The notes below the pieces were generated by a model, which made no database searches, had not been told where the DNA came from, and saw only the letters and a program-made list of their open reading frames with translations. From positions 96,001 through 160,000 of the IMG/VR virus record IMGVR_UViG_3300021963_000029: a stretch of DNA of 64,000 bases; one strand, 5' to 3'. The stretch is from a virus. The position numbers and the translations under genes were made by a program. Of the stretch, positions 1 through 64,000 are shown one piece after another; within the stretch, counting starts at the first letter, position 1, and each line of letters begins with the position of its first letter.

Positions 1-143
1 TGCAATGCAGCAGTTGTAATACTCTGCCAGGCAACTCTGCCATTTGCCCCACCAATAAGAAGTGAAGTTGCTGCTCCTACTTGATTAGTAGAATCATAAA
101 CAGGTCCAGTAATTCTTATTACTTCTCTTCCGTTATATCCCAT
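1..143 (-). CDS. partial (runs off window) virion fibre-like protein, MGYNGREVIRITGPVYDSTNQVGAATSLLIGGANGRVAW...
   Basis: Hand translation from ATG at 143. Contains the D-x-x-x-x-x-G...L-x-x-G...W linker also seen in the 690- and 907-aa fibres. Confidence 0.7.
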   Translation of the reverse strand, partial: MGYNGREVIRITGPVYDSTNQVGAATSLLIGGANGRVAWQSITTAAL

Positions 144-157
144 TTACAGAACCTCTA

Positions 158-490
158 TTATGTTTGTTCCAAAATACTTAATATCACATCCACAGAAGTA
201 GATGCACTAGAAGTAACTTGAATTAAATCTCCAGTTTCTAATACAATTTTATTTCCAGTATTAAATTCAAATGATGTTCCTGTTGGAAGTTCAATCCCCT
301 TTACAATGTAAACATCATTAGCACCAGCATCTGATTTGTTTAAAAATACATCAGCAGTTACTGTATTTGCAGTAGTATTTGCAATATTGAATCCAATTAA
401 AATTGTACTAGTTGCTGCTGGAACAGTGTAAACTGTAGATGGAGAAGTTCCAACATTAGATTTTGTTTTACTTTTAAATGTATTTGCCAT
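158..490 (-). CDS. small virion protein, adaptor-like (paralog 1 of 3)
   Basis: 110-aa ORF sharing a Y-T...(I/V)-x-N...L-x-L-E-x-G-D...S-I-L-E pattern with 2574..2915 and 10216..10599. Confidence 0.75.
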   Translation of the reverse strand: MANTFKSKTKSNVGTSPSTVYTVPAATSTILIGFNIANTTANTVTADVFLNKSDAGANDVYIVKGIELPTGTSFEFNTGNKIVLETGDLIQVTSSASTSVDVILSILEQT

Positions 491-496
491 CTTTTA

Positions 497-2569
497 TTAT
501 CCTAGAGCTATTGCAAGAGCAACTGCATCATTATTTGCAGTAAAGAGGATGCTTGTTCCATTCACTCTAACATCTGTTGAGCTATTTATTACACCTCCAA
601 CATCCAAGGTATATGCTGGGAATGCTGTATTGATTCCAACTGAAGTAATTCCACTTTGAGTGTAAGCAGTCAAGACAGTTCCACCAGTTCCAACATTTAA
701 TCTATTAATGGTGGATATTCCAGATACTGATAGATCAAAAATTCTTTGTGCTTGCTTTACAGTAACAACTCCAACATTAACTTCTAAATTAGCAGAATCA
801 AATGCAGCAATACCTTTTGTTACTGAAGTTGCTTGTACATGAGATTGAGAACTCAATCCCACAACTCTTCCATATTGATCAATTTGAACTACAGAGGTAA
901 ATGTATCGGTTAATGCTCCAGGAGTTGTATATGATCCAATTACCTGTGCTAAATCTATATCATCAGAATTAATTACAATTCTTGTGCTACTAGCTGTCCC
1001 AACATTAAAATCAGTGCCACTATCATATAGACCCAATCCTGCATTTTTTTGAGTTGGAGATGAAATTTGTGTAAACTCTAATGCACTAGTGCCAACTCCA
1101 ATTGCATAAGCATCTTTTGTAATTAGAGCAAATCCTTTTGCTGCTTCTCTAACACCACCAATAACAAAAGCAAAGTCTCCAGTTTCAATTTCACCAGTAG
1201 CATCATAATCTGGGGCTCTTGTTAATTCAAATCCAGTAGCACCACTTCCAACCCTAGTAACTTCATAGAATCCATTATGTGCTGCATTAGTTTGATTTTT
1301 AATTAAAATTCTCTCTCCAAGAGACAATGCGGTTTGATCAATTGATGTTGTTCCAACACCTACACCATATATCTTTGCTCCTTCCCCACTTAAACCATTA
1401 TCATAAGCACCGCCTATATTTTGAGTAGATGCAATTGATACTGCTTTTTGCACTTGGATACCTTGTGCAAAAGCATCTACATAAGATTTTGATGTTAATT
1501 CTGTAATTTGGAGAGGAATTGTTTGATTTACATAAACTCTGTCTGCAGTAATATCACTAGAAACTCCAACATTTCCTTTTACCTCTAGAGTTTTTGATAT
1601 AACTGATGTATTAATGCCTAATTTATTTGCATTATCATCATAATAAACTTGAGCACCTCCAAAATACCCTCCATTATTATATTGAAGTTGTCCATCAGTT
1701 CCTGCGGGATTTGTTGCAATAGAAACAGCAACCCCAACTCCACTTCCATCATCATATGCAGTTACACCAACACCAATAAAGTTTAATGTGGTTACACTAC
1801 CTGCAATTGCTACTATAGTCCCTTCATCTTTAACTGTAATGCCATTAAAGTTATTAACTGTAGCAATAGGAACCCAATCAATTCCAGTTCCAGTTGAGAT
1901 TAAAACTTCATTCTGGTTTCCAGGTTCTGCATTTCTATCATAAAGAATTCCAGAAATAAAAGCATTAGAGATTGTAGAAACGCCAGATACATTTAGTGAT
2001 GCTATCTTGGCATTTGATAATGTACTTACTCCAGTATAGTTTAATGTAGATCCACTTATATTTGTTACTATACCAACACCAGTTCTTACTGTTGAGCTGT
2101 ATATGTCAGAATAACTTAAGATGCCTCCTTGGAGAGTTTGTATAGTGCTGATTCCAAGGAAACTGAGCCCATTTCCAGCTAAAACTCCTACATATCCACT
2201 TGTATAAGTTAAATCTATTCCACTTAAATATGTAACAACTCCAACTTGAGCATTAACTCCTGAAAAATTGCCTGAATTGTAAGATAAAGTGGTTCCACTA
2301 ATGGTAGTTACTACACCACTTTGAATATATCCATTACTTGCATGAAGTGCAGTAACTATTCCAAGTTGTGAAGTTAAATTGCCAACTAAAACTCTTGCAG
2401 TAGTAACACCACTTACAAGTTGATCTCCAAAAACATGAATATCAGATTGGGCAATTGTGGTGCCAATGCCAACTTTACCACTAACTTCTAAAACTGTGCT
2501 GGTATCATTAAACCCAGACAGTCCAACTTTAATATTACGTTTTCTTCCTGATAGAAACTCTTCTGGCAT
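497..2569 (-). CDS. tail fibre / virion structural protein
   Basis: 690 aa, G/S/T/V-rich beta repeats, GITVKDEG...TTLNF motif, ends ALAIALG. Confidence 0.8.
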   Translation of the reverse strand: MPEEFLSGRKRNIKVGLSGFNDTSTVLEVSGKVGIGTTIAQSDIHVFGDQLVSGVTTARVLVGNLTSQLGIVTALHASNGYIQSGVVTTISGTTLSYNSGNFSGVNAQVGVVTYLSGIDLTYTSGYVGVLAGNGLSFLGISTIQTLQGGILSYSDIYSSTVRTGVGIVTNISGSTLNYTGVSTLSNAKIASLNVSGVSTISNAFISGILYDRNAEPGNQNEVLISTGTGIDWVPIATVNNFNGITVKDEGTIVAIAGSVTTLNFIGVGVTAYDDGSGVGVAVSIATNPAGTDGQLQYNNGGYFGGAQVYYDDNANKLGINTSVISKTLEVKGNVGVSSDITADRVYVNQTIPLQITELTSKSYVDAFAQGIQVQKAVSIASTQNIGGAYDNGLSGEGAKIYGVGVGTTSIDQTALSLGERILIKNQTNAAHNGFYEVTRVGSGATGFELTRAPDYDATGEIETGDFAFVIGGVREAAKGFALITKDAYAIGVGTSALEFTQISSPTQKNAGLGLYDSGTDFNVGTASSTRIVINSDDIDLAQVIGSYTTPGALTDTFTSVVQIDQYGRVVGLSSQSHVQATSVTKGIAAFDSANLEVNVGVVTVKQAQRIFDLSVSGISTINRLNVGTGGTVLTAYTQSGITSVGINTAFPAYTLDVGGVINSSTDVRVNGTSILFTANNDAVALAIALG

Positions 2570-2573
2570 TTAA

Positions 2574-2915
2574 TTACCTCTTGGCACTTTCTAATACACT
2601 GAGGACTATTTCCATTGTACCATCAACACTGCCTTGAATTTTAAATACATCACCAGTTTCTAAAATTAATCTCCCACTTAAAAGATTTACAGAATCATTA
2701 GGAGGAACTGGAGTTTGTTTAACTAACCTAGCATCAACACTACTTCTGGAGTGTGCAGCTGTAACTGTTGGAACTGATGATCCTGTGCCAACATTGCTTA
2801 CCTGAGCAAGTAGGACAATAGAAGCAACACCAGTGGGGGCAGTATAAATTCCAACATTAGAAGTTGTAATATTATGCCTGATGGTTAAAAACTTATTAAG
2901 TGCTATCTGTGCCAT
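2574..2915 (-). CDS. small virion protein, adaptor-like (paralog 2 of 3)
   Basis: 113 aa: IYTAP..IVLLAQVSN...GRLILETGD...SVLES. Confidence 0.75.
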   Translation of the reverse strand: MAQIALNKFLTIRHNITTSNVGIYTAPTGVASIVLLAQVSNVGTGSSVPTVTAAHSRSSVDARLVKQTPVPPNDSVNLLSGRLILETGDVFKIQGSVDGTMEIVLSVLESAKR

Positions 2916-2916
2916 A

Positions 2917-5172
2917 TTATCCTAACTGATCTAGGGCAATAATTAAGGGTGTTACTGTATTTAGAAGACTCTGATCAAAGTCTCTACCTGTGATAGTTCC
3001 TGTAAATTGGTTCACAGCAACCCCATCACCAATTCTAAAGTTTCCTGCTTGATCTGTGCTTGTATAAACTACAAGTCCACCATCTCTAAACACCACTTCA
3101 TTTTCTTGAATAGTTACACCACCTAAAGCAGGTTTTGCTGTAAAGATATTTGTTCCTGCCCCTACATATTCAAATGAAATTGTAGTTGCAATTTGTAAAC
3201 TTTGTCTATTAAAATAAACTGTGGTCCCAGCACCAACTTCAAAATCTAATACAGTTTTTAATGTTACTGTGCTTACTCCTGCTGATGGCAAAGTGGCACT
3301 TTCCACATAGTAGTAAATTGGTTGAAGAACTGCTGTAGCTGAGGCACTTCCAGTTCCTGCAATAGAAACATTTGGAGGTGATTCAAATTCATACTGTGAT
3401 CCTGTTGCAATAACACTGATTCCAGTGATCTTTCCATCTGGGGAAACATCTGCTGCTGCTTCTGCTCTAATACCTGATGGTCCAGTAGGAGCATCTATTG
3501 TAATAACTGGGGGGGAGTTTGGATTATAATCCCCAATATCTCCTGGGTTATCAATAATAATGGAATCTAAGTTGTAATATAATTTTCCAAAATATAATGC
3601 TTGTCCATCATAAGGTCTATATGTTCCCACACCAGAAACAACCACAGTATCAGTTTCCTCTGCTGAAGTTGTAGTAATTTCTCCTGTCATTCTATAAACT
3701 GATCCAGAATCAGTTCCTCCAACTCCAATAGATACTAATCCTTTATTTCCAAATGAAGAGTTTGAGTTTGTAATGTCACATTGCCCACCATTTCCAGTGT
3801 AAATTGCAATATCATCACAAATAGTAAAGATAGAAACTAACTGTGCATATGCTCCATTTGTAATAGAAACTCCAATGCCCCCCTGATTGTATTGAGTAAA
3901 TGAATCAACTGACATTGTGCCAGTTACGCCAATATCATCTTGATCTCCAGGTTCAGCATGAAACCCATCTACTTTCATTCCAATACTATTTGCAATGAAA
4001 TTAGTACAGTTTCTAATGTAAGGTCCTTGAGTTATAGGACCAACACCTGGAGAAAAAGATGCATCATTGGGAGCAGTTGTACCTGCTCCACTATTTCCTG
4101 GGTAGGTAGTATTAATGCCAGCACCAAGGATACTTAATCCATTTTTAATAATAGAAGTTACAACACCAACACAAGAGTAAATTGCAGAAACTACATTAGC
4201 ACAATTATCTAAAGATACCCCAAACCCAGTTGATGGATCTGGTTGAATACTTAAATCTCTGACTTGAGTGTATTCATTCTGATAATTCCCTGTCCAAGGA
4301 ACATTATTAATACAAGATTTTGCTATCCCAGCAGCATAGTAAATAGCATCTATAGTTTCTGTTTTTACTCCAACAATGTGTTGTAGTGCACCTGCTTGTG
4401 TGTAATAAGATTTTCCTGCTCCAACACACTTGGAGTTTCCTCCTCTAGTTATGTCATGACATACTGCTTTAAAAATTGATTTAATGTCCTCAGCACATTG
4501 CCTTGAAGTAGAAAACCCCATAGAGAATGGAGTCATAGCTGAGGGGGATGAAAAATATACGCCACTAGTCAAAAATCCTACTGTTTCACTTGCAATATAA
4601 TCAAGATTCATCCTGATCATTCTTGCAGCATCAAAAAATCTATCTGATGCAACTCCTGATAGAGGTTGAAATGCTATAACAGCAGATCCATTAGTCATTC
4701 CAGGTCCAACAAAACTTAAATTTGTTACATGGACAGCATTATTGACATGAAATAAATCTTTATCAGTATTTTGGGGAGTTACTTGACAATTTCTAAGTTC
4801 AGTTCCCTGAACTACTACATTAGTAGGCAAGATTACTGGATTATTCTCTACATAATATCCAGGATATACTTTAATAGTATCTCCAGACAGTGCTATAGAT
4901 GCAGCAGCTCCAATAGTTGCTTTAGCATCATTCAAAGACAATCCAGTATTGAAATTATTGCCGTTCTTATTGACAAATATAGTTTTTCCTACTGATGATC
5001 CAGCACCAACTTCAATAACTCTTGTTCCTACTCCTACTCCACCTTGATCTTGTTTGATGAATAATTTTCCATCATAAAAGTTTACTGCAAGTTCTCCAGC
5101 TTGGAGTTGATCAATAGTAGGTTTTTTTGCAGGAACAGAAGATCTTCTTATCCTGATTTTAGGATCTGCCAT
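2917..5172 (-). CDS. tail fibre with Mtd-N-like N-terminus and pectin-lyase-like beta-helix
   Basis: 751 aa: KIRIRRS...GELAVN..DGKLF N-terminus, GDTIKVYPGYYVE, PYIRNCTNF. Paralogous to 10607..15079. Confidence 0.8.
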   Translation of the reverse strand: MADPKIRIRRSSVPAKKPTIDQLQAGELAVNFYDGKLFIKQDQGGVGVGTRVIEVGAGSSVGKTIFVNKNGNNFNTGLSLNDAKATIGAAASIALSGDTIKVYPGYYVENNPVILPTNVVVQGTELRNCQVTPQNTDKDLFHVNNAVHVTNLSFVGPGMTNGSAVIAFQPLSGVASDRFFDAARMIRMNLDYIASETVGFLTSGVYFSSPSAMTPFSMGFSTSRQCAEDIKSIFKAVCHDITRGGNSKCVGAGKSYYTQAGALQHIVGVKTETIDAIYYAAGIAKSCINNVPWTGNYQNEYTQVRDLSIQPDPSTGFGVSLDNCANVVSAIYSCVGVVTSIIKNGLSILGAGINTTYPGNSGAGTTAPNDASFSPGVGPITQGPYIRNCTNFIANSIGMKVDGFHAEPGDQDDIGVTGTMSVDSFTQYNQGGIGVSITNGAYAQLVSIFTICDDIAIYTGNGGQCDITNSNSSFGNKGLVSIGVGGTDSGSVYRMTGEITTTSAEETDTVVVSGVGTYRPYDGQALYFGKLYYNLDSIIIDNPGDIGDYNPNSPPVITIDAPTGPSGIRAEAAADVSPDGKITGISVIATGSQYEFESPPNVSIAGTGSASATAVLQPIYYYVESATLPSAGVSTVTLKTVLDFEVGAGTTVYFNRQSLQIATTISFEYVGAGTNIFTAKPALGGVTIQENEVVFRDGGLVVYTSTDQAGNFRIGDGVAVNQFTGTITGRDFDQSLLNTVTPLIIALDQLG

Positions 5173-5220
5173 ATATTGAAGTGGTATATACCTTGATCCT
5201 GATATATATCAGGTTTCTTT

Positions 5221-5226
5221 TATTTA
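5221..5226 (-). promoter_or_regulatory. T4-type late promoter box TAAATA
   Basis: The same box recurs at gene boundaries: 6823, 7490, 15106, 20476, 31555, 39808, 41598, 56569, 58297, 59684 (minus) and 32420, 51357, 51800, 53115, 53965 (plus). gp33 is encoded in the window. Confidence 0.7.
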
Positions 5227-5406
5227 GTCGAAGGAATCTGACTCAGATTCTTCTTCCTCTTCTAATTTTTTTATTTTCTCAGTTAAATCTACAATCACAT
5301 TGTTCAACGCATTTAACTTTGCTTCATACACAATGTTTTGATTAATTAATTCTGCTACTTTTTTTTGATAAGATGCCAATAATGCATTATAATCAATATC
5401 AACCAC
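5224..5406 (-). CDS. small coiled-coil protein
   Basis: 60-aa ORF with heptad pattern and acidic tail, translationally coupled to the upstream gene. Confidence 0.7.
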   Translation of the reverse strand: MVDIDYNALLASYQKKVAELINQNIVYEAKLNALNNVIVDLTEKIKKLEEEEESESDSFD

Positions 5407-6803
5407 TAAAATGAGCCTCCATCTACTGTAATGTTATTTAAGAATCTTTCTGAACCAACACAAGAAACTAGTTGAGATTGTCCTGCACAATCATTTATCC
5501 AAAGATCTGCAATTTCTAAAGAACCATAAGAGTTAATAGTTAAAACACTACTAGTCTCTGATACATCTTTTGCTAGAACAATTCTTTGAGCACTGTCATC
5601 CCAGAAAACAGCAGCTTTCTTTGCAGTTCCTTGATACCAGTGCATTAAAAGACCAACATCAATATTTAAATCTGATGTTGGAGTTCCAAGAAGACCACCA
5701 CTATTTACAAGACCAACTTCAATCATGCTGTCTTCAACTTTCATTGTCTCAGCATTTACTTCAACTGTAGTTCCAAGAACATACAGATTTCCATTAACTG
5801 TTAAATCCTGAGAAGCATTAATATTGTTACTAAATGTAGATACTCCAGAAACTAAAAGACTTGTTTGAAGTCTTGTACTTCCACCAACATCAAGAGCATA
5901 AATGCCACCTAAAGCTGGATTATCTACAACTACTCCATTTTGGAATGTTGAAATACCAGTTGCTTTGAGTTGGGTTACTCTTGTAAACCCTTCAATATCT
6001 GCCCCATTATTAACATCTAAAAATCCACCTACTGTAGCACCAGCACTAACATTAAGGTTTTGTGTATAAATTCCTCTCCAATTTTTAGCAGTATCTCCAA
6101 GATCATATGCATTAGTAGTTGATGGTCCTACATTAGATGCGAACTCTCCTCCAATAATAATATCATCATTAGGACTATCTCCAATATTAATTGTTCCCCC
6201 TTCAAATCTAACTTCACCTACAAAAGTAGAAACGCCAGAAACTTTTAAGTTACCTCCAATATTAACGCTTTTCTCTACACCAATACCTCCTTCAACCACT
6301 AAAGATCCATTGTCTTTGGTTGTTGAATCTGTAATATCAGAAATATATGCAGAATTTGTAACAGTTACAAAACCTACAGTTAAATTATCAACATCTAAGT
6401 TTGTAAATTCATTGGACCAACTTAAAATTCCACCAGAATCAGATTTTAAAAATGCTCCATCAACCGGTGCTGCTGGAAATGTATACTGAACATTAGAATC
6501 TAAACTATTTGGAGAAGCAAGAGTGACATAATTTGTTCCACTAGAAGTTGCTTCTACTAAATTAACTCCAGATCCACTAAGACTTGTTTCTTTTGACCAA
6601 TATCTAGAAGATCCAAAAAATTTATTATCAGGAGCAGTAATTAATGCAGAAGTTATAGTATTAATTCCAAGGGTTATAGTTGCACCAGTCCCCACATAAA
6701 AGTCATACTTGTCAGTAGTAAACCCAGGTTCCCCTGCTTTCAGTGAGGTTATACCAATATTAGATGCAGGGCCTCTTTTTATTTGTAAAATAGCAGAAGC
6801 CAT
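5406..6803 (-). CDS. virion structural / fibre protein with Mtd-N-like N-terminus
   Basis: 465 aa: LQIKRG...GEPGFTTD N-terminus followed by beta-helix-like repeats. Confidence 0.75.
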   Translation of the reverse strand: MASAILQIKRGPASNIGITSLKAGEPGFTTDKYDFYVGTGATITLGINTITSALITAPDNKFFGSSRYWSKETSLSGSGVNLVEATSSGTNYVTLASPNSLDSNVQYTFPAAPVDGAFLKSDSGGILSWSNEFTNLDVDNLTVGFVTVTNSAYISDITDSTTKDNGSLVVEGGIGVEKSVNIGGNLKVSGVSTFVGEVRFEGGTINIGDSPNDDIIIGGEFASNVGPSTTNAYDLGDTAKNWRGIYTQNLNVSAGATVGGFLDVNNGADIEGFTRVTQLKATGISTFQNGVVVDNPALGGIYALDVGGSTRLQTSLLVSGVSTFSNNINASQDLTVNGNLYVLGTTVEVNAETMKVEDSMIEVGLVNSGGLLGTPTSDLNIDVGLLMHWYQGTAKKAAVFWDDSAQRIVLAKDVSETSSVLTINSYGSLEIADLWINDCAGQSQLVSCVGSERFLNNITVDGGSF

Positions 6804-6828
6804 AGTTATTCCTTGTTTTTATTATTTA

Positions 6829-7137
6829 TTAAAAGGACCCACCGTCCAAATCTATATTAGCAATTCTATTTGGGTCTGTGTCTAATGCATTAATAAATTG
6901 AACTGGCAAACCATCTCCAGCAGACGACATTGATTGTACTGTAGATGCTGCTGATACTAACACATCATCTGGATCTACAAATTGAAATTTCTGAGTTGAT
7001 GCATCATATGCTAAAAGGTAATTAAAAGATGTGCTTGTAATACCTGTTGGGTTTACATCAACTAAGTCTACTAATTTGTTGGCCACGTTAGATAAAACCT
7101 CTACTTCTGTGGTTGATGTTAGATTAACCTCTATCAT
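6829..7137 (-). CDS. hypothetical virion protein
   Basis: 102 aa. Ends LDGGSF like the neighbouring 465-aa protein (VDGGSF). Confidence 0.65.
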   Translation of the reverse strand: MIEVNLTSTTEVEVLSNVANKLVDLVDVNPTGITSTSFNYLLAYDASTQKFQFVDPDDVLVSAASTVQSMSSAGDGLPVQFINALDTDPNRIANIDLDGGSF

Positions 7138-7471
7138 TAGAAGATGATCCTCTTACTAAAACATTTCCTTCTAATACTTTGGTTTTAATGTTAGTTGATG
7201 GAGTTATAGAAATCAAATCAAAAACATGTCTACCAATAGGCAATTCAGTGGTGACTGAATTATGCAATTCAAGTTTAACAATACCATCTGCAGCTGGAGA
7301 TAAAATAGTTGTACTAAATCCATACCCAACTGGAGAATTATAATGCTTTCTCATTACGCATGAGAAAGCATAACCAGTTAAATTGACAACAGAACCATCA
7401 GTTTTTATTTTTATAGCTGTAGAAAAATCAGTTCCTTTATCTATGATAAAATTTACTGCTGCTACTGCCAT
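7124..7471 (-). CDS. BppU-N-like beta-sandwich baseplate/fibre adaptor
   Basis: 115 aa: NFIIDKGTDF...VNLTGY...MRK...GRHVFDL...KVLEG. Paralog of 53995..54333. Confidence 0.65.
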   Translation of the reverse strand: MAVAAVNFIIDKGTDFSTAIKIKTDGSVVNLTGYAFSCVMRKHYNSPVGYGFSTTILSPAADGIVKLELHNSVTTELPIGRHVFDLISITPSTNIKTKVLEGNVLVRGSSSNDRG

Positions 7472-7492
7472 TTTATATGCACTTTATTTTAT

Positions 7493-10216
7493 TTAGATTA
7501 TCTTCCATTCTGCTCCACTAACCACTGTGACTGTAATTCCATTGTTAATTGTTATAGGTCCTATACTTGCCTCATTATAAGTAGTATTAACAGTATAATC
7601 ACTTGCCACAGTTGTAGAATTTCTAAAGAAAGGAACAGTTGTTAATGTTAAACTGCCAGCACAAGTTAATGGTCCACCAAAAGATAATTCTCCAGTTCCA
7701 GGATTGAATGCAAATGCAGTAGAACTTGTTCTAACTCTTGGGGTCGCATCTACACCTGCTTGACTGACAAATACTGGATAGTATGTGCCAGAAGATGTAG
7801 TGTTTGTTGCATTAACCACATTAGATGGTCCTGGAGCACCTTGGAATCCTTGGAAACCTTGAGGTCCTTGAGGTCCAATAGCACCTGTAGTTCCTTGAGT
7901 TCCATTTACACCTTGTACACCTTGAGCACCTTGAACACCTTGATACCCTTGGAAACCTTGTGGTCCTTGTGGTCCTCTTGGTCCTTGTGGTCCAATAGGA
8001 CCAGCAGTTCCTTGTGTTCCTGATGTGCCAGGAGATCCTTGAGCACCTTGAGGTCCTACAGGTCCTTGTGGTCCTTGAGCACCTTGTGATCCTTGTGGTC
8101 CCCTTTCTCCTTGAGGTCCAATTGGTCCTTGTGGACCTTGGAAACCTTGTGGACCTTGTACGCCTTGAGGACCTGTATTACCTTGAGGTCCATATGGTCC
8201 CTGAGGTCCTTGAGCACCTTGTGATCCTTGTGGTCCTGCATTACCTTGAGGTCCATATCCTTGAGGTCCAATAGCACCTTGGATGCCCTGATTGCCAGTT
8301 GTTCCTTGTGGTCCAATTGATCCCTGAGGTCCAATAAATCCTTGAGGACCTTGTACTCCTTGTGGTCCTCTATCACCAGTAAATCCTTGTGATCCTTGGG
8401 GACCTTGGAAACCTTGTGGTCCTTGAACTCCTTGTGGTCCTTGGAAACCTTGTGGTCCTCTAAATCCTTGTGGTCCTTGGAAACCTTGTGGGCCAGTAAT
8501 GTATCCAGCATCAACATAAGAACTTCCATTACAAACATATAAGTGACCATCTGCAGTTACGATATATGCATCTCCAACAGTAGTTCCATCGCAAGTTGGT
8601 AAAGCACCAACTGTTGGATATGTACCTTTAATGTTAATTGCAGTTCCTGGAGCTCCTTGTGGTCCTTGGAACCCCTGTGGTCCTTGAGGTCCAATAGGTC
8701 CTTGTGGACCTATTTCTCCTTGTGGACCATATCCCTGTGGACCTTGGAATCCTTGTGGTCCTCTAATGCCTTGAGGTCCTTGAGGTCCAAGATTTCCTTG
8801 TGGTCCTTGGAAACCTTGTGGTCCTTGTGGTCCTCTAAATCCTTGTGGACCTTGGAAACCTTGAGCACCTTGTGGTCCAAGTGCACCTTGTGGTCCAATT
8901 TCACCTTGAGGACCTTGGAAACCTTGTGATCCTTGTGGTCCTAAGTTTCCTTGGAAACCTTGTGGACCTTGAACACCTTGAGGTCCTTTTTGTCCAACTT
9001 CACCTGCTAAACCCTGTGATCCTTGTGGTCCTTGAACGCCCTGAGGTCCTTGGAAACCTTGTGGTCCTTGGAAACCTTGTGGTCCAATAAATCCTTGAGC
9101 ACCTTGAACTCCTTGGAAACCTTGTGATCCTTGTGGTCCTTGGAAACCTTGTGGTCCTTGGAAACCTTGTGGTCCTTGGAAACCTTGAGCACCTTGTGGT
9201 CCTTGGAAACCTTGGAAACCTTGGAATCCTTGTGGTCCTCTAACACCTTGAGGACCTATTTCTCCTTGAGGTCCAATATTTCCTTGAGGTCCTTGGAAAC
9301 CTTGTGGTCCAACACCCTGTGGTCCTTGGAAACCTTGAGGTCCCTGTACACCTTGAGGTCCTCTTTCTCCTTGTGGTCCAATAAATCCTTGAGCACCTTG
9401 AACTCCTTGGAAACCTTGTGGTCCTCTAGATCCTTGTGGTCCTTGGAAACCTTGTGGTCCTTGTGGTCCAATAGGTCCTTGTGGTCCTTGTGATCCTTGG
9501 GGTCCTCTAAATCCCTGTGCACCTTGGAATCCTTGGAAACCTTGAGGTCCTTGAGGTCCTAAACCACCAGCAACATTAGTCCAAGTAAATCCTGCTCCTG
9601 GACCTAATGAGGTTAAGACTTTTGGAAATGTTCCTACATCTCCTGCATAGTTAGCAAGATCTCCAGAAAATCTTACTGTGGTTACACCAATATCAACACC
9701 AACAGTTGGATTTGTGCTTCCAATACCTAATCTGTTAGTGCCGGGAATGAAAACTAAAGAATTTGGTTTAATATCAAAAGCAGTTACAACACCTGGAGCT
9801 CTTTGACTTGTAAACCCAATGTAATATAAATTAGAATCAGCAGGTTCATTTGCTTGAATTGAAGCAGTAATGATAACTGTTGCAATTCCAGCACCACCAG
9901 GAGGAACTGGAACAACAGTTACACCAGAACCAACAAAGTTAATTGTGGTAATAGAACCTGCAAGACCTACAATGGTCCCTTCATCTCTAACTGTAATACC
10001 TCTATCAATAACACCAGGAGGCAACTGTTGCCAATATCTTCTTCCTGGAGCAGTATCTACAGAAATAAGAATATATTGTTGTCCAATAGGAGGACTATCA
10101 CCAGGAGGATCCCCCAAATTAGGTTCAGCTTGATTTAACCCAAGATATTGATATCTATCAGCTGTTAATCTTTCTTGAGGGAGCTTTATAACCCTGCGAC
10201 TAAGATACTTTGCCAT
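7493..10216 (-). CDS. collagen-like tail fibre protein
   Basis: 907 aa with two long Gly-X-Gln tracts split by a ~50-aa globular insert. Confidence 0.9.
7830..9562 (-). repeat. 9-nt-period tandem repeats encoding (G-X-Q)n
   Basis: Repeated ggtccttgt / ggaaaccttg units on the + strand, interrupted at about 8490-8645. Confidence 0.9.
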
Positions 10217-10599
10217 TATTGATTAAGAGTCTCCAGGATGCTTACAGTATACTTGAGATGATTTGGTGTAGAAGTTGAGATTCCACTCATCACAATTGCA
10301 TCAGATTTTAATGCAGTTCTTTCTAAAACAAGTCTACCTTCAAGAAGAACAAGAGCATCATTTTCTGGAACTAAACCACCTTTGATTAATTCATTATAAT
10401 CTGTGCTAACCCCAGCCTGACTTCTATTTGTTCTCTTGTGTGAAAATGTTACTGTACCAATTCCACTTCCAGTATTAGCAACCTGAGCATATAGAACAAT
10501 GCTTGTGTAACCTGTTCTGGTAGTGTAGATTTCAGTATTTTCAGTAGTGCTGACAATGCCAGTTACTGTTTTGTATGTATTTAGTGGTTGTTGTGCCAT
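10216..10599 (-). CDS. small virion protein, adaptor-like (paralog 3 of 3)
   Basis: 127 aa: IYTT..SIVLYAQVAN...GRLVLE...SILET. Confidence 0.75.
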   Translation of the reverse strand: MAQQPLNTYKTVTGIVSTTENTEIYTTRTGYTSIVLYAQVANTGSGIGTVTFSHKRTNRSQAGVSTDYNELIKGGLVPENDALVLLEGRLVLERTALKSDAIVMSGISTSTPNHLKYTVSILETLNQ

Positions 10600-10606
10600 C
10601 TAATTT

Positions 10607-13600
10607 TTAACCTCCTCCTAGGGCAATGATGAGCGGAGTTACTTCAGATTGAAGACTCTTACTGAATGCTGTTCCACTGATAGTACCAGTGTTTTGATTG
10701 ATTGTAATACCTTCACTAATTCTGAAGTTACCTCCTTGGTCTGTGCTGGTGAAAGGAACTCTTCCTCCTGCAGTGGTTACAATTTGATTTTCATCAATTG
10801 GAACTGCAGCCTTAGAGGGGATTGCATTCACAATGTCTGTACCTGTTCCTATATATTCAAATGTAATACCAGAAGCAATAATCTTACTTGCTTGGAAGAA
10901 GTTGACTGTTGCTCCTGCAGATACAGGATAAGTAATAAATTGATCAAAGGTTACTGTTGTAATGCCAGTAGGATCTACTGGAGTTGCTGCAACTACATTG
11001 AAGAATAAGTTCTCCATAACTGCAGTAGCAGTTGCAGTTGTTCCTACACCAGGACCAACAACAGGAGGAGGAGCAATTGTTACAGTTGGTGGGGCTAAGT
11101 AACCAGTTCCAGAAACAAGAATAGAAATGCTTCCAATGGTGCCATCTGGATTGACATCATCTTCAAAAATAGTGATTTCTGCTGGAATTGCATCATCACC
11201 CAATTCAGGAAGTCCAATTTGAACTTCTACAGGAGCACCAACTTCATATCCAAATCCTGGGTTGTCAATTCTTAATGAGTTGACAGTAAAGTACTGAGTT
11301 CCAATAAATGATACCTGACCATCATAAGGTCTTTGACCTCTTGGAAGTTGTCTTGCGGGAAGAGATCCAGTGCCAAGTCCAATAACACTAGTTACAATAC
11401 CAGCACTTGCTGTAATGATTCCAATGACAGCAGGACTATATCCATTTTTATTGACATCTTTGTACTGTGGAATGCTATTGATTCCACTCTGATATGATTT
11501 TGGAAGATTTAGGTTTTGGATAACATAAGTAGAGATTCCTGCCAGATATTGAATTGATTTAATCTCACCAGTTGCAACATATCCAGTGGTAAATCCTGTT
11601 GGTAGAGGAGTTGAGTCTCCTAAGTATGTGACACTGTAATCTGCAGCATCTCTATATGCTAATGCTGAATCAATAGCATTAATGTTTCCTTGTTGGATAA
11701 GATCAAGGGCAAAAGTCTCAACAAGAATTTTAGTATCTCTCTTACACTTATCTCTTCCTCCTCTTACCCCACCATAATCAAATGTTGTTCCTAGAGCACC
11801 ATAAGGTCCATCTGTACTGGTAACAAATCCAACAACTTCATTTGCTAAGAAATCAGCATTTGCTCTAAGAAGATCAATTGCATCATCATATGCTTGAGTT
11901 CTACCTGCTCCAACATTAAGAACTAGAGTATCAACATTATCACCTGTTGGGGTTACTGTAACAATACCAACATATTGGAGTGGAGTGGTTCCATTTGCCC
12001 ACAGACCATAGTTACCAAAGGAAGCATTACTGTTGTTCATGTCACAAACACCACCAGTGTCATTGTAAACAGCAATGTCACAGCAAATTGTGAATAATGA
12101 AACTAACTGAGCATATCCAAAGTTGGTAATTGAAACGCCAATACCACCTTGGTTGTATTGAGTATAGGCATCAAGAACCATGGACTTAAATCCACCAGCT
12201 CTGTTACCATCAATTCTCATTCCTACACTATTTGGAACAAAGTTTGTGCAGTTCTGAACATAAGGTGACTGCCAGTTTTGCTCTGTTCCATCTGCATATC
12301 CTAATCCTCTTGTTGGGAATGAGACCATTGCATGTGGGTTAGCAGGTCCTACAAATGATTGTTGTGCAATATAACAACCTCTTCTTACATGGTATAAGTC
12401 AGTTAATGCTCTAGTTGATACTAGAGTTCTTCTTAAATCTTCTCCAACAACAGCAACTCTTTCTGGAACTTGAATAGGACCATCTTCAACATATAGACCA
12501 GCAAAGATTTTAACTGTGTCTCCTGGTTGAGCTACTGAACATGCCTTCTTAATTGTTAAGAATGCTCCACCTGGGGTATCACCAACATTACTATCATTTC
12601 CATACTTAGCAACAAACCATTCATTACCTACTTTAGCTCCTGGTGGTTGCCAAGTTAATTCTCCAATTGGATTATTAATTTTTGGACCAGCCAATGGTCC
12701 ATCCTGAATAATTGTGGTAACAATACCAACACAAGAATGAATGGCAGAGTAAACATTTGCACATGCATTTGGATTAGTGTTGCTATCACCATCAGGAAGA
12801 AGTTCAGTATCAAAGAGTTGAGCAATACTTGCAATGCCAGTAATTGTTCTAGAAGCAGGAAGAGTGTCAGATCCAATAGCATTTGTGATAATTAAGAAGA
12901 ATGTTGCAATTGCTGATGCTTGGTCTGCACAATCTCCAGCAGTATAAACACCAGCAAGACCTGACTGATCCCCAATTACAGTGTTATCAATGTACTGAGT
13001 TTCTGCACTATACCCACTAATAGTAATTGCTTCATTACGCATGGCTTGGATTGCCATGTCTCTTGCTTGGTTAAAAGCAAATATAGATTCTGTTTCTTCC
13101 CCAGCAAGATAAGCATTGTTTACATAAATTTCTGCTGCATCATAAACTCTATCATTGCCACCAAATTCTAAGTTGAAACAAATTGCATCTAATACATCTT
13201 TGATATCATCAATGCATTCTTGGTTGCCACCAGGAACTGCAAATCCAGAGAAGTTGGCAAGCATTCTACCAACTGCAACTTCAGCAATTAGAGTTTTGTT
13301 TGCTCTAATTAGTCTAGCAGCATCAGCATAAGAACCATTTAATGGAGGAGTTTGATAAGACTTTGGAAGTCTTGAGTTATTAATTACATATCTTGCAAGG
13401 GTTGAAATGCTACTGAATCCAACAAGAGTTGCTTGCTTAACATATCCAGTGCTAAATCCAGTTGGGATAACAGCAGAATCATCAAGATATTGGAGAGTTA
13501 CCCCACTGTAATATGAAAGACCTGCACCTACAGACTTAGAGTTCCCTCCTTTAGAAATATCAAATGCAATAGCATCAATGATAAGACCAATATCTCTTCT

Positions 13601-15079
13601 ACACTTAGTTCTTCCAGTTGCTACCCCAACTTTACCATAATCAAAGTATGGACCATAATATCCAAAGGGACCATCAGTACTAGTAATAAATCCTACAATT
13701 TCATTAGCAATAAATTCTTTATTCCTTACCAGCATATTTGCTGCATCAAGGAATCTACCAGGAATATTATACTTAGATGAGAGGACTGAATATGCAAAAC
13801 CTACATTATTGTCTCCATCAACAACTTCTCCTCTAATTCTAATATCACCATCTACATCTAAAGTTCTAGTTGCAGTGTCTGTTCCAATACTAACTAAAGG
13901 TTCAATTGCTTTCTTAAAATCAGTACCAAAAGTTCCATATACATTTTCTGTGGTAAATCTAGTGGCTGTTAATATAGTTCCACCAACACCAACATCCAAA
14001 TTTCCAGTTGTTGTAATTCCATTAACTAAAAGGTTATCAATTACTGAAGTTACTACTCTTTCTGAAGTTATTGTTGCTATACCAATAGTAGCAATACCAG
14101 CATAAAGTCCAGTAATTGTTGCAAATCCAATATCTGCTCTGTATGCAGTTACTATGCCAATCCAGGCATCAGTTACTGTAGCAAATCCAATAGTTGCTAT
14201 ACCAGCAGTAAGACTGCTGATAGTTGCAATACCAACAGTAGTAATCCCTAAATTTGACTCAGTAATCGTTGCATACCCAACAATAGCAGTATCAATTCCA
14301 GCAGTACCAATAGTTGCAATGCCAATTGTTGAAAATCCTACACGCTCTGCAGTAATAGTTGCGAATCCAACAGTAGCAAACCCAATAACTGATGTAGTAA
14401 TTCCAGCAAACTCAATAGTTGCTATTCCTACTCTGGCAATTCCAATATCCGAATACTGAACTGTAGAAAATCCTACTAATTCTGTTGCAATTGATGCAAC
14501 ACCTACAGTACCAACCCCAATATCTGCAGTTAAAAGATTTGCAAATTCTACAGTAGATACTCCTACTATTTCATTTGCTACTGTAGCAAAACCAACAGTA
14601 GAAATTCCTACAGTCTCAAATGCTATTTGAGCTACCCCAATAGTTGCCAACCCAGTTACAGTGGCAGTCCTCATTGAGGTAAATCCAGATATTCTAGCAT
14701 TTTGAAGAATATCTAAATTATATTCAGGTACAGTTGAACCAATACCTACAGAACCTAGACCAGTAATTACTACTGATTCTGGAGCAAATACATTAACTTT
14801 AAATTTATTATCTCCAGGATCTTCATCAATACCAATTCCTTCAGTTACATATACTTTTCCATCAACATCAAGTTCAAATGCAGGATCTGCTACATTAACA
14901 CCTAGTCTATCTCCAACTTTTAATACTGTATCTACTGCCGCATCACCTAAAATATCTAATGTATAATCTGCTGAAGTTTTACCTATTGCAACTCTTTTAG
15001 TTGTAGCATCAGCAAACAGTGCTTGTGTTCCTACACCAAGACCAGTTCTGACTACAAAATAGTTCTCTTGTGATGGCAT
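10607..15079 (-). CDS. large tail fibre with pentapeptide-like repeats and pectin-lyase-like beta-helix
   Basis: 1490 aa: GIATI/GFATV repeats, helical D-A-x-x-x-x-x-x-N-x-x-F-I-A repeats, PYVQNCTNF, ends PLIIALGGG. Confidence 0.85.
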   Translation of the reverse strand: MPSQENYFVVRTGLGVGTQALFADATTKRVAIGKTSADYTLDILGDAAVDTVLKVGDRLGVNVADPAFELDVDGKVYVTEGIGIDEDPGDNKFKVNVFAPESVVITGLGSVGIGSTVPEYNLDILQNARISGFTSMRTATVTGLATIGVAQIAFETVGISTVGFATVANEIVGVSTVEFANLLTADIGVGTVGVASIATELVGFSTVQYSDIGIARVGIATIEFAGITTSVIGFATVGFATITAERVGFSTIGIATIGTAGIDTAIVGYATITESNLGITTVGIATISSLTAGIATIGFATVTDAWIGIVTAYRADIGFATITGLYAGIATIGIATITSERVVTSVIDNLLVNGITTTGNLDVGVGGTILTATRFTTENVYGTFGTDFKKAIEPLVSIGTDTATRTLDVDGDIRIRGEVVDGDNNVGFAYSVLSSKYNIPGRFLDAANMLVRNKEFIANEIVGFITSTDGPFGYYGPYFDYGKVGVATGRTKCRRDIGLIIDAIAFDISKGGNSKSVGAGLSYYSGVTLQYLDDSAVIPTGFSTGYVKQATLVGFSSISTLARYVINNSRLPKSYQTPPLNGSYADAARLIRANKTLIAEVAVGRMLANFSGFAVPGGNQECIDDIKDVLDAICFNLEFGGNDRVYDAAEIYVNNAYLAGEETESIFAFNQARDMAIQAMRNEAITISGYSAETQYIDNTVIGDQSGLAGVYTAGDCADQASAIATFFLIITNAIGSDTLPASRTITGIASIAQLFDTELLPDGDSNTNPNACANVYSAIHSCVGIVTTIIQDGPLAGPKINNPIGELTWQPPGAKVGNEWFVAKYGNDSNVGDTPGGAFLTIKKACSVAQPGDTVKIFAGLYVEDGPIQVPERVAVVGEDLRRTLVSTRALTDLYHVRRGCYIAQQSFVGPANPHAMVSFPTRGLGYADGTEQNWQSPYVQNCTNFVPNSVGMRIDGNRAGGFKSMVLDAYTQYNQGGIGVSITNFGYAQLVSLFTICCDIAVYNDTGGVCDMNNSNASFGNYGLWANGTTPLQYVGIVTVTPTGDNVDTLVLNVGAGRTQAYDDAIDLLRANADFLANEVVGFVTSTDGPYGALGTTFDYGGVRGGRDKCKRDTKILVETFALDLIQQGNINAIDSALAYRDAADYSVTYLGDSTPLPTGFTTGYVATGEIKSIQYLAGISTYVIQNLNLPKSYQSGINSIPQYKDVNKNGYSPAVIGIITASAGIVTSVIGLGTGSLPARQLPRGQRPYDGQVSFIGTQYFTVNSLRIDNPGFGYEVGAPVEVQIGLPELGDDAIPAEITIFEDDVNPDGTIGSISILVSGTGYLAPPTVTIAPPPVVGPGVGTTATATAVMENLFFNVVAATPVDPTGITTVTFDQFITYPVSAGATVNFFQASKIIASGITFEYIGTGTDIVNAIPSKAAVPIDENQIVTTAGGRVPFTSTDQGGNFRISEGITINQNTGTISGTAFSKSLQSEVTPLIIALGGG

Positions 15080-15119
15080 TGGGTTCCACTATCCCCCTTT
15101 TGATTTATTTATAAAAAAA

Positions 15120-18100
15120 TCAAGAAGTCCTTTGAATAAAGGCTAATGCATAGTATGGAGGTAGATTTTGATCAGTTCCAGATGAACCTGTAGAATTTAC
15201 AGTTGGACTTGTATATGTTGGACTTCCACTTGATGAACTGAATGAAGCCCCAGTGAGAGCATTTGCACCACCAGATGATCTTCCAGCTTCAGATGTGTTA
15301 ACACTACCACTAGTTAAGAAAGTTCCAGTGACACTTCCACCAGATAAAGTATGCGTATGAGTGACAACTATTGCATCCTTAGTTCCACCTGATTTGGTAT
15401 TTACTCCTGTAATTGTGGTTCTACTATCTCCAGCAGAATCTTGGAATGCTCCAATGATAAATTTGTTTCTTAAATCTGGAGTTCCATTGGAACCATTACA
15501 CAAAGACCAACCAGTAGGAATTGTGGCAATAGAACCAGACCACATAATAATTCCACCAAGAGGAATTGAACCATATCCATTAATTGTGGATGGAGCACTA
15601 ACTGTCAAGTTGCCAGTGATATTAGTGCTGCCAGTTACTCCTAGATTATCAGTAATATTAACAGTTCCACCAGAAGAATTTAAATATAAGTTATTAGCAA
15701 CAGTGTCAATTGTTGTTGCTGAGGTTAAACCAACAGTTACATTGTCAATTCTAGCATCATTGCCTACAATTAAATCATCACCAATTCCAACACCACCAAC
15801 GACAACTACTGCTGCTAAACTAGTAGTAGTGGCAGGTTGATTATTTTCAAATGTAGTGATGCCTACAACATTAGCATCACCTTCCACTGTAAATCCCTGA
15901 ACAGTTACATTTGCTGTAGATGCATCTATGATATCATTTACAGTTAAATTGTTAACCTCTAAGGAATCTACTGTAGCTTCTTCACCTTCATTTTCAATTG
16001 GTGCACCAAAATCTGTTTGATTTCCTGTTACAGCATCAAATTTAGTTTTGCCTATAAAGAATTCTCCATTGCTGTTCATTCCTGTATAAACAACAACACC
16101 ACCTTTACTGGTGAGAGATTGAGATGTAGAAATTTCAGAATCAGTAAGAATTCTATCTTGGTTTGAAGGCATACCAGTAGAATAATTTCCTGGTCCAAAT
16201 CCAACATATTCAAATGTATGACCAGATGCTCTAATAATAGAATTTCTTCTTAGTTCAATTGGGAGAGCAGAAACTTTTTTAATTGAGGAACCTGAAGAAT
16301 GAGTTTCTATCTTAGTTGAGAAAATTCCTCTCTTAACATAAATTTCACCACCAGAAACTTTAGTGACAAGCATCATTTCATTGTCTATTTGGATTATATC
16401 ACCCTTTTGTAATCCATAAAGACTTGAGATCAAGAAATTAATAGTAGATGTAGTTATTGCTTGTTGAACACTTGCTTTATAACCACCATAAAGAGCAAAA
16501 CATCTTGTAGATAGGTTTTCATTTTCAGAATTAGTATCTTTTGCAATAGCAGAGAATCCATAAGAGTAAACTCTGTTTGCTGCACCAGCATTTCCCTTTA
16601 CTGTAAATGAAGTTATTCCAAGGACATTGTTCACTGTACAAATTCCAATAGAACCAGATCCAATCTGATCATCAAAAATTACTTTATTGCCAACTGCAAA
16701 TGAATGTGGTTGTTGAGTAATTATAGTTGTATTTCCTGAAATATTATTATAAACTGCCCCATCTGGAACAGTTTGAAGTTGATATGCAGGTCCTCCCCAA
16801 GTAATTACCCCTTGTTCTGGAGTTTCTGGTACACAACTATTATTATATACTGTTACAGTGTTTTTTGTTAGGCTCTTAATAATAAAAGTTCCATTATTAC
16901 CTTCATTTGCACACCCTAAGATTTGAATGGTATCAGAATCAGAAGAACTTGTATTAATTGATGCTACAACAACAGTTGCAGTATTTGAAGATCCTGGAAT
17001 TCCTCTAACTGTTAATGTGTCTCCTACAGTATACCCAGATCCAAAATTAGAAACCTCTACAGCAGTTACTGCATTTCCAGAAACAGTTACTGAGCAAGTT
17101 GCATCTGCTCCAGTTCCTCCACAAAGAGGAATGTCATAGTAAGTTCCATTTAAGAAGGCACTTCCACCACTACTAATAGTTAATCTAGTAATCCCTCCAA
17201 ATCCATGATCTCTTGATGTTGTGATTGTACAAATTCCAACACCAATTACATTATCTTGATATGTAGTTATTCCTGTAATTGATTTTGCTAGATTAAAATC
17301 TTTTAAGAAATATGCAACTGATTCTTTAGTAGTGCTCTTTTTAGTATCATTTAAATCAACTCTTCCAATTTCTTGTCTAGATGCTTTTGATATTGTTGCA
17401 TCTGGATCTGCAATAGGATTATCAAAATCTAAAGATGGATAAAGTCGTTCTATATTTTGAGATAATCTATAGTCACTGGTATTGAATGGTGATACTGATG
17501 GAGTATTTTTGAATGCATTTAAAGTAATATGATAAACACCATCTGAAATACCTTCTTGATATTGTGAAATAGTATCTACGCTATAAACTTGATAATCATT
17601 AGATACATTTACGTGGGTAAAGTAAGGAAGGTTATTTCTGTTTGCATCATAGATTGTGTATGGGGGAACTCTGTAGTTAGAAGTTTGTGCACAGTCTCTA
17701 ACTGTTAACCAAGATGTTGCAGTTGAAACACCAACATTAATTGTACCAGGATCTCTGGTTATGGTATATGTAAATCTCAATTCATTAACAACAGATGCTA
17801 CCGCAAATTCTCCATTGTATCCAGTTCCAGTTCCTAATCCAACTGGATTTGGCTCTGCAGAACTCTTTAAATTATAAATCTTAATTGGATCTCCAACTTG
17901 AAGACCATGAGGTTTGCTAGTTACAATAGTAACAGTACCGGAACTATACCAAGCATCTATGATTGCACCTTTATTTCTAATAGAACTAAGTTGATTTCCT
18001 GATCCAGAAATTAAGTCAGTGCTTTGTGCTTGGAATAAAACAGTATCTAGAATATTAGATGGTTTTTGGATAACAAATCCTGAAGAAATATCAGATGCTT

Positions 18101-20444
18101 GTGATGCTTCTTTTGGTACAACTACTCTGAGTCTGTAAGTTTTATCTTTGGGAGCTCTACTGTCTAATTTTCTCTTGACATAGCAACTTGGAGCAGACAC
18201 ATTTGCCAGTTGAGCAAAGAAAGTTGATGCCCCAGAACTAGTAGAATTGACTCCAATATACCAGTTTTGATTGGTTGAATCCCACTGGATTGGATGTCCT
18301 ATGTCACCAACATTTTTATCAGATACTTTACTTACAAACTTTAAGTTAGATACTCCTACTCCAACTTGGTTTTTTATATCTACAACATTACTATCAGTTA
18401 AAGAATTTGCTAGGTTTTCATATAATTTTATCCCAGTTCCTCCAGTCAATCTAATATTATATAATTTGTCAAACTCAATTCCATCAGGAAGAACCCCAGT
18501 TTTTGATACTATCTTTCCAGTTATTCCTGTTGAAATTCCTGATATATTACCTCCAGTAGAACCCAATCCAACTAAGGTGACAATATTGGTAACAGTATCT
18601 ATTGATGCTACATCATATTCCACCCCATATGGATCTTTAATGTCTATATTGTATTCAATATTTGCAGCTTTAAAATATAAAACATCACTTCTAGCTGCAC
18701 CAACTACAAATCCTCTAGTGTCATTTCTTGGAGGATTTAGAAGATCATTAAACCCACTGAGATAAAGTTTTGTGTTTTGATTGGAAGGAGCTAAAGTTAG
18801 AGTTTTTACTGCATCAATTTTTTCATACCTAATAATATTATCTTTGTCTAAAAATTCTTTTGGTTGAATAATATGGGTTACATAGGCATGATTGTCTTTG
18901 GCAAGAACATCTTTCTTAAACCCACTTGAGAATAATGCAATTTGGCCAAAGTTAGAGTTGGAGTTTGTAATAGATTGGTCTCCACCATTTGTAGTTACAA
19001 ACTGTTTTGCGTATCCAATACCAAAGATAGAAACACATTGAATAAATGCATCATTTGATGCCTTAATGTGGAAAGTTTCCCAAGATGGTCTGTATCTTGC
19101 CCTAGATGATTGGTGTAAAAACTTATCTACACCAAAATTAGTTTGAAATTTATATGATCCTGAAACTTCATCATATTCCGTAAATGCTCTATCATCTTTT
19201 TGTAGAGAAATCCCAGTAAACTGGGCAGTAACCATAGACTTAAATCCTTTTGCCTTAGATCCATCGGCATGAAGACCATTCATACCATAGACAGATTTTA
19301 AGCTGCAGTTAAAGATATATGGAGATGCTGATGCTACAGTATCAGAGATAACTTTAACAACTGCTCCAGTAACACTAGGATTCAGAGTTTGACTTGGAAC
19401 TGATGGAAGTAAATATGTAAACTCTGTTGCACTAGTTACTTGTGCAACAATAAAGTTTCCATTGTATTCTAGTTCAGATACTGGACCTTCTGATTGAGCT
19501 AGTCCAGATACTAAAATAGGAGTAAATGGAGATAAATTGTGAGGAGATGCAGTTTGAACAGTAATAACTGCAGTACCATTGATTCCATCTCCAGAAACTG
19601 CAGATGTAATAATAATAGAACCAGATCCTAGTTCTCCTACAATTCTATTTTCATCTACGTTTGGTTGGAAATTAAGATAACCATCTATGACATTTCTTCC
19701 AGACTGAGCACCAAATCCAAGACTTAATTTATAGTAGTAGTTATCTAGGTCTGTATGAGTAGTATCTACATTACCATAGAAAATGTTATTAGTATCATCT
19801 ACATACTCAAATGCAGTGAGTTTATGGTGAGAATAACTTGGAACTACTGTATTTGAACTATAATTGCTATATGCTTTACCTAATGGATCTGCATCAAAAA
19901 CAGTAAATCCATAGATATAGCAAGCACCAGTTAATTTAAAAATAGCACAAGGATCAATATTATCATCTATCGGATCTGGAACAAATCTTGGTCTAATTTT
20001 GGTTTTTCTAAGATCAGTAGCAACAATAGATGTGCCTTTAGGTACTATGACCCCACCATCAGCACTGTTGTAAATATACAATACGTTTGAGGGATCAGTT
20101 AAATCAAAATTAGTGGAAATGTTAAATTCAGTAATAGTTCTAATAGCACCATTAACATCTCTCAGTACATTAGAACTATCTACAAAAAATCCTGGTCTGT
20201 TATCAATAAAGTGAGTGCCAGGAGAAATTAAAATGGTTGTTTGATCAAATAGGTCATTATTAGTTCCAGGAACATACGCAAATCTAGCTGCTTCAAGTAA
20301 TGCCCTTTGGATAGTTTTAAAAGGTCTTAGTCTTGAATTTCCTCTATTTTCAATTGAGTCTGATGCATCTAATTCATTAGGATCAACATATAATGTATTA
20401 CCATTCAAATTTTTCAAAAAGTTCTCTAGTCTCGCTAAAGGCAT
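15120..20444 (-). CDS. large virion structural/fibre protein with C-terminal phage tail-collar domain
   Basis: 1774 aa. Begins MPLARLENFLKN; C-terminal IPLGGIIMWSG...GWSLCNG..GTPDLRNKF is a tail-collar motif. Confidence 0.85.
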   Translation of the reverse strand: MPLARLENFLKNLNGNTLYVDPNELDASDSIENRGNSRLRPFKTIQRALLEAARFAYVPGTNNDLFDQTTILISPGTHFIDNRPGFFVDSSNVLRDVNGAIRTITEFNISTNFDLTDPSNVLYIYNSADGGVIVPKGTSIVATDLRKTKIRPRFVPDPIDDNIDPCAIFKLTGACYIYGFTVFDADPLGKAYSNYSSNTVVPSYSHHKLTAFEYVDDTNNIFYGNVDTTHTDLDNYYYKLSLGFGAQSGRNVIDGYLNFQPNVDENRIVGELGSGSIIITSAVSGDGINGTAVITVQTASPHNLSPFTPILVSGLAQSEGPVSELEYNGNFIVAQVTSATEFTYLLPSVPSQTLNPSVTGAVVKVISDTVASASPYIFNCSLKSVYGMNGLHADGSKAKGFKSMVTAQFTGISLQKDDRAFTEYDEVSGSYKFQTNFGVDKFLHQSSRARYRPSWETFHIKASNDAFIQCVSIFGIGYAKQFVTTNGGDQSITNSNSNFGQIALFSSGFKKDVLAKDNHAYVTHIIQPKEFLDKDNIIRYEKIDAVKTLTLAPSNQNTKLYLSGFNDLLNPPRNDTRGFVVGAARSDVLYFKAANIEYNIDIKDPYGVEYDVASIDTVTNIVTLVGLGSTGGNISGISTGITGKIVSKTGVLPDGIEFDKLYNIRLTGGTGIKLYENLANSLTDSNVVDIKNQVGVGVSNLKFVSKVSDKNVGDIGHPIQWDSTNQNWYIGVNSTSSGASTFFAQLANVSAPSCYVKRKLDSRAPKDKTYRLRVVVPKEASQASDISSGFVIQKPSNILDTVLFQAQSTDLISGSGNQLSSIRNKGAIIDAWYSSGTVTIVTSKPHGLQVGDPIKIYNLKSSAEPNPVGLGTGTGYNGEFAVASVVNELRFTYTITRDPGTINVGVSTATSWLTVRDCAQTSNYRVPPYTIYDANRNNLPYFTHVNVSNDYQVYSVDTISQYQEGISDGVYHITLNAFKNTPSVSPFNTSDYRLSQNIERLYPSLDFDNPIADPDATISKASRQEIGRVDLNDTKKSTTKESVAYFLKDFNLAKSITGITTYQDNVIGVGICTITTSRDHGFGGITRLTISSGGSAFLNGTYYDIPLCGGTGADATCSVTVSGNAVTAVEVSNFGSGYTVGDTLTVRGIPGSSNTATVVVASINTSSSDSDTIQILGCANEGNNGTFIIKSLTKNTVTVYNNSCVPETPEQGVITWGGPAYQLQTVPDGAVYNNISGNTTIITQQPHSFAVGNKVIFDDQIGSGSIGICTVNNVLGITSFTVKGNAGAANRVYSYGFSAIAKDTNSENENLSTRCFALYGGYKASVQQAITTSTINFLISSLYGLQKGDIIQIDNEMMLVTKVSGGEIYVKRGIFSTKIETHSSGSSIKKVSALPIELRRNSIIRASGHTFEYVGFGPGNYSTGMPSNQDRILTDSEISTSQSLTSKGGVVVYTGMNSNGEFFIGKTKFDAVTGNQTDFGAPIENEGEEATVDSLEVNNLTVNDIIDASTANVTVQGFTVEGDANVVGITTFENNQPATTTSLAAVVVVGGVGIGDDLIVGNDARIDNVTVGLTSATTIDTVANNLYLNSSGGTVNITDNLGVTGSTNITGNLTVSAPSTINGYGSIPLGGIIMWSGSIATIPTGWSLCNGSNGTPDLRNKFIIGAFQDSAGDSRTTITGVNTKSGGTKDAIVVTHTHTLSGGSVTGTFLTSGSVNTSEAGRSSGGANALTGASFSSSSGSPTYTSPTVNSTGSSGTDQNLPPYYALAFIQRTS

Positions 20445-20475
20445 TAGAGTATCCTTGCTATATTTTCTTCTGTCT

Positions 20476-20481
20476 TATTTA
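20476..20481 (-). promoter_or_regulatory. late promoter TAAATA heading the fibre gene cluster
   Basis: 32 nt upstream of the 1774-aa gene start. Confidence 0.7.
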
Positions 20482-20514
20482 TCAATAAATACCATTACCA
20501 ATCTTTTGTAATTT

Positions 20515-21294
20515 ATGGCAATTAGCACTAGCACTGAGGCTTTGATATCTTTATACCAACAAAAAGTAGAGTCAGATACTGAACAAATTACGCAGGTAAC
20601 TTATACAGAAAATGGGTTTACTACTCAGTTAGCTAATGGAGATCAATTTAAACTATATGGAATTCAAGAAACTTTAGATTATTTTGATGCTCCCATAGAA
20701 AAATTAGATACAAGAATAATTGAATTAAACTCCCAAATTGTTGGTCTTCAAAATACAATAATCAATGTAGGGCAATCTGCAAATACTTGTGGATGTGGAG
20801 GTGCCATTGGATTTGGTAGCACAGGAGTTCCATTTTTTATAGGAGTTAATACAACCACTGTATATGCAGATACTTTAACTTATAGGGGTTATTCATATAC
20901 TTCACCAAATCCATTTTCTGCCATTAATGGAACTCTCTCCTCTGGAAATGTTGGAGTTGGTACTGAAGATTTAACAGGTCAATCTTCACTTGGTGTCTAT
21001 TATGGTGATGTTGGTGTTGCTAGAACAACTCTGCCAGTAGCATCTTGTCCAACAGTTACAAGTTGTTCTGGATATGCAACATCAATCACAAATCTTACAA
21101 CTCAGGTAACTTCTCTCCAAACTCAAAGAAATGACTTAATTGTTAAAGTCAATTATTTGAAGAAAGAAAGGTCTAGATTCCAAATTAGAAAATATGGGTT
21201 TGATAGGCAAAAAGAGGAATTGAATGCAGAGATTGCAACAAGCAATGCTATTCTAAGTTTCTTCCAAGACCCAGCAAATGAAGAATGGTTATAA
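20515..21294 (+). CDS. hypothetical protein (two coiled-coil segments around a G/S/T/C-rich core)
   Basis: 259-aa ORF filling the gap between the fibre gene and the tRNA; codon usage matches neighbours. Confidence 0.7.
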   Translation: MAISTSTEALISLYQQKVESDTEQITQVTYTENGFTTQLANGDQFKLYGIQETLDYFDAPIEKLDTRIIELNSQIVGLQNTIINVGQSANTCGCGGAIGFGSTGVPFFIGVNTTTVYADTLTYRGYSYTSPNPFSAINGTLSSGNVGVGTEDLTGQSSLGVYYGDVGVARTTLPVASCPTVTSCSGYATSITNLTTQVTSLQTQRNDLIVKVNYLKKERSRFQIRKYGFDRQKEELNAEIATSNAILSFFQDPANEEWL

Positions 21295-21364
21295 AAACCC
21301 TACAGGCAATTTTTTGCCAGAATTTTTTTCGCCCCTTTTTTGGAATTAAAGGTCAATTTTGAAA

Positions 21365-21448
21365 TAGGAGTGGGGAGACTTGAACTCCCACGACCTTAAG
21401 GTCAACAGATTTTAAGTCTGGTGTGTCTACCGATTCCACCACACTCCC
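21365..21448 (-). tRNA. trnL: tRNA-Leu(UAA), intronless, CCA not encoded
   Basis: Acceptor stem GGGAGTG/CACTCCT, D-loop GG, anticodon loop CT-TAA-AA, long variable arm GACC-TTAA-GGTC, T-arm GGGAG-TTCAAGT-CTCCC. Confidence 0.95.
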
Positions 21449-21520
21449 AAGTGAGGACTTACCCAGCCTCAGGTTTCCCTTCACAGGCACGGTGCCTCTG
21501 CACTTCCTTCACACCTCAAC
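21449..21520 (-). ncRNA. putative structured leader RNA containing a canonical kink-turn
   Basis: GCC-UGU-GA-AGG-GAAA-CCU-GA-GGC at 21488..21466, plus hairpin GUGC/GCAC and closing stem UGAGG/CCUCA. Confidence 0.55.
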
Positions 21521-21549
21521 AGTATAGAACAAACACTCTATCCTGTCAA
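21521..21549 (-). promoter_or_regulatory. sigma70-type early promoter driving leader RNA and tRNA-Leu
   Basis: TTGACA-17 nt-TATACT. Confidence 0.8.
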
Positions 21550-21716
21550 CCCTCATAAGCAAGTTCACCCTTTAGTTCAGCAACCTTAGCAGTTGCAAAA
21601 CACTCAACACAAGTCCAGAAAGTTTCTCCACTTACCATATTTTCCTCACAAAAATGGGAAGCAACATCTTCAAGGATGCCATTGAGTTCATTGAGTTGGG
21701 TGCGATCAATCTGCAT
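21546..21716 (-). CDS. small hypothetical cyanophage protein (56 aa)
   Basis: Hand translation MQIDRTQLNELNGILEDVASHFCEENMVSGETFWTCVECFATAKVAELKG... Confidence 0.7.
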   Translation of the reverse strand: MQIDRTQLNELNGILEDVASHFCEENMVSGETFWTCVECFATAKVAELKGELAYEG

Positions 21717-21753
21717 GATAGGTAGGGGTCTTGCTTACCTATCCATCATAGCA

Positions 21754-22452
21754 CTAGGAACAGCACTCTGCAAGTTTGGTGGACAGTTCAGCAACTGTCT
21801 GCTTTAGATCTTCTATTTGCTTTTGTTGTTCTTTGACTGCTTCTACTAAAGCTGCTGTTATATGGGGATAATTTAAAACTTTAGTTCCTTCTGAATTTAC
21901 CTTTACTAAATCAGAAAAAACTTCTTCAACTTCTTGGGCAATAAATCCAATTTCATGCCATCCATAATCAACTCTATCATATTCTACTCCTTTTAATTTT
22001 AAAACTTTTTCCAATGATTTTTCAAGTGGTTTAATATTTGTCTTTAGTTTAATGTCTGATGGACTCAATTGTACTGGAGTTCCATTTTGAGTCAATCCCC
22101 CAATAATATCCAACTGTCCAAAGAACTTTCCTTGAGGAGATGCTGCATTCCAAGTGGGAGTTCCTTCAAACTTTTTGATGATAGCATCTGCTTTGACACC
22201 AAGGTCTCCCTTCAATCCAAAAGATGTACTAGCACCAAACTTTAAGTGAGATCCAAAAGCATTGGAAAGACCAAATGCATTATGAGCACCAATTTGATTA
22301 GTCAATCCATTTAAATTGTTGACTCCAAAAGATTGTAGAGCAAATGGTTTTGTTGGGTCTAAAGATTGCCATGCTTCAATGGTTGCTGTAGCAGGAGCAG
22401 CAGCAAGACCTGCTTGTATACCTTCTGTTTCTATTGAATTAATGTATGCCAT
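21754..22452 (-). CDS. protein with C-terminal peptidase S74 intramolecular chaperone domain (baseplate-spike associated)
   Basis: SDIKLKTNI...GFIAQEVEEV...LNY....LVEAVKEQ is the S74 signature. Confidence 0.8.
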   Translation of the reverse strand: MAYINSIETEGIQAGLAAAPATATIEAWQSLDPTKPFALQSFGVNNLNGLTNQIGAHNAFGLSNAFGSHLKFGASTSFGLKGDLGVKADAIIKKFEGTPTWNAASPQGKFFGQLDIIGGLTQNGTPVQLSPSDIKLKTNIKPLEKSLEKVLKLKGVEYDRVDYGWHEIGFIAQEVEEVFSDLVKVNSEGTKVLNYPHITAALVEAVKEQQKQIEDLKQTVAELSTKLAECCS

Positions 22453-23159
22453 TATAGACCTCCAAATACTACTGTTTCTATTAACTTATCTACAAACTCA
22501 CCTAAACTAGTTGGGATTAGTGCAGACTTGGGTTCAATAATTGTAACTCCACCAGTTCCTTTCATATAGATTGGTCCTTTTGATGCTAAGATTAATTTAT
22601 TTCTAGCACCAATAGCAACATTAGCTGCATTAATTCTTACACTATCCCCAGCTTCAATAATTATATTCTGAGCAGATCTGAATACAAATGCTTCATCTGC
22701 AGCAGTAGATTCAAATCTAATTTCTCTTGCTGCTAAAGTTAAGATGCCATTACCAGCATCTATTCTTAAATTTTTCCCAGTACTCTTGATGTTTAATCCA
22801 TCTTTTGCATTACTATCAATGTTATCAGCAATGTCACATGGGTTGCTATGTAATTCAAACCCACCATCCTTGAATAGTTTTAGATGAGCACCAGATGTTG
22901 AGTGAAGTTCACACTGTCTTAGTCTTCCTTTTTCTGTTGACTCACCAATGAAAAGAGTTCCATTTTGAGGATCACATAAAACATATCCTGATTTTTCTTC
23001 CTCTTCTGGTTTCTTAGGAGTTTCTGACTTGGGTTGCTTTGAAGTATCAGTAGTTCCTACTGCCTTATCTAAAGCAGTGGGTTTTGTATCATACCTGGGA
23101 TCATAATTAGCTCTTGCATTTATATCCCTATCTCTAGGACTAATCTGTCTGGTTGCCAT
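22452..23159 (-). CDS. gp5 C-terminal-like beta-helix spike protein
   Basis: Directly follows gp5; repeated short beta strands (LHSTSGAHLKLFKDGGFELHS, NIIIEAGDSVRINA). Confidence 0.55.
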   Translation of the reverse strand: MATRQISPRDRDINARANYDPRYDTKPTALDKAVGTTDTSKQPKSETPKKPEEEEKSGYVLCDPQNGTLFIGESTEKGRLRQCELHSTSGAHLKLFKDGGFELHSNPCDIADNIDSNAKDGLNIKSTGKNLRIDAGNGILTLAAREIRFESTAADEAFVFRSAQNIIIEAGDSVRINAANVAIGARNKLILASKGPIYMKGTGGVTIIEPKSALIPTSLGEFVDKLIETVVFGGL

Positions 23160-25165
23160 TATCTATCAGCACAAAGAATTACTTTTTGAATTGGTCTTCT
23201 GTCTTCTGGAAGTTGACCAATCTCTACAAATTTAAGAACTGGTAACAGTATAGCACCTGATCCTGAATCTGTATTTATTACCAGTTTAGGAACAGTTCTG
23301 ATGATACCTCCATTGACTATTTTAGTATCAATTATTCTACCATCAGGATCAACAACAGGGTAAATTTCTACACCAGTATCACAATAGAGATTGTAAATTA
23401 GATCTTCCTCTCTATATCCAACTCCAGTGTTGATAATGATTACATCAGAAATATATGCAGTGTATTCTGTTCCATCATCTCCAACTGGATTTGTAGTGCA
23501 AGCATCACCTTCAGGAGAAACATATCCCATACCATTGCTATCCATGTAGACACTATCAATCTTCCCATCTTTAAGAATGACATTACCTCTAGCACCACCT
23601 CCAGTATTACATGCATCTTCAAAGGTAACATAAGGAGCAGTAGTATAATTTGCACCAGGATCCTTGATGTTTACTCCCATGATTTGACCAAGAACATCCA
23701 CAACAACTGCACCTGATCCACCACCTCCACCAAAACCACCAAAGAAAGTTACCTTTGGCAATCCACAGTTAAGAGTTGTGCCATCACAAGTTGCATAAGC
23801 AGCAAACTGTTCTTTAGTTAATCCTAGTTCAGCAAGAACATTATCACTTGGGGCACCTCCACTGTTTTGACCCAACCAACTTGCAAATTGTTTCTTGCCA
23901 TCAGAGAATAGATTTCTTACTCCTTGAGCTGGTGAATAACTTAGTACCTTTTGGAAATTAACTGATCCTTTTGGAACATATCCCTTATTCATTTCATAAT
24001 CAAATTCTTCCTTACACTTTGCATCTTCACATGAGAAGAAAGAAAGAATTGTTTTTGCATAATTAATTGCCTTAGAAATGATCCCACTAACTTGTCCAAT
24101 TCCCTGCCCTAAGACTGAAGTTAGTTCTTGAATTGCAGGACCAATTGCTTTGCTGATTTCATTTCCAATGGTCTGCATCATGCTTCCAATGAATGACTCA
24201 ACTGCACAAAGAGGAATTGCTACAACCTTTCCTACCATTTGTGCAAGGAAATCAAAGACAAAAGAAGAAATTTTCTTAAGGATATTTTGGAAAGTACACC
24301 AAATACCATCTACAATTTTATCAGTTGCTAATTTCTTTGCAAGAATAGCATCCTTTGGTAATAGTTTTTCTATTATATTTTTTAGACCTTGATAGATCTG
24401 TTCTATAATAAAGTCTCTGGTCAGTTTAGTAAAATCTGCAAGTCCATCAGCAATAGCAGTGGTAGTTTCCTGAATTAATTCAGGAATATTTTGTATGAAA
24501 TTTAGTGTTGGATTTACATAGATGTTAATATAGTTTTGAGCAGTATTCAAATAGTAGATAAACTTTCTAAGTGCTTGTGCAATCTTAGAAACTTTATCAG
24601 TTCCAGTTTTACATGCAGAAACAGTTTGTACTACTGGTGCTGTTCCTGGTGCTGCTGCTGCTTGTTTTTGAGACTCCTTATTATCTGCAGTTCTTCCAGT
24701 TGATAGTGGAATACCAGAGTCTTTTGGTTTAGTGCCATCAGCAGGTTTACTGGATGGATTAACTATCTGCTCTCCAGGTTTAAATGGTTTAAACCCATTT
24801 GTACCTAGGTCAAAAGTGTTTGGATGTTCAATGGATGCACCAGAGAATAATGCACCAATGATGACAGGTTGTTGCCCATCATCACCATCCATAAAGAATC
24901 CAACCACTGCTTCAGATCCTCTTGGGTTGAAGCTAGCACCAGATCCTCCTTCACCTGAACCAAAGTTCAAAGGAACTAGAACATGTGCCCAAGGTAGATC
25001 CTCATCCTTAACTACACTTGAAGAATCAGGATGATGACCTATGATTCTAACCTTTGCCCTATATCCATTCTCAGTATTCTTGTACTTGGTAACTATACCA
25101 ACAAACCATCTAAAGGAATCTCTTCCAATGAAATTAGGATTAATTAGGGATTGTTCTATTAGCAT
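23159..25165 (-). CDS. g5: baseplate hub/spike protein gp5 (OB-fold N-terminus, no lysozyme domain evident)
   Basis: FIGRDSFRWFVGIV...RAKVRIIGHH...LPWAHV...VVGFFMDG..QQPVIIG. Confidence 0.85.
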   Translation of the reverse strand: MLIEQSLINPNFIGRDSFRWFVGIVTKYKNTENGYRAKVRIIGHHPDSSSVVKDEDLPWAHVLVPLNFGSGEGGSGASFNPRGSEAVVGFFMDGDDGQQPVIIGALFSGASIEHPNTFDLGTNGFKPFKPGEQIVNPSSKPADGTKPKDSGIPLSTGRTADNKESQKQAAAAPGTAPVVQTVSACKTGTDKVSKIAQALRKFIYYLNTAQNYINIYVNPTLNFIQNIPELIQETTTAIADGLADFTKLTRDFIIEQIYQGLKNIIEKLLPKDAILAKKLATDKIVDGIWCTFQNILKKISSFVFDFLAQMVGKVVAIPLCAVESFIGSMMQTIGNEISKAIGPAIQELTSVLGQGIGQVSGIISKAINYAKTILSFFSCEDAKCKEEFDYEMNKGYVPKGSVNFQKVLSYSPAQGVRNLFSDGKKQFASWLGQNSGGAPSDNVLAELGLTKEQFAAYATCDGTTLNCGLPKVTFFGGFGGGGGSGAVVVDVLGQIMGVNIKDPGANYTTAPYVTFEDACNTGGGARGNVILKDGKIDSVYMDSNGMGYVSPEGDACTTNPVGDDGTEYTAYISDVIIINTGVGYREEDLIYNLYCDTGVEIYPVVDPDGRIIDTKIVNGGIIRTVPKLVINTDSGSGAILLPVLKFVEIGQLPEDRRPIQKVILCADR

Positions 25166-25383
25166 CAGTCGTCGTACATCCTACACTCTAGTGCATTTGG
25201 ATTTTCATCGCAGAATAATTCAAGAGGAGATGGATCATGCTCATCATCTGGATGATTTGATGCATAAGATTCTAAAGATTCCAATTCATTTTCAATGTGT
25301 CTTCTTCTTTGGGAAGAAATCATTGGGTCAGAAAGTTCTGACTTATCTTTTTCTATGTGATCTTTGATGTTTTTAAATGTCAT
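25165..25383 (-). CDS. cp12: CP12 Calvin-cycle inhibitor (C-terminal Cys pair only)
   Basis: C-terminus DPSPLELFCDENPNALECRMYDD. Confidence 0.9.
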   Translation of the reverse strand: MTFKNIKDHIEKDKSELSDPMISSQRRRHIENELESLESYASNHPDDEHDPSPLELFCDENPNALECRMYDD

Positions 25384-26654
25384 TTTGCTACTCCATAAGA
25401 GTCTCTTACTAGTTCTAATCCAGTGAGACCTTTATCAGTGAAAGAATGCTTTAGTTTACTTATAATATATTTACCAGATTTGCTTTCGTCTTTTAAACCT
25501 TGTTCATCAGTATTCTTTGTAATTTTTCCAAAGTCAAGATTGATAACATCTCCCACTGTTAACCCCAAGTTTAGGGGTATAGTTATATTTAACGACTGAC
25601 TAAACAATAAATTGTATCTTGACACACCTTGTGCCTGATATTCCATTCTTTTATCTGGTGCTTCTAACTTACCAGTTTTATCCATCTGTCCATTGTCAAG
25701 CATTCTAACCATTAATCTTGAAGGACTATCTTGTAATCCTTTTGGTATTTCTGGAGAATTATCTTTATCAGAAGAATGATTCATGATCTCATAACTGTCT
25801 GATAACTTATAAACATTAGAATAAAATTTTCTAGTGTTAGTATCAAAGAAATAGTTTACACTAGAGTACATCCCTATTCTTAAATTGTCTAAAATGTTTA
25901 CATTCTTATTAAAAACAGGTGGAGAAGTAATCTTGAAATTTAATTTAGGATCAGCAGGTGCTGCTGTTATTTCTTTGTAAAAATATGTTTCCTTTGCTGG
26001 TCTATTAGAATCAAACAAAGAATCTACACTCTTAAAGTTGTATCCATCTTTGTTCTCAAAAAATAAAAATCCTGCAGTACCTTGTGTATTTCCTGACTTT
26101 CCTCTTTCTACTTGTGGTATTCCTTTAGGACATAACCATCCCAACACAGTGAATGGTTTCCTTGCATTGGACATGAAAGAATATTTGTTTATGGTCTTTT
26201 CTATATTGCTGCTATTATATCTTGTTGTCTTTAACTCATCTTTTAAAATTTTAGATACTGTATTATCTAATGTATTATCATATCTCTTAAACAATCTAGA
26301 TGTTTCATTGACAAACACTTCACTTGGAACTAAATCTAAGGTGAATAATTCTTTTGTAGATTCTGTCGTAGAGTTTCCAATATTATAAACATAATAGATG
26401 TTATCTGATTCATCAAAAGTCAATCTTAATTTAGTTGCATCTTGCTCAATAACTAATCTTACTATCTCTCCCCCTCTCAGTTTTAATTTGGAAAGGATGC
26501 CACCAGTGTTAATTACTGCCAAAGAAAAATATGTAACTGGAGATGTAATACTCTCAGTATATTCCATAGAAGAAATTGATTGAGATATATCAATAAATCC
26601 TTCCCCAGTTCCTATGGAACATTCTATAATTTTGTAATTAAAATATGATGCCAT
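25380..26654 (-). CDS. baseplate hub protein (gp27/Mu gp44-like)
   Basis: 424 aa upstream of gp5: ESITSP, FLFFENKDGYNFKSVDSL, LGLTVGDVI, YIISKLKHSF. Confidence 0.65.
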   Translation of the reverse strand: MASYFNYKIIECSIGTGEGFIDISQSISSMEYTESITSPVTYFSLAVINTGGILSKLKLRGGEIVRLVIEQDATKLRLTFDESDNIYYVYNIGNSTTESTKELFTLDLVPSEVFVNETSRLFKRYDNTLDNTVSKILKDELKTTRYNSSNIEKTINKYSFMSNARKPFTVLGWLCPKGIPQVERGKSGNTQGTAGFLFFENKDGYNFKSVDSLFDSNRPAKETYFYKEITAAPADPKLNFKITSPPVFNKNVNILDNLRIGMYSSVNYFFDTNTRKFYSNVYKLSDSYEIMNHSSDKDNSPEIPKGLQDSPSRLMVRMLDNGQMDKTGKLEAPDKRMEYQAQGVSRYNLLFSQSLNITIPLNLGLTVGDVINLDFGKITKNTDEQGLKDESKSGKYIISKLKHSFTDKGLTGLELVRDSYGVAK

Positions 26655-28606
26655 TAACCTAAAGAGTTATAGTAGAGTTTTTTCAATAACATTTTATCTG
26701 CATCACTTTGAATATTTAGAGATGGTGACCCACCTGAAGAAACATATTGAATCTGTGGTGGCATGACAGGAATTGGAACTTGAACAGTTTGTGGTGGTAA
26801 TTCTGACATAGCCATTGTATAACTTTTTGATTTTACCAAGATTGATTGTAAAAGAGGAACATCAACATTCTTTAGGGGATCTCCTCCACTTGCAGTAAAA
26901 TTATTATCTAAGGGGATAACAGCTTCTGTGCCATGCAAAAATTCAAAGTAACCAGACTTTGGACCTACTGATATGCCACCTTCATTCTTTCCTTCTTTCG
27001 CTCTTTCAATAGAAAGAGGAGATGAAATTCTATTTTTAACACCTCTAACTACTGGAAGAGGATCAGTTGGAGTTTTTCCATCAGGATAAACCTCAAAGTG
27101 TAGGTGTGTATTGCCACCATCTGGATACAAAGTAGCTATTTGTTGTCCACCATAAACTACTTGCCCAACTGAAACACTAGGAACAACATGAACATATCTT
27201 GTTACTAGTCCACCACCATGATCTATTTCAACAACTCCTCTATATCCATTATTAGCTGCCTTAATTACTTTTCCTGTTTTATATGCAGCAACTGCAGCTT
27301 CTAGTGGTCCACTCCAATGAGTCATATCTAATCCAGCATGAGATCTACTTCCTCCATCTCTTGATGCTCCAAAACCTTGACTTGCACTGACCCTTCCTTG
27401 AGTTCCAACATCGCCTCCAGGTAAAGGCATAAAAGTATCACCAGAAATTGGACCATCATATGCTCCTCCTGGGGGAATATTAGGTGCTGCCATTGGAGCA
27501 CCTTCATTATATGGGTCAGAAGTGCTAACTGCTCCAGTAAAATTTAAAGCAAATCTTTCAAATTTAACCAATGCTTTTTCATAACTTACAAGAGTTTTTC
27601 CAAAAGTTAAATTACCACTTCCTTCTACTAATGCCTTCTGTTTTTCTGTTTGTGTTTTTAGTTTATCTTTGTTTTTATTTTTATTTTTTTCTTCTTCTGC
27701 AGCACTAACCCCAAGTAAATCTCTAGTAAGGTTAGTTAAATCTAATGCAAATGATGCAATGGATGCCAGTCCTGCAAGTGGAAGACCTATGCCTGTTGCT
27801 GCAGATCCAGCAGCAAAAGCATCTAAAGCAGCACCAGTCCCTGCTATTGCAGCACCAGTCTGATCTCCTGCCTGTGCTCTAAATGCAGCATCAGCAGCAC
27901 CAACAACTGCACCAACACCAGGAATAATTGAAGCACCAAATTTTCCAAATGCTTTTGCTGTTCTTCCTCCTTGAGTTGCAGTTTGAACTGCATTTCCTCC
28001 TTGTCTTGATCTTTTAAGAGCATCATTACCAAATCTTTTTTTAAAAGAATCATCACCATATCTAGATCTATATCTTTCCTGTGCGCCAGTAGATACTCTT
28101 CTTCCAGTAGCATCAAATCCTCTTCTAACTTTTGGTCCTTTATTGAAAAAAGCATCTCCTGCCATTCCTAACAACCCAGGACCTAATAATGCTGCAGCAG
28201 CAACCATTCCTGGTGACAATGCACCAAGGAAGTCTCCCTGCATTAATTTGTCTACTGAATTAAATGCTGCCAGTGCACCAAGTGATTTTAAAAAATCATC
28301 TGATGCTCCTGCAGTAAAAAAAGTCCCTTTAAACTTAGGTAAAGTTATTCCTTTTGGTTTTTGTTTTTGCTTTTTCCTATACTTATTGTCATTTTCTTTT
28401 TGGATAGAATCTAATCTTTTTTTGTATCTGTTTAAAACAGACAGTTGAGTTTTTCTTTGATATATTCCATTCTCAAAAGTTTTTCTTAGAGCAATAGAAG
28501 TCTTTTTAGTTTTGGTAGAAACTTTAACTAAAGGACTAATTGTAGTTACTTTAGCAACTACTGTTGGGGTTTCTTTTGGTTTTGCTAGTAAAGTTTGTGC
28601 GTCCAT
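26654..28606 (-). CDS. tape-measure/hub-like protein with M23 peptidase domain
   Basis: HAGLD...VEIDHGGGLVTRYVH...HLHFEV (M23 zinc motifs) after an A/G-rich helical region. Confidence 0.8.
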   Translation of the reverse strand: MDAQTLLAKPKETPTVVAKVTTISPLVKVSTKTKKTSIALRKTFENGIYQRKTQLSVLNRYKKRLDSIQKENDNKYRKKQKQKPKGITLPKFKGTFFTAGASDDFLKSLGALAAFNSVDKLMQGDFLGALSPGMVAAAALLGPGLLGMAGDAFFNKGPKVRRGFDATGRRVSTGAQERYRSRYGDDSFKKRFGNDALKRSRQGGNAVQTATQGGRTAKAFGKFGASIIPGVGAVVGAADAAFRAQAGDQTGAAIAGTGAALDAFAAGSAATGIGLPLAGLASIASFALDLTNLTRDLLGVSAAEEEKNKNKNKDKLKTQTEKQKALVEGSGNLTFGKTLVSYEKALVKFERFALNFTGAVSTSDPYNEGAPMAAPNIPPGGAYDGPISGDTFMPLPGGDVGTQGRVSASQGFGASRDGGSRSHAGLDMTHWSGPLEAAVAAYKTGKVIKAANNGYRGVVEIDHGGGLVTRYVHVVPSVSVGQVVYGGQQIATLYPDGGNTHLHFEVYPDGKTPTDPLPVVRGVKNRISSPLSIERAKEGKNEGGISVGPKSGYFEFLHGTEAVIPLDNNFTASGGDPLKNVDVPLLQSILVKSKSYTMAMSELPPQTVQVPIPVMPPQIQYVSSGGSPSLNIQSDADKMLLKKLYYNSLG

Positions 28607-28609
28607 TTA

Positions 28610-30625
28610 TTATCCAATAGCTCCAAGTATTCCCATCTGAGTTTCATAACTATACATATCAGATCTGTTGCTTGCACTAACACTTGCCAAAGCAGAACTC
28701 CCTGCTGGGTTAGCAGAACCAAGACCATCTGCTCCTGCCATTTGAGGAACTGGGATCACAGCAACTCTAGGTCCTGACCCTGCACTAGAAGATAATTGTC
28801 TTCCTTGTGGTCTTGCTGGTTGTGCTGGAGGGGCAGGTTGAGCAGGAGGAGGTGGAGCAGATCTTGCACCTAAACTTCTTCTACCTTCTTGTAAATCTCC
28901 TTGAGTGACTTTAGAATTAGTAGTCCAAGCAGACCATCCTGAACCTCTCAATACTTTTAAAGCTGCCTGAGCATTAGTCACTGGATCCTTTAGTTGCTCA
29001 TAATTTGTAATTCCAAATTCTTGCATTCTTGCTGGTCCAAGTCTTCCTATCATATTAATTTGCCACAGACCATATGAATTGTCAGATCCTCCTCTGAGAT
29101 AACTATCATTGTGAGCACCAGCTCTACCACCAGATTCATACTTTGCAATAGCAGCTAATCTTACTGCTTCCTCATCAGTAGCTCCAACTTTTTTAGCAAG
29201 ATCTACAAGTTGTGCATTATTAAATTGAGGACCAGTGACAGTACCTCTCATTGATGGATCCATGTTAACTTCACCTGTTCCAATAGGAGGATTAGGTGTT
29301 TGTTGTGCACCTGCTCCTCCTCCACCGCCTCCACCACCCCCACGATCTTTCTTAGTTAGAAGTAGTTCTACTGCCTTTTCAAATTTTTCATTTAAAGTTT
29401 GAAACTTTTTAAGATCAGTTTGTGTTATAGTTCCTATTGCATCTGAAGTTAATGCTTTTTGCTCTGCAGTAACCTCTTCAAGTCTTGTTTGTGAGGCATC
29501 AACTTCTCCTTCTTCTCCTTGTGATGCTGCAAAAGCACCACCCAAAGCAAGAGCACCAGTGCCAAGTGCTGCCATCTTACCAAACTTACCTATACCAATA
29601 CCAGGACCTCTTGACATTCCTCCAGGGACTCTTGGTGTTCTAGCACCAAACATATTTTTACCAAATCCTTTGAGCAGACTTTTTAATACTGCTCCAGCAA
29701 CCATTGCTCCTATCTGAGGTAGGAAAGTAATTCCTATACCCATAAAGGATTTAAAAACTTGTCCCCAGTCTCCTCTAACTAAAGCATCTAATAAATTAAA
29801 TGCTGCTAATGATCTAATGGCACCACCAACTCCAGAAAAGAAATTACCAACAAATGGTTTTATAATATCTTTTAATTCTTTTTTATTATCTCCAAGATCT
29901 TTTCTTGGAAGTTTTCTTCCTCTATTTGCTACTCTCTTTCTATAGTCTTCTATTTCTTTTTTATTAGTTTCTTTAGTTTGCTTATAGTCTTCTTCTATTA
30001 TTTCTTTAATTCTATCTAAGTTGTCTCCAATTTGAACAAGATCTAAAGTTAATCTTCCTAATGAAGATGAAATTGCTTTTGGAGCTACTGGTCCTTGAGA
30101 TTCTTCTGAAGTAGCTGCCTGAGAAACCCCTGCAGGAACAGCTCTTTTGGGAACTATCCCTGTCATTCTGGTAGTTTTTAATGCTACTTTTCTTCCAGGT
30201 CTAAAGGTAGATTCAGGTCTAGAAATAAATGATTGTGCTTTCTGTTTTTTTTGTTCTTGTATTTCTTTTAATCTAGATTCTATTGCAGCATCTTCAATCT
30301 TTTGATTGGTTTGTTGCTGGAATGGTTTCTCAAGAAACTCTTCTACCAACCATTTCTGATATGCTTCATTGTTATATGCTCCACCATACTTATCATTTTG
30401 ATTTAGTTGTGGATACTTACCATACTTCTTGATATTTGCAATCAATCTATCTGCATCAGCATTACTAAGTTTTGTATAAGATGTAAAGTTCTCTCTTAAC
30501 CCTTCAACTTGTCTACCAGTTAATCTACCTTTTAATCTTGCCCAAGTTATTTCACCAACCTTATTAGCAGGCCAATAAGGTTGCTGTGGATCTAATATTC
30601 CTTCTGGTGGTGATGTAATATTCAT
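28610..30625 (-). CDS. tape-measure-like protein with lytic transglycosylase (lysozyme-like) domain
   Basis: IAKYESGG...SYGLWQIN...DPVTNAQAA..GWSAW near the C-terminus; coiled/helical N-terminal part. Confidence 0.8.
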   Translation of the reverse strand: MNITSPPEGILDPQQPYWPANKVGEITWARLKGRLTGRQVEGLRENFTSYTKLSNADADRLIANIKKYGKYPQLNQNDKYGGAYNNEAYQKWLVEEFLEKPFQQQTNQKIEDAAIESRLKEIQEQKKQKAQSFISRPESTFRPGRKVALKTTRMTGIVPKRAVPAGVSQAATSEESQGPVAPKAISSSLGRLTLDLVQIGDNLDRIKEIIEEDYKQTKETNKKEIEDYRKRVANRGRKLPRKDLGDNKKELKDIIKPFVGNFFSGVGGAIRSLAAFNLLDALVRGDWGQVFKSFMGIGITFLPQIGAMVAGAVLKSLLKGFGKNMFGARTPRVPGGMSRGPGIGIGKFGKMAALGTGALALGGAFAASQGEEGEVDASQTRLEEVTAEQKALTSDAIGTITQTDLKKFQTLNEKFEKAVELLLTKKDRGGGGGGGGGAGAQQTPNPPIGTGEVNMDPSMRGTVTGPQFNNAQLVDLAKKVGATDEEAVRLAAIAKYESGGRAGAHNDSYLRGGSDNSYGLWQINMIGRLGPARMQEFGITNYEQLKDPVTNAQAALKVLRGSGWSAWTTNSKVTQGDLQEGRRSLGARSAPPPPAQPAPPAQPARPQGRQLSSSAGSGPRVAVIPVPQMAGADGLGSANPAGSSALASVSASNRSDMYSYETQMGILGAIG

Positions 30626-30750
30626 CTATTTGCTTTAGCAGCTTTTTCTTCCTCTTCTCTTATATAATTTTCTAACAGGGAAAGATAAATCTCTCTTTCC
30701 CATGGAATCATATTTTCAATCTCTGTCAAAGAGTATTTATGATGCTGCAT
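30622..30750 (-). CDS. g51: baseplate hub assembly protein gp51 (first ATG gives 42 aa; open frame extends upstream into the end of gp26)
   Basis: Hand translation (LGHEDLEAYYRTNFAL)MQHHKYSLTEIENMIPWEREIYLSLL... Confidence 0.85.
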   Translation of the reverse strand: MQHHKYSLTEIENMIPWEREIYLSLLENYIREEEEKAAKANR

Positions 30751-30800
30751 CAAGGCAAAATTAGTTCTATAGTATGCCTCTAGATCTTCATGACCAAGGA

Positions 30801-31529
30801 CTAACCGAAAAAACTGGACAATCCCTCCAGAACAATCTCATTGTCTTTTCCAGTAACTGGATTCTTGACTGTCATAGTGTGAGTTAGTTTTGGCATAGTA
30901 TCAAAGAAAGTTTCAATTTGTTTAAATTGATTTGAATCAAAAGTTTCCAACCACTCTACCAATTCTTTTTTGGTTACGTCACTACCAGACCAAGTTTCAT
31001 CTGCAGTGTATACCATATCAATACATGATGCAACAATTTCAAAAGACTTATTGATAGTTTCTTTGCTACTGTTAGCATTAAAATTAAAGTTATTATCAAT
31101 AAACTCTTGGAGAGATGGGTACTTCATCTTCACCATAATTTTATCATCTACTTTGATTTCAGATGTATGTTCCTCTGGGAACTTAACTTCAATGTCTGTA
31201 ATGTCAACAGAACATTCTACTTGGGTTTCTCCATCATCAGGACAAGTGATTACAAGTTCTACTGCTTCCCCAACAGACTTTGCTCTGATGTTCAGGAACA
31301 GATACTCAATATCAAAACTTGGAAGAGTATCAATTCTAATTCCTTTTGTTAAGACACATTCCTTCAAAACATTTTTAACTGCTCTGGTGATCTCTTCAGA
31401 ACTATTGCTCTCCATAGCAAGGATAAGAATCTTTTCCTCTTTGACTAGGAAAGGTCTATATGAAATTTTCTTTTTGTTTGAAGGTAAAATCAACTCATAA
31501 GTTGGAGTTGCAATCTTTGGTAAAGGCAT
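30801..31529 (-). CDS. g26: baseplate hub assembly chaperone gp26
   Basis: MPLPKIATPTYEL..YRPFLVKEEKILILA...FDIEYLFLNIRAKSVGE...CP...LEGLSSFF. Confidence 0.93.
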   Translation of the reverse strand: MPLPKIATPTYELILPSNKKKISYRPFLVKEEKILILAMESNSSEEITRAVKNVLKECVLTKGIRIDTLPSFDIEYLFLNIRAKSVGEAVELVITCPDDGETQVECSVDITDIEVKFPEEHTSEIKVDDKIMVKMKYPSLQEFIDNNFNFNANSSKETINKSFEIVASCIDMVYTADETWSGSDVTKKELVEWLETFDSNQFKQIETFFDTMPKLTHTMTVKNPVTGKDNEIVLEGLSSFFG

Positions 31530-31557
31530 AATGTCCTATAGATTTCAGTAATGTTAT

Positions 31558-32418
31558 TTAGTTGGTTGGTGCTGGTGGTCCTTGTAGTGCAGGAGTTACA
31601 GGGGATCCACTTCTATTCTGAGATCTCAATCTCATCTCTCTAAGTTCATCTATTTGTTGCTGTAAACTTGGAAGTTGTGGATATCCATCAGGGAACTCTG
31701 CCTCTGAAGCACCAGCAGTTCCTGTAGGAGCAGCTGGTGCATTACCTCCAGGTCCAATTACAGTTCCAGATGGTGATCCATTTTCTTCTACTCCAGGATC
31801 AGTGCCAAGTGCAAATCTATTTGATTGGTAGTTATAAACATCATAGTTAAATGTAACTGTCGTCTTTAGTATACTTGCTCCATCATATGAAACTGGAATA
31901 GAAATTAAATTAGATGGAAAAGCATTTCTTAAAGTATAAGTAACACTCTTTGCTGGAGGACCATAGACTCCTTCCTTTACAAGTCTTTGATCTTTCTGTC
32001 TAAACTGCCTTTCAAATTTAGTGATAATAACTTCACGTTCATATGAAGATGCATAGTTATGTCTTACATAGGAATTACTTACTGATCCTACATTTACAGA
32101 AACACTATTCATCCATGCTTCAAAATAGTTGATAACATCATAATTTTGATCAACATAGAAACTTACATCTACTGGAGGATAAACTCTCTTAGTTGGATAT
32201 TGCTCAGTCCTACCCATTCTATCACCATAAACTTGTCCCAGTTCATATGAAGTTCCTGGCAACACAGCATCATAAGCTAAAAAATTAATTGTACTATTGC
32301 TTACACCACCAAATTCTCCTGCAACAAACACATCAAATGTATTTGTTAGTGCAGGTTTAAATTTTTTTACCAGTTCATCAGTTTTAAAATATAGATTTGT
32401 GTATGGGTTAACTGCCAT
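31558..32418 (-). CDS. tail tube family protein (gp19/gp54-like tube initiator)
   Basis: DAVLPG...YP..VDVSFYVD...YFEAW...ITKFE...TYTLRNAFP..TVTFNY tube fold pattern; divergent from gp4. Confidence 0.6.
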   Translation of the reverse strand: MAVNPYTNLYFKTDELVKKFKPALTNTFDVFVAGEFGGVSNSTINFLAYDAVLPGTSYELGQVYGDRMGRTEQYPTKRVYPPVDVSFYVDQNYDVINYFEAWMNSVSVNVGSVSNSYVRHNYASSYEREVIITKFERQFRQKDQRLVKEGVYGPPAKSVTYTLRNAFPSNLISIPVSYDGASILKTTVTFNYDVYNYQSNRFALGTDPGVEENGSPSGTVIGPGGNAPAAPTGTAGASEAEFPDGYPQLPSLQQQIDELREMRLRSQNRSGSPVTPALQGPPAPTN

Positions 32419-32449
32419 CTAAATAGTGAGAGTGTCCTATATTATATGT

Positions 32450-32884
32450 ATGAGCTATAAAGGAAGATTTAAACCTTCCTTCCCACAAAAATATATTGGA
32501 GATCAACAAAATATAATCTACAGGTCTTTGTGGGAATTGAAGTTTATGAACTACTGTGATAAGAATGAAAATATTTTAAAGTGGTCAAGTGAAGAGATTT
32601 GGATTCCATACTTATCTCCATTAGATAATAGAATACACAAATACTTTCCTGACTTTTATATCAAATACATTGACAAAAATAAAGTTACTAAAGAAAGTTT
32701 AATAGAAGTTAAACCAAAGAGACAAGTTAATGGTCCCTCTGTTGGAAAGAGAGTCACAAAAAAACAACTTGTTGAGATGAAAGAGTTCTCAAAGAACCAA
32801 GCAAAATGGAAAGCTGCCAAAGAATTCTGTGCTGATAGAAGATGGGAATTTCAAATTTTAACGGAGGATAATCTTGGCATATAA
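32450..32884 (+). CDS. g4: head completion protein gp4
   Basis: MSYKGRFKP...YRSLWE..FM.YCD...KWSSEE..IPY.SP.D...H.YFPDF...IEVKP. Confidence 0.93.
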   Translation: MSYKGRFKPSFPQKYIGDQQNIIYRSLWELKFMNYCDKNENILKWSSEEIWIPYLSPLDNRIHKYFPDFYIKYIDKNKVTKESLIEVKPKRQVNGPSVGKRVTKKQLVEMKEFSKNQAKWKAAKEFCADRRWEFQILTEDNLGI

Positions 32885-33431
32885 GACTATCTTTGAACAA
32901 GTCAAAGAAAAAGCACAAGGCAATCCTACAAGAGAGTGGTATAGAACAGAAGTCTTTGCCGCTAAAACTATCCAGTATGAAAATGATCCTGGTAAATTAG
33001 TAACAGAAGAAAGAGTTGATGAACAAGGTGATGTTCTTAAAAGAGACAAAAATGTAATGAGGGTTTACCCCAGACTATTCAGTCTGATGTTGTATAGTTA
33101 CAAAGCAAAATATAGAGAAGACCTTCCTTACTATGACAAATATCCGTTGGCATTTGTCCTTGATGTAAACCCAAGGTCGTTCTTTGCTGTCAATCTACAT
33201 TACTATACACCATCACAAAGAATAGGAATAGTTCAAAGTTTAGCAGAAAATAAGATTCCAAGATTTGAAAAAGGAGCACATAAATATTTACTATCAGAGG
33301 TAAAAACTCCATACTTACATCTTGCAGAACAAGAATGGGAAACAATATGTGCCTTACCACTAGAAGAATTTGTTATGGACTTGGGTGGAGTAGAGATACC
33401 AATTCCATCAAATAAGGTGTGGGGTAGATAA
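32874..33431 (+). CDS. g2: DNA end protector protein gp2
   Basis: Y.AKY...LPYYDKYPL..V....F.A.NLHY....R; position after gp4. Confidence 0.8.
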   Translation: MAYKTIFEQVKEKAQGNPTREWYRTEVFAAKTIQYENDPGKLVTEERVDEQGDVLKRDKNVMRVYPRLFSLMLYSYKAKYREDLPYYDKYPLAFVLDVNPRSFFAVNLHYYTPSQRIGIVQSLAENKIPRFEKGAHKYLLSEVKTPYLHLAEQEWETICALPLEEFVMDLGGVEIPIPSNKVWGR

Positions 33432-35153
33432 ATGGCAACAACATTACCAGCAGGATGGAGTAAAAATACAGCAGATGGAGCTATATCCCAAGGAATTCCA
33501 AATGAATATCAGGCAGGATTTCCTGGATTATTTGGGCAAAAATGGGTAGTTAATGTTAATACTCAAACAGGACAAAGACAAATATATTCTGACAATGGAT
33601 TGTTTGGAAGAAGTCTTGTTGCCACAGTCAATGCTAATGGAACTGTAACAAAAAACCAACCAAATTACAACAATATAGCAGAATTACCAAGTGGACAATC
33701 AAGATTAAAATTAGCTATTGATACCAGTAGAGACTTTGCAAATAAAATTGTAGGGTCTGTTGGAACTGAACAACAAAAAACAGGTCTTGCAAATCAAAAA
33801 GAATATGGAAAATTAAAATCTGGACTTCAAGGGAATCAAGGACCTGCATCTCCAGGTGGAGGATCTCAAGACACAGGAGGTCCAAATGCTGGTGCTCAGG
33901 GAGCACAAGGTGCTCAAGGTGTTCCTACAGAACAAGCATTAGGAACATTTAGAGATGTCTCTAACTTCCAGTCTACTACCAGTGCGGATAGCTATGGAAC
34001 TGCATGGAGATATCCTGAAAATATGAATGGTAACCAAGATTTCATGATGATATCTGCATACAAATATCAAGTTGCTGATGTCTTTGCAGGGTCTGATGGA
34101 ACATCAAATATTAATTCAGGACAAATATTTGGAGGTGCAAACATATCATCAAGAGCAAATCAAACTAAAGAAAGACTTGGACAAGTTATACTTCCAATGC
34201 CTGCAAATATTTCAGAAGCAAATCAAACTGGATGGGGAGAAGATACTTTAAGTGGATTAACTGCAGGAATGATGGGAGCTGCTACAGGAGCAGTAAAATC
34301 TATTGCTCAAGGTGATTTATTTGGGGCAGGATCAGTTACAATTGATACTGCAAAAGCTGTTTTAAATGATAAAAACCCAGCAAAAGGAACAATACAGCAG
34401 TTGTTAACTCTAAATGCTGCTGCAGCTGCTATTAAAAAACTTGGGTTGCAAGTAAACACAGAGGCATATAGATCAAGGGTTACAGGAACAGTTATAAATC
34501 CCAACCTTGAGATGCTTTTCAATGGTCCTAAACTAAGAGCATTTCAATTTACATATAAACTTGCTCCAAGAAGTCCAAGTGAAGCAAAACAAATTAGAGG
34601 TATTATTAAATTCTTCAAGAAAGCAATGGCTCCAAGAAGAGCAACAGTAGGAGAGGATGCATTTTTCCTTGGTGCTCCTGATGTGTTCCAGATTAAATTT
34701 ATGAATGGTAAAAGAGAACACCCAGGACTCCCAAGTTTAAAGACATGTGCTTTAGTTAACTTCAGCGTTAACTATACTGCAGATGGTTTTTACTCTGCTT
34801 ATCTAGATGGTCAACCTATATCAGTTGAAATTAGTATGAGCTTTGCTGAACTTACTCCAATATATAATGATAACTATGGAATTGTCAATGGTGATGATGT
34901 TGGATTTGGTGATGTTGATGTTGATCAATTAGAAAATCCAAGATTTCCAGTGAATGATATAAATCAACAACAAAATGCAGCAAATAATTCTCAACCTAGA
35001 AGACAAGATCCATCTCAACCAGGAGCAGGAACTGCAGCAGGATCTCCAGTACCTCCTCTTGTAACTGGAGTTGATGATACTGTAGGATCTCCAAACAATA
35101 GACCACCTTTAGCAGGATCTCCAGGATCATCATTAGCACTACCAGCAAACTAA
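33432..35153 (+). CDS. g48: baseplate tail tube cap gp48
   Basis: ILPMP..ISE...GW, NPNLEMLF.GP.LR.F.F...L.PRS..EA..I..II.FFK, P.VF.I, TC.L....VNY. Confidence 0.88.
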   Translation: MATTLPAGWSKNTADGAISQGIPNEYQAGFPGLFGQKWVVNVNTQTGQRQIYSDNGLFGRSLVATVNANGTVTKNQPNYNNIAELPSGQSRLKLAIDTSRDFANKIVGSVGTEQQKTGLANQKEYGKLKSGLQGNQGPASPGGGSQDTGGPNAGAQGAQGAQGVPTEQALGTFRDVSNFQSTTSADSYGTAWRYPENMNGNQDFMMISAYKYQVADVFAGSDGTSNINSGQIFGGANISSRANQTKERLGQVILPMPANISEANQTGWGEDTLSGLTAGMMGAATGAVKSIAQGDLFGAGSVTIDTAKAVLNDKNPAKGTIQQLLTLNAAAAAIKKLGLQVNTEAYRSRVTGTVINPNLEMLFNGPKLRAFQFTYKLAPRSPSEAKQIRGIIKFFKKAMAPRRATVGEDAFFLGAPDVFQIKFMNGKREHPGLPSLKTCALVNFSVNYTADGFYSAYLDGQPISVEISMSFAELTPIYNDNYGIVNGDDVGFGDVDVDQLENPRFPVNDINQQQNAANNSQPRRQDPSQPGAGTAAGSPVPPLVTGVDDTVGSPNNRPPLAGSPGSSLALPAN

Positions 35154-35154
35154 T

Positions 35155-35925
35155 ATGACATACTTCAGAAACTTCTCAGAACTTCTATACCAATCACCAC
35201 TATCAAATAGAACATCTTCTTATGACTATGTAAGAGCAAAAAATATATTTCGTAGAGCAAAGATCAGAGAAGATATATTCCAAGCAGCAGTTGCATTTGA
35301 TAAGTATAAAATTGTTGGAGAAGAAAGACCAGATCAAGTATCTAAAAAAGTCTATGGTAGTTCTGAATATGATTGGGTAATTTTATTATCCAATAACATC
35401 ATTAACATCAGAGAAGAATGGCCTTTATCTGACTCTGAGTTTAATACTTACATAGCAACAAAGTATACTGCAGCAGAACTAGGAGCAGTTCATCACTATG
35501 AGACTGTTGCATACTTTGATACAAGAGGAAAATTAATTGTCCCAGCTGGCAAAACAGTAGACTCTAATTTTAGTGTAACCTACTTTGACTATGATGTACA
35601 AGATCAAGAGATTGTTGGAGAACCATATACCTTTGATTCATCCACAACTAAATTTGATTCTAATCTAGTTAGATTTGATATGGATGAACAGATTGTAATA
35701 AGACAAGGAAAACCATACACAATTAACCCAGTAAAATCAGTTAGTGTTTATGAGTATGAGATTGCTAAAAATGAAGAGAAGAGAACAATCTTTGTACTCA
35801 AACCAAGGTATCTACAGACAATTATAGATGATCTAAATGAGATCATGAACTATGGATTCTCATCTCAGTATGTAGATAAGAAAACTAAAAAGGGAGATGA
35901 ACTAAGAGTCATCTCCCCAAGATAA
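35155..35925 (+). CDS. g53: baseplate wedge protein gp53
   Basis: YF..F...Y, KNIFRRAKIR, GEERPDQVS.KVYG...DWVILL.NNI...EEWP. Confidence 0.92.
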   Translation: MTYFRNFSELLYQSPLSNRTSSYDYVRAKNIFRRAKIREDIFQAAVAFDKYKIVGEERPDQVSKKVYGSSEYDWVILLSNNIINIREEWPLSDSEFNTYIATKYTAAELGAVHHYETVAYFDTRGKLIVPAGKTVDSNFSVTYFDYDVQDQEIVGEPYTFDSSTTKFDSNLVRFDMDEQIVIRQGKPYTINPVKSVSVYEYEIAKNEEKRTIFVLKPRYLQTIIDDLNEIMNYGFSSQYVDKKTKKGDELRVISPR

Positions 35926-36846
35926 TCATTCTTCAGCCAGTCTCTGGAAGTAACTCAGAGCATCATCATCTTCATCATCAGAAGAGGATGAAGGACTTTG
36001 TTTTTGAGTCCCACCATACTTTCCCTGCAGGACCTCTTCATTTGTAGGGACAGGACCACGATCCTCATCCTCATCATCAAATGATTCATCTTGCTTAGGA
36101 GCAACCTTCTTACCAAGAACTGCTTTCAGACGAGCATCAAGTTGCTCATAGGACTTAAAGGTTTCTGGTTTGACAAACTCTTGCAGAGAATAAGACTTCT
36201 TCCAGATTGCTTCAAGCACATCATCATCAAAGTCACCAAGCACAGAGGTTGATTCAAACTCAGACTTGTCATAGTTCCAGTAACCATCTTTCTTGGTGAT
36301 CTTCACTTTGAAGTTAGCACCATTCCAGAAGTCAAAAGGATCAATGGGAGTCTCATCATCAAACTCAGGTTGCATTGCAGCAGAGATCTTATCAAAGATC
36401 TTCTTGCCATACTTGAACAGGAACACCTTACCTTCATTCTCAGGGTGTGCCTTGTCACTCACAACATAGATGTTGCTGTAGTAAGAAAGTTTACGCTTCC
36501 TTTGACGAACAATTTCTTGGTTTGCTTTGCTGCCAGTGTTCCACAGTTCACGATTTGCTTCACACACTGGGCACTGCTGACCAATGGTGGTGAGACAGTT
36601 ATCAATGAACCAACCACCAGTCCCTTGGAAGGCATGGTTGTACACCTTTGCCCAAGGAAGTTCTTCACCCTCAGGGGCAGGAAGGAATCGAATAACTGCA
36701 AATCCATTACCTGCTTTGTCCACTTCAGGTTTCCACAGACGATCATCAGTGGAACCACTTGAAGTATTCATCTTCTCTACTTCTTGTACCAGTTTAGAAG
36801 TCAGAGAACCAAGCTTGGATTGTTTTTTAAGATCGGCAAATGCCAT
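35926..36846 (-). CDS. g32: single-stranded DNA binding protein gp32
   Basis: DDRLWKP..DK.GNG.AVIRFLP, HAFQG.GGW.I.NC.TT....CPVC, acidic C-terminus. Confidence 0.97.
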   Translation of the reverse strand: MAFADLKKQSKLGSLTSKLVQEVEKMNTSSGSTDDRLWKPEVDKAGNGFAVIRFLPAPEGEELPWAKVYNHAFQGTGGWFIDNCLTTIGQQCPVCEANRELWNTGSKANQEIVRQRKRKLSYYSNIYVVSDKAHPENEGKVFLFKYGKKIFDKISAAMQPEFDDETPIDPFDFWNGANFKVKITKKDGYWNYDKSEFESTSVLGDFDDDVLEAIWKKSYSLQEFVKPETFKSYEQLDARLKAVLGKKVAPKQDESFDDEDEDRGPVPTNEEVLQGKYGGTQKQSPSSSSDDEDDDALSYFQRLAEE

Positions 36847-36895
36847 TTGGATTACCTCGGATTAATTGGATTGATCTGATTAGGATCAGAGGACT

Positions 36896-36924
36896 ATCCT
36901 ACCATGGGCAGGATCCTCTGTCAA
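36896..36924 (-). promoter_or_regulatory. sigma70-type promoter for gp32 (late TAAATA box adjacent at 36928..36933)
   Basis: TTGACA-17 nt-TAGGAT. Confidence 0.65.
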
Positions 36925-36930
36925 TGCTAT

Positions 36931-37266
36931 TTATCTGCCTCTCTGAGCAGTCTTTCTGAGTCCATCAATGGTTTGCCTCATAGAGGAGAATACCATGGAG
37001 ATATCAGGGTTAGGACCAAACCCTAAGATCTTTGCAGACTCTACCATCTGCTCCTTCATTTTAACTGCATCAGGATCATCAGAAAGAGACAGTCTAGTAT
37101 ACAGAATTTGTTGCTTCTCCAGCAGATCATCAAGAAGATTAATGTGTGCTAACTTCTCATCTACATCCATATCAAAGAAAGAAGGGATCTCCTTGACAAT
37201 CTTTCTTTGAATTTCTGCAATCTCGTCCATTTCTTTTTGGACCATTTCTGAATTGAAAAATGACAT
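36931..37266 (-). CDS. DUF1825-like cyanophage protein
   Basis: MSFFNSE.V...Q..LY.RL.LSDDP.A..MK. Confidence 0.75.
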   Translation of the reverse strand: MSFFNSEMVQKEMDEIAEIQRKIVKEIPSFFDMDVDEKLAHINLLDDLLEKQQILYTRLSLSDDPDAVKMKEQMVESAKILGFGPNPDISMVFSSMRQTIDGLRKTAQRGR

Positions 37267-37267
37267 C

Positions 37268-37861
37268 TCAATCTCCTATAATTGTGCCCTTTAAAATCTT
37301 CTTATATCTGAACACATCGATATTTAGAAATGGTGTGTACTTCCTAATCTTTAAGGACACAGATTCCCAAATAGGATCTAAAAGTTTCTTGTCAAAATTA
37401 TTCCTGATCAGGAATATTCTATCATAGATCACTAGTGTTTCAGGTGAAATGTTCCCGCTCAGGAACTTTTTTAATACAGGTGGATGACCCTTAGAACAAT
37501 CAAATGCTTGGTCTAAAGTATACTCAGAGAACAAAGTCTCAGACTCTTGGGTAAAAATATACTGCAGACTCTGCTGCCTCTTGACCCACTCCTTGTAGTA
37601 ACCTTCCCCTGCTCTGATGACATTACCAATCCAAAGACTGTTGGGATCATCTGCTTCTACAAAATTAGCGATGTAGAAGTTTTTAATCTCCTCATCGCTC
37701 TTTTGTCTGCTAAGTTTTTCAAACCAATACTTGTCTTTTCTTTTATTGAATGTCTCTACTGATGCTCTAGACTTACCTGCATATTTGTGATAATCATATT
37801 TCTCTTTACTAAAATGATTTTTCAATGCAAGGTATTGCTTGTAAGCATCAAAAGGTGTCAT
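37268..37861 (-). CDS. g59: helicase loader gp59
   Basis: Y..YLALK.HF...YDY.KY.GK...F.KRKD.Y.F.KL. Confidence 0.9.
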   Translation of the reverse strand: MTPFDAYKQYLALKNHFSKEKYDYHKYAGKSRASVETFNKRKDKYWFEKLSRQKSDEEIKNFYIANFVEADDPNSLWIGNVIRAGEGYYKEWVKRQQSLQYIFTQESETLFSEYTLDQAFDCSKGHPPVLKKFLSGNISPETLVIYDRIFLIRNNFDKKLLDPIWESVSLKIRKYTPFLNIDVFRYKKILKGTIIGD

Positions 37862-38115
37862 AGTAAAAGCTTTGCCCTAGAGGTTCTTTTTAAAAAATTT
37901 AAATTGATAGCATCACACTTAAGTTTTTCTTTGAGTGGTTTGCTGACTAACTTGCCAACAGATTCTACTTCAATGTTGTTCTGATCGCAATAATGAATGA
38001 TTGCATCAATGTAATTCATGTCCTTGTTGACCTTGACTAGTTCCTCAATAATCTGAGAGAACTTTGCTTGGCACAAAAACTTTGATTCTAATGCTGACTT
38101 TAATTTACTTTCCAT
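37858..38115 (-). CDS. g33: late transcription coactivator gp33
   Basis: YIDAII.YC....IE.E.V.KL.SKPLKEKL..DA..LNFL. Confidence 0.92.
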   Translation of the reverse strand: MESKLKSALESKFLCQAKFSQIIEELVKVNKDMNYIDAIIHYCDQNNIEVESVGKLVSKPLKEKLKCDAINLNFLKRTSRAKLLL

Positions 38116-38785
38116 ATTCCTTTAGTTTAAACTCTATGAAATCTTTAACATATTGTGAGAGAAGTTTAATGTATTTCATTTTATCATACTCTTCATAAAC
38201 AACACAATCACCATCTTCACATGCCATAAGAATGACAAGTTTTTTAACAGGAATATCAGTCAGTTCATAGAACATGCAAGCATAAGCTGCTGCCTGAACA
38301 AAATAATGTTCAATCCATTCCCTAGGTTTTGCTTTTTTTGAGGTTTTAAAATCTATGATTGCCAGTTCACCATTATATTCAGCAATGCAGTCAACTGTTC
38401 CTGCTATACCTAACTGCTTACTGTATAATGAAGTTTCAAGTGCATAGATATTATTTATCTTATCTAATTCCTTCCCCATGATTTGAAATAACATTTCAGA
38501 CATGGGATTAACATCACTATTACAATCTAGATTTTTGAGGTACTGTTCACACAGGGTGTGCATTTCAGTACCACGTCTAGTTGCTTGTTTGTTAACTCTA
38601 TTTGCTTCCTCTTCTCCTACCCTTTTTCTCCACTGCTCAAAGATATGTTTGTTGTGGTGACTGGTAACAGAGGTGATGGAGACTAACTTTAGAAGTTCAT
38701 CCCCATCAGGAATTTTGTAGTACCTTACACCATCAATGGTCTCCCTCTCTAATTGAGGGAGACTAATATCAACATGATTGAACAT
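38105..38785 (-). CDS. exonuclease A (PD-(D/E)XK, Cas4-like)
   Basis: R.Y...SITSV, RGT.MH, E..LYS...IAGTVDCIAEY.G.LAIIDFKTS, Y..Q..AY. Confidence 0.88.
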   Translation of the reverse strand: MFNHVDISLPQLERETIDGVRYYKIPDGDELLKLVSITSVTSHHNKHIFEQWRKRVGEEEANRVNKQATRRGTEMHTLCEQYLKNLDCNSDVNPMSEMLFQIMGKELDKINNIYALETSLYSKQLGIAGTVDCIAEYNGELAIIDFKTSKKAKPREWIEHYFVQAAAYACMFYELTDIPVKKLVILMACEDGDCVVYEEYDKMKYIKLLSQYVKDFIEFKLKEYGK

Positions 38786-39543
38786 TAAAAACCTGCTGCC
38801 AATTTATTAACAATGTAAGATTTAACTAGACCAGATCTAACAATATCATCAACACCAAATTCAATAGTCTCAAATTCTGGCATTCTATTAATGATCTTCA
38901 TGAAATCCATGATTCCATTTCTTTCATTAGTCTTTGTAAGATCTGATTGAGTGGCATCACCACAGAACATAATTCTGGAGTTATCACCAACTCTTGTAAT
39001 TATACTATCAAGTTCATGGAAGTTCAAGTTTTGACACTCATCTACAATGATGATTGAGTTATCAAGAGTTGTTCCTCTAATAAAAGAAGTGCTCCAGAAA
39101 GTAATAGTTTCCTGTGACTTCAGGTTACCATAGAGCATTTCAAAGTCTGCATCAGATGGCATCTCAAACATGTACTTAACCATGTTCTTATATGGAATCT
39201 GATAGAGAGCAGACTTGTCATCATGATCCCCAGGAAGGAAACCAATCTCTCTTGTTGCTACTAGAGATCTAACAATAACAATCTTTTGATATGGAGTGAT
39301 CTCACTCATCACATCTTTCAGTGCCAAATACAGAGCACAGAAAGTTTTACCAGTACCAGCACAACCATACACAAACAGATGTTTATCTGAATTGTATGCT
39401 TCAAACAGTTTTTCTTGATTGCTTGTAACTGGAGTAATGTCTAAAAGAAGATCAGTATTGATTGGTTTTCTTCTTTTCATTTGCTTTGCAGTCATGCCAA
39501 TGCCAATTGGCTGCAAATCATTGCCTCTTCTTTTTCTTGCCAT
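38785..39543 (-). CDS. phoH: PhoH-like ATPase
   Basis: GCAGTGKT, IGFLPG, TSFIRG.T.....IIVDECQN, GD..QSDL, DIVRSGLV. Confidence 0.96.
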   Translation of the reverse strand: MARKRRGNDLQPIGIGMTAKQMKRRKPINTDLLLDITPVTSNQEKLFEAYNSDKHLFVYGCAGTGKTFCALYLALKDVMSEITPYQKIVIVRSLVATREIGFLPGDHDDKSALYQIPYKNMVKYMFEMPSDADFEMLYGNLKSQETITFWSTSFIRGTTLDNSIIIVDECQNLNFHELDSIITRVGDNSRIMFCGDATQSDLTKTNERNGIMDFMKIINRMPEFETIEFGVDDIVRSGLVKSYIVNKLAAGF

Positions 39544-39785
39544 TAGATTTTCTTTACACGAGAACCAGGGGATTTTGATGCTTTTGCTAGGACGTCATTC
39601 CATCCAGGATTCTTGGAGATTAATTTGTTTCTCCAATCTCCAACTTCTCCTGGACTTGCACATCCTTCTGACCAATCACGCTTCCACTCAGGATTGTCTT
39701 TATACCACTGAGTAATATCATGAACACTCATCTCTACTTCTTTCTTTTCCCCAGTCTCTACATGGATAACAGGATAAATTGCCAT
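39543..39785 (-). CDS. conserved hypothetical T4-like phage protein
   Basis: 80 aa: MAIYPV....TGE...W..VL.K..K.PGS.V. Confidence 0.7.
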   Translation of the reverse strand: MAIYPVIHVETGEKKEVEMSVHDITQWYKDNPEWKRDWSEGCASPGEVGDWRNKLISKNPGWNDVLAKASKSPGSRVKKI

Positions 39786-39810
39786 AGGTTATTAATAATG
39801 TATAAAATAT

Positions 39811-40500
39811 TTATTCTATGAGAAGGGATGGAGCATCTGAACACTCACTACATTTATCTCTTGTCCAACCAAGTGCTTCAGAAACAGTGGGGAACTGGCA
39901 AGTGAAAATGCACTTTGCTAATTCTGCAATTTCCATATGTTCTTTCTGGGTTCCATTGGCAGAACGCAGATTGATATAATGAATCCATGACCTGCATGAT
40001 CCAGTCATGTAAATTCTTGTTGGGGTTGCAAGGGGAAGAACAAAACGAGCACACTCCTTTGCCACACCATGATCAAGAAGAGTTTTATACAGACCATTCG
40101 CTGCTGCAAAGTGCTCAGCAATACGACTTTGAAGAGTAAGTTTTTCATACTCACCAATATCATCAATAGAATTTTGACGATTCTTTGTGTCTTGTCTTCT
40201 AAGATCTGGAACAGGAATGTGTTCAGTCAGAAGACTTGTATCAGCATACCTTTGTGAAAATTCTTGAAATGTAAATGACCTATGACGTAAGATTTGAGCT
40301 GCTATGCCACGATTAGTTTCAATCTCAAGGGTCATAGTAGATTGCTCAAACACAGACCAATGATTGTGCTTAATACAATAACGTAGCAAACCTGCATAGT
40401 TTTCATTATCTTGATTTGCTGGATTAGAAACCCTAGCAATATATGCCATTGTTTGTTCTGCATCTGGAGTAACTGAAATGAGTTTAACTTTCTGAGTCAT
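39811..40500 (-). CDS. thyX: flavin-dependent thymidylate synthase ThyX
   Basis: HWSVFE, QILRHRSFTFQEFSQRY ThyX motif, ECARFVLP. Confidence 0.96.
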   Translation of the reverse strand: MTQKVKLISVTPDAEQTMAYIARVSNPANQDNENYAGLLRYCIKHNHWSVFEQSTMTLEIETNRGIAAQILRHRSFTFQEFSQRYADTSLLTEHIPVPDLRRQDTKNRQNSIDDIGEYEKLTLQSRIAEHFAAANGLYKTLLDHGVAKECARFVLPLATPTRIYMTGSCRSWIHYINLRSANGTQKEHMEIAELAKCIFTCQFPTVSEALGWTRDKCSECSDAPSLLIE

Positions 40501-40645
40501 CCTTTTCCCCTTTCATATGTTTAAACTTGAGCGCTTTTTGAGCAATCTTTTTTGCCTTTCTCATGTACTTGAGCTCTTGCTCATCATACAACCAAGGTTG
40601 CTTCAAAGCAACCTTAGAGAGCTTTATGGTGTCTTGAAACCTCAT
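40484..40645 (-). CDS. small basic hypothetical protein (53 aa)
   Basis: Hand translation MRFQDTIKLSKVALKQPWLYDEQELKYMRKAKK... Confidence 0.65.
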   Translation of the reverse strand: MRFQDTIKLSKVALKQPWLYDEQELKYMRKAKKIAQKALKFKHMKGEKDDSES

Positions 40646-40797
40646 CAGTATACCTCATCATAGTCTTCAGTAAAAGGAGTTACCATAGCATTTTCTTCTG
40701 TTGTAATTTGCATAGGAGGTCCTTCTATTTCATACTTTAAAGATTGCACTAGAAGTTCCATGTTTCTAACAATCATTCTAACCTTTTCTCTATCCAT
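40645..40797 (-). CDS. small hypothetical protein (50 aa)
   Basis: Hand translation MDREKVRMIVRNMELLVQSLKYEIE...DYDEVY; coupled to the next ORF. Confidence 0.65.
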   Translation of the reverse strand: MDREKVRMIVRNMELLVQSLKYEIEGPPMQITTEENAMVTPFTEDYDEVY

Positions 40798-40827
40798 AAA
40801 AATGTATAGTCTCAATCAATTTTACAT

Positions 40828-40860
40828 AAAAAAAGGGGGAAAGTCAATCCCCCCTTTTAA
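40828..40860 (-). terminator. intrinsic terminator after riboswitch micro-operon
   Basis: AAAAGGGGG...CCCCCTTTT followed by further Ts. Confidence 0.8.
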
Positions 40861-40862
40861 TC

Positions 40863-40964
40863 TTAGGCAACTTGTGGTTGCTTTGCCATGTTAATTTGTG
40901 CAGCATGAAGGAGTTTTTCCTTCTTATCTTTTCTCTTAAGATATCTTACAAAATAGGTATTCAT
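40863..40964 (-). CDS. micro-protein (33 aa) MNTYFVRYLKRKDKKEKLLHAAQINMAKQPQVA
   Basis: GGAGG SD, ATGA overlap with the upstream ORF, terminator directly downstream. Confidence 0.6.
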   Translation of the reverse strand: MNTYFVRYLKRKDKKEKLLHAAQINMAKQPQVA

Positions 40965-41125
40965 TTTGCTTCCTCCCAATTCCAGTTATTGCATGGACGA
41001 TAGGCAACACCACGATACTTATTATGTGGATGTGCTGGTGCATGGGTCTCAGAATACCAATGTAGATATTCTTCTTTGGGTGCATCAGTATTATACTTGC
41101 ACCCACGATATGTGGCTTGTGACAT
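40961..41125 (-). CDS. DUF4278-like small protein (54 aa, two YRG motifs)
   Basis: MSQATYRGCKYNTD...NKYRGVAYRP; AAGGAG SD. Confidence 0.75.
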   Translation of the reverse strand: MSQATYRGCKYNTDAPKEEYLHWYSETHAPAHPHNKYRGVAYRPCNNWNWEEAK

Positions 41126-41151
41126 GGATTTGCTCCTTTACTAATGTAAAA

Positions 41152-41209
41152 GTGCGTTCCTTCGGTATCCCTACTTCCGTTTGCTATTTGCAAATAGCAA
41201 ATGAACGTG
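41152..41209 (-). ncRNA. glutamine riboswitch (glnA RNA motif)
   Basis: CGUUCA-[UUUGCUAUUUGCAAAUAGCAAA]-CGGAAGUAGG-GAUA-CCGAAGGAACGC matches the glnA-motif architecture; upstream of a DUF4278-like ORF. Confidence 0.85.
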
Positions 41210-41249
41210 CTTTATCTATAAGGATAATTTTGTAATTTTTGATACAGTT

Positions 41250-41576
41250 TTAATCTCTCTGTCTCCAATCATCTGGTTTGTCTCTGCCATCAGTGAAGAA
41301 ATCTACAATCTCATCTACACTATTGAATCTATTGACACCAAATCTTTCATTTCCTGTGCCACCAATGTCAAGTTGATTCAAAAAATCATCCATATCTCCT
41401 TCCTTCATGTCAGGATTTTCTGCTGTTCTTCTTGCTTGTCTAAGTATTGTTCCAGCAGTTCTATTTACCTTTGCTAATTTCTCTGCCCATATCATGTCTT
41501 CTAAACTTACTTCCTCATGCTTAACTATTCTTTCACAGATTGCTTCTAGACGAAGACGATATTGGGTAGAAAGCAT
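41250..41576 (-). CDS. conserved hypothetical cyanophage protein
   Basis: MLSTQYRLRLEAIC...DMIWAEKLAK...LRQARR...DDFLN.LD.G...RQRD. Confidence 0.75.
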   Translation of the reverse strand: MLSTQYRLRLEAICERIVKHEEVSLEDMIWAEKLAKVNRTAGTILRQARRTAENPDMKEGDMDDFLNQLDIGGTGNERFGVNRFNSVDEIVDFFTDGRDKPDDWRQRD

Positions 41577-41606
41577 ACAACTCTCCTGATATACTGGTAT
41601 TTAGTG

Positions 41607-41933
41607 TTATCTCTCTATGTAACTGAGGGTATGACTTTGAGCAAAAAGTTGATGAATGATCATATCGCATCCAATCTTTGGGTTACAATCTCCACATGTG
41701 TAAACATCTACTGCTGCCTTACCTTCTTCTGGCCATGTATGGATACTAATATGACTTTCAGAAAGCAAACAAATCACAGTGACTCCTTGTGGATCAAACT
41801 TTTTTGAGATAGTCTGAACCACAGTTGCACCGCTTGCTATTGCTGCACACTCTAATAGATCTATAAGACATTGTTCATTATCTAAAAGAACAAATGAGCA
41901 ACCATATAAGTTTAACAGATAATGTTTGCCCAT
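41607..41933 (-). CDS. speD: S-adenosylmethionine decarboxylase proenzyme (SpeD family)
   Basis: F.PQGVT...LL.ESHISIHTWPE.G.AA.DV.TCG. Confidence 0.93.
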   Translation of the reverse strand: MGKHYLLNLYGCSFVLLDNEQCLIDLLECAAIASGATVVQTISKKFDPQGVTVICLLSESHISIHTWPEEGKAAVDVYTCGDCNPKIGCDMIIHQLFAQSHTLSYIER

Positions 41934-41934
41934 T

Positions 41935-42189
41935 TCACTTCTTCTTTTTGCTAGTTGTTGACCCCCAAAGTTTAGGGTTTACTCTTCCTTCTGTTTGTTT
42001 AAAACTAATTAAATCTTCTCTATATTTGTCCCAGTAATAATCAAAGATATCTACTTTTTTATTTGCAATTACAATGTCATAAGTATTTTGATCATTATCA
42101 TAATACTCAACTATGTACGCAGTATATGGTAATGACCTATCATTAGCAAGTTCTGGGTCACAATTTTTGTGAATAATTCTTACTGTCAA
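41935..42189 (-). CDS. conserved hypothetical cyanophage protein
   Basis: 84 aa: CDP..ANDRSLP..AY.VEY...D.FD.YWD.Y...GR.NPKLW. Confidence 0.7.
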   Translation of the reverse strand: MTVRIIHKNCDPELANDRSLPYTAYIVEYYDNDQNTYDIVIANKKVDIFDYYWDKYREDLISFKQTEGRVNPKLWGSTTSKKKK

Positions 42190-42206
42190 TTCCTGTGCCT
42201 CCCACC

Positions 42207-42644
42207 TTATGATGAGAATGCTATCTCAGGAAATGCATCTTGCACTACTGCCTTAGTAATTTTAAACCTTTTATGGATCTGCTTATCCTTCATAAGACAA
42301 ACAAGTTCTGCTTCAGAAGAATGAAGTGCTTCTAGAAGCTGAATAAACATAATTTCTTTTTTCATCTTTGTGGTGTTAGTAACACCTTTAACAAAGTGAT
42401 TAAACTTTCTCCATTCATGAGAAAGTTTACTATGTTCTGTTCCCTCAGGGGCATCATTTGGAGTGTAAGGCACATCCCCATCAGGAAGATCTGACTGGAC
42501 CTTATCCTCAAAATTCCAAATAAGAACTGCTCTTAGAGCAGGTGTATCATAGTGTCTTAAAATTTGTATTTTTTCGTCTCTAGTTTTAGCATTAGAAACT
42601 CTTTGAATAACTTCAGACACCAATTGATTTGGTGGCAATTTCAT
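42207..42644 (-). CDS. conserved hypothetical T4-like phage protein (DUF6433-like)
   Basis: LIWNF....S.LP.G.VPY..ND.P.GT.H..L..E...F..F.KG...FIQLLE.LH..EA. Confidence 0.7.
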   Translation of the reverse strand: MKLPPNQLVSEVIQRVSNAKTRDEKIQILRHYDTPALRAVLIWNFEDKVQSDLPDGDVPYTPNDAPEGTEHSKLSHEWRKFNHFVKGVTNTTKMKKEIMFIQLLEALHSSEAELVCLMKDKQIHKRFKITKAVVQDAFPEIAFSS

Positions 42645-42660
42645 AAATTCATCTCCTTAA

Positions 42661-42876
42661 TTAATCTTCAGGTTCGTCCTCCTCTAGATCTCCTTCAAAT
42701 CTAAAGGCAATAATTTCATCAGGAATAACATTTCCATCTTCATCATACATCTCAGGATGTAACTTAGCAATCTGTTGAGACCAAGTATGTTCTCTATAAA
42801 CCCATCCAACTAATCCCCCAACCACCATTGACATTACAAAAAACATTACAGAAAAAACTAGGGTAACTGCTATCAT
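42661..42876 (-). CDS. small membrane protein
   Basis: N-terminal hydrophobic helix, then HPEMYDEDGN. Confidence 0.7.
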   Translation of the reverse strand: MIAVTLVFSVMFFVMSMVVGGLVGWVYREHTWSQQIAKLHPEMYDEDGNVIPDEIIAFRFEGDLEEDEPED

Positions 42877-42887
42877 TGTCCTACTCC

Positions 42888-43070
42888 TTATTGACTGGGT
42901 TTCCTTATGTTTAAGGAAAAATTAAAGGAGATGGTTACTTCCCTTTTAAAGAAGGAAACCATCTTTTCAAAATTAAATGAAAATGTTTTTGGATTTGGTC
43001 TCCTCCTTCTTAAAATTAGTTCAACACCCCTGTTAATATCAGGAGTACTTGCATTATTTATAGGGGTCAT
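42888..43070 (-). CDS. small hypothetical protein
   Basis: Likely start at the second Met (MTPINN...), coupled to the glutaredoxin stop. Confidence 0.6.
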   Translation of the reverse strand: MTPINNASTPDINRGVELILRRRRPNPKTFSFNFEKMVSFFKREVTISFNFSLNIRKPSQ

Positions 43071-43318
43071 CAAAGGAGATTTTGTTCCATAAGATACTTT
43101 ACTGTATCTGAACACCCACCAAGATGGGTTTCTCCCATGACAACTTGAGGGAAAGTAGATCCCTCCCCAAACTCTGCATAGAATTCTTCTCTGGTAAAAT
43201 CAGTTCCTAACTCATAACAAATTACAGGAGAACCTTTTCTAACACTAAGGTCAGATAGGACTGCCTTAACTTTATCACAATAAGGACAACCCTTTTTGCT
43301 GTAAACTGTGAAATTCAT
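43070..43318 (-). CDS. grx: glutaredoxin (NrdC-like)
   Basis: CPYC active site, TFPQV, GG.SD. Confidence 0.93.
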   Translation of the reverse strand: MNFTVYSKKGCPYCDKVKAVLSDLSVRKGSPVICYELGTDFTREEFYAEFGEGSTFPQVVMGETHLGGCSDTVKYLMEQNLL

Positions 43319-43322
43319 AACT

Positions 43323-44588
43323 TTAAATTCTTACTGGATGTGGTCTACGTTTGTCTGATTTAACAGCACATAACCATGCTGTTGTTACTGCTATATTATC
43401 TTCCCACCAATTAGTTTCAAGTCTAAACTCTTGGAATCTAATTGTGGTGTTTCTAATAAATTGTGCTTTGTCTGCTCTGGTGTAATACCAGAAACTATTT
43501 TGATTCCAAAAACTCACATGGGTTGGATCTTGCCATGCTCCTCTACCATCAGTAGAAGGAACTTCAATGAATGCCCAACCACCATCACAAAGAACCCTGT
43601 GGATCTCACTCATTGATTTGACTGGATCCTTTAGGTGCTCAAGTACATGACTTGCATTGATAACACCAACACTATTATCTGGCAGAGGAATACCATCATT
43701 AAGATCACAAATAATGTCAGCACCACACTGATCAATTGTCACATATCCTGGTCTTGGGAAAAGACCACCACCAATATCAACTTTCATCAGACCTTTTAGA
43801 TCTGCATCTCTTTCTGCAAGAGCTTGTCCATATTGATGGAACAGTTCAAATGTTTTAATTTGAATGTCATCAATTCTTTCAGTTTGTGTGTTGTTGTTAT
43901 CAGGAAGCCATCTATAATAATATAGGATCTTATCAATGAAGTGAAACTTAGTATTCAAATAAGATCTAATTACTAATTCATGATCATCACAAATATTCAG
44001 ATCAGGATTATGTCCACCAATCTGATGATAGAAACTGGTTCTCCATGCTCTTACATGATCAGGAGCATACCAAATAATACCAATACTATGACTAGTAGCA
44101 GGAAAACTGTCAATCTTCATGAACTGTTCTCCTCTGAATTCCACCCACTTATGGGTCCACCCATTAGCAGCATTCCAAGGGATTTTATATTCATCCCCTC
44201 TCATATCATAAAGAAGATCTTCACTGTATGCAAATCCAACCTCAGGATCTTGGAAAGCATTATTAAGTTCTTCAAGACAATCTAAAGTCAACAGATCATC
44301 ATGATCTACTTCAACAAGAACATCTCCCCTTCCTAAAAAGAAAGCTTTGTTTTTAATAAACCCAACATTTGGATTAGTAATACCAGTGTGAATTCTAACC
44401 TTAGGGTGATCTCTAATTTCTTGAGGAATATGATGGAGTTTACAATCTCCATTTAAATACAAAACCCATTCCCAATTTTCATAGGTTTGGTCACGAATAG
44501 TTTCATACAATTCCAATAAGAAAGGCATGTTCTTAGAGCTATGCTCTGGTGTGATGATGCTAAATTTGTGATTAATCATATCAATCAA
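43323..44588 (-). CDS. GT2 glycosyltransferase fused to class I SAM methyltransferase
   Basis: FSIITP...EVDHDD (GT-A); DIGGG..., HVLEHL, EIHRVL..GG, DPTH (MTase). Confidence 0.85.
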   Translation of the reverse strand: MIDMINHKFSIITPEHSSKNMPFLLELYETIRDQTYENWEWVLYLNGDCKLHHIPQEIRDHPKVRIHTGITNPNVGFIKNKAFFLGRGDVLVEVDHDDLLTLDCLEELNNAFQDPEVGFAYSEDLLYDMRGDEYKIPWNAANGWTHKWVEFRGEQFMKIDSFPATSHSIGIIWYAPDHVRAWRTSFYHQIGGHNPDLNICDDHELVIRSYLNTKFHFIDKILYYYRWLPDNNNTQTERIDDIQIKTFELFHQYGQALAERDADLKGLMKVDIGGGLFPRPGYVTIDQCGADIICDLNDGIPLPDNSVGVINASHVLEHLKDPVKSMSEIHRVLCDGGWAFIEVPSTDGRGAWQDPTHVSFWNQNSFWYYTRADKAQFIRNTTIRFQEFRLETNWWEDNIAVTTAWLCAVKSDKRRPHPVRI

Positions 44589-45162
44589 AAAAGAAAATGT
44601 GAAATAGTCTAGAGTCTTCTATCTGTGTCCCAAAGTATTCTGATGCAGCATGAATACATTTAGCATCAAATATAACCAACCTATTAAAAATATTCCCAAC
44701 TACATCTACTAATCTAAATTTAGTTTTATCATAAAACCCACCAGTAAATGCTTGATCAGAGTTAGGATCTGATTCCTGTCTAGCCCCATTTTCATGAGCA
44801 TAAAAAGATGTTCCACACTGATATGGAGCATTAGGTGTTAAGTATACCATGCCAGCCCAGGTTTGTAAATCCCAGTGGTAAACTAAAGAATCTTGGGGAG
44901 TGCAGTATTGGAACTTTCCACACATGCCATACTCTTCCCAAACTTTAAGTTTGGTTCCCATAATTGCTTCTATTGCTCTTTTTGTTCCTGGAACAAAATG
45001 TTGATCTATAGTTCTTCTACCTTTATACCATTCAGATTGATCTTCATATTGTTGCTGCAAAGCGTATTCTCTTACAGCATAAGGATCAGAATAAAAGTTA
45101 TCAACTATCCAAATCTTTTTATTGTATGATGGATTGACTGTACTATTTGTTAAGAACTTCAT
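44581..45162 (-). CDS. DUF6445-like 2OG-Fe(II) oxygenase
   Basis: IVDNFY.DP..VRE, H-W-D, WAGMVYL.P, FNRLVIF...H, RL..FFF. Confidence 0.75.
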   Translation of the reverse strand: MKFLTNSTVNPSYNKKIWIVDNFYSDPYAVREYALQQQYEDQSEWYKGRRTIDQHFVPGTKRAIEAIMGTKLKVWEEYGMCGKFQYCTPQDSLVYHWDLQTWAGMVYLTPNAPYQCGTSFYAHENGARQESDPNSDQAFTGGFYDKTKFRLVDVVGNIFNRLVIFDAKCIHAASEYFGTQIEDSRLFHIFFFD

Positions 45163-46297
45163 TATTATACCTCTCTATTTTTTCCATTGCTACATTCTTT
45201 AAATGCTCTAGGTAATTTCCTGTATCATAATAACAGTTATTGTCAATCAAAAACATAAATTCAGGGAAAGGATTTTTTCTTTCTTCTGTTGTGATGTAGT
45301 TTAACATTCCTATGGCAGTTGTTGGATCATCCTGTTCCAAACAAATTTCAATTAATCTAACTAAATGTTCATTCCTTCTGGGACAAAACTTTCCAGCTCT
45401 ATTAAAAAACTCAATGGAAGTTTCTAAGTCTCCAAGTTCTTTAGAAACATGGGCACAAAGATACATGGCAAAATAACCAAATTCATCTATCCTAGTTGGA
45501 ACAGAAGTTTCTCTATATCCTTCATGGTTATGACAAACATATTCATAAAAATAATAGACTGCTCTTCTAGCATACTCTTCTTGTTGACTTTTTCCTAAAG
45601 GAAAATTGTTATAAAAATGGGCATCAAAATAACTCTTACCAACATACCAAAAATGATAGTTGTCTGTTAGTAATGTATTTTCTCTTATTAACTGCTCTTC
45701 TAATTTAAGAGCATCACTTACATACTTTGTTGGACTAGAATAACTTTCACCATCATTAGTCCCTATGTGCCTGAAAGATTTAGGAAGATTAACTCTTTGG
45801 AAGTTCTCTCCAATACCATCAATCTCTAGAGAAATTGTTTCATGAATTAAATCATGATTAAATTTCCAAGGCATTCTGGAATTCCAAATCCATGCTCTGT
45901 AGTAGGTAATACCTGGAGCAATAGATGGGACATGAAAACTTTGAATGGAAGTATCATTAAAAATTGTCCAATCAAAATCATTATCAACTTCCATATATTC
46001 ATCACAGTCCATTTTCATGATCCAATCACAACCATGGTCTGTCTTTAAGCATGTCTGTAATAGATGATCTCTATTCCATCCAAAGCTTACCCACCCCTCA
46101 TCAACTTGATAGATGAATCCTGGAACTGGGTGCTCTTCAAAAAAATCCCTAACAACTTCTGGGGTTCCATCTGTTGATCCATTGTCCTGAAATACCCAGT
46201 AATCAATATACTTATAAGAAGATTCCAACATCCTGCGAATGGTTTTTGCCTCATTCTTGAACATTGTAATCATTACAATTTTAGTTGTCTTGTTCAT
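45143..46297 (-). CDS. GT2 glycosyltransferase with TPR-like C-terminus
   Basis: MFKNEA..I.R.L.S....D...QDNGSTDGT, MDCDE, HE.I; helical C-terminus ending P.R.EHL. Confidence 0.85.
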   Translation of the reverse strand: MNKTTKIVMITMFKNEAKTIRRMLESSYKYIDYWVFQDNGSTDGTPEVVRDFFEEHPVPGFIYQVDEGWVSFGWNRDHLLQTCLKTDHGCDWIMKMDCDEYMEVDNDFDWTIFNDTSIQSFHVPSIAPGITYYRAWIWNSRMPWKFNHDLIHETISLEIDGIGENFQRVNLPKSFRHIGTNDGESYSSPTKYVSDALKLEEQLIRENTLLTDNYHFWYVGKSYFDAHFYNNFPLGKSQQEEYARRAVYYFYEYVCHNHEGYRETSVPTRIDEFGYFAMYLCAHVSKELGDLETSIEFFNRAGKFCPRRNEHLVRLIEICLEQDDPTTAIGMLNYITTEERKNPFPEFMFLIDNNCYYDTGNYLEHLKNVAMEKIERYNNEVLNK

Positions 46298-46995
46298 GCA
46301 GATCTTCTCTCAATTAATTCTAAGATTTCAGGATTGTATCTTTGATCACCATATGGAGAATACAATGCTCTCTTTCTTTCCTCTACATCAGGAGGTGGAT
46401 CAGTCAAATAATAAAAAGCAATACTCTTTCTATACGCTCCTTCAGGACATGTTAATGGTTCTGGGAATCCATGCCATGATTTTTGAGTAGTATCAAAAAG
46501 AACTGCTCTATTAAATACATTTTCTATGACAACTCTTTTGTCTTTTGGTCTATTAATTCTAGTATCATGTGTCCAAAGTTCTAGTCCACCTCCCCATTCA
46601 GGATTCCAATCTTCTGTTAAGTATAAAATTAAATTTAATTTTCTTTGAAGATTTAATTTTGGATGAAGAGAGTAGTCTAGATGCACATTTAGTTTACCAC
46701 CTGTCCCATGAATATGCCACCCAGCTCCATGTAATCCTATATCAGGGTAAAGACTTTTGATTCCAGTTAGGTCTTTAATCTTTTGTACAAATTCTGATGA
46801 AGCAAGATACATGAAGAACTGATATGTCTTAGGAGGAAACTCCCACCAGTCATTGCATGTTTTTTTATTCTCTAATGCATTGTCATAGCAATACCATTTA
46901 GGATAATTGTAATCCATGAACTCACTAGAAAGTTGTCTAGCAATTTCTACAGAAGTAAAATTATCAATTACCCAATAATCAAAAGGTTCTTTCAT
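46294..46995 (-). CDS. 2OG-Fe(II) oxygenase (prolyl-4-hydroxylase-like)
   Basis: GG.LNVHLD (HxD), RKLNLILYL, GG.LELW, FNRAVLF...SWHG, RKSIA. Confidence 0.88.
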   Translation of the reverse strand: MKEPFDYWVIDNFTSVEIARQLSSEFMDYNYPKWYCYDNALENKKTCNDWWEFPPKTYQFFMYLASSEFVQKIKDLTGIKSLYPDIGLHGAGWHIHGTGGKLNVHLDYSLHPKLNLQRKLNLILYLTEDWNPEWGGGLELWTHDTRINRPKDKRVVIENVFNRAVLFDTTQKSWHGFPEPLTCPEGAYRKSIAFYYLTDPPPDVEERKRALYSPYGDQRYNPEILELIERRSA

Positions 46996-47561
46996 CAGTA
47001 TACTGTATTAAAGAAAAATGTTTGGAACAATCTACCACTGCTCATATCAGATCCAAAGTAATCTATAGAAGCATGATACAAACTTCCTGGATATAAGATC
47101 AATCTATTATATACATTCCCTATTCTATCAACTATTTCCCATTTAGTCATGTCATATGCATCTTCACCATGATCTTGATGCCCTACAGATCTCCTTTCAC
47201 CAGATGCTTTATGTTTGTATAGTGCAGTACCACCACTTAGGGGAGCATCTGGAGTTAGATAACAAACCCCAGCCCACATATTATTATAATCAGAGTGGAT
47301 CCAAGTCCTATCCATTGATGTGCATAACTGAAATGCTCCAGTGTATCCATCTCCCTGTTCATTGAGTAACCAATCAGTTACTCCTCCTGCTGCATGAGAT
47401 ACTAAAGCATTAATAACTTCCTTAAGACTATCATTAAGAAATGATTTTGTCCTAAGTCCAGGATAATTTCCTCTAACAGAAAACTCTTGGGATAAAGCAA
47501 ATGCCCTTACATCATCTGGATTATTATAAAAATCATCAGCAATAATAAGATTAACCTTCAT
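46995..47561 (-). CDS. DUF6445-like 2OG-Fe(II) oxygenase (paralog of 44581..45162)
   Basis: DDFYNNPDDVR, WIHSD, WAGVCYLTPDAP, YNRLILY...H, RLFQTFFF. Confidence 0.75.
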   Translation of the reverse strand: MKVNLIIADDFYNNPDDVRAFALSQEFSVRGNYPGLRTKSFLNDSLKEVINALVSHAAGGVTDWLLNEQGDGYTGAFQLCTSMDRTWIHSDYNNMWAGVCYLTPDAPLSGGTALYKHKASGERRSVGHQDHGEDAYDMTKWEIVDRIGNVYNRLILYPGSLYHASIDYFGSDMSSGRLFQTFFFNTVY

Positions 47562-48309
47562 TCCAATATGCTCCTGTTCTAGAACAATATTTTACATTAG
47601 GATCTATAGTTTTAAATCCTTCCCATCCAGGTTCTCCTTCTGCAACTCTCTTGCCATGAAAGTAATCACCAATATGATTGACCATCATGCCTCCTTCACT
47701 GGTCTTCAAAAGACCAGCACCTAAACCATACTTTCCTGCAAGATACTGAGCAATAACAGACTCTGAAGGATTGTATCCTGTCTCTTCTAAGATAGGTTCT
47801 TTAGCAATCCATGCTGGATACAATGACATCAACATCCAAAAATATGGAGTTGCTTTTTCATATCTATAATTCTTAAAGATTACATCATCTTCTTTTGCAC
47901 CAATATCTTCTGTCTCAAAAGTATACCAATTGTTTCTCTTCAATTGTATTTGAGAAAGAGTATTATCCTGTTGGAGAAGTTCAATCATATCCATTATTTT
48001 TAATGGATACATTACTTCAACATCATCTTCATGATGAAAGATATAATCATAGTCTCTTTGTTTAACCAAATCAAAAAGTTCTTGCCAGGTTTTTGTAATA
48101 CCTTGATTTTGTTCATGGAAAATAACTTCATTGTATCCATGAGATATTACAAATTCTGCCAGAGATTCATTGTCTCTACCAATAGGATAATCATCAATAA
48201 AAAGATGATGTACATCCAATCCACTAAAGTCTAACTTTTTGTTTGCATCAAATGTTTTCTTAAGGAACTCTACCCTATTGGTAGAGAAAACTACATGAAG
48301 TAATTTCAT
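47551..48309 (-). CDS. GT-A fold glycosyltransferase-like protein
   Basis: VVFSTNR.EFL.KT, FIDD, YDYIFHHEDD. Confidence 0.65.
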   Translation of the reverse strand: MKLLHVVFSTNRVEFLKKTFDANKKLDFSGLDVHHLFIDDYPIGRDNESLAEFVISHGYNEVIFHEQNQGITKTWQELFDLVKQRDYDYIFHHEDDVEVMYPLKIMDMIELLQQDNTLSQIQLKRNNWYTFETEDIGAKEDDVIFKNYRYEKATPYFWMLMSLYPAWIAKEPILEETGYNPSESVIAQYLAGKYGLGAGLLKTSEGGMMVNHIGDYFHGKRVAEGEPGWEGFKTIDPNVKYCSRTGAYWNEG

Positions 48310-48479
48310 TGGGATTCCATACTATCTGTATTATGTATCTTGATATTATTGTGCTTCCTCGCACAAATACCACGTGCATATGCACGTGTCATGCTGTTCA
48401 AATTAGAGCATGGTTGTTGAGATTCTCCACAGTAAGGACAAACTGATTCCTTTGGATCATCATACTTAAACTTGGTCAT
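48306..48479 (-). CDS. small Cys-rich hypothetical protein (57 aa)
   Basis: Hand translation ...VCPYCGESQQPC...AYARGIC...; ATGA-type coupling on both sides. Confidence 0.6.
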   Translation of the reverse strand: MTKFKYDDPKESVCPYCGESQQPCSNLNSMTRAYARGICARKHNNIKIHNTDSMESQ

Positions 48480-48805
48480 ACTACAACAGGTTGTCCTTCA
48501 CCTTCTGGAAGACTAATTTGTGGAAGTTTATTTCCTCTACCCCTTAAATTCCAAGGATCAACACCCTCTGGAATTGGATCATCCCACTTACCACCCAAAT
48601 CAACAATCTCATTTGTTGGTAATGCTTTAGGAACTTCAACATCAATCACTGGACTCATGAGTGTTTTGTTTTTTACAACTTCACGATTTGGCGTGTCCAG
48701 TCTCATCACCATTTTTGCATCTTCAAAACTACCACAATCACAAATTTTTTTATGAGTTCTTCTTTCTCTTACTGTGAAATAATCTTCACTGTTGTACTTG
48801 TTCAT
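48476..48805 (-). CDS. hypothetical cyanophage protein
   Basis: 109-aa ORF preceded by a promoter. Confidence 0.7.
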   Translation of the reverse strand: MNKYNSEDYFTVRERRTHKKICDCGSFEDAKMVMRLDTPNREVVKNKTLMSPVIDVEVPKALPTNEIVDLGGKWDDPIPEGVDPWNLRGRGNKLPQISLPEGEGQPVVV

Positions 48806-48914
48806 CTTCCTGTTCTTTTTCTTTATTATAGAGTGGTTGTGGTTTCCTGTAAAGGTTAGGCCAGGTATCCCTGATAATTTCTGCTAGTTTGTAAGGTGTT
48901 TCTGAAGTAATCAT
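48786..48914 (-). CDS. small hypothetical protein (42 aa) MITSETPYKLAEIIRDTWPNLYRKP...
   Basis: Hand translation; lies just after the psbD terminator. Confidence 0.55.
   Translation of the reverse strand: MITSETPYKLAEIIRDTWPNLYRKPQPLYNKEKEQEDEQVQQ
48825..48853 (-). promoter_or_regulatory. sigma70-type promoter upstream of the 109-aa gene and the GT/oxygenase cassette
   Basis: TTTACA-17 nt-TATAAT. Confidence 0.7.
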
Positions 48915-48920
48915 ATCGAC

Positions 48921-48944
48921 TAAAAAGGGGGTGAACCCACCCCC
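48921..48944 (-). terminator. intrinsic terminator after psbD
   Basis: GGGGGTG-GGTT-CACCCCC-TTTTT. Confidence 0.85.
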
Positions 48945-48956
48945 ATCTTGAGTAGT

Positions 48957-50018
48957 TTACAGAGCATTGCCTCTTGGCAACACTTCCTCTGGGAACACAA
49001 AGTTCTCATGAGGTTGATCTACAGGTGCCATCCAAGCACGTAGACCTTCATTAAGCAAAATGTTCTTAGTATAGAAGGTTTCAAACTCTGGATCCTCTGC
49101 TGCTCTAATCTCCTGACTCACAAAATCATAAGCACGAAGATTAAGGGCAAGACCAATGATACCAATACTGGAAGTCCAAAGACCCATGACAGGTACAAAG
49201 AGCATAAAGAAATGAAGCCAACGCTTGTTACTAAAAGCAATCCCAAAGATCTGCGACCAGAATCTGTTTGCAGTGACCATAGAATAAGTTTCTTCTTCCT
49301 GCGTAGGCTCAAAAGCCTTAAAAGTGTTTGCTTGTTCACTATCTTCAAATAGAGTGTTTTCTACAGTAGCTCCATGAATTGCACAGAGCAGTGCTCCACC
49401 CAGTATACCAGCAACTCCCATCATATGGAAGGGGTTGAGGGTCCAGTTGTGGAAACCCTGAAGGAACAGAAGGAACCTGAAGATCGCAGCAACACCAAAA
49501 GAAGGTGCAAAGAACCAACTAGACTGTCCCAGTGGATACATCAGAAATACTGAGACAAACACTGCAATAGGACCAGAGAAAGCAATAGCATTATAAGGTC
49601 TAATACCTACAAGTCTTGCAATTTCAAATTGCCTAAGCATGAATCCAATCAAACTAAAGGCCCCATGGAGTGCCACAAAAGGCCAGAGTCCCCCAAGTTG
49701 GAACCACCTGACGATATCCCCTTGAGCCTCAGGACCCCAGAGCAGAAGAAGAGAATGACCCATAGAATCTGCTGGAGTAGAAACTGCTGCAGTAAGAAAG
49801 TTTGCACCCTCAAGATAGCTGGACGCAAGACCATGAGTGTACCAACTCGTAACGAAAGTTGTCCCAGTAAGCCAACCACCAAGAGCAAGGTAAGCAGTGG
49901 GAAAAAGAAGAAGTCCAGACCAGCCAACAAAAACGAAACGATCTCTTTTAAGCCAGTCATCAAGTACATCAAACCATCCTCTCTGTGAAATTGGTTGTGA
50001 AAGTGTAGATGAAACCAT
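48957..50018 (-). CDS. psbD: photosystem II D2 protein
   Basis: [23 protein letters not shown]...[10 protein letters not shown]. Confidence 0.99.
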
Positions 50019-50032
50019 TAATACCTCCGAAA

Positions 50033-50054
50033 TAAAAAGGGGTCCTAAGACCCC
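50033..50054 (-). terminator. intrinsic terminator between psbA and psbD
   Basis: GGGGTC-TTAG-GACCCC-TTTTT. Confidence 0.8.
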
Positions 50055-50077
50055 AATTTGTAGTTTTGTTTATTGTA

Positions 50078-51157
50078 TCAACCAATTGCAGGTGCAGTGA
50101 GAGCAACAGGAGTTGCTTCAGAAGCAGCAAGGTCAAGAGGGAAGTTGTGAGCATTTCTTTCATGCATTACTTCCATACCCAGACCAGCACGATTGAGGAC
50201 ATCTGCCCAAGTGTTAATCACTTTACCTTGAGAATCAACAATAGACTGGTTGAAGTTGAAACCATTGAGGTTGAATGCCATGGTGCTAACACCAAGAGCA
50301 GTGAACCAAATGCCAACTACAGGCCATGCAGCAAGGAAGAAGTGAAGTGAACGAGAGTTGTTGAATGATGCATACTGGAAGATCAGACGACCAAAGTATC
50401 CATGAGCAGCAACAATGTTATAGGTCTCTTCTTCTTGACCAAACTTGTAACCATAGTTCTGTGACTCATTCTCAGTGGTTTCACGAACCAGTGAAGAGGT
50501 TACCAGAGAACCATGCATAGCAGAGAACAGAGAACCACCAAACACACCAGCAACTCCAAGCATATGGAAGGGGTGCATCAGGATGTTATGTTCTGCCTGG
50601 AACACAAGCATGTAGTTGAAAGTACCAGAAATACCCAGAGGCATTGCATCAGAGAAAGAACCCTGACCAAAAGGATACACCAGGAACACTGCAGAAGCAG
50701 CAGCAACAGGTGCAGAGTAAGCAACACAGATCCAAGGACGCATACCAAGTCTGTAAGAAAGTTCCCACTCACGACCCATGTAAGCATAGATACCAATCAG
50801 GAAGTGGAACACAACCAGTTGGAAAGGTCCACCATTGTAGAGCCACTCATCAAGAGAAGCAGCTTCCCAAATGGGGTAAAAGTGCAGTCCAATAGCATTG
50901 GAGGAAGGAATTACAGCACCAGAAATAATGTTGTTTCCATACATGAGAGAACCAGCAACTGGTTCACGAATACCATCAATGTCTACAGGAGGTGCAGCAA
51001 TAAAAGCAACAATAAAGCAAATTGTTGCAGCAAGCAGACAGGGGATCATCAGAACCCCAAACCAACCTACATATAGGCGATTGTCTGTTGAAGTAACCCA
51101 GTTACAGAATTGATCCCAGGTGTTAGTAGATTGTCTTTGAGCAATTGTAGCAGTCAT
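50078..51157 (-). CDS. psbA: photosystem II D1 protein (E130, high-light type; uninterrupted)
   Basis: [23 protein letters not shown] plus C-terminal extension. Confidence 0.99.
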
Positions 51158-51206
51158 TTTTATTAAAAGAAAGTAAAACCATCAGGGAAATGGTGGAGTT
51201 ACTATT

Positions 51207-51278
51207 CCCCAGTCACCCTCAGACTGGGTATGAGAGACTGTGTTTTACCTCCCCATAGGTCTCGGTTAGGAAGAGGGC
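51207..51278 (-). ncRNA. PhotoRC-II-like structured RNA in psbA 5' leader
   Basis: CCUAACCGAGAC...GUCUCUCAUA followed by stem CCCAGUC/GACUGGG, upstream of psbA. Confidence 0.65.
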
Positions 51279-51317
51279 AACTGTTAAGAACTTGTTACAT
51301 TCCTTAACTTGTTGATA

Positions 51318-51351
51318 TATTTATCATACCAGACCTCTTCAAACATGTCAA
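51318..51351 (-). promoter_or_regulatory. overlapping early (sigma70) and late promoters of psbA
   Basis: TTGACA-17 nt-TATGAT, with TAAATA overlapping the -10 box. Confidence 0.75.
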
Positions 51352-51385
51352 GGCAATAAATACAGGAGTAGCATAAGGATGTCTG

Positions 51386-51502
51386 ATGGCTAAGTCAGCT
51401 AACAAAGGTAAGAAGGGTAGTGCAGGTTCTGCAAACAATAAGAAGCAGAACTCAGGGAATGCTACTGCTAAGAAAGCAAAGAATGGCGGCAAGAAAAAAT
51501 GA
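51386..51502 (+). CDS. Lys-rich micro-protein (38 aa)
   Basis: MAKSANKGKKGSAGSANNKKQNSGNATAKKAKNGGKKK; late TAAATA box at 51357..51362. Confidence 0.65.
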   Translation: MAKSANKGKKGSAGSANNKKQNSGNATAKKAKNGGKKK

Positions 51503-51678
51503 TTGAATTGGTTGCCTTCATGATTGTTGGTTATGTTGAGACTAGTCCTGGGCAATGTCAAATTGATTATTGGAGATATAATGACATTCATTCACTTACT
51601 GTCCCATGCCACGAGAATGGAACACTCCAAAGAGGGAGTGTTGGAATGCTCCCATCCATCAAATACTTAAAGCCATAG
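51499..51678 (+). CDS. small hypothetical protein (59 aa)
   Basis: Hand translation MIELVAFMIVGYVETSPGQCQIDY...; ATGA coupling. Confidence 0.55.
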   Translation: MIELVAFMIVGYVETSPGQCQIDYWRYNDIHSLTVPCHENGTLQRGSVGMLPSIKYLKP

Positions 51679-51797
51679 ACAACCACACAAGATTGTGGAT
51701 GGAGACTGGTGATTACTGGCATGAAGAACAAGCACAGATATTAAGAAAATATGTAAAAGATCTAAAAGTTTGGATCCATAGGCAAGAAGGAAAATAA
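51606..51797 (+). CDS. conserved hypothetical cyanophage protein
   Basis: MPREWNTPKRECWNAPIHQILKAIDNH...LR.YV..LK.WI...E. Confidence 0.7.
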   Translation: MPREWNTPKRECWNAPIHQILKAIDNHTRLWMETGDYWHEEQAQILRKYVKDLKVWIHRQEGK

Positions 51798-51830
51798 GAT
51801 AAATAGTTGGCAAGAACTATACATAAGAAA

Positions 51831-52277
51831 ATGAAAAGACTTCTACTAGCCTTTTCGTTATTCTTTATCACCCCTGTAAGTGCTGCTGAAATTACATCAA
51901 GAATAACTGACTCTGTACAACTTAAGGTTGATGCTGCTGCTTCACAAGCATTAAGAGTAGGTGGACAATACTCAGTTTCTGGCACTAATATTCAATCCTC
52001 TACATTTGGTGGTGTAGGTGGTGCTGGCACATATTCAGTTAACACTGCTGGTCAAGCATTTACTTTCTCTGAAAGTTTAATTGAAGCAGATACTACACCT
52101 GCATCAGTGTCTACTGGAGCAATTGCCCCCTATGGAAATATTACCTCTACTGCTGCTGGTTCTGCTGGAAGCCTTGCTGGTACTCTGTCTGGGACAGGGG
52201 TTCCTACAGTAACTGCTGGTGGTGCTGGTACAACAGCAACAGGTCAAAGATCTATTGAATTAAGCGTATTTAAATGA
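51831..52277 (+). CDS. signal-peptide-bearing hypothetical protein
   Basis: MKRLLLAFSLFFITPVSA signal peptide; late box at 51800..51805. Confidence 0.75.
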   Translation: MKRLLLAFSLFFITPVSAAEITSRITDSVQLKVDAAASQALRVGGQYSVSGTNIQSSTFGGVGGAGTYSVNTAGQAFTFSESLIEADTTPASVSTGAIAPYGNITSTAAGSAGSLAGTLSGTGVPTVTAGGAGTTATGQRSIELSVFK

Positions 52278-52639
52278 GACTTATAACTCCTGCTCTGCTT
52301 ACAGCAGCAGGAGTCATTTGTACTCCTGTTTATGCTGAGAGTGTTGTACCAAACTTCACCAGAGGAACCATCACTGCAACCACAGAAACAACAACAAAAG
52401 TTATAGAATCCATTCGTCAAGTTGAATATACAACTGGCACATCATACACTGTAACTGGCACCAACATTAACATTCCTAGTAATCCACAACCAGGAGCGAA
52501 CTACACCATCATGAACCAAGGTGCTCCATTCCAGTTCAGTGAAACCTATCTAGGACCTGGAGTGGCAAAAGAAACATGGATAGATCGCACCACAGAAAGT
52601 CAATCAGTTACAAACTCTGTATCTGTCTTTACTCAATGA
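52274..52639 (+). CDS. signal-peptide-bearing hypothetical protein
   Basis: VPNFTRGT...SVSVF; C-terminus parallels the ELSVF end of the previous gene. Confidence 0.75.
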   Translation: MRLITPALLTAAGVICTPVYAESVVPNFTRGTITATTETTTKVIESIRQVEYTTGTSYTVTGTNINIPSNPQPGANYTIMNQGAPFQFSETYLGPGVAKETWIDRTTESQSVTNSVSVFTQ

Positions 52640-53121
52640 TGCTTCCTGCTTTTGCACAGCAAGCACCATCCAATACAAACATAGCAGGACCCTCTGCATC
52701 TGCCACTGGTAATGTAACCAACCAGGCAGTTCAAGTGCTACAGGGTCCTTTTGCTTTGAATACTTATGGTGGTGGTGTTAGTTGCCAAGGTCCTACCATG
52801 AGCTTTGCTCCATTTATATTAGGAACTGGTAATGGAAATGATGATCCAGCAACTTACAAATCCTACAGTGGCAACGCTGGGTTAAGTTTTGGTTTCAACT
52901 TTCCTCTTGATGGATCACTACAAGAAATATGTAAGACAAGGGCAAAAGTTGAAATTGCCAGACAACAAGCTGAAGCAGATAAAGCAAGACTTGATTTTGA
53001 ATTAGTTAGATTATTGAAGTGTGGTGAGGCAATGAAGAATGGAATATCATTTCATCCTCAATCACCTTATCATAAAATCTGTGCGGATGTAGTTGTCAAA
53101 TACCCACAAGCATCTAAATAA
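52576..53121 (+). CDS. hypothetical secreted-type protein with Cys motifs
   Basis: ASATGNVTNQAVQ..QG....GGGVSCQGPT...C...RLDFEL.RL..CG...C.DV. Confidence 0.75.
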   Translation: MDRSHHRKSISYKLCICLYSMMLPAFAQQAPSNTNIAGPSASATGNVTNQAVQVLQGPFALNTYGGGVSCQGPTMSFAPFILGTGNGNDDPATYKSYSGNAGLSFGFNFPLDGSLQEICKTRAKVEIARQQAEADKARLDFELVRLLKCGEAMKNGISFHPQSPYHKICADVVVKYPQASK

Positions 53122-53129
53122 AATTAAAA

Positions 53130-53300
53130 ATGTTTATAGCAAAAAGAATTGCTTTCATGAATGAAGTTTTGTACTTTGAAGAAGATACAAAATGGACTCC
53201 AGATAGATCAAAAGCAAAACAATTTAATACTAAAAAAGAAGCAATTAAAGAATCTGATAGAGCAGGTCTTTATGAAATTGTATTAGAGGAAGTAAAATGA
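53130..53300 (+). CDS. small hypothetical protein (56 aa)
   Basis: Hand translation MFIAKRIAFMNEVLYFEEDTKWTPDRSKAKQF...; late box at 53115..53120. Confidence 0.6.
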   Translation: MFIAKRIAFMNEVLYFEEDTKWTPDRSKAKQFNTKKEAIKESDRAGLYEIVLEEVK

Positions 53301-53539
53301 AACAAGTAGCATTAGCATTATCAATTGTTAGTTTAAGTATCAGTGGGGCACTTTGTTATGGTGCTTATGTAACCTACCAGAAAGCACAAAAAATTCTTGA
53401 CAATCCAGAGGAATTTGTTGGTGCTGTAGTGGAGAAACAAGTCAACAAAGCATTTCAAAATCTACCTATTCCAGGATTAAAAGGGGGAACTTTAGAACTA
53501 GGATCTCTAAATAAAGAGAAGTTTAAATTACCATTCTAA
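53297..53539 (+). CDS. small membrane-anchored protein
   Basis: N-terminal hydrophobic helix. Confidence 0.65.
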   Translation: MKQVALALSIVSLSISGALCYGAYVTYQKAQKILDNPEEFVGAVVEKQVNKAFQNLPIPGLKGGTLELGSLNKEKFKLPF

Positions 53540-53967
53540 TGGCTGACAAAGATCCTTACATCTATAGAATAAGATCAGTCCACAAAGTAGTAGATGGAGA
53601 CACTATTGACGCTGATATTGATCTTGGTTTTGATATCTCCCTTACTAAGCGAATTCGTCTTGCTGGTATCGATACCCCAGAGAGCAGAACAACTGATGCA
53701 AATGAAAAGAAACTTGGTCTTGAAGTTAAGGAATGGCTCAAAGAAAGATTAAACTTTGCCAAAGATATTATTATCAAGACAGAGTTACCTGATAGTACAG
53801 AAAAGTATGGGCGTATCATTGGACATCTGTATATTAATGGAGAAGAAGTATCAATCAATAATCAAATGATTGCTGAGGGATATGCTTGGGAATATGATGG
53901 AGGCACAAAGAAAAAAGATTTTAATTTACTCTTAGAAAAAAGAAAGGCTTACAAACAATCTCTCTAA
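53539..53967 (+). CDS. staphylococcal-nuclease-like (thermonuclease) protein
   Basis: KVVDGDTID...RIRLAGIDTPE...KYGRIIG...N..MI.EGYA. Confidence 0.9.
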   Translation: MADKDPYIYRIRSVHKVVDGDTIDADIDLGFDISLTKRIRLAGIDTPESRTTDANEKKLGLEVKEWLKERLNFAKDIIIKTELPDSTEKYGRIIGHLYINGEEVSINNQMIAEGYAWEYDGGTKKKDFNLLLEKRKAYKQSL

Positions 53968-53994
53968 ATAATATTATTAAAGACTACAATATTA

Positions 53995-54333
53995 ATGACT
54001 GCTCCAGTAAAAATAAATTTAGTTGTTAATCAAAAGTCTAGTTTTGTTGCAGGGTTCATTGTAACTGATCAAGATGATAATAAAATTGATTTAGCAGGAT
54101 ATAGTATTGAAGCAAAACTAAAAAAAGATTTTACTTCTCCATCCACTGTTAGCTTTGCAACAACTGCAATAGCACCAACAACAAATGGAAAGTTAGAAAT
54201 TTCTTTAACACCCAATCAAACTGCTCCTTTGAGTGGTACTTTCGTGTATGATGTAACTATTACTAATACATCAACCAATTTTAAAACTAGAATTGCTGAA
54301 GGAAATATCAGAGTAGATCCAGGTGTAACCTAA
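53995..54333 (+). CDS. BppU-N-like adaptor (paralog of 7124..7471)
   Basis: INLVVNQKSSF...IDLAGY...LKK...G.FVYDV...RIAEG; late box at 53965..53970. Confidence 0.65.
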   Translation: MTAPVKINLVVNQKSSFVAGFIVTDQDDNKIDLAGYSIEAKLKKDFTSPSTVSFATTAIAPTTNGKLEISLTPNQTAPLSGTFVYDVTITNTSTNFKTRIAEGNIRVDPGVT

Positions 54334-55592
54334 TGCCAGACCCACAATATTTCAAAGTATCATTAATCCCAAATAAAAATTATGCTTCTGAAATAAGAGG
54401 TCAGGAGTATACAGCATCAATCACTCAAGGAGTTAGAGGACCTCAAGGGTTTCAAGGAGTTCAGGGCGCTCAAGGTCCTCCCTATGTAATTGGACCTCAA
54501 GGTTTTCAAGGAGATTCTGGTCCTCAAGGTGTACAAGGACCACAAGGATTCCAAGGTCTTCAGGGATTCCAAGGAGAAGTTGGTAACATAGGACCACAAG
54601 GAATACAAGGTCCTCAAGGTCTTGGACCACAAGGGTTTACTGGACCACAAGGAGTTCAAGGACCACAAGGAGTTCAAGGACCTCAAGGATTTGGTCCTCA
54701 AGGTTCTCAAGGTAACGCAGGACCTCAAGGTTCACAAGGATTTCAAGGAAATCAAGGATATGGTCCACAAGGACCACAAGGTTCAATTGGAAATATTGGA
54801 CCTCAAGGTATACAAGGACCTCAAGGTGTTGGTCCCCAAGGACCTCTTGGTCCCCAAGGAGAAAGTGGACCTCAAGGAGTACAAGGTCCTCAAGGATATG
54901 GACCTCAAGGATCTACTGGACCACAAGGTATCCAAGGTCCTCAGGGGGTACAAGGTCCTCAGGGATATGGACCTCAAGGTGAAAGAGGACCTCAAGGAAT
55001 TATTGGACCTCAAGGCGCACAAGGAATAGGACCACAAGGATCTCAAGGATTCCAAGGGTTTATTGGTCTACAAGGAGCTCAAGGTTCTCCAGGAAATCCA
55101 GGATCTCAAGGAATTCAAGGTCCTGTAGGAGAAAGAGGACCTCAAGGAGTACAAGGTCCACAAGGAGTACAAGGTCCACAAGGATTTGGACCTCAAGGTG
55201 CTCAAGGAGTACAAGGAGATCAGGGACTACTAGGACCTCAAGGTCCAGCTAATGGACCAATAGGTCCACAAGGTTCTCAAGGAATTCAAGGTGCCCCTGG
55301 AAGTCAAGGGTTACCAGGGTTTCAAGGAAACTCAGGATTAGCAGGATCTCAAGGACCACAAGGACCAGTGGGACCTCAAGGGTTTAGTTATTTTATTCCC
55401 ACAGCAACAGGAATACATACACTTTCTAATGTTGGCATTGGAACCACAAACGCAACATCAACATTAGTTGTAATTGGAGATGCTAAAGTTGGAATTAACA
55501 CCTCACAAGGAGTAATATTAACATCCCCAAATGGAACTCAATATAGATTGATAGTAGATAATTCTGGAAACTTATCTACTACATTAGTCTAA
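54333..55592 (+). CDS. collagen-like fibre protein
   Basis: 419 aa, (G-X-Q)n core; C-terminus NVGIGTT...LTSPNGTQYRLIVDNSGNL. Confidence 0.9.
   Translation: MPDPQYFKVSLIPNKNYASEIRGQEYTASITQGVRGPQGFQGVQGAQGPPYVIGPQGFQGDSGPQGVQGPQGFQGLQGFQGEVGNIGPQGIQGPQGLGPQGFTGPQGVQGPQGVQGPQGFGPQGSQGNAGPQGSQGFQGNQGYGPQGPQGSIGNIGPQGIQGPQGVGPQGPLGPQGESGPQGVQGPQGYGPQGSTGPQGIQGPQGVQGPQGYGPQGERGPQGIIGPQGAQGIGPQGSQGFQGFIGLQGAQGSPGNPGSQGIQGPVGERGPQGVQGPQGVQGPQGFGPQGAQGVQGDQGLLGPQGPANGPIGPQGSQGIQGAPGSQGLPGFQGNSGLAGSQGPQGPVGPQGFSYFIPTATGIHTLSNVGIGTTNATSTLVVIGDAKVGINTSQGVILTSPNGTQYRLIVDNSGNLSTTLV
54436..55383 (+). repeat. 9-nt-period repeats (ggacctcaa/ggaccacaa) encoding G-X-Q
   Basis: Directly visible tandem units. 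Confidence 0.9.
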
Positions 55593-56353
55593 GAGTGAAA
55601 CTCTTTGTACTGCCTTTGTTTATCCTTTTTCTGTTCTTTCTTAAGTAACTTATTGACTTTCTTCAAGGACTGACTTTTCTCAAAAGCAAAGTATATCTGT
55701 AGTTCATATGGGGTAAGATCTCTACTCAGGAGTTTCTTACCCCTTACAAATATCTGTTGAACTACAGGTTTCATTTTGTTTACCATCCATTCCACCAAAG
55801 ATTTGCCAATAAGAGCCGCAGCAACAGAGGCAGTAGCAGTAGTCCCAGCAAGAATAACCTGCTCTTTAGGTGGGATGGGGACTTGTCCAATAATTGGAAC
55901 TTCAATTACAGGAACTCCTAAGTTATTAGATGGTGGCAATCCATCAGAAGACTCTTGAGAGGGTGGGGGTTGAACAACCTGAGGCAGTTGAGGTACAGGG
56001 GTAGCATCAGGAAGTCCCCTATTTTTTTCTTGTTGTTCCTCTTCTTTCTTCTTTTGTTCTGCTTTTACAGCAGCATCAAACTCTTCCTGTGTTGGCACAT
56101 CAATCACAGGATAATTTATTGAAGGGTCTGGTGCCCTAAAAATAGGCAGTGTCAGACCCTGTGTTACAGGAAACTCAAACTTCTGGGCGGGTAGACGCTC
56201 TACTGTAGTCTGGGGAATCCCCTGGATCACAGTTGGGGCAACCTGCTGTTGAGGTATCTGCTGCTGCGATATCTGCTGGAGGTTCTGGTTCTGGAGTGGG
56301 TTCAACTCCTGTGATATTGGGCTCCCTACGAGTTTGATCTCCATCTTTATCAT
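55589..56353 (-). CDS. hypothetical Pro/Gln-rich membrane protein
   Basis: 254 aa with hydrophobic segment AGTTATASVAAALIG; start uncertain because of overlap with the upstream ORF. Confidence 0.7.
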   Translation of the reverse strand: MIKMEIKLVGSPISQELNPLQNQNLQQISQQQIPQQQVAPTVIQGIPQTTVERLPAQKFEFPVTQGLTLPIFRAPDPSINYPVIDVPTQEEFDAAVKAEQKKKEEEQQEKNRGLPDATPVPQLPQVVQPPPSQESSDGLPPSNNLGVPVIEVPIIGQVPIPPKEQVILAGTTATASVAAALIGKSLVEWMVNKMKPVVQQIFVRGKKLLSRDLTPYELQIYFAFEKSQSLKKVNKLLKKEQKKDKQRQYKEFHS

Positions 56354-56546
56354 CTCCTTTCTTCAGAGTGTCAACTCCAAAGGTTGCAGCTGCAGCAGTA
56401 AATACTGTAGCAATAAATGTTGGGTCCATCTTAGCAAGAAGACCAGCATAAGATGCAGTGAGTAATGCTGCACTCCAGCTCAATACAGTAATTCTAACAA
56501 TAGTGCTCATACATCTTTCCTTTTTCTGTGGCGTATCGCTCATCAT
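56175..56546 (-). CDS. small two-TM membrane protein (holin-like topology possible)
   Basis: VRITVLSWSAALLTASY...DPTFIATVFTAAAATFGV, then a charged tail. Confidence 0.65.
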   Translation of the reverse strand: MMSDTPQKKERCMSTIVRITVLSWSAALLTASYAGLLAKMDPTFIATVFTAAAATFGVDTLKKGDDKDGDQTRREPNITGVEPTPEPEPPADIAAADTSTAGCPNCDPGDSPDYSRASTRPEV

Positions 56547-56577
56547 TCTATGAATGAAGTTTCCTCTATATTTAGGA

Positions 56578-58209
56578 TTAGAATCTAAATTTAACTTTAA
56601 CTGCTGCTGAGTTGTTTGTTAATCCATCAGCAACAGAATGAGTTCCCTCCACATATAGTACTTCTTTAACATCTATTGATGCAGTTGCACTATATGAATT
56701 GTCTGTAGCATAGGATCCTTCTACACTCACTCCAATTACATCTTTCTTCTTGCCCCCAAATCTGGTTTCAAGTTTAAGACCTGCTTCACCAACATGAGTA
56801 GTTTCATTAACTGCTTCTACAGTTCTTGCTGATTCAGGAGAACCAGTTTCTGTATAAGCATCTCTTTTGATATTAGAAACAGTATAACCTAAGAATGGTT
56901 TAAACCATCCAGAGTTATTCACATACAATCTATTGTTAACCCACCATTGCTGACCATCAACCTTAGACCAATTACCAAACAGATACTCAACAGTTCTAGC
57001 AACATCATACTTATCTTGAGAAGCACCAGCATTTGTAACAAGTGCTACATCTCTACCATGGAAACTATTAAAGATTCCCACATGCTGTCTCTTAAGGTGT
57101 GAGATGCTATCTACACCTTTGAGTTCAGAATAGATATCATTATATTGTGCGCCAACAGTCCATCCTTTTGTAAGTGCTAACTCTACACCACCACCAAATA
57201 CTGTTGATTGTGCTTCATAACCATCAGCATTATAGGAATGCATGAATCTATTAGTTTCAAATATCCTAAACTTTTTCTTGTGGTTGACCAGTGGTTCATG
57301 ATTAAGTGTGTTATTGACAGCACCACTGATACCATCAAGAACTTCTAATTGATCAATACGACCAGAATATTCAGCATACTGATGAGAAACTGCAGACTGA
57401 CTTGAACTACTTGTGGTAACTACTGGTGTTCCATTTGTGACTACAGTTGAGTTATCACTGTAAGTATCAGTAGTGACTGGTGTTGTTGTGGTAGTTGTTA
57501 CTGTTGTAGCAGTGACTGTGGTAGCAGCATCAAAGTTAAGTTTTTGTTTTCCACCACTCTCTGAAGTTGCATGAGTGATAACAGTGTTTGATGTAAATGT
57601 AGGAGCACCAACATTTAAAACAACATTGTTAGTAACAACAGAACTTACAAGTGTTGGTGGTGGAGGTGTACCTCCAGTTTCATAAATGTCAAGGACTCCA
57701 TTATTGTTAGCATCACCAGAAAGAAGACCAGCAGATAAAGTTACAGTTCCTGTGCGAATAACTTGTGATGATGGATCCCAATCCATCGTTGGTTGAGCAA
57801 TAGGATTATAAGTGAATTGATAGTCTCCTGCTGTTAAACCATTAAAGGTTACACCCTGCCAGGTGTAACTCTGAGTTATTCCATAAGCTGCTGATGGATC
57901 TCCATAAGGGATTAAGTTAGTTCCATCAGACATAAAATAGTTTGTACCAGGAATTAATCCTGTTGGTTCAGTATTTGAAAGTAAAGTCCAGTTAACTGTT
58001 GTTGGTGAAAATGCAGTTCCATTGACACCTTGAAGAGTCATAGAACCTTCTGTAAAATTAGTTCCAGCGTGCCAGGAACCATACCAGAAAGTTACTGTTC
58101 CATTGCCCCCACCAACATATCCTAAAGAGTTGGTGTGTGCTAATGCTGCTGTTGGCACTCCAAATAAGAGCACAGAGGTCGCAGCAAGCGCCTTTTGTGT
58201 GATAGACAT
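56578..58209 (-). CDS. autotransporter-like outer-membrane beta-barrel protein
   Basis: Signal peptide, passenger, T/V-rich linker, alternating beta strands, terminal VKVKFRF beta-signal. Confidence 0.75.
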   Translation of the reverse strand: MSITQKALAATSVLLFGVPTAALAHTNSLGYVGGGNGTVTFWYGSWHAGTNFTEGSMTLQGVNGTAFSPTTVNWTLLSNTEPTGLIPGTNYFMSDGTNLIPYGDPSAAYGITQSYTWQGVTFNGLTAGDYQFTYNPIAQPTMDWDPSSQVIRTGTVTLSAGLLSGDANNNGVLDIYETGGTPPPPTLVSSVVTNNVVLNVGAPTFTSNTVITHATSESGGKQKLNFDAATTVTATTVTTTTTTPVTTDTYSDNSTVVTNGTPVVTTSSSSQSAVSHQYAEYSGRIDQLEVLDGISGAVNNTLNHEPLVNHKKKFRIFETNRFMHSYNADGYEAQSTVFGGGVELALTKGWTVGAQYNDIYSELKGVDSISHLKRQHVGIFNSFHGRDVALVTNAGASQDKYDVARTVEYLFGNWSKVDGQQWWVNNRLYVNNSGWFKPFLGYTVSNIKRDAYTETGSPESARTVEAVNETTHVGEAGLKLETRFGGKKKDVIGVSVEGSYATDNSYSATASIDVKEVLYVEGTHSVADGLTNNSAAVKVKFRF

Positions 58210-58296
58210 AAAAATACAGTGGTGTTGGTTATTGTGATTCTCTAGAATCTACAAAGACCAACCCACTGTGGAGTGGTTCAACTCAATGGTTGAAAC
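58210..58296 (-). promoter_or_regulatory. structured 5' leader (two hairpins) downstream of late box TAAATA (58297..58302)
   Basis: TTCAAC/GTTGAA hairpin and a long imperfect hairpin at 58216..58269. Confidence 0.55.
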
Positions 58297-58303
58297 TATT
58301 TAG

Positions 58304-58975
58304 TTATCCCTTCTTCCAAGCTTCCCCTTCTGCTTTTCTTCTTCTAGCAAGACCTGCCTCTACATTTGAACCAGGATTTCTGTAAAGATATAAAGCATCA
58401 GGAACTTGATCCCATTCCTTATTCTTCAGGCGTTTAGTAATAGTATTAAAGTTATCACCACCGTAAAAACCGGCACCAAGATTATAAGCAAAGCTGAGCA
58501 GAGCGCCTCTTTTTCCATCTGACATTTCACTCCAATGTGGGATTTTTCTAAGGGATGGGAGAAACTGATTCTTGCACTGACTAATCAACAACTCATCTGC
58601 TTCCTGTTGAGTGATTGTGTCACCCATTTGGAATGGAGATCCATCCTTTTTACGAGTTGATCCCCAGCCAATTGTGATTGGAAGTCCACCTGTAAGAGGA
58701 TCAGGGTATGCCTTGAGATGGCATCCCTCAAATTCCTTGATGAGTTTAATGCCTGTCATAGGCATATCATCACCACCTGCAACAGGAGCAGAAGCTGCAG
58801 CAGCAGGAGCTGGTGCAGCATTACCCTTTTTTCCTCTGTAGATCTCCGCCCAGTCAACATTGTCCTCAAGGAACTTAACCGGTAGGTTATCCTCTAACCA
58901 CTGTACTGCTTTAACATGATTAGGGTTCTTCTCATCATAGAATTTGAAGAAGTTGTGTAAATCTATTCTTGCCAT
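58304..58975 (-). CDS. GH24 lysozyme (endolysin) with N-terminal accessory domain
   Basis: IKEFEG..L.AY.D.....TIGWG, ALLSFAYNLG, GL.RRR.AE. Confidence 0.92.
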   Translation of the reverse strand: MARIDLHNFFKFYDEKNPNHVKAVQWLEDNLPVKFLEDNVDWAEIYRGKKGNAAPAPAAAASAPVAGGDDMPMTGIKLIKEFEGCHLKAYPDPLTGGLPITIGWGSTRKKDGSPFQMGDTITQQEADELLISQCKNQFLPSLRKIPHWSEMSDGKRGALLSFAYNLGAGFYGGDNFNTITKRLKNKEWDQVPDALYLYRNPGSNVEAGLARRRKAEGEAWKKG

Positions 58976-58989
58976 TGTTTGTTCTCCTA

Positions 58990-59661
58990 TCAGTCGAAAA
59001 TTCTTCCCCAACCATCGTTGCCACCTGGACACCAACGATGCTTAAGAACTGCTTTTGTGTAAATGGTCTTCTTACCATTTGTCACTGGACCAGTATAGTT
59101 ATCATTCAGAGAACCATATGGATCATTGACATAATATCCTTTGCCATCTGGAGTCTTTCCAATTACAACACACATGTGCCCACCAGTAGGTGCAGAAAGA
59201 GAACCCCTATGGAGTATGCCAATAACAACGGGCTTTCCAGAGTCCAAACTTTTATCAATATCAGCAAAAGATAGATTGTAACTAAAGTGTGACTTAACAC
59301 CATAACCTGCCAAAACCTTCGTCTGTACGGCATGGTCAGTTGTATCGCCAATTGCAAATACTTTCTTAACATATTCGTCATCGCCTTTGATTGAACCAGG
59401 CTTTAGAAAAGCAAGACACATAGCACAAGAAGAACTGTTACAAGTTCTGTGTGCATCTCTGTAGTTGTCTACTTGGTTAAAGTATGGAACTGCAAGAACC
59501 TCTGGAGTTGGTGGTTTGGTTCTGAAAATTCCAATCCAATCTGTCTCTGAATCATCCATGAATTCAGCAGGGAGGTTATCCTCTAACCACTGTACTGCTG
59601 CTACATGATTCGCATTACCATCATCATAATACTTGAAAAAGTTATGAAGATCTAAAGTCAT
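58990..59661 (-). CDS. peptidase C39-like protein with the same N-terminal domain as the lysozyme
   Basis: VPYFNQ...CNSSSCAM...GH..V..G.....Y.VNDPYG. Confidence 0.85.
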   Translation of the reverse strand: MTLDLHNFFKYYDDGNANHVAAVQWLEDNLPAEFMDDSETDWIGIFRTKPPTPEVLAVPYFNQVDNYRDAHRTCNSSSCAMCLAFLKPGSIKGDDEYVKKVFAIGDTTDHAVQTKVLAGYGVKSHFSYNLSFADIDKSLDSGKPVVIGILHRGSLSAPTGGHMCVVIGKTPDGKGYYVNDPYGSLNDNYTGPVTNGKKTIYTKAVLKHRWCPGGNDGWGRIFD

Positions 59662-59701
59662 TATCCTCGTAATAGCACTGAGCTATTTAGCTTTAGGCAT
59701 T

Positions 59702-59723
59702 AAAAAACCCCCTATAGGGGGTT
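59702..59723 (-). terminator. intrinsic terminator after peroxiredoxin
   Basis: AACCCCC-TATA-GGGGGTT-TTTT. Confidence 0.8.
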
Positions 59724-59728
59724 CACTA

Positions 59729-60256
59729 TTATACAGGAGAAAGTTCTCTTGTTTTAGATTTCACATATTCAAATACTTTCTCTGGAGTAGTCTCCTCATA
59801 AGGGTCTGATGTGGCATTATCTCTTTGACCACCTTCCAAGAATAGTTTCTCGATGACTCCATTATCCACAACCATAGCATAACGCCAAGAGCGATCACCG
59901 AAACCAAGGTTAGACTTACTGACAAGCATTCCCATAGAACGTGTGAAGTATGCATTGCCATCTGGGATGAGTTTTACATTCTTGATATTCTGATCTTGTG
60001 CCCAGGCATTCATTACGAAACCATCATTAACAGAAACACAATAGATGCCATCAATCCCAAGAGCCACAAAATCATCGTACTTCTCTTCAAATCCAGGGAG
60101 TTGATAAGCAGAGCAAGTAGGAGTAAATGCACCAGGGAGAGAGAATACAATAACACGCTTACCATCAAATAGATCAGCAGATGTTCTATTTACAAACTCA
60201 CCATTTTCTCTGAATACAAATTCTACTTGAGGAATTTGGTAACTTTCTTTACGCAT
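59729..60256 (-). CDS. peroxiredoxin (PRX5/Redoxin family)
   Basis: FSLPGAFTPTCS, SVNDGFVMNAW, RSWRYAM; GGAGGT SD before Met at 60256. Confidence 0.93.
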   Translation of the reverse strand: MRKESYQIPQVEFVFRENGEFVNRTSADLFDGKRVIVFSLPGAFTPTCSAYQLPGFEEKYDDFVALGIDGIYCVSVNDGFVMNAWAQDQNIKNVKLIPDGNAYFTRSMGMLVSKSNLGFGDRSWRYAMVVDNGVIEKLFLEGGQRDNATSDPYEETTPEKVFEYVKSKTRELSPV

Positions 60257-60267
60257 ACTTACCTCCA

Positions 60268-60387
60268 TCAAAAAACTCCAGGAATAATCTGTCCAGTGAC
60301 AAGATAAGAAACTACTCCAGCAACAAATCCAAGCATTGCCAGACGAGCATTGAGGATCTCTGCCTCAGGGGTAAAACCGAATTTCAT
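60268..60387 (-). CDS. hli: high-light inducible protein (39 aa)
   Basis: Hand translation [39 protein letters not shown]. Confidence 0.92.
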   Translation of the reverse strand: MKFGFTPEAEILNARLAMLGFVAGVVSYLVTGQIIPGVF

Positions 60388-60581
60388 TTTTGTTCTCCTT
60401 GATAGGGGTGTTGTTGTTTAAGGTTTGGATCTGGTTTAGAATCCACTTTTTCTTTTACAGGTTTGATGACAATGAACTTGTCATTCTTTAAAGTGCCTGC
60501 CACTTTTACTTCAAGTTCTAGATTATTCCAATCTAAACTTTGGAGGGCAACACCAAGTTGCCCAAGCATTCCAGCACTCAC
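60384..60581 (-). CDS. small hypothetical cyanophage protein
   Basis: 65 aa, coupled to petF and hli. Confidence 0.65.
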
Positions 60582-60871
60582 AGGTTCTCTTCCTGCTCAG
60601 TGAGGATCACACAATCAGACTTGGGATATGCTACACAAAGGAGAGCAAATCCTTCTGCCATCTGATCATCATCAAGGAAAGATTGTTCTTCATTATCAAT
60701 CTCACCAGAAACAACTTTGCCAGCACATGAAGAACATGCACCTGCTTTACAAGAATAAGGAAGATCAATATCTGCTTCTTCAGCAGCTTCAAGAATATAT
60801 TGATCTTCAGCACACTGAATAGTGGTTTCAGTGCCGTCAGGAGATTGAAGAGTAATATTGTAAGTAGTCAT
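60578..60871 (-). CDS. petF: [2Fe-2S] plant-type ferredoxin
   Basis: [16 protein letters not shown]...LLCVAYP.SD. Confidence 0.97.
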
Positions 60872-60957
60872 TAGTAAGTTTCGGAAAGTTTTTCTACAGA
60901 TACTGCCAACAAAACAAAGAAGGCAATACTAATAATTGTAAAGATGAATGAAGTCAT
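60871..60957 (-). CDS. 28-aa single-helix membrane micro-protein
   Basis: [28 protein letters not shown]; TAATG overlap with the petF start. Confidence 0.55.
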
Positions 60958-60970
60958 TGTCAATCAATTG

Positions 60971-61165
60971 TCAGAAGATTCCGAAGAAGAGGTTGCCAGT
61001 GAGTACATAAGAAAGAGCACCAGCAACAATGCCGACCATAGCCCAGCGTCCATTATACTTCTCCTTTACTTGGTTGGGGGTATCCATACCATAGTTTTGA
61101 TAGTACATGGTAGGTTCTTTGGCAAACATATTCTGTTGACCAAGTTCATTAGTTGTTACAGTCAT
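60971..61165 (-). CDS. hli: high-light inducible protein (long form)
   Basis: NMFAKEP...EKYNGRWAMVGIVAG...TG.LFFGIF. Confidence 0.9.
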   Translation of the reverse strand: MTVTTNELGQQNMFAKEPTMYYQNYGMDTPNQVKEKYNGRWAMVGIVAGALSYVLTGNLFFGIF

Positions 61166-61192
61166 TTAACTTTTGTTTCAGATTGTTACAAC

Positions 61193-61221
61193 AGTATATA
61201 GTAAAAATTAAGGGGAGTCAA
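61193..61221 (-). promoter_or_regulatory. sigma70-type promoter of the hli-petF-hli-prx operon
   Basis: TTGACT-17 nt-TATACT. Confidence 0.75.
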
Positions 61222-61272
61222 GCTCCCCCAGTAGTCATTTATACCTAATATTGTTAGGAGACTCTAACAATA

Positions 61273-61641
61273 TTAGAAGGTATAGCGAACTTTTAGTTCA
61301 CCACCCATGTCAAATACATCCGTCACACCACCAAGTTCACCAGTAACTTTGGCTTTCAGAGCAAGTTTCTCAGCAAGAGGTGCAGTCACACCAACTTCAC
61401 CAACAGTAACATATTCATTACGAACAGAGGTTACAGTATTCCACTCATAACCAGGACCAATTTCAGCATAAACATTTACGCCTCCACCAACAGGTGCTTC
61501 ATAACCAATACGAAGTTCAGTTTGGGCACCTTTGTAGTCACCACCAGATAGGGCAGTGGTGGTTTTAGACTCCACATAAGGAGCTGCCATAGCAGGAGCA
61601 GAAAGGAGAAGTGCTGTTGAACTTAAAATAATAGACTTCAT
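61273..61641 (-). CDS. small secreted outer-membrane beta-strand protein
   Basis: Signal peptide (..SAPAMA), alternating strands, terminal KVRYTF. Confidence 0.7.
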   Translation of the reverse strand: MKSIILSSTALLLSAPAMAAPYVESKTTTALSGGDYKGAQTELRIGYEAPVGGGVNVYAEIGPGYEWNTVTSVRNEYVTVGEVGVTAPLAEKLALKAKVTGELGGVTDVFDMGGELKVRYTF

Positions 61642-61665
61642 AAATTGTATTTTTTTCTAAACTAT

Positions 61666-61697
61666 AAAGACAGTCTAAGGTTTCTTAGACTGTCTTT
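61666..61697. repeat. perfect 14-bp inverted repeat
   Basis: AAAGACAGTCTAAG-gttt-CTTAGACTGTCTTT. Confidence 0.85.
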
Positions 61698-61722
61698 AGA
61701 ATATAACATTTTCTTCAGATTG

Positions 61723-62505
61723 TCAACCTATCAGTGGTTCCCAGAATCCATAGAATTCATAATCTAACAATTCTTGTGTTCCAAGTTCTGGTGGTCTATT
61801 CTTCCAGAAGTTCATAACACCTTCTACATTTTGTTTATGAAATACTTCAATATGATCCTGGTGAATACCAGAATCAAAGTCATACCTATAAGTAAACATA
61901 GGCATAGAATAAGTTACACCAGAGTTGTAGATAATTTCCTCTGATGTTGCTCTAGGTTTGATTTTCTGGTCAAGTCTATACTTGTCTCCTCTAATATGAT
62001 GCTTGATTAATTTTTCAGCATGATGTCTAGTAATGACATAAAATGCTGCACAGAAATCATTAATCAATCTTGGGTGTAAGTTAGCCCTAAGATTCTTTGT
62101 ACTCGTGATTGCACATTGTAATACATCCCAATCATATGGAACAGCAGAAAGATATCCGCCCCAAGTAAAAGGCCAATAAGGGACTGTATCAAATACAATG
62201 TCGTCTTCACAAATAATAATGTAATCTAAATCTGTATTGTCATAGAAGTGCTTGATAGCCTTCAGATGTGACATTGTACACCCCAGTTCCCCTGGAGTCA
62301 ATAGGTCTGGGAATCTGCCCACAAGAAATTCAGAAACATCATTCTCTCCTCTAGCATCAATAGCAGAAATTCTGGTGTTTTCAATTCCATAAAAGTCAAA
62401 CAGTTCATTCATATGATCCTGTCTGTCAGTCTCTGTATCTAGATTGATCCACAATACAGGACCCATCCCTTTAAGTTTCTTTTTTATTGTAGAAGTATCT
62501 GTCAT
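61723..62505 (-). CDS. glycosyltransferase family 25
   Basis: WINLD...DR, GELGCTMSHL.AI, IICEDD. Confidence 0.88.
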   Translation of the reverse strand: MTDTSTIKKKLKGMGPVLWINLDTETDRQDHMNELFDFYGIENTRISAIDARGENDVSEFLVGRFPDLLTPGELGCTMSHLKAIKHFYDNTDLDYIIICEDDIVFDTVPYWPFTWGGYLSAVPYDWDVLQCAITSTKNLRANLHPRLINDFCAAFYVITRHHAEKLIKHHIRGDKYRLDQKIKPRATSEEIIYNSGVTYSMPMFTYRYDFDSGIHQDHIEVFHKQNVEGVMNFWKNRPPELGTQELLDYEFYGFWEPLIG

Positions 62506-63149
62506 GGTTTCCCCCACTGTGGATATCTATGGTGTTTTAAAAATGTATAATCTACATTTACTTTTTCAATATCTGAATAACTATTCCTTTGCCAAGTTAA
62601 GTGGGGAATAATTACATATGCATTAATTTCTCTATGTGATTCTGCATAATGCACATCACATGGTTTAGTAATATCAATTAATTTATCAATAAACCTATCA
62701 AAAACTTTGCTGCTAAAAGCAACTGAGTGTGCTGCTAAGGTGTACTCACATTTATAAACATGATCAGAAACCTGCTTGAGGTTCATTCCATGGAAATGCT
62801 GTCCACCAAGATATAACATATCCCAATCAGATGGAACTTCTGTAATGTATTGAGTGAACAATTCATTGACATTCTCATCAAACTGAATGTCATCTTCTAA
62901 TAGAAGAAAACTATTAAGACCTAATTGCTTGGCATACTTGATGCAAAAGAACTGAGATAGTGCACATCCAACTGCTCCTTCTTTAATCTCTGGAGGGAAA
63001 TCCAGATTCATTTTAGCACCTTCAATGCCAGGAACTCTTTCAACATTAAAAGAATGTTTTGCAAATTCTTTCTGTGCTTCTTCCCATCTATCTGGTCTTG
63101 AATCTAGATTGATACAAAAAGTTCTATCAAAGTAATCAGTTAGAATCAT
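62502..63149 (-). CDS. glycosyltransferase family 25
   Basis: CINLDSRPDRW, GAVGCALSQ, LLLEDD, WDMLYLG. Confidence 0.88.
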   Translation of the reverse strand: MILTDYFDRTFCINLDSRPDRWEEAQKEFAKHSFNVERVPGIEGAKMNLDFPPEIKEGAVGCALSQFFCIKYAKQLGLNSFLLLEDDIQFDENVNELFTQYITEVPSDWDMLYLGGQHFHGMNLKQVSDHVYKCEYTLAAHSVAFSSKVFDRFIDKLIDITKPCDVHYAESHREINAYVIIPHLTWQRNSYSDIEKVNVDYTFLKHHRYPQWGKP

Positions 63150-63946
63150 AATGTCTCCCATCCTTCACAATAAAGATCTGATGTATCATGATCCATTAGA
63201 GAAGGTCCAAACCAAATCTTAGGAGCAATAACCTTTTCGCTCTTTGCCAACCATGCTCCCCACCAACTAAAGGAACTGTTAGCAATGATATGATACTTAC
63301 ACATAGACATAAAGCACATGTCATGCTTAGCAGAATTAGATTGTGATACAAAGAACCTATCTGGATCAAATACACTTTGCATCATACACCAATCAATGTC
63401 ATCTGAGAATATCAACACAGGAACATCTGGAAGTTTTTTCAATGCCTCTATGTAATACTCAATTGGGGGCACTGGATGAAAAGACTGAAGATGGAGATAA
63501 TCACTTCTTCTAATGTGCAAAGAAATCAATTCACTAGTTCCAATTTCATTGGTAATAATATCTTTGCAAGAATTTATAACATCTTCATCAAAGGTAAAGT
63601 CTTGTCTAATTTGATCTTCAATGTGCTTGAAGTATTTCTCTGATTGAAAATAACCATAAAGATCTACATTATCTTCACAGTTATTAAATAGATACTCATC
63701 AAAATGAAATCCAGATTCCTTTACCATCTTATTTGGTTCAAGGAATTTATCCACTTTACTAAGATCAAAAGCATTATGGATGTTAGTATCTGAATTCTTT
63801 ACATTTGGATCACTAACCCCAAAAGAATATTCAGGAGGAATACAAAACCCAAGTCCTCTGTTAGCAGCAATACCTCTCAAAGAAGCATACTGAAACATTT
63901 GATTGCCTAACCTACCAAGGTTTCCTAATTGGTTAAAAGAGATCAT
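63146..63946 (-). CDS. alpha-1,2-fucosyltransferase-like (GT11)
   Basis: GRLGNQMFQYA, GYFQSEKYF, SLHIRRSDY, FSDD..WC, IIANSSFSWWGAWL. Confidence 0.93.
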   Translation of the reverse strand: MISFNQLGNLGRLGNQMFQYASLRGIAANRGLGFCIPPEYSFGVSDPNVKNSDTNIHNAFDLSKVDKFLEPNKMVKESGFHFDEYLFNNCEDNVDLYGYFQSEKYFKHIEDQIRQDFTFDEDVINSCKDIITNEIGTSELISLHIRRSDYLHLQSFHPVPPIEYYIEALKKLPDVPVLIFSDDIDWCMMQSVFDPDRFFVSQSNSAKHDMCFMSMCKYHIIANSSFSWWGAWLAKSEKVIAPKIWFGPSLMDHDTSDLYCEGWETL

Positions 63947-64000
63947 TGTAGATAATTAATGTAAATAAAGTCTTCAAGAACTTCAATCTGTTTTACTCTT
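63943..64000 (-). CDS. 3' end of an upstream ORF (..RVKQIEVLEDFIYINYLQ), probably another glycosyltransferase
   Basis: Open frame to TGA overlapping the GT11 start; identity inferred from context only. Confidence 0.45.
   Translation of the reverse strand, partial: RVKQIEVLEDFIYINYLQ

Follow-up and report, generated by a model that had tools for sequence, protein, structure and literature searches.

A conserved kink-turn hairpin and a conserved 5' segment in the leader of a cyanophage tRNA-Leu gene

The window analysed here, a stretch of 64,000 nucleotides, corresponds to bases 96001-160000 of a 180.8-kb virus genome that has a GC content of 36% and 12 tRNA genes. Because an Rfam search found a PhotoRC-II motif and a glutamine riboswitch in the window, and relatives of this virus carry pstS and T4-like structural genes, we consider it to be a freshwater T4-like cyanophage. 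On the minus strand a sigma-70-type promoter, a leader and a tRNA-Leu(UAA) gene follow one another (Table 1). An earlier reading of the same DNA (the original prediction) had pointed out this arrangement, and its description of the following parts was accurate: the promoter (TTGACA-17-TATACT) matches the consensus at 11 of 12 positions, the tRNA is detected by two programs, the leader, for which about 57% GC had been counted by hand, has 56% against 36% in the genome, and the kink-turn sequence is exactly as described.

Table 1. Features of the tRNA-Leu transcription unit and its surroundings, in window coordinates
Feature	Position	Strand	Basis or remark
56-aa Cys-containing ORF	21716..21546	-	upstream of the promoter
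Sigma-70-type promoter	21549..21521	-	-35 TTGACA 21549..21544, 17-nt spacer, -10 TATACT 21526..21521
Module A, GUGUGAAGGAAGUGCAG	21514..21498	-	predicted transcript 5' end, start G21514
Module B, 46-nt kink-turn hairpin	21498..21453	-	conservation and covariation
Kink-turn core	21488..21466	-	GCC/UGU/GA/AGG/GAAA/CCU/GA/GGC, read from the sequence
Spacer ACUU, U at -1	21452..21449	-	directly before the putative RNase P cleavage site
tRNA-Leu(UAA), CCA not encoded	21448..21365	-	Rfam (56 bits) and ARAGORN
GGCAA/UUGCC hairpin, T or A runs	21318..21305	both	possible bidirectional terminator

According to the comparison with its relatives, the leader appears to be a real, conserved small RNA composed of two modules, a 17-base 5' segment (module A) and a kink-turn hairpin (module B). 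The distance between the -10 box and the first G of module A is 6 nt in the Leu-type relatives (those with the element in front of tRNA-Leu), whose promoter layout is identical to that of the window, and 6-10 nt over all the promoter-driven units. Because GUGUGAAGG starts 6 nt past the -10 hexamer in every Leu-type relative, transcription most likely starts at G21514, the 7th nucleotide past the -10 box. This bears on the closing stem UGAGG/CCUCA that had been proposed to form a three-way junction: the 5' half of this stem, 21518..21514, falls into the 6 nt separating the -10 box from G21514, at or upstream of the predicted start, and the bases upstream of the start vary among relatives, in which the pairing is not maintained. 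For these two reasons we discarded the junction. At the other end of the unit, the hairpin downstream of the tRNA, which was scored computationally on the plus strand and read by eye on the minus strand, possibly ends both the tRNA unit and the convergent gene 20515..21294(+). The small ORF upstream of the promoter is present at this position in all the Leu-type loci, its TGA stop codon lies within the -35 box and it has no match in PHROG.

Read from 5' to 3', module B is formed by the P1 strand GAGG (21498..21495), CA, CC, GU, the core, UG, GG, UAAGU and the strand CCUC (21456..21453), which pairs with GAGG in a conserved closing stem that covaries. The core has a C stem GCC/GGC, a UGU bulge, tandem G.A and A.G pairs, an A-U pair, two G-C pairs and a GAAA loop. 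Another hairpin that had been suggested in this region, GUGC-AGAG-GCAC, is confined to the Leu-type sequences and overlaps the covarying stem. The duplication of UGUGAAGG (21513..21506 and 21485..21478) that had also been noticed is in fact there, but the alternative pairing that it was thought to allow is not supported, as the upstream copy belongs to a separate conserved module that occurs also without the kink-turn. This upstream copy was considered as an alternative kink-turn as well and rejected, since it has no matching C stem and is found in sequences that lack module B.

The 46-nt hairpin is nearly identical in more than 100 contigs of uncultured freshwater phages, and an exact 23-mer of its core is present in 40 viral contigs of IMG/VR. 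A degenerate pattern in which CCGU, both GA steps, a GNRA loop and UGGGUAA were fixed and the stems were left free recovered true loci from viral contigs (45) and from metagenomes (roughly 60), and the loop was GAAA in every true match though any GNRA was permitted; in 596 Gb of cellular genomes the same pattern gave 15 matches, all of them unrelated and due to chance. By blastn against 50,697 GenBank phage records, only the tRNA part of the leader sequence was matched, and the 71-nt Gly-type element had zero matches. Family members score 76-84 bits with a covariance model built for this element, and a search with it over about 390 kb of related loci and the whole genome added just two further copies, in contigs L161 and L165 (62 bits), in which the stem above the kink has 10 bp, the loop has 14 nt and GAAA is absent, the rest being kept.

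The alignment of the family comprises 26 distinct 56-nt sequences and is gapless. Pairing is found in 99.7% of its cells at P1, C9-G45, CC:GG, GCC:GGC, the kink-turn and AGG:CCU, and the central 34 nt are almost invariant. Two-sided changes are found at four pairs, 4-51 (U-A, G-C, A-U), 6-49 (A-U, G-C, G.U), 9-45 (U-A, C-G) and 25-30 (G-C, A-U), and these compensatory changes affect the closing stem and the helix that lies above the kink. The covariation score was reached by none of 500 shuffles, every slid register scored lower and RNAalifold predicted nearly the same hairpin. Variants of the core include a UAU bulge, G.U in place of A-U at 3b:3n and a compensatory change from G-C to A-U at the third pair. 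Among the Leu-type contigs the core is 95% identical, compared with 72-81% for the adjacent ORF, the promoter and the 5' segment and 75% for the tRNA. All these data, that is, more than 100 conserved loci, two-sided changes at four pairs and a kink-turn signature, agree with the original prediction of a phage non-coding RNA element co-transcribed with a tRNA, and they argue that module B is a real structured RNA. That it could not be assigned to a named family also agrees with our results, as only the tRNA passed in a search of 21300..21620 with Rfam 15, all the other hits having E values of at least 1.7 and lying far below their gathering scores; the Rfam riboswitch, ribozyme, sRNA, Yfr and PhotoRC models gave no match in the leader up to an E value of 10.

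By its helices, bulge and tandem pairs (GCC/GGC, UGU and GA...GA) the core has all the sequence characteristics of a standard simple kink-turn, a class whose geometry is tightly kinked, with an included angle of about 50 degrees and A-minor contacts. G21, A22, G33 and A34 are invariant in the 26 distinct sequences, and bulge position L2 varies between G and A. The -1b:-1n pair, C17:G35, is also invariant, and C:G or A:U at this position favours kink-turn folding (PMC8191799). The 3b:3n pair is A:U, replaced by G.U in 2 loci, and kink-turns with a Watson-Crick pair at 3b:3n fold poorly or not at all in metal ions alone (PMC8191799, PMC4382518), so that the kink is expected to fold only with the help of a protein or a tertiary contact. 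The GAAA loop is reached 5 stacked pairs up from the kink, and 6-7 pairs down from it there is an invariant CC:GG step beside the UAA(A/G)U internal loop; by analogy with other bent helices, docking of the loop back onto its own stem could be geometrically conceivable. However, docking as an essential feature is weakened by L161 and L165, which lack GAAA and are yet otherwise intact, and because of these long-stem variants a protein partner is our better guess. Neither L7Ae (PF01248) nor Nop (PF01798) domains are encoded in the phage genome.

Several known classes were tried and rejected. A box C/D RNA, in which a guide is flanked by a C box (RUGAUGA) and a D box (CUGA) and the partners are L7Ae, Nop5 and fibrillarin, does not fit, as the 5' strand CUGUGAAG is not RUGAUGA, a guide region is absent and so are PF01248 and PF01798; a relation to TIGR-Tas or to box C/D systems in general was dismissed in the absence of an array and of a Nop domain. 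The pairing scheme is not that of an HDV-like ribozyme or of a hammerhead, and an ACCA 3' tail like that of a tRNA minihelix is found in the Gly-type leaders and is absent from the window and from the Met type. A resemblance to Kt-7 of 23S rRNA and to the J11/12-P12 region of RNase P was also set aside, as it is not collinear and covariance-model support for it is absent.

We found module B in 82 distinct contexts. The most common (about 56) consists of tRNA-Thr, promoter, element and tRNA-Gly(UCC); about 10 have the order ORF, promoter, element and tRNA-Leu(UAA), as in the window; and in about 15 the element lies between tRNA-Ile(UAU) and tRNA-Met(CAU), with promoter and 5' segment absent. 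A tRNA on the same strand begins 9-34 nt past UGGGUAA in 71 of the 82 contexts, which are nearly all of those with enough downstream sequence, and its start is a few nucleotides past P1, a distance that grows to about 25 nt in loci with an additional hairpin in between. Such a hairpin, of about 24 nt, is located between the element and tRNA-Met in a subset of the Met type (L042:1500-1520, L043-L045, L090 and L148), and in L042 it is a perfect palindrome, AUUCGCUAUUUGCAAAUAGCGAAU. In one further contig, L097, module B is intact and lies 599 nt from tRNA-Met. Between tRNA-Ile and tRNA-Met of this contig the element is flanked by ORFs for an HNH endonuclease (L097:471-848, 125 aa) and a 2OG-Fe(II) oxygenase-like protein (L097:928-1494, 188 aa), and these inserted ORFs mark the boundaries of the element.

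Syntenic relatives, in which the neighbouring 668-aa protein is about 80% identical, have a different hairpin. In contigs L162 and L164 and in the isolate DSL-LC02, GUGUGAAGGAAGUGCAG is followed by a plain GNRA-capped hairpin, ACUU or AUUU, and tRNA-Leu, and in L284 the P1 stem and the UAAGU loop are retained and an AU hairpin replaces the kink-turn. The tRNA in this slot also varies: in L013:6523-6597, L021:8449-8524, L139:4073-4145 and L284, a 73-76-nt tRNA with a UAA anticodon and no long variable arm substitutes for the 84-86-nt class II tRNA-Leu. Two other tRNA-associated sequences came to light. The tRNA-Leu of Synechococcus phage Sf-CH1b (L052:330-405) has a structured leader of about 60 nt past a TATAAT box, with GAGAGGC...GCCUCUC, whose sequence is unrelated to modules A and B. 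Outside the window, at G000:C1:86686-86790 (-), tRNA-Arg(UCU) is directly preceded by a sequence that looks like the T arm and acceptor end of a tRNA (GUUGGUUCGAAUCCAAC followed by CACUCUCU); this sequence is not called as a tRNA by ARAGORN, and it may be an interrupted or degenerate one.

Module A has a distribution of its own. The exact 17-mer GUGUGAAGGAAGUGCAG is present in 47 viral contigs, in 27 of which it is followed directly by a GC hairpin and a U tract, forming a stand-alone unit of about 45 nt whose hairpin stems covary between contigs, and in 7, of marine origin, by a short hairpin and tRNA-Gly(UCC). Its first 13 nt, GUGUGAAGGAAGU, are found in Syn9, Syn19, S-RIM8, S-MbCM25, S-8S53 and DSL-LC02. 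In the marine cyanomyoviruses Syn9, Syn19, S-RIM8 and S-8S53, and in S-MbCM25, an identical GUGUGAAGGAAGU heads the stand-alone unit, which is located between g23, the gene of the major capsid protein (or small ORFs past g23), and gp3 and terminates in an intrinsic terminator; the GenBank records of these isolates have no annotation at this unit. Furthermore, a search of GenBank with a 101-nt stretch containing it gave matches in 205 cyanophage records, and in 30 of these the match covers at least 80% of the stretch. The unit of contig L247 had no Rfam match. In the isolates, (C/T)ATAAATA or CTAAATA, which resembles T4 late promoters, is found 7-9 nt upstream of the unit, so that to judge from this motif the unit could partly represent the 3' end of upstream late transcripts. 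In marine isolates (L285:760-775, L287, L290 and L291) both flanks are late-promoter-like, with (C/T)ATAAATA before the unit and CTAAATA past the terminator.

The first ~10 nt of module A are predicted to be unpaired, with a probability of about 0.9 in most variants and of 0.5-0.9 for the window sequence. Freshwater Gly-type phages have a diverged module A, GUGUGAAGUGAAG, and GUGUGAAG alone is invariant in most variants, being GUGUGAAAG in one freshwater sub-group. Among the other promoters of the window phage, GUGUGAAGGAAGUGCAG is not a general initial transcribed sequence, and the phage genome contains no sites complementary to module A beyond chance. What we define here as the cyanomyovirus GUGUGAAGGAAGU small-RNA family is characterized by a promoter-like motif 6-10 nt upstream, a conserved 5' segment of 13-17 nt, a stable hairpin, a U tract or tRNA and a single copy, and the window sequence belongs to it by all of these features, as do its relatives. 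Module B and the 17-mer occur once each in the 180.8-kb genome, and the exact 13-mer once each in DSL-LC02, S-8S53 and Syn19. This single copy sits in the tRNA-Leu leader of the window phage and of DSL-LC02, and past g23 in S-8S53 and Syn19, in which the tRNA-Leu genes lack the leader element.

As the best explanation for these observations, we lean towards a gene fusion, in which the leader is a small-RNA gene of the phage attached to the tRNA gene and the 3' end of the RNA would be made by RNase P at the tRNA instead of by a terminator. The host RNA polymerase would start at about G21514, and the RNA would be headed by the conserved, single-stranded module A, followed by the structured module B. 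RNase P, cutting where tRNA-Leu begins, would then free an RNA of about 66 nt, and the context fits such a predicted release of a stable RNA, with U at -1; a U also precedes the tRNA in the leaders inspected, which were read by eye with no tally. Once freed, the RNA would remain stable and presumably act in trans. In the marine relatives an intrinsic terminator stands in place of the hairpin and tRNA, and in other phages a plain hairpin with tRNA-Leu or tRNA-Gly is found there. This interchange suggests that the tRNA, besides being co-expressed, could serve to form the 3' end. Module B is a portable kink-turn hairpin, which between tRNA-Ile and tRNA-Met would be freed by tRNA 3'-trimming enzymes together with RNase P.

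An alternative to a fused small-RNA gene is that the leader serves the tRNA in cis, for example as a guide for RNase P, as a safeguard against misfolding or as protection of the primary transcript, and is functionless after cleavage. It is in agreement with this that nearly all contexts have a tRNA directly after the element, that the leaders inspected have U before the tRNA, that the Gly-type stem can reach down to the cleavage site, and that cyanophage Syn9 is limited by how much tRNA-Leu(UAA) is supplied (PMC11726456). However, a role dedicated to tRNA maturation, as contemplated by the original prediction, is difficult to reconcile with one copy per genome against 12 tRNAs, with three different tRNAs attached in different phages and with L097, where module B is retained 599 nt from the next tRNA; moreover, marine phages have module A with a terminator and no tRNA, and the marine tRNA-Leu genes of Syn19 and S-8S53 do without the element, so we regard a purely cis-acting leader as unlikely. 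The other function that had been put forward, that of a riboswitch-like element, fares worse. A ligand-sensing aptamer, or a self-cleaving ribozyme for the maturation of the tRNA precursor, would agree with the 34 nearly invariant core nucleotides, which resemble the conservation of small aptamers and ribozymes, and several riboswitch classes do contain kink-turns (PMC4316175). But with just 4 nt from hairpin to tRNA, and with no terminator or ribosome-binding site, the leader has no expression platform, and no Rfam model of these classes matches it. Besides, L161 and L165 swap the GAAA-capped 3-bp stem for a 10-bp stem with a 14-nt loop, and L162, L164, L284 and DSL-LC02 have plain hairpins instead of the kink-turn at the same position, and both readings seem to us very improbable. 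We give hardly any credence to a chance motif or to an element acting at the DNA level, such as a protein-binding or recombination site. The bare kink-turn-hairpin pattern is in fact not rarer than expected (13 in the genome and 8.75 in shuffles), and the folding energy of the leader is ordinary with respect to shuffles (z = -0.06); because the motif by itself does not go beyond chance, the evidence consists of the covariation and of conservation in more than 100 contigs. The copies are always on the tRNA strand, and the compensatory changes preserve an asymmetric hairpin, as expected for neither chance nor a DNA element.

Within the reading of a small-RNA gene fused to a tRNA gene, we explored what module A could pair with. 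The motif ACUCCUCACAC of Yfr1 is ultraconserved, single-stranded and pairs with ribosome-binding sites (PMC2796815), and module A could act as a decoy that pairs with it and titrates Yfr1, an abundant regulator of porin mRNAs in cyanobacteria. The 11-nt motif is complementary to GUGUGAAGGAAGU over its whole length, with two A bulged out, the duplex is predicted by RNAduplex at -11.6 kcal/mol, a value matched by 16 of 5000 random 17-mers (0.3%), and the variant of L010 would pair at -15.4 with a single bulge. Against this, 266 of 5000 composition-preserving shuffles (5.3%) equal it, because purine-rich segments and pyrimidine-rich motifs pair readily, pairing is weak (-7.8) for the most frequent freshwater variant, a dedicated antisense would hardly be expected to conserve two bulges, and the anti-Shine-Dalgarno tail of 16S rRNA is nearly as good a partner (-9.2). 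We therefore take this complementarity as a lead and not as a finding, and a decoy function as rather improbable. A broader proposal, a long shot of the same order, would join all the forms in one small-RNA gene of marine and freshwater cyanomyoviruses: its 5' seed GUGUGAAGGAAGU would sequester the Yfr1 of the host, or else some other conserved RNA of the host, and in this way reprogram the expression of genes for the outer membrane or for stress, its 3' end would be made by a terminator or by RNase P through the tRNA fusion, and the kink-turn of the freshwater forms would recruit a kink-turn-binding protein of the bacterium or of the phage.

To the best of our knowledge, very few phage small RNAs are known. 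For cyanophages, the list given in a review is limited to CfrI and to cis-regulatory motifs, among them glnA, manA and wcaG (PMC12197685). Neither module is described in the literature searched, and both, with their two-module architecture, stand-alone marine relatives and one copy per genome checked, have apparently been undescribed until now. One short RNA gene thus appears to be common to hundreds of marine isolates and more than 100 freshwater contigs, with an unusual plasticity, as its 5' module is ended by a terminator, by a plain hairpin and a tRNA, or by a kink-turn hairpin and a tRNA. The supply of tRNA-Leu(UAA) decides whether Syn9 infects a resistant Synechococcus strain (PMC11726456), and it is on this tRNA, limiting for Syn9, that the element of the window sits. 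If our reading of a fused small-RNA gene is correct, it would offer a testable phage case of RNase P-dependent formation of an sRNA 3' end, a kink-turn that should need a partner in a phage genome without L7Ae or Nop domains, and a candidate phage regulator of host RNA networks in the culturable systems Syn9, S-RIM8, Syn19 and DSL-LC02.

Finally, among known systems the nearest functional analogues are the species 1 and 2 RNAs of T4, the plant tRNA-snoRNA dicistrons and the sRNAs with a 5' seed. The species 1 and 2 RNAs (rnaC and rnaD) are small stable RNAs of the T4 tRNA cluster, matured by the tRNA-processing enzymes. The likeness, which we draw by description only, is that of a small RNA of a T4-like phage co-transcribed with a tRNA; however, the T4 RNAs are larger and partly tRNA-like, whereas the RNA of the window would consist of a kink-turn hairpin and a 5' single-stranded segment. 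With respect to its kink, the nearest standard class is that of the box C/D RNA and U4 snRNA sites, protein-dependent kink-turns bound by L7Ae/15.5K; module B differs in having no RUGAUGA C box, guide region or C'/D' boxes and in its bacterial and viral setting. Kink-turn-bent helices also enable loop-receptor contacts in P16-P17 of RNase P (PMC3672288) and in riboswitches (PMC4316175), and the GAAA loop of module B could dock in this manner on its own stem, although L161 and L165 lack that loop. In plants, according to what is cited in PMC12045711 of the work of Kruszka et al. (2003; PMC140725), dicistronic genes have a snoRNA after a tRNA and RNase Z releases it. Here too a kink-turn RNA is co-transcribed with a tRNA and would be released by a tRNA-processing endonuclease, with the differences that the phage RNA precedes the tRNA, that the enzyme would be RNase P and that there is no methylation guide. 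As for the trans-acting sRNAs of bacteria, such as RybB (PMC2796815), in which a 5' seed is combined with an intrinsic terminator, they resemble the marine unit, with its promoter-like motif, single-stranded 5' segment, covarying GC hairpin and U tract, whereas in the window the terminator is replaced by a kink-turn hairpin and a tRNA.
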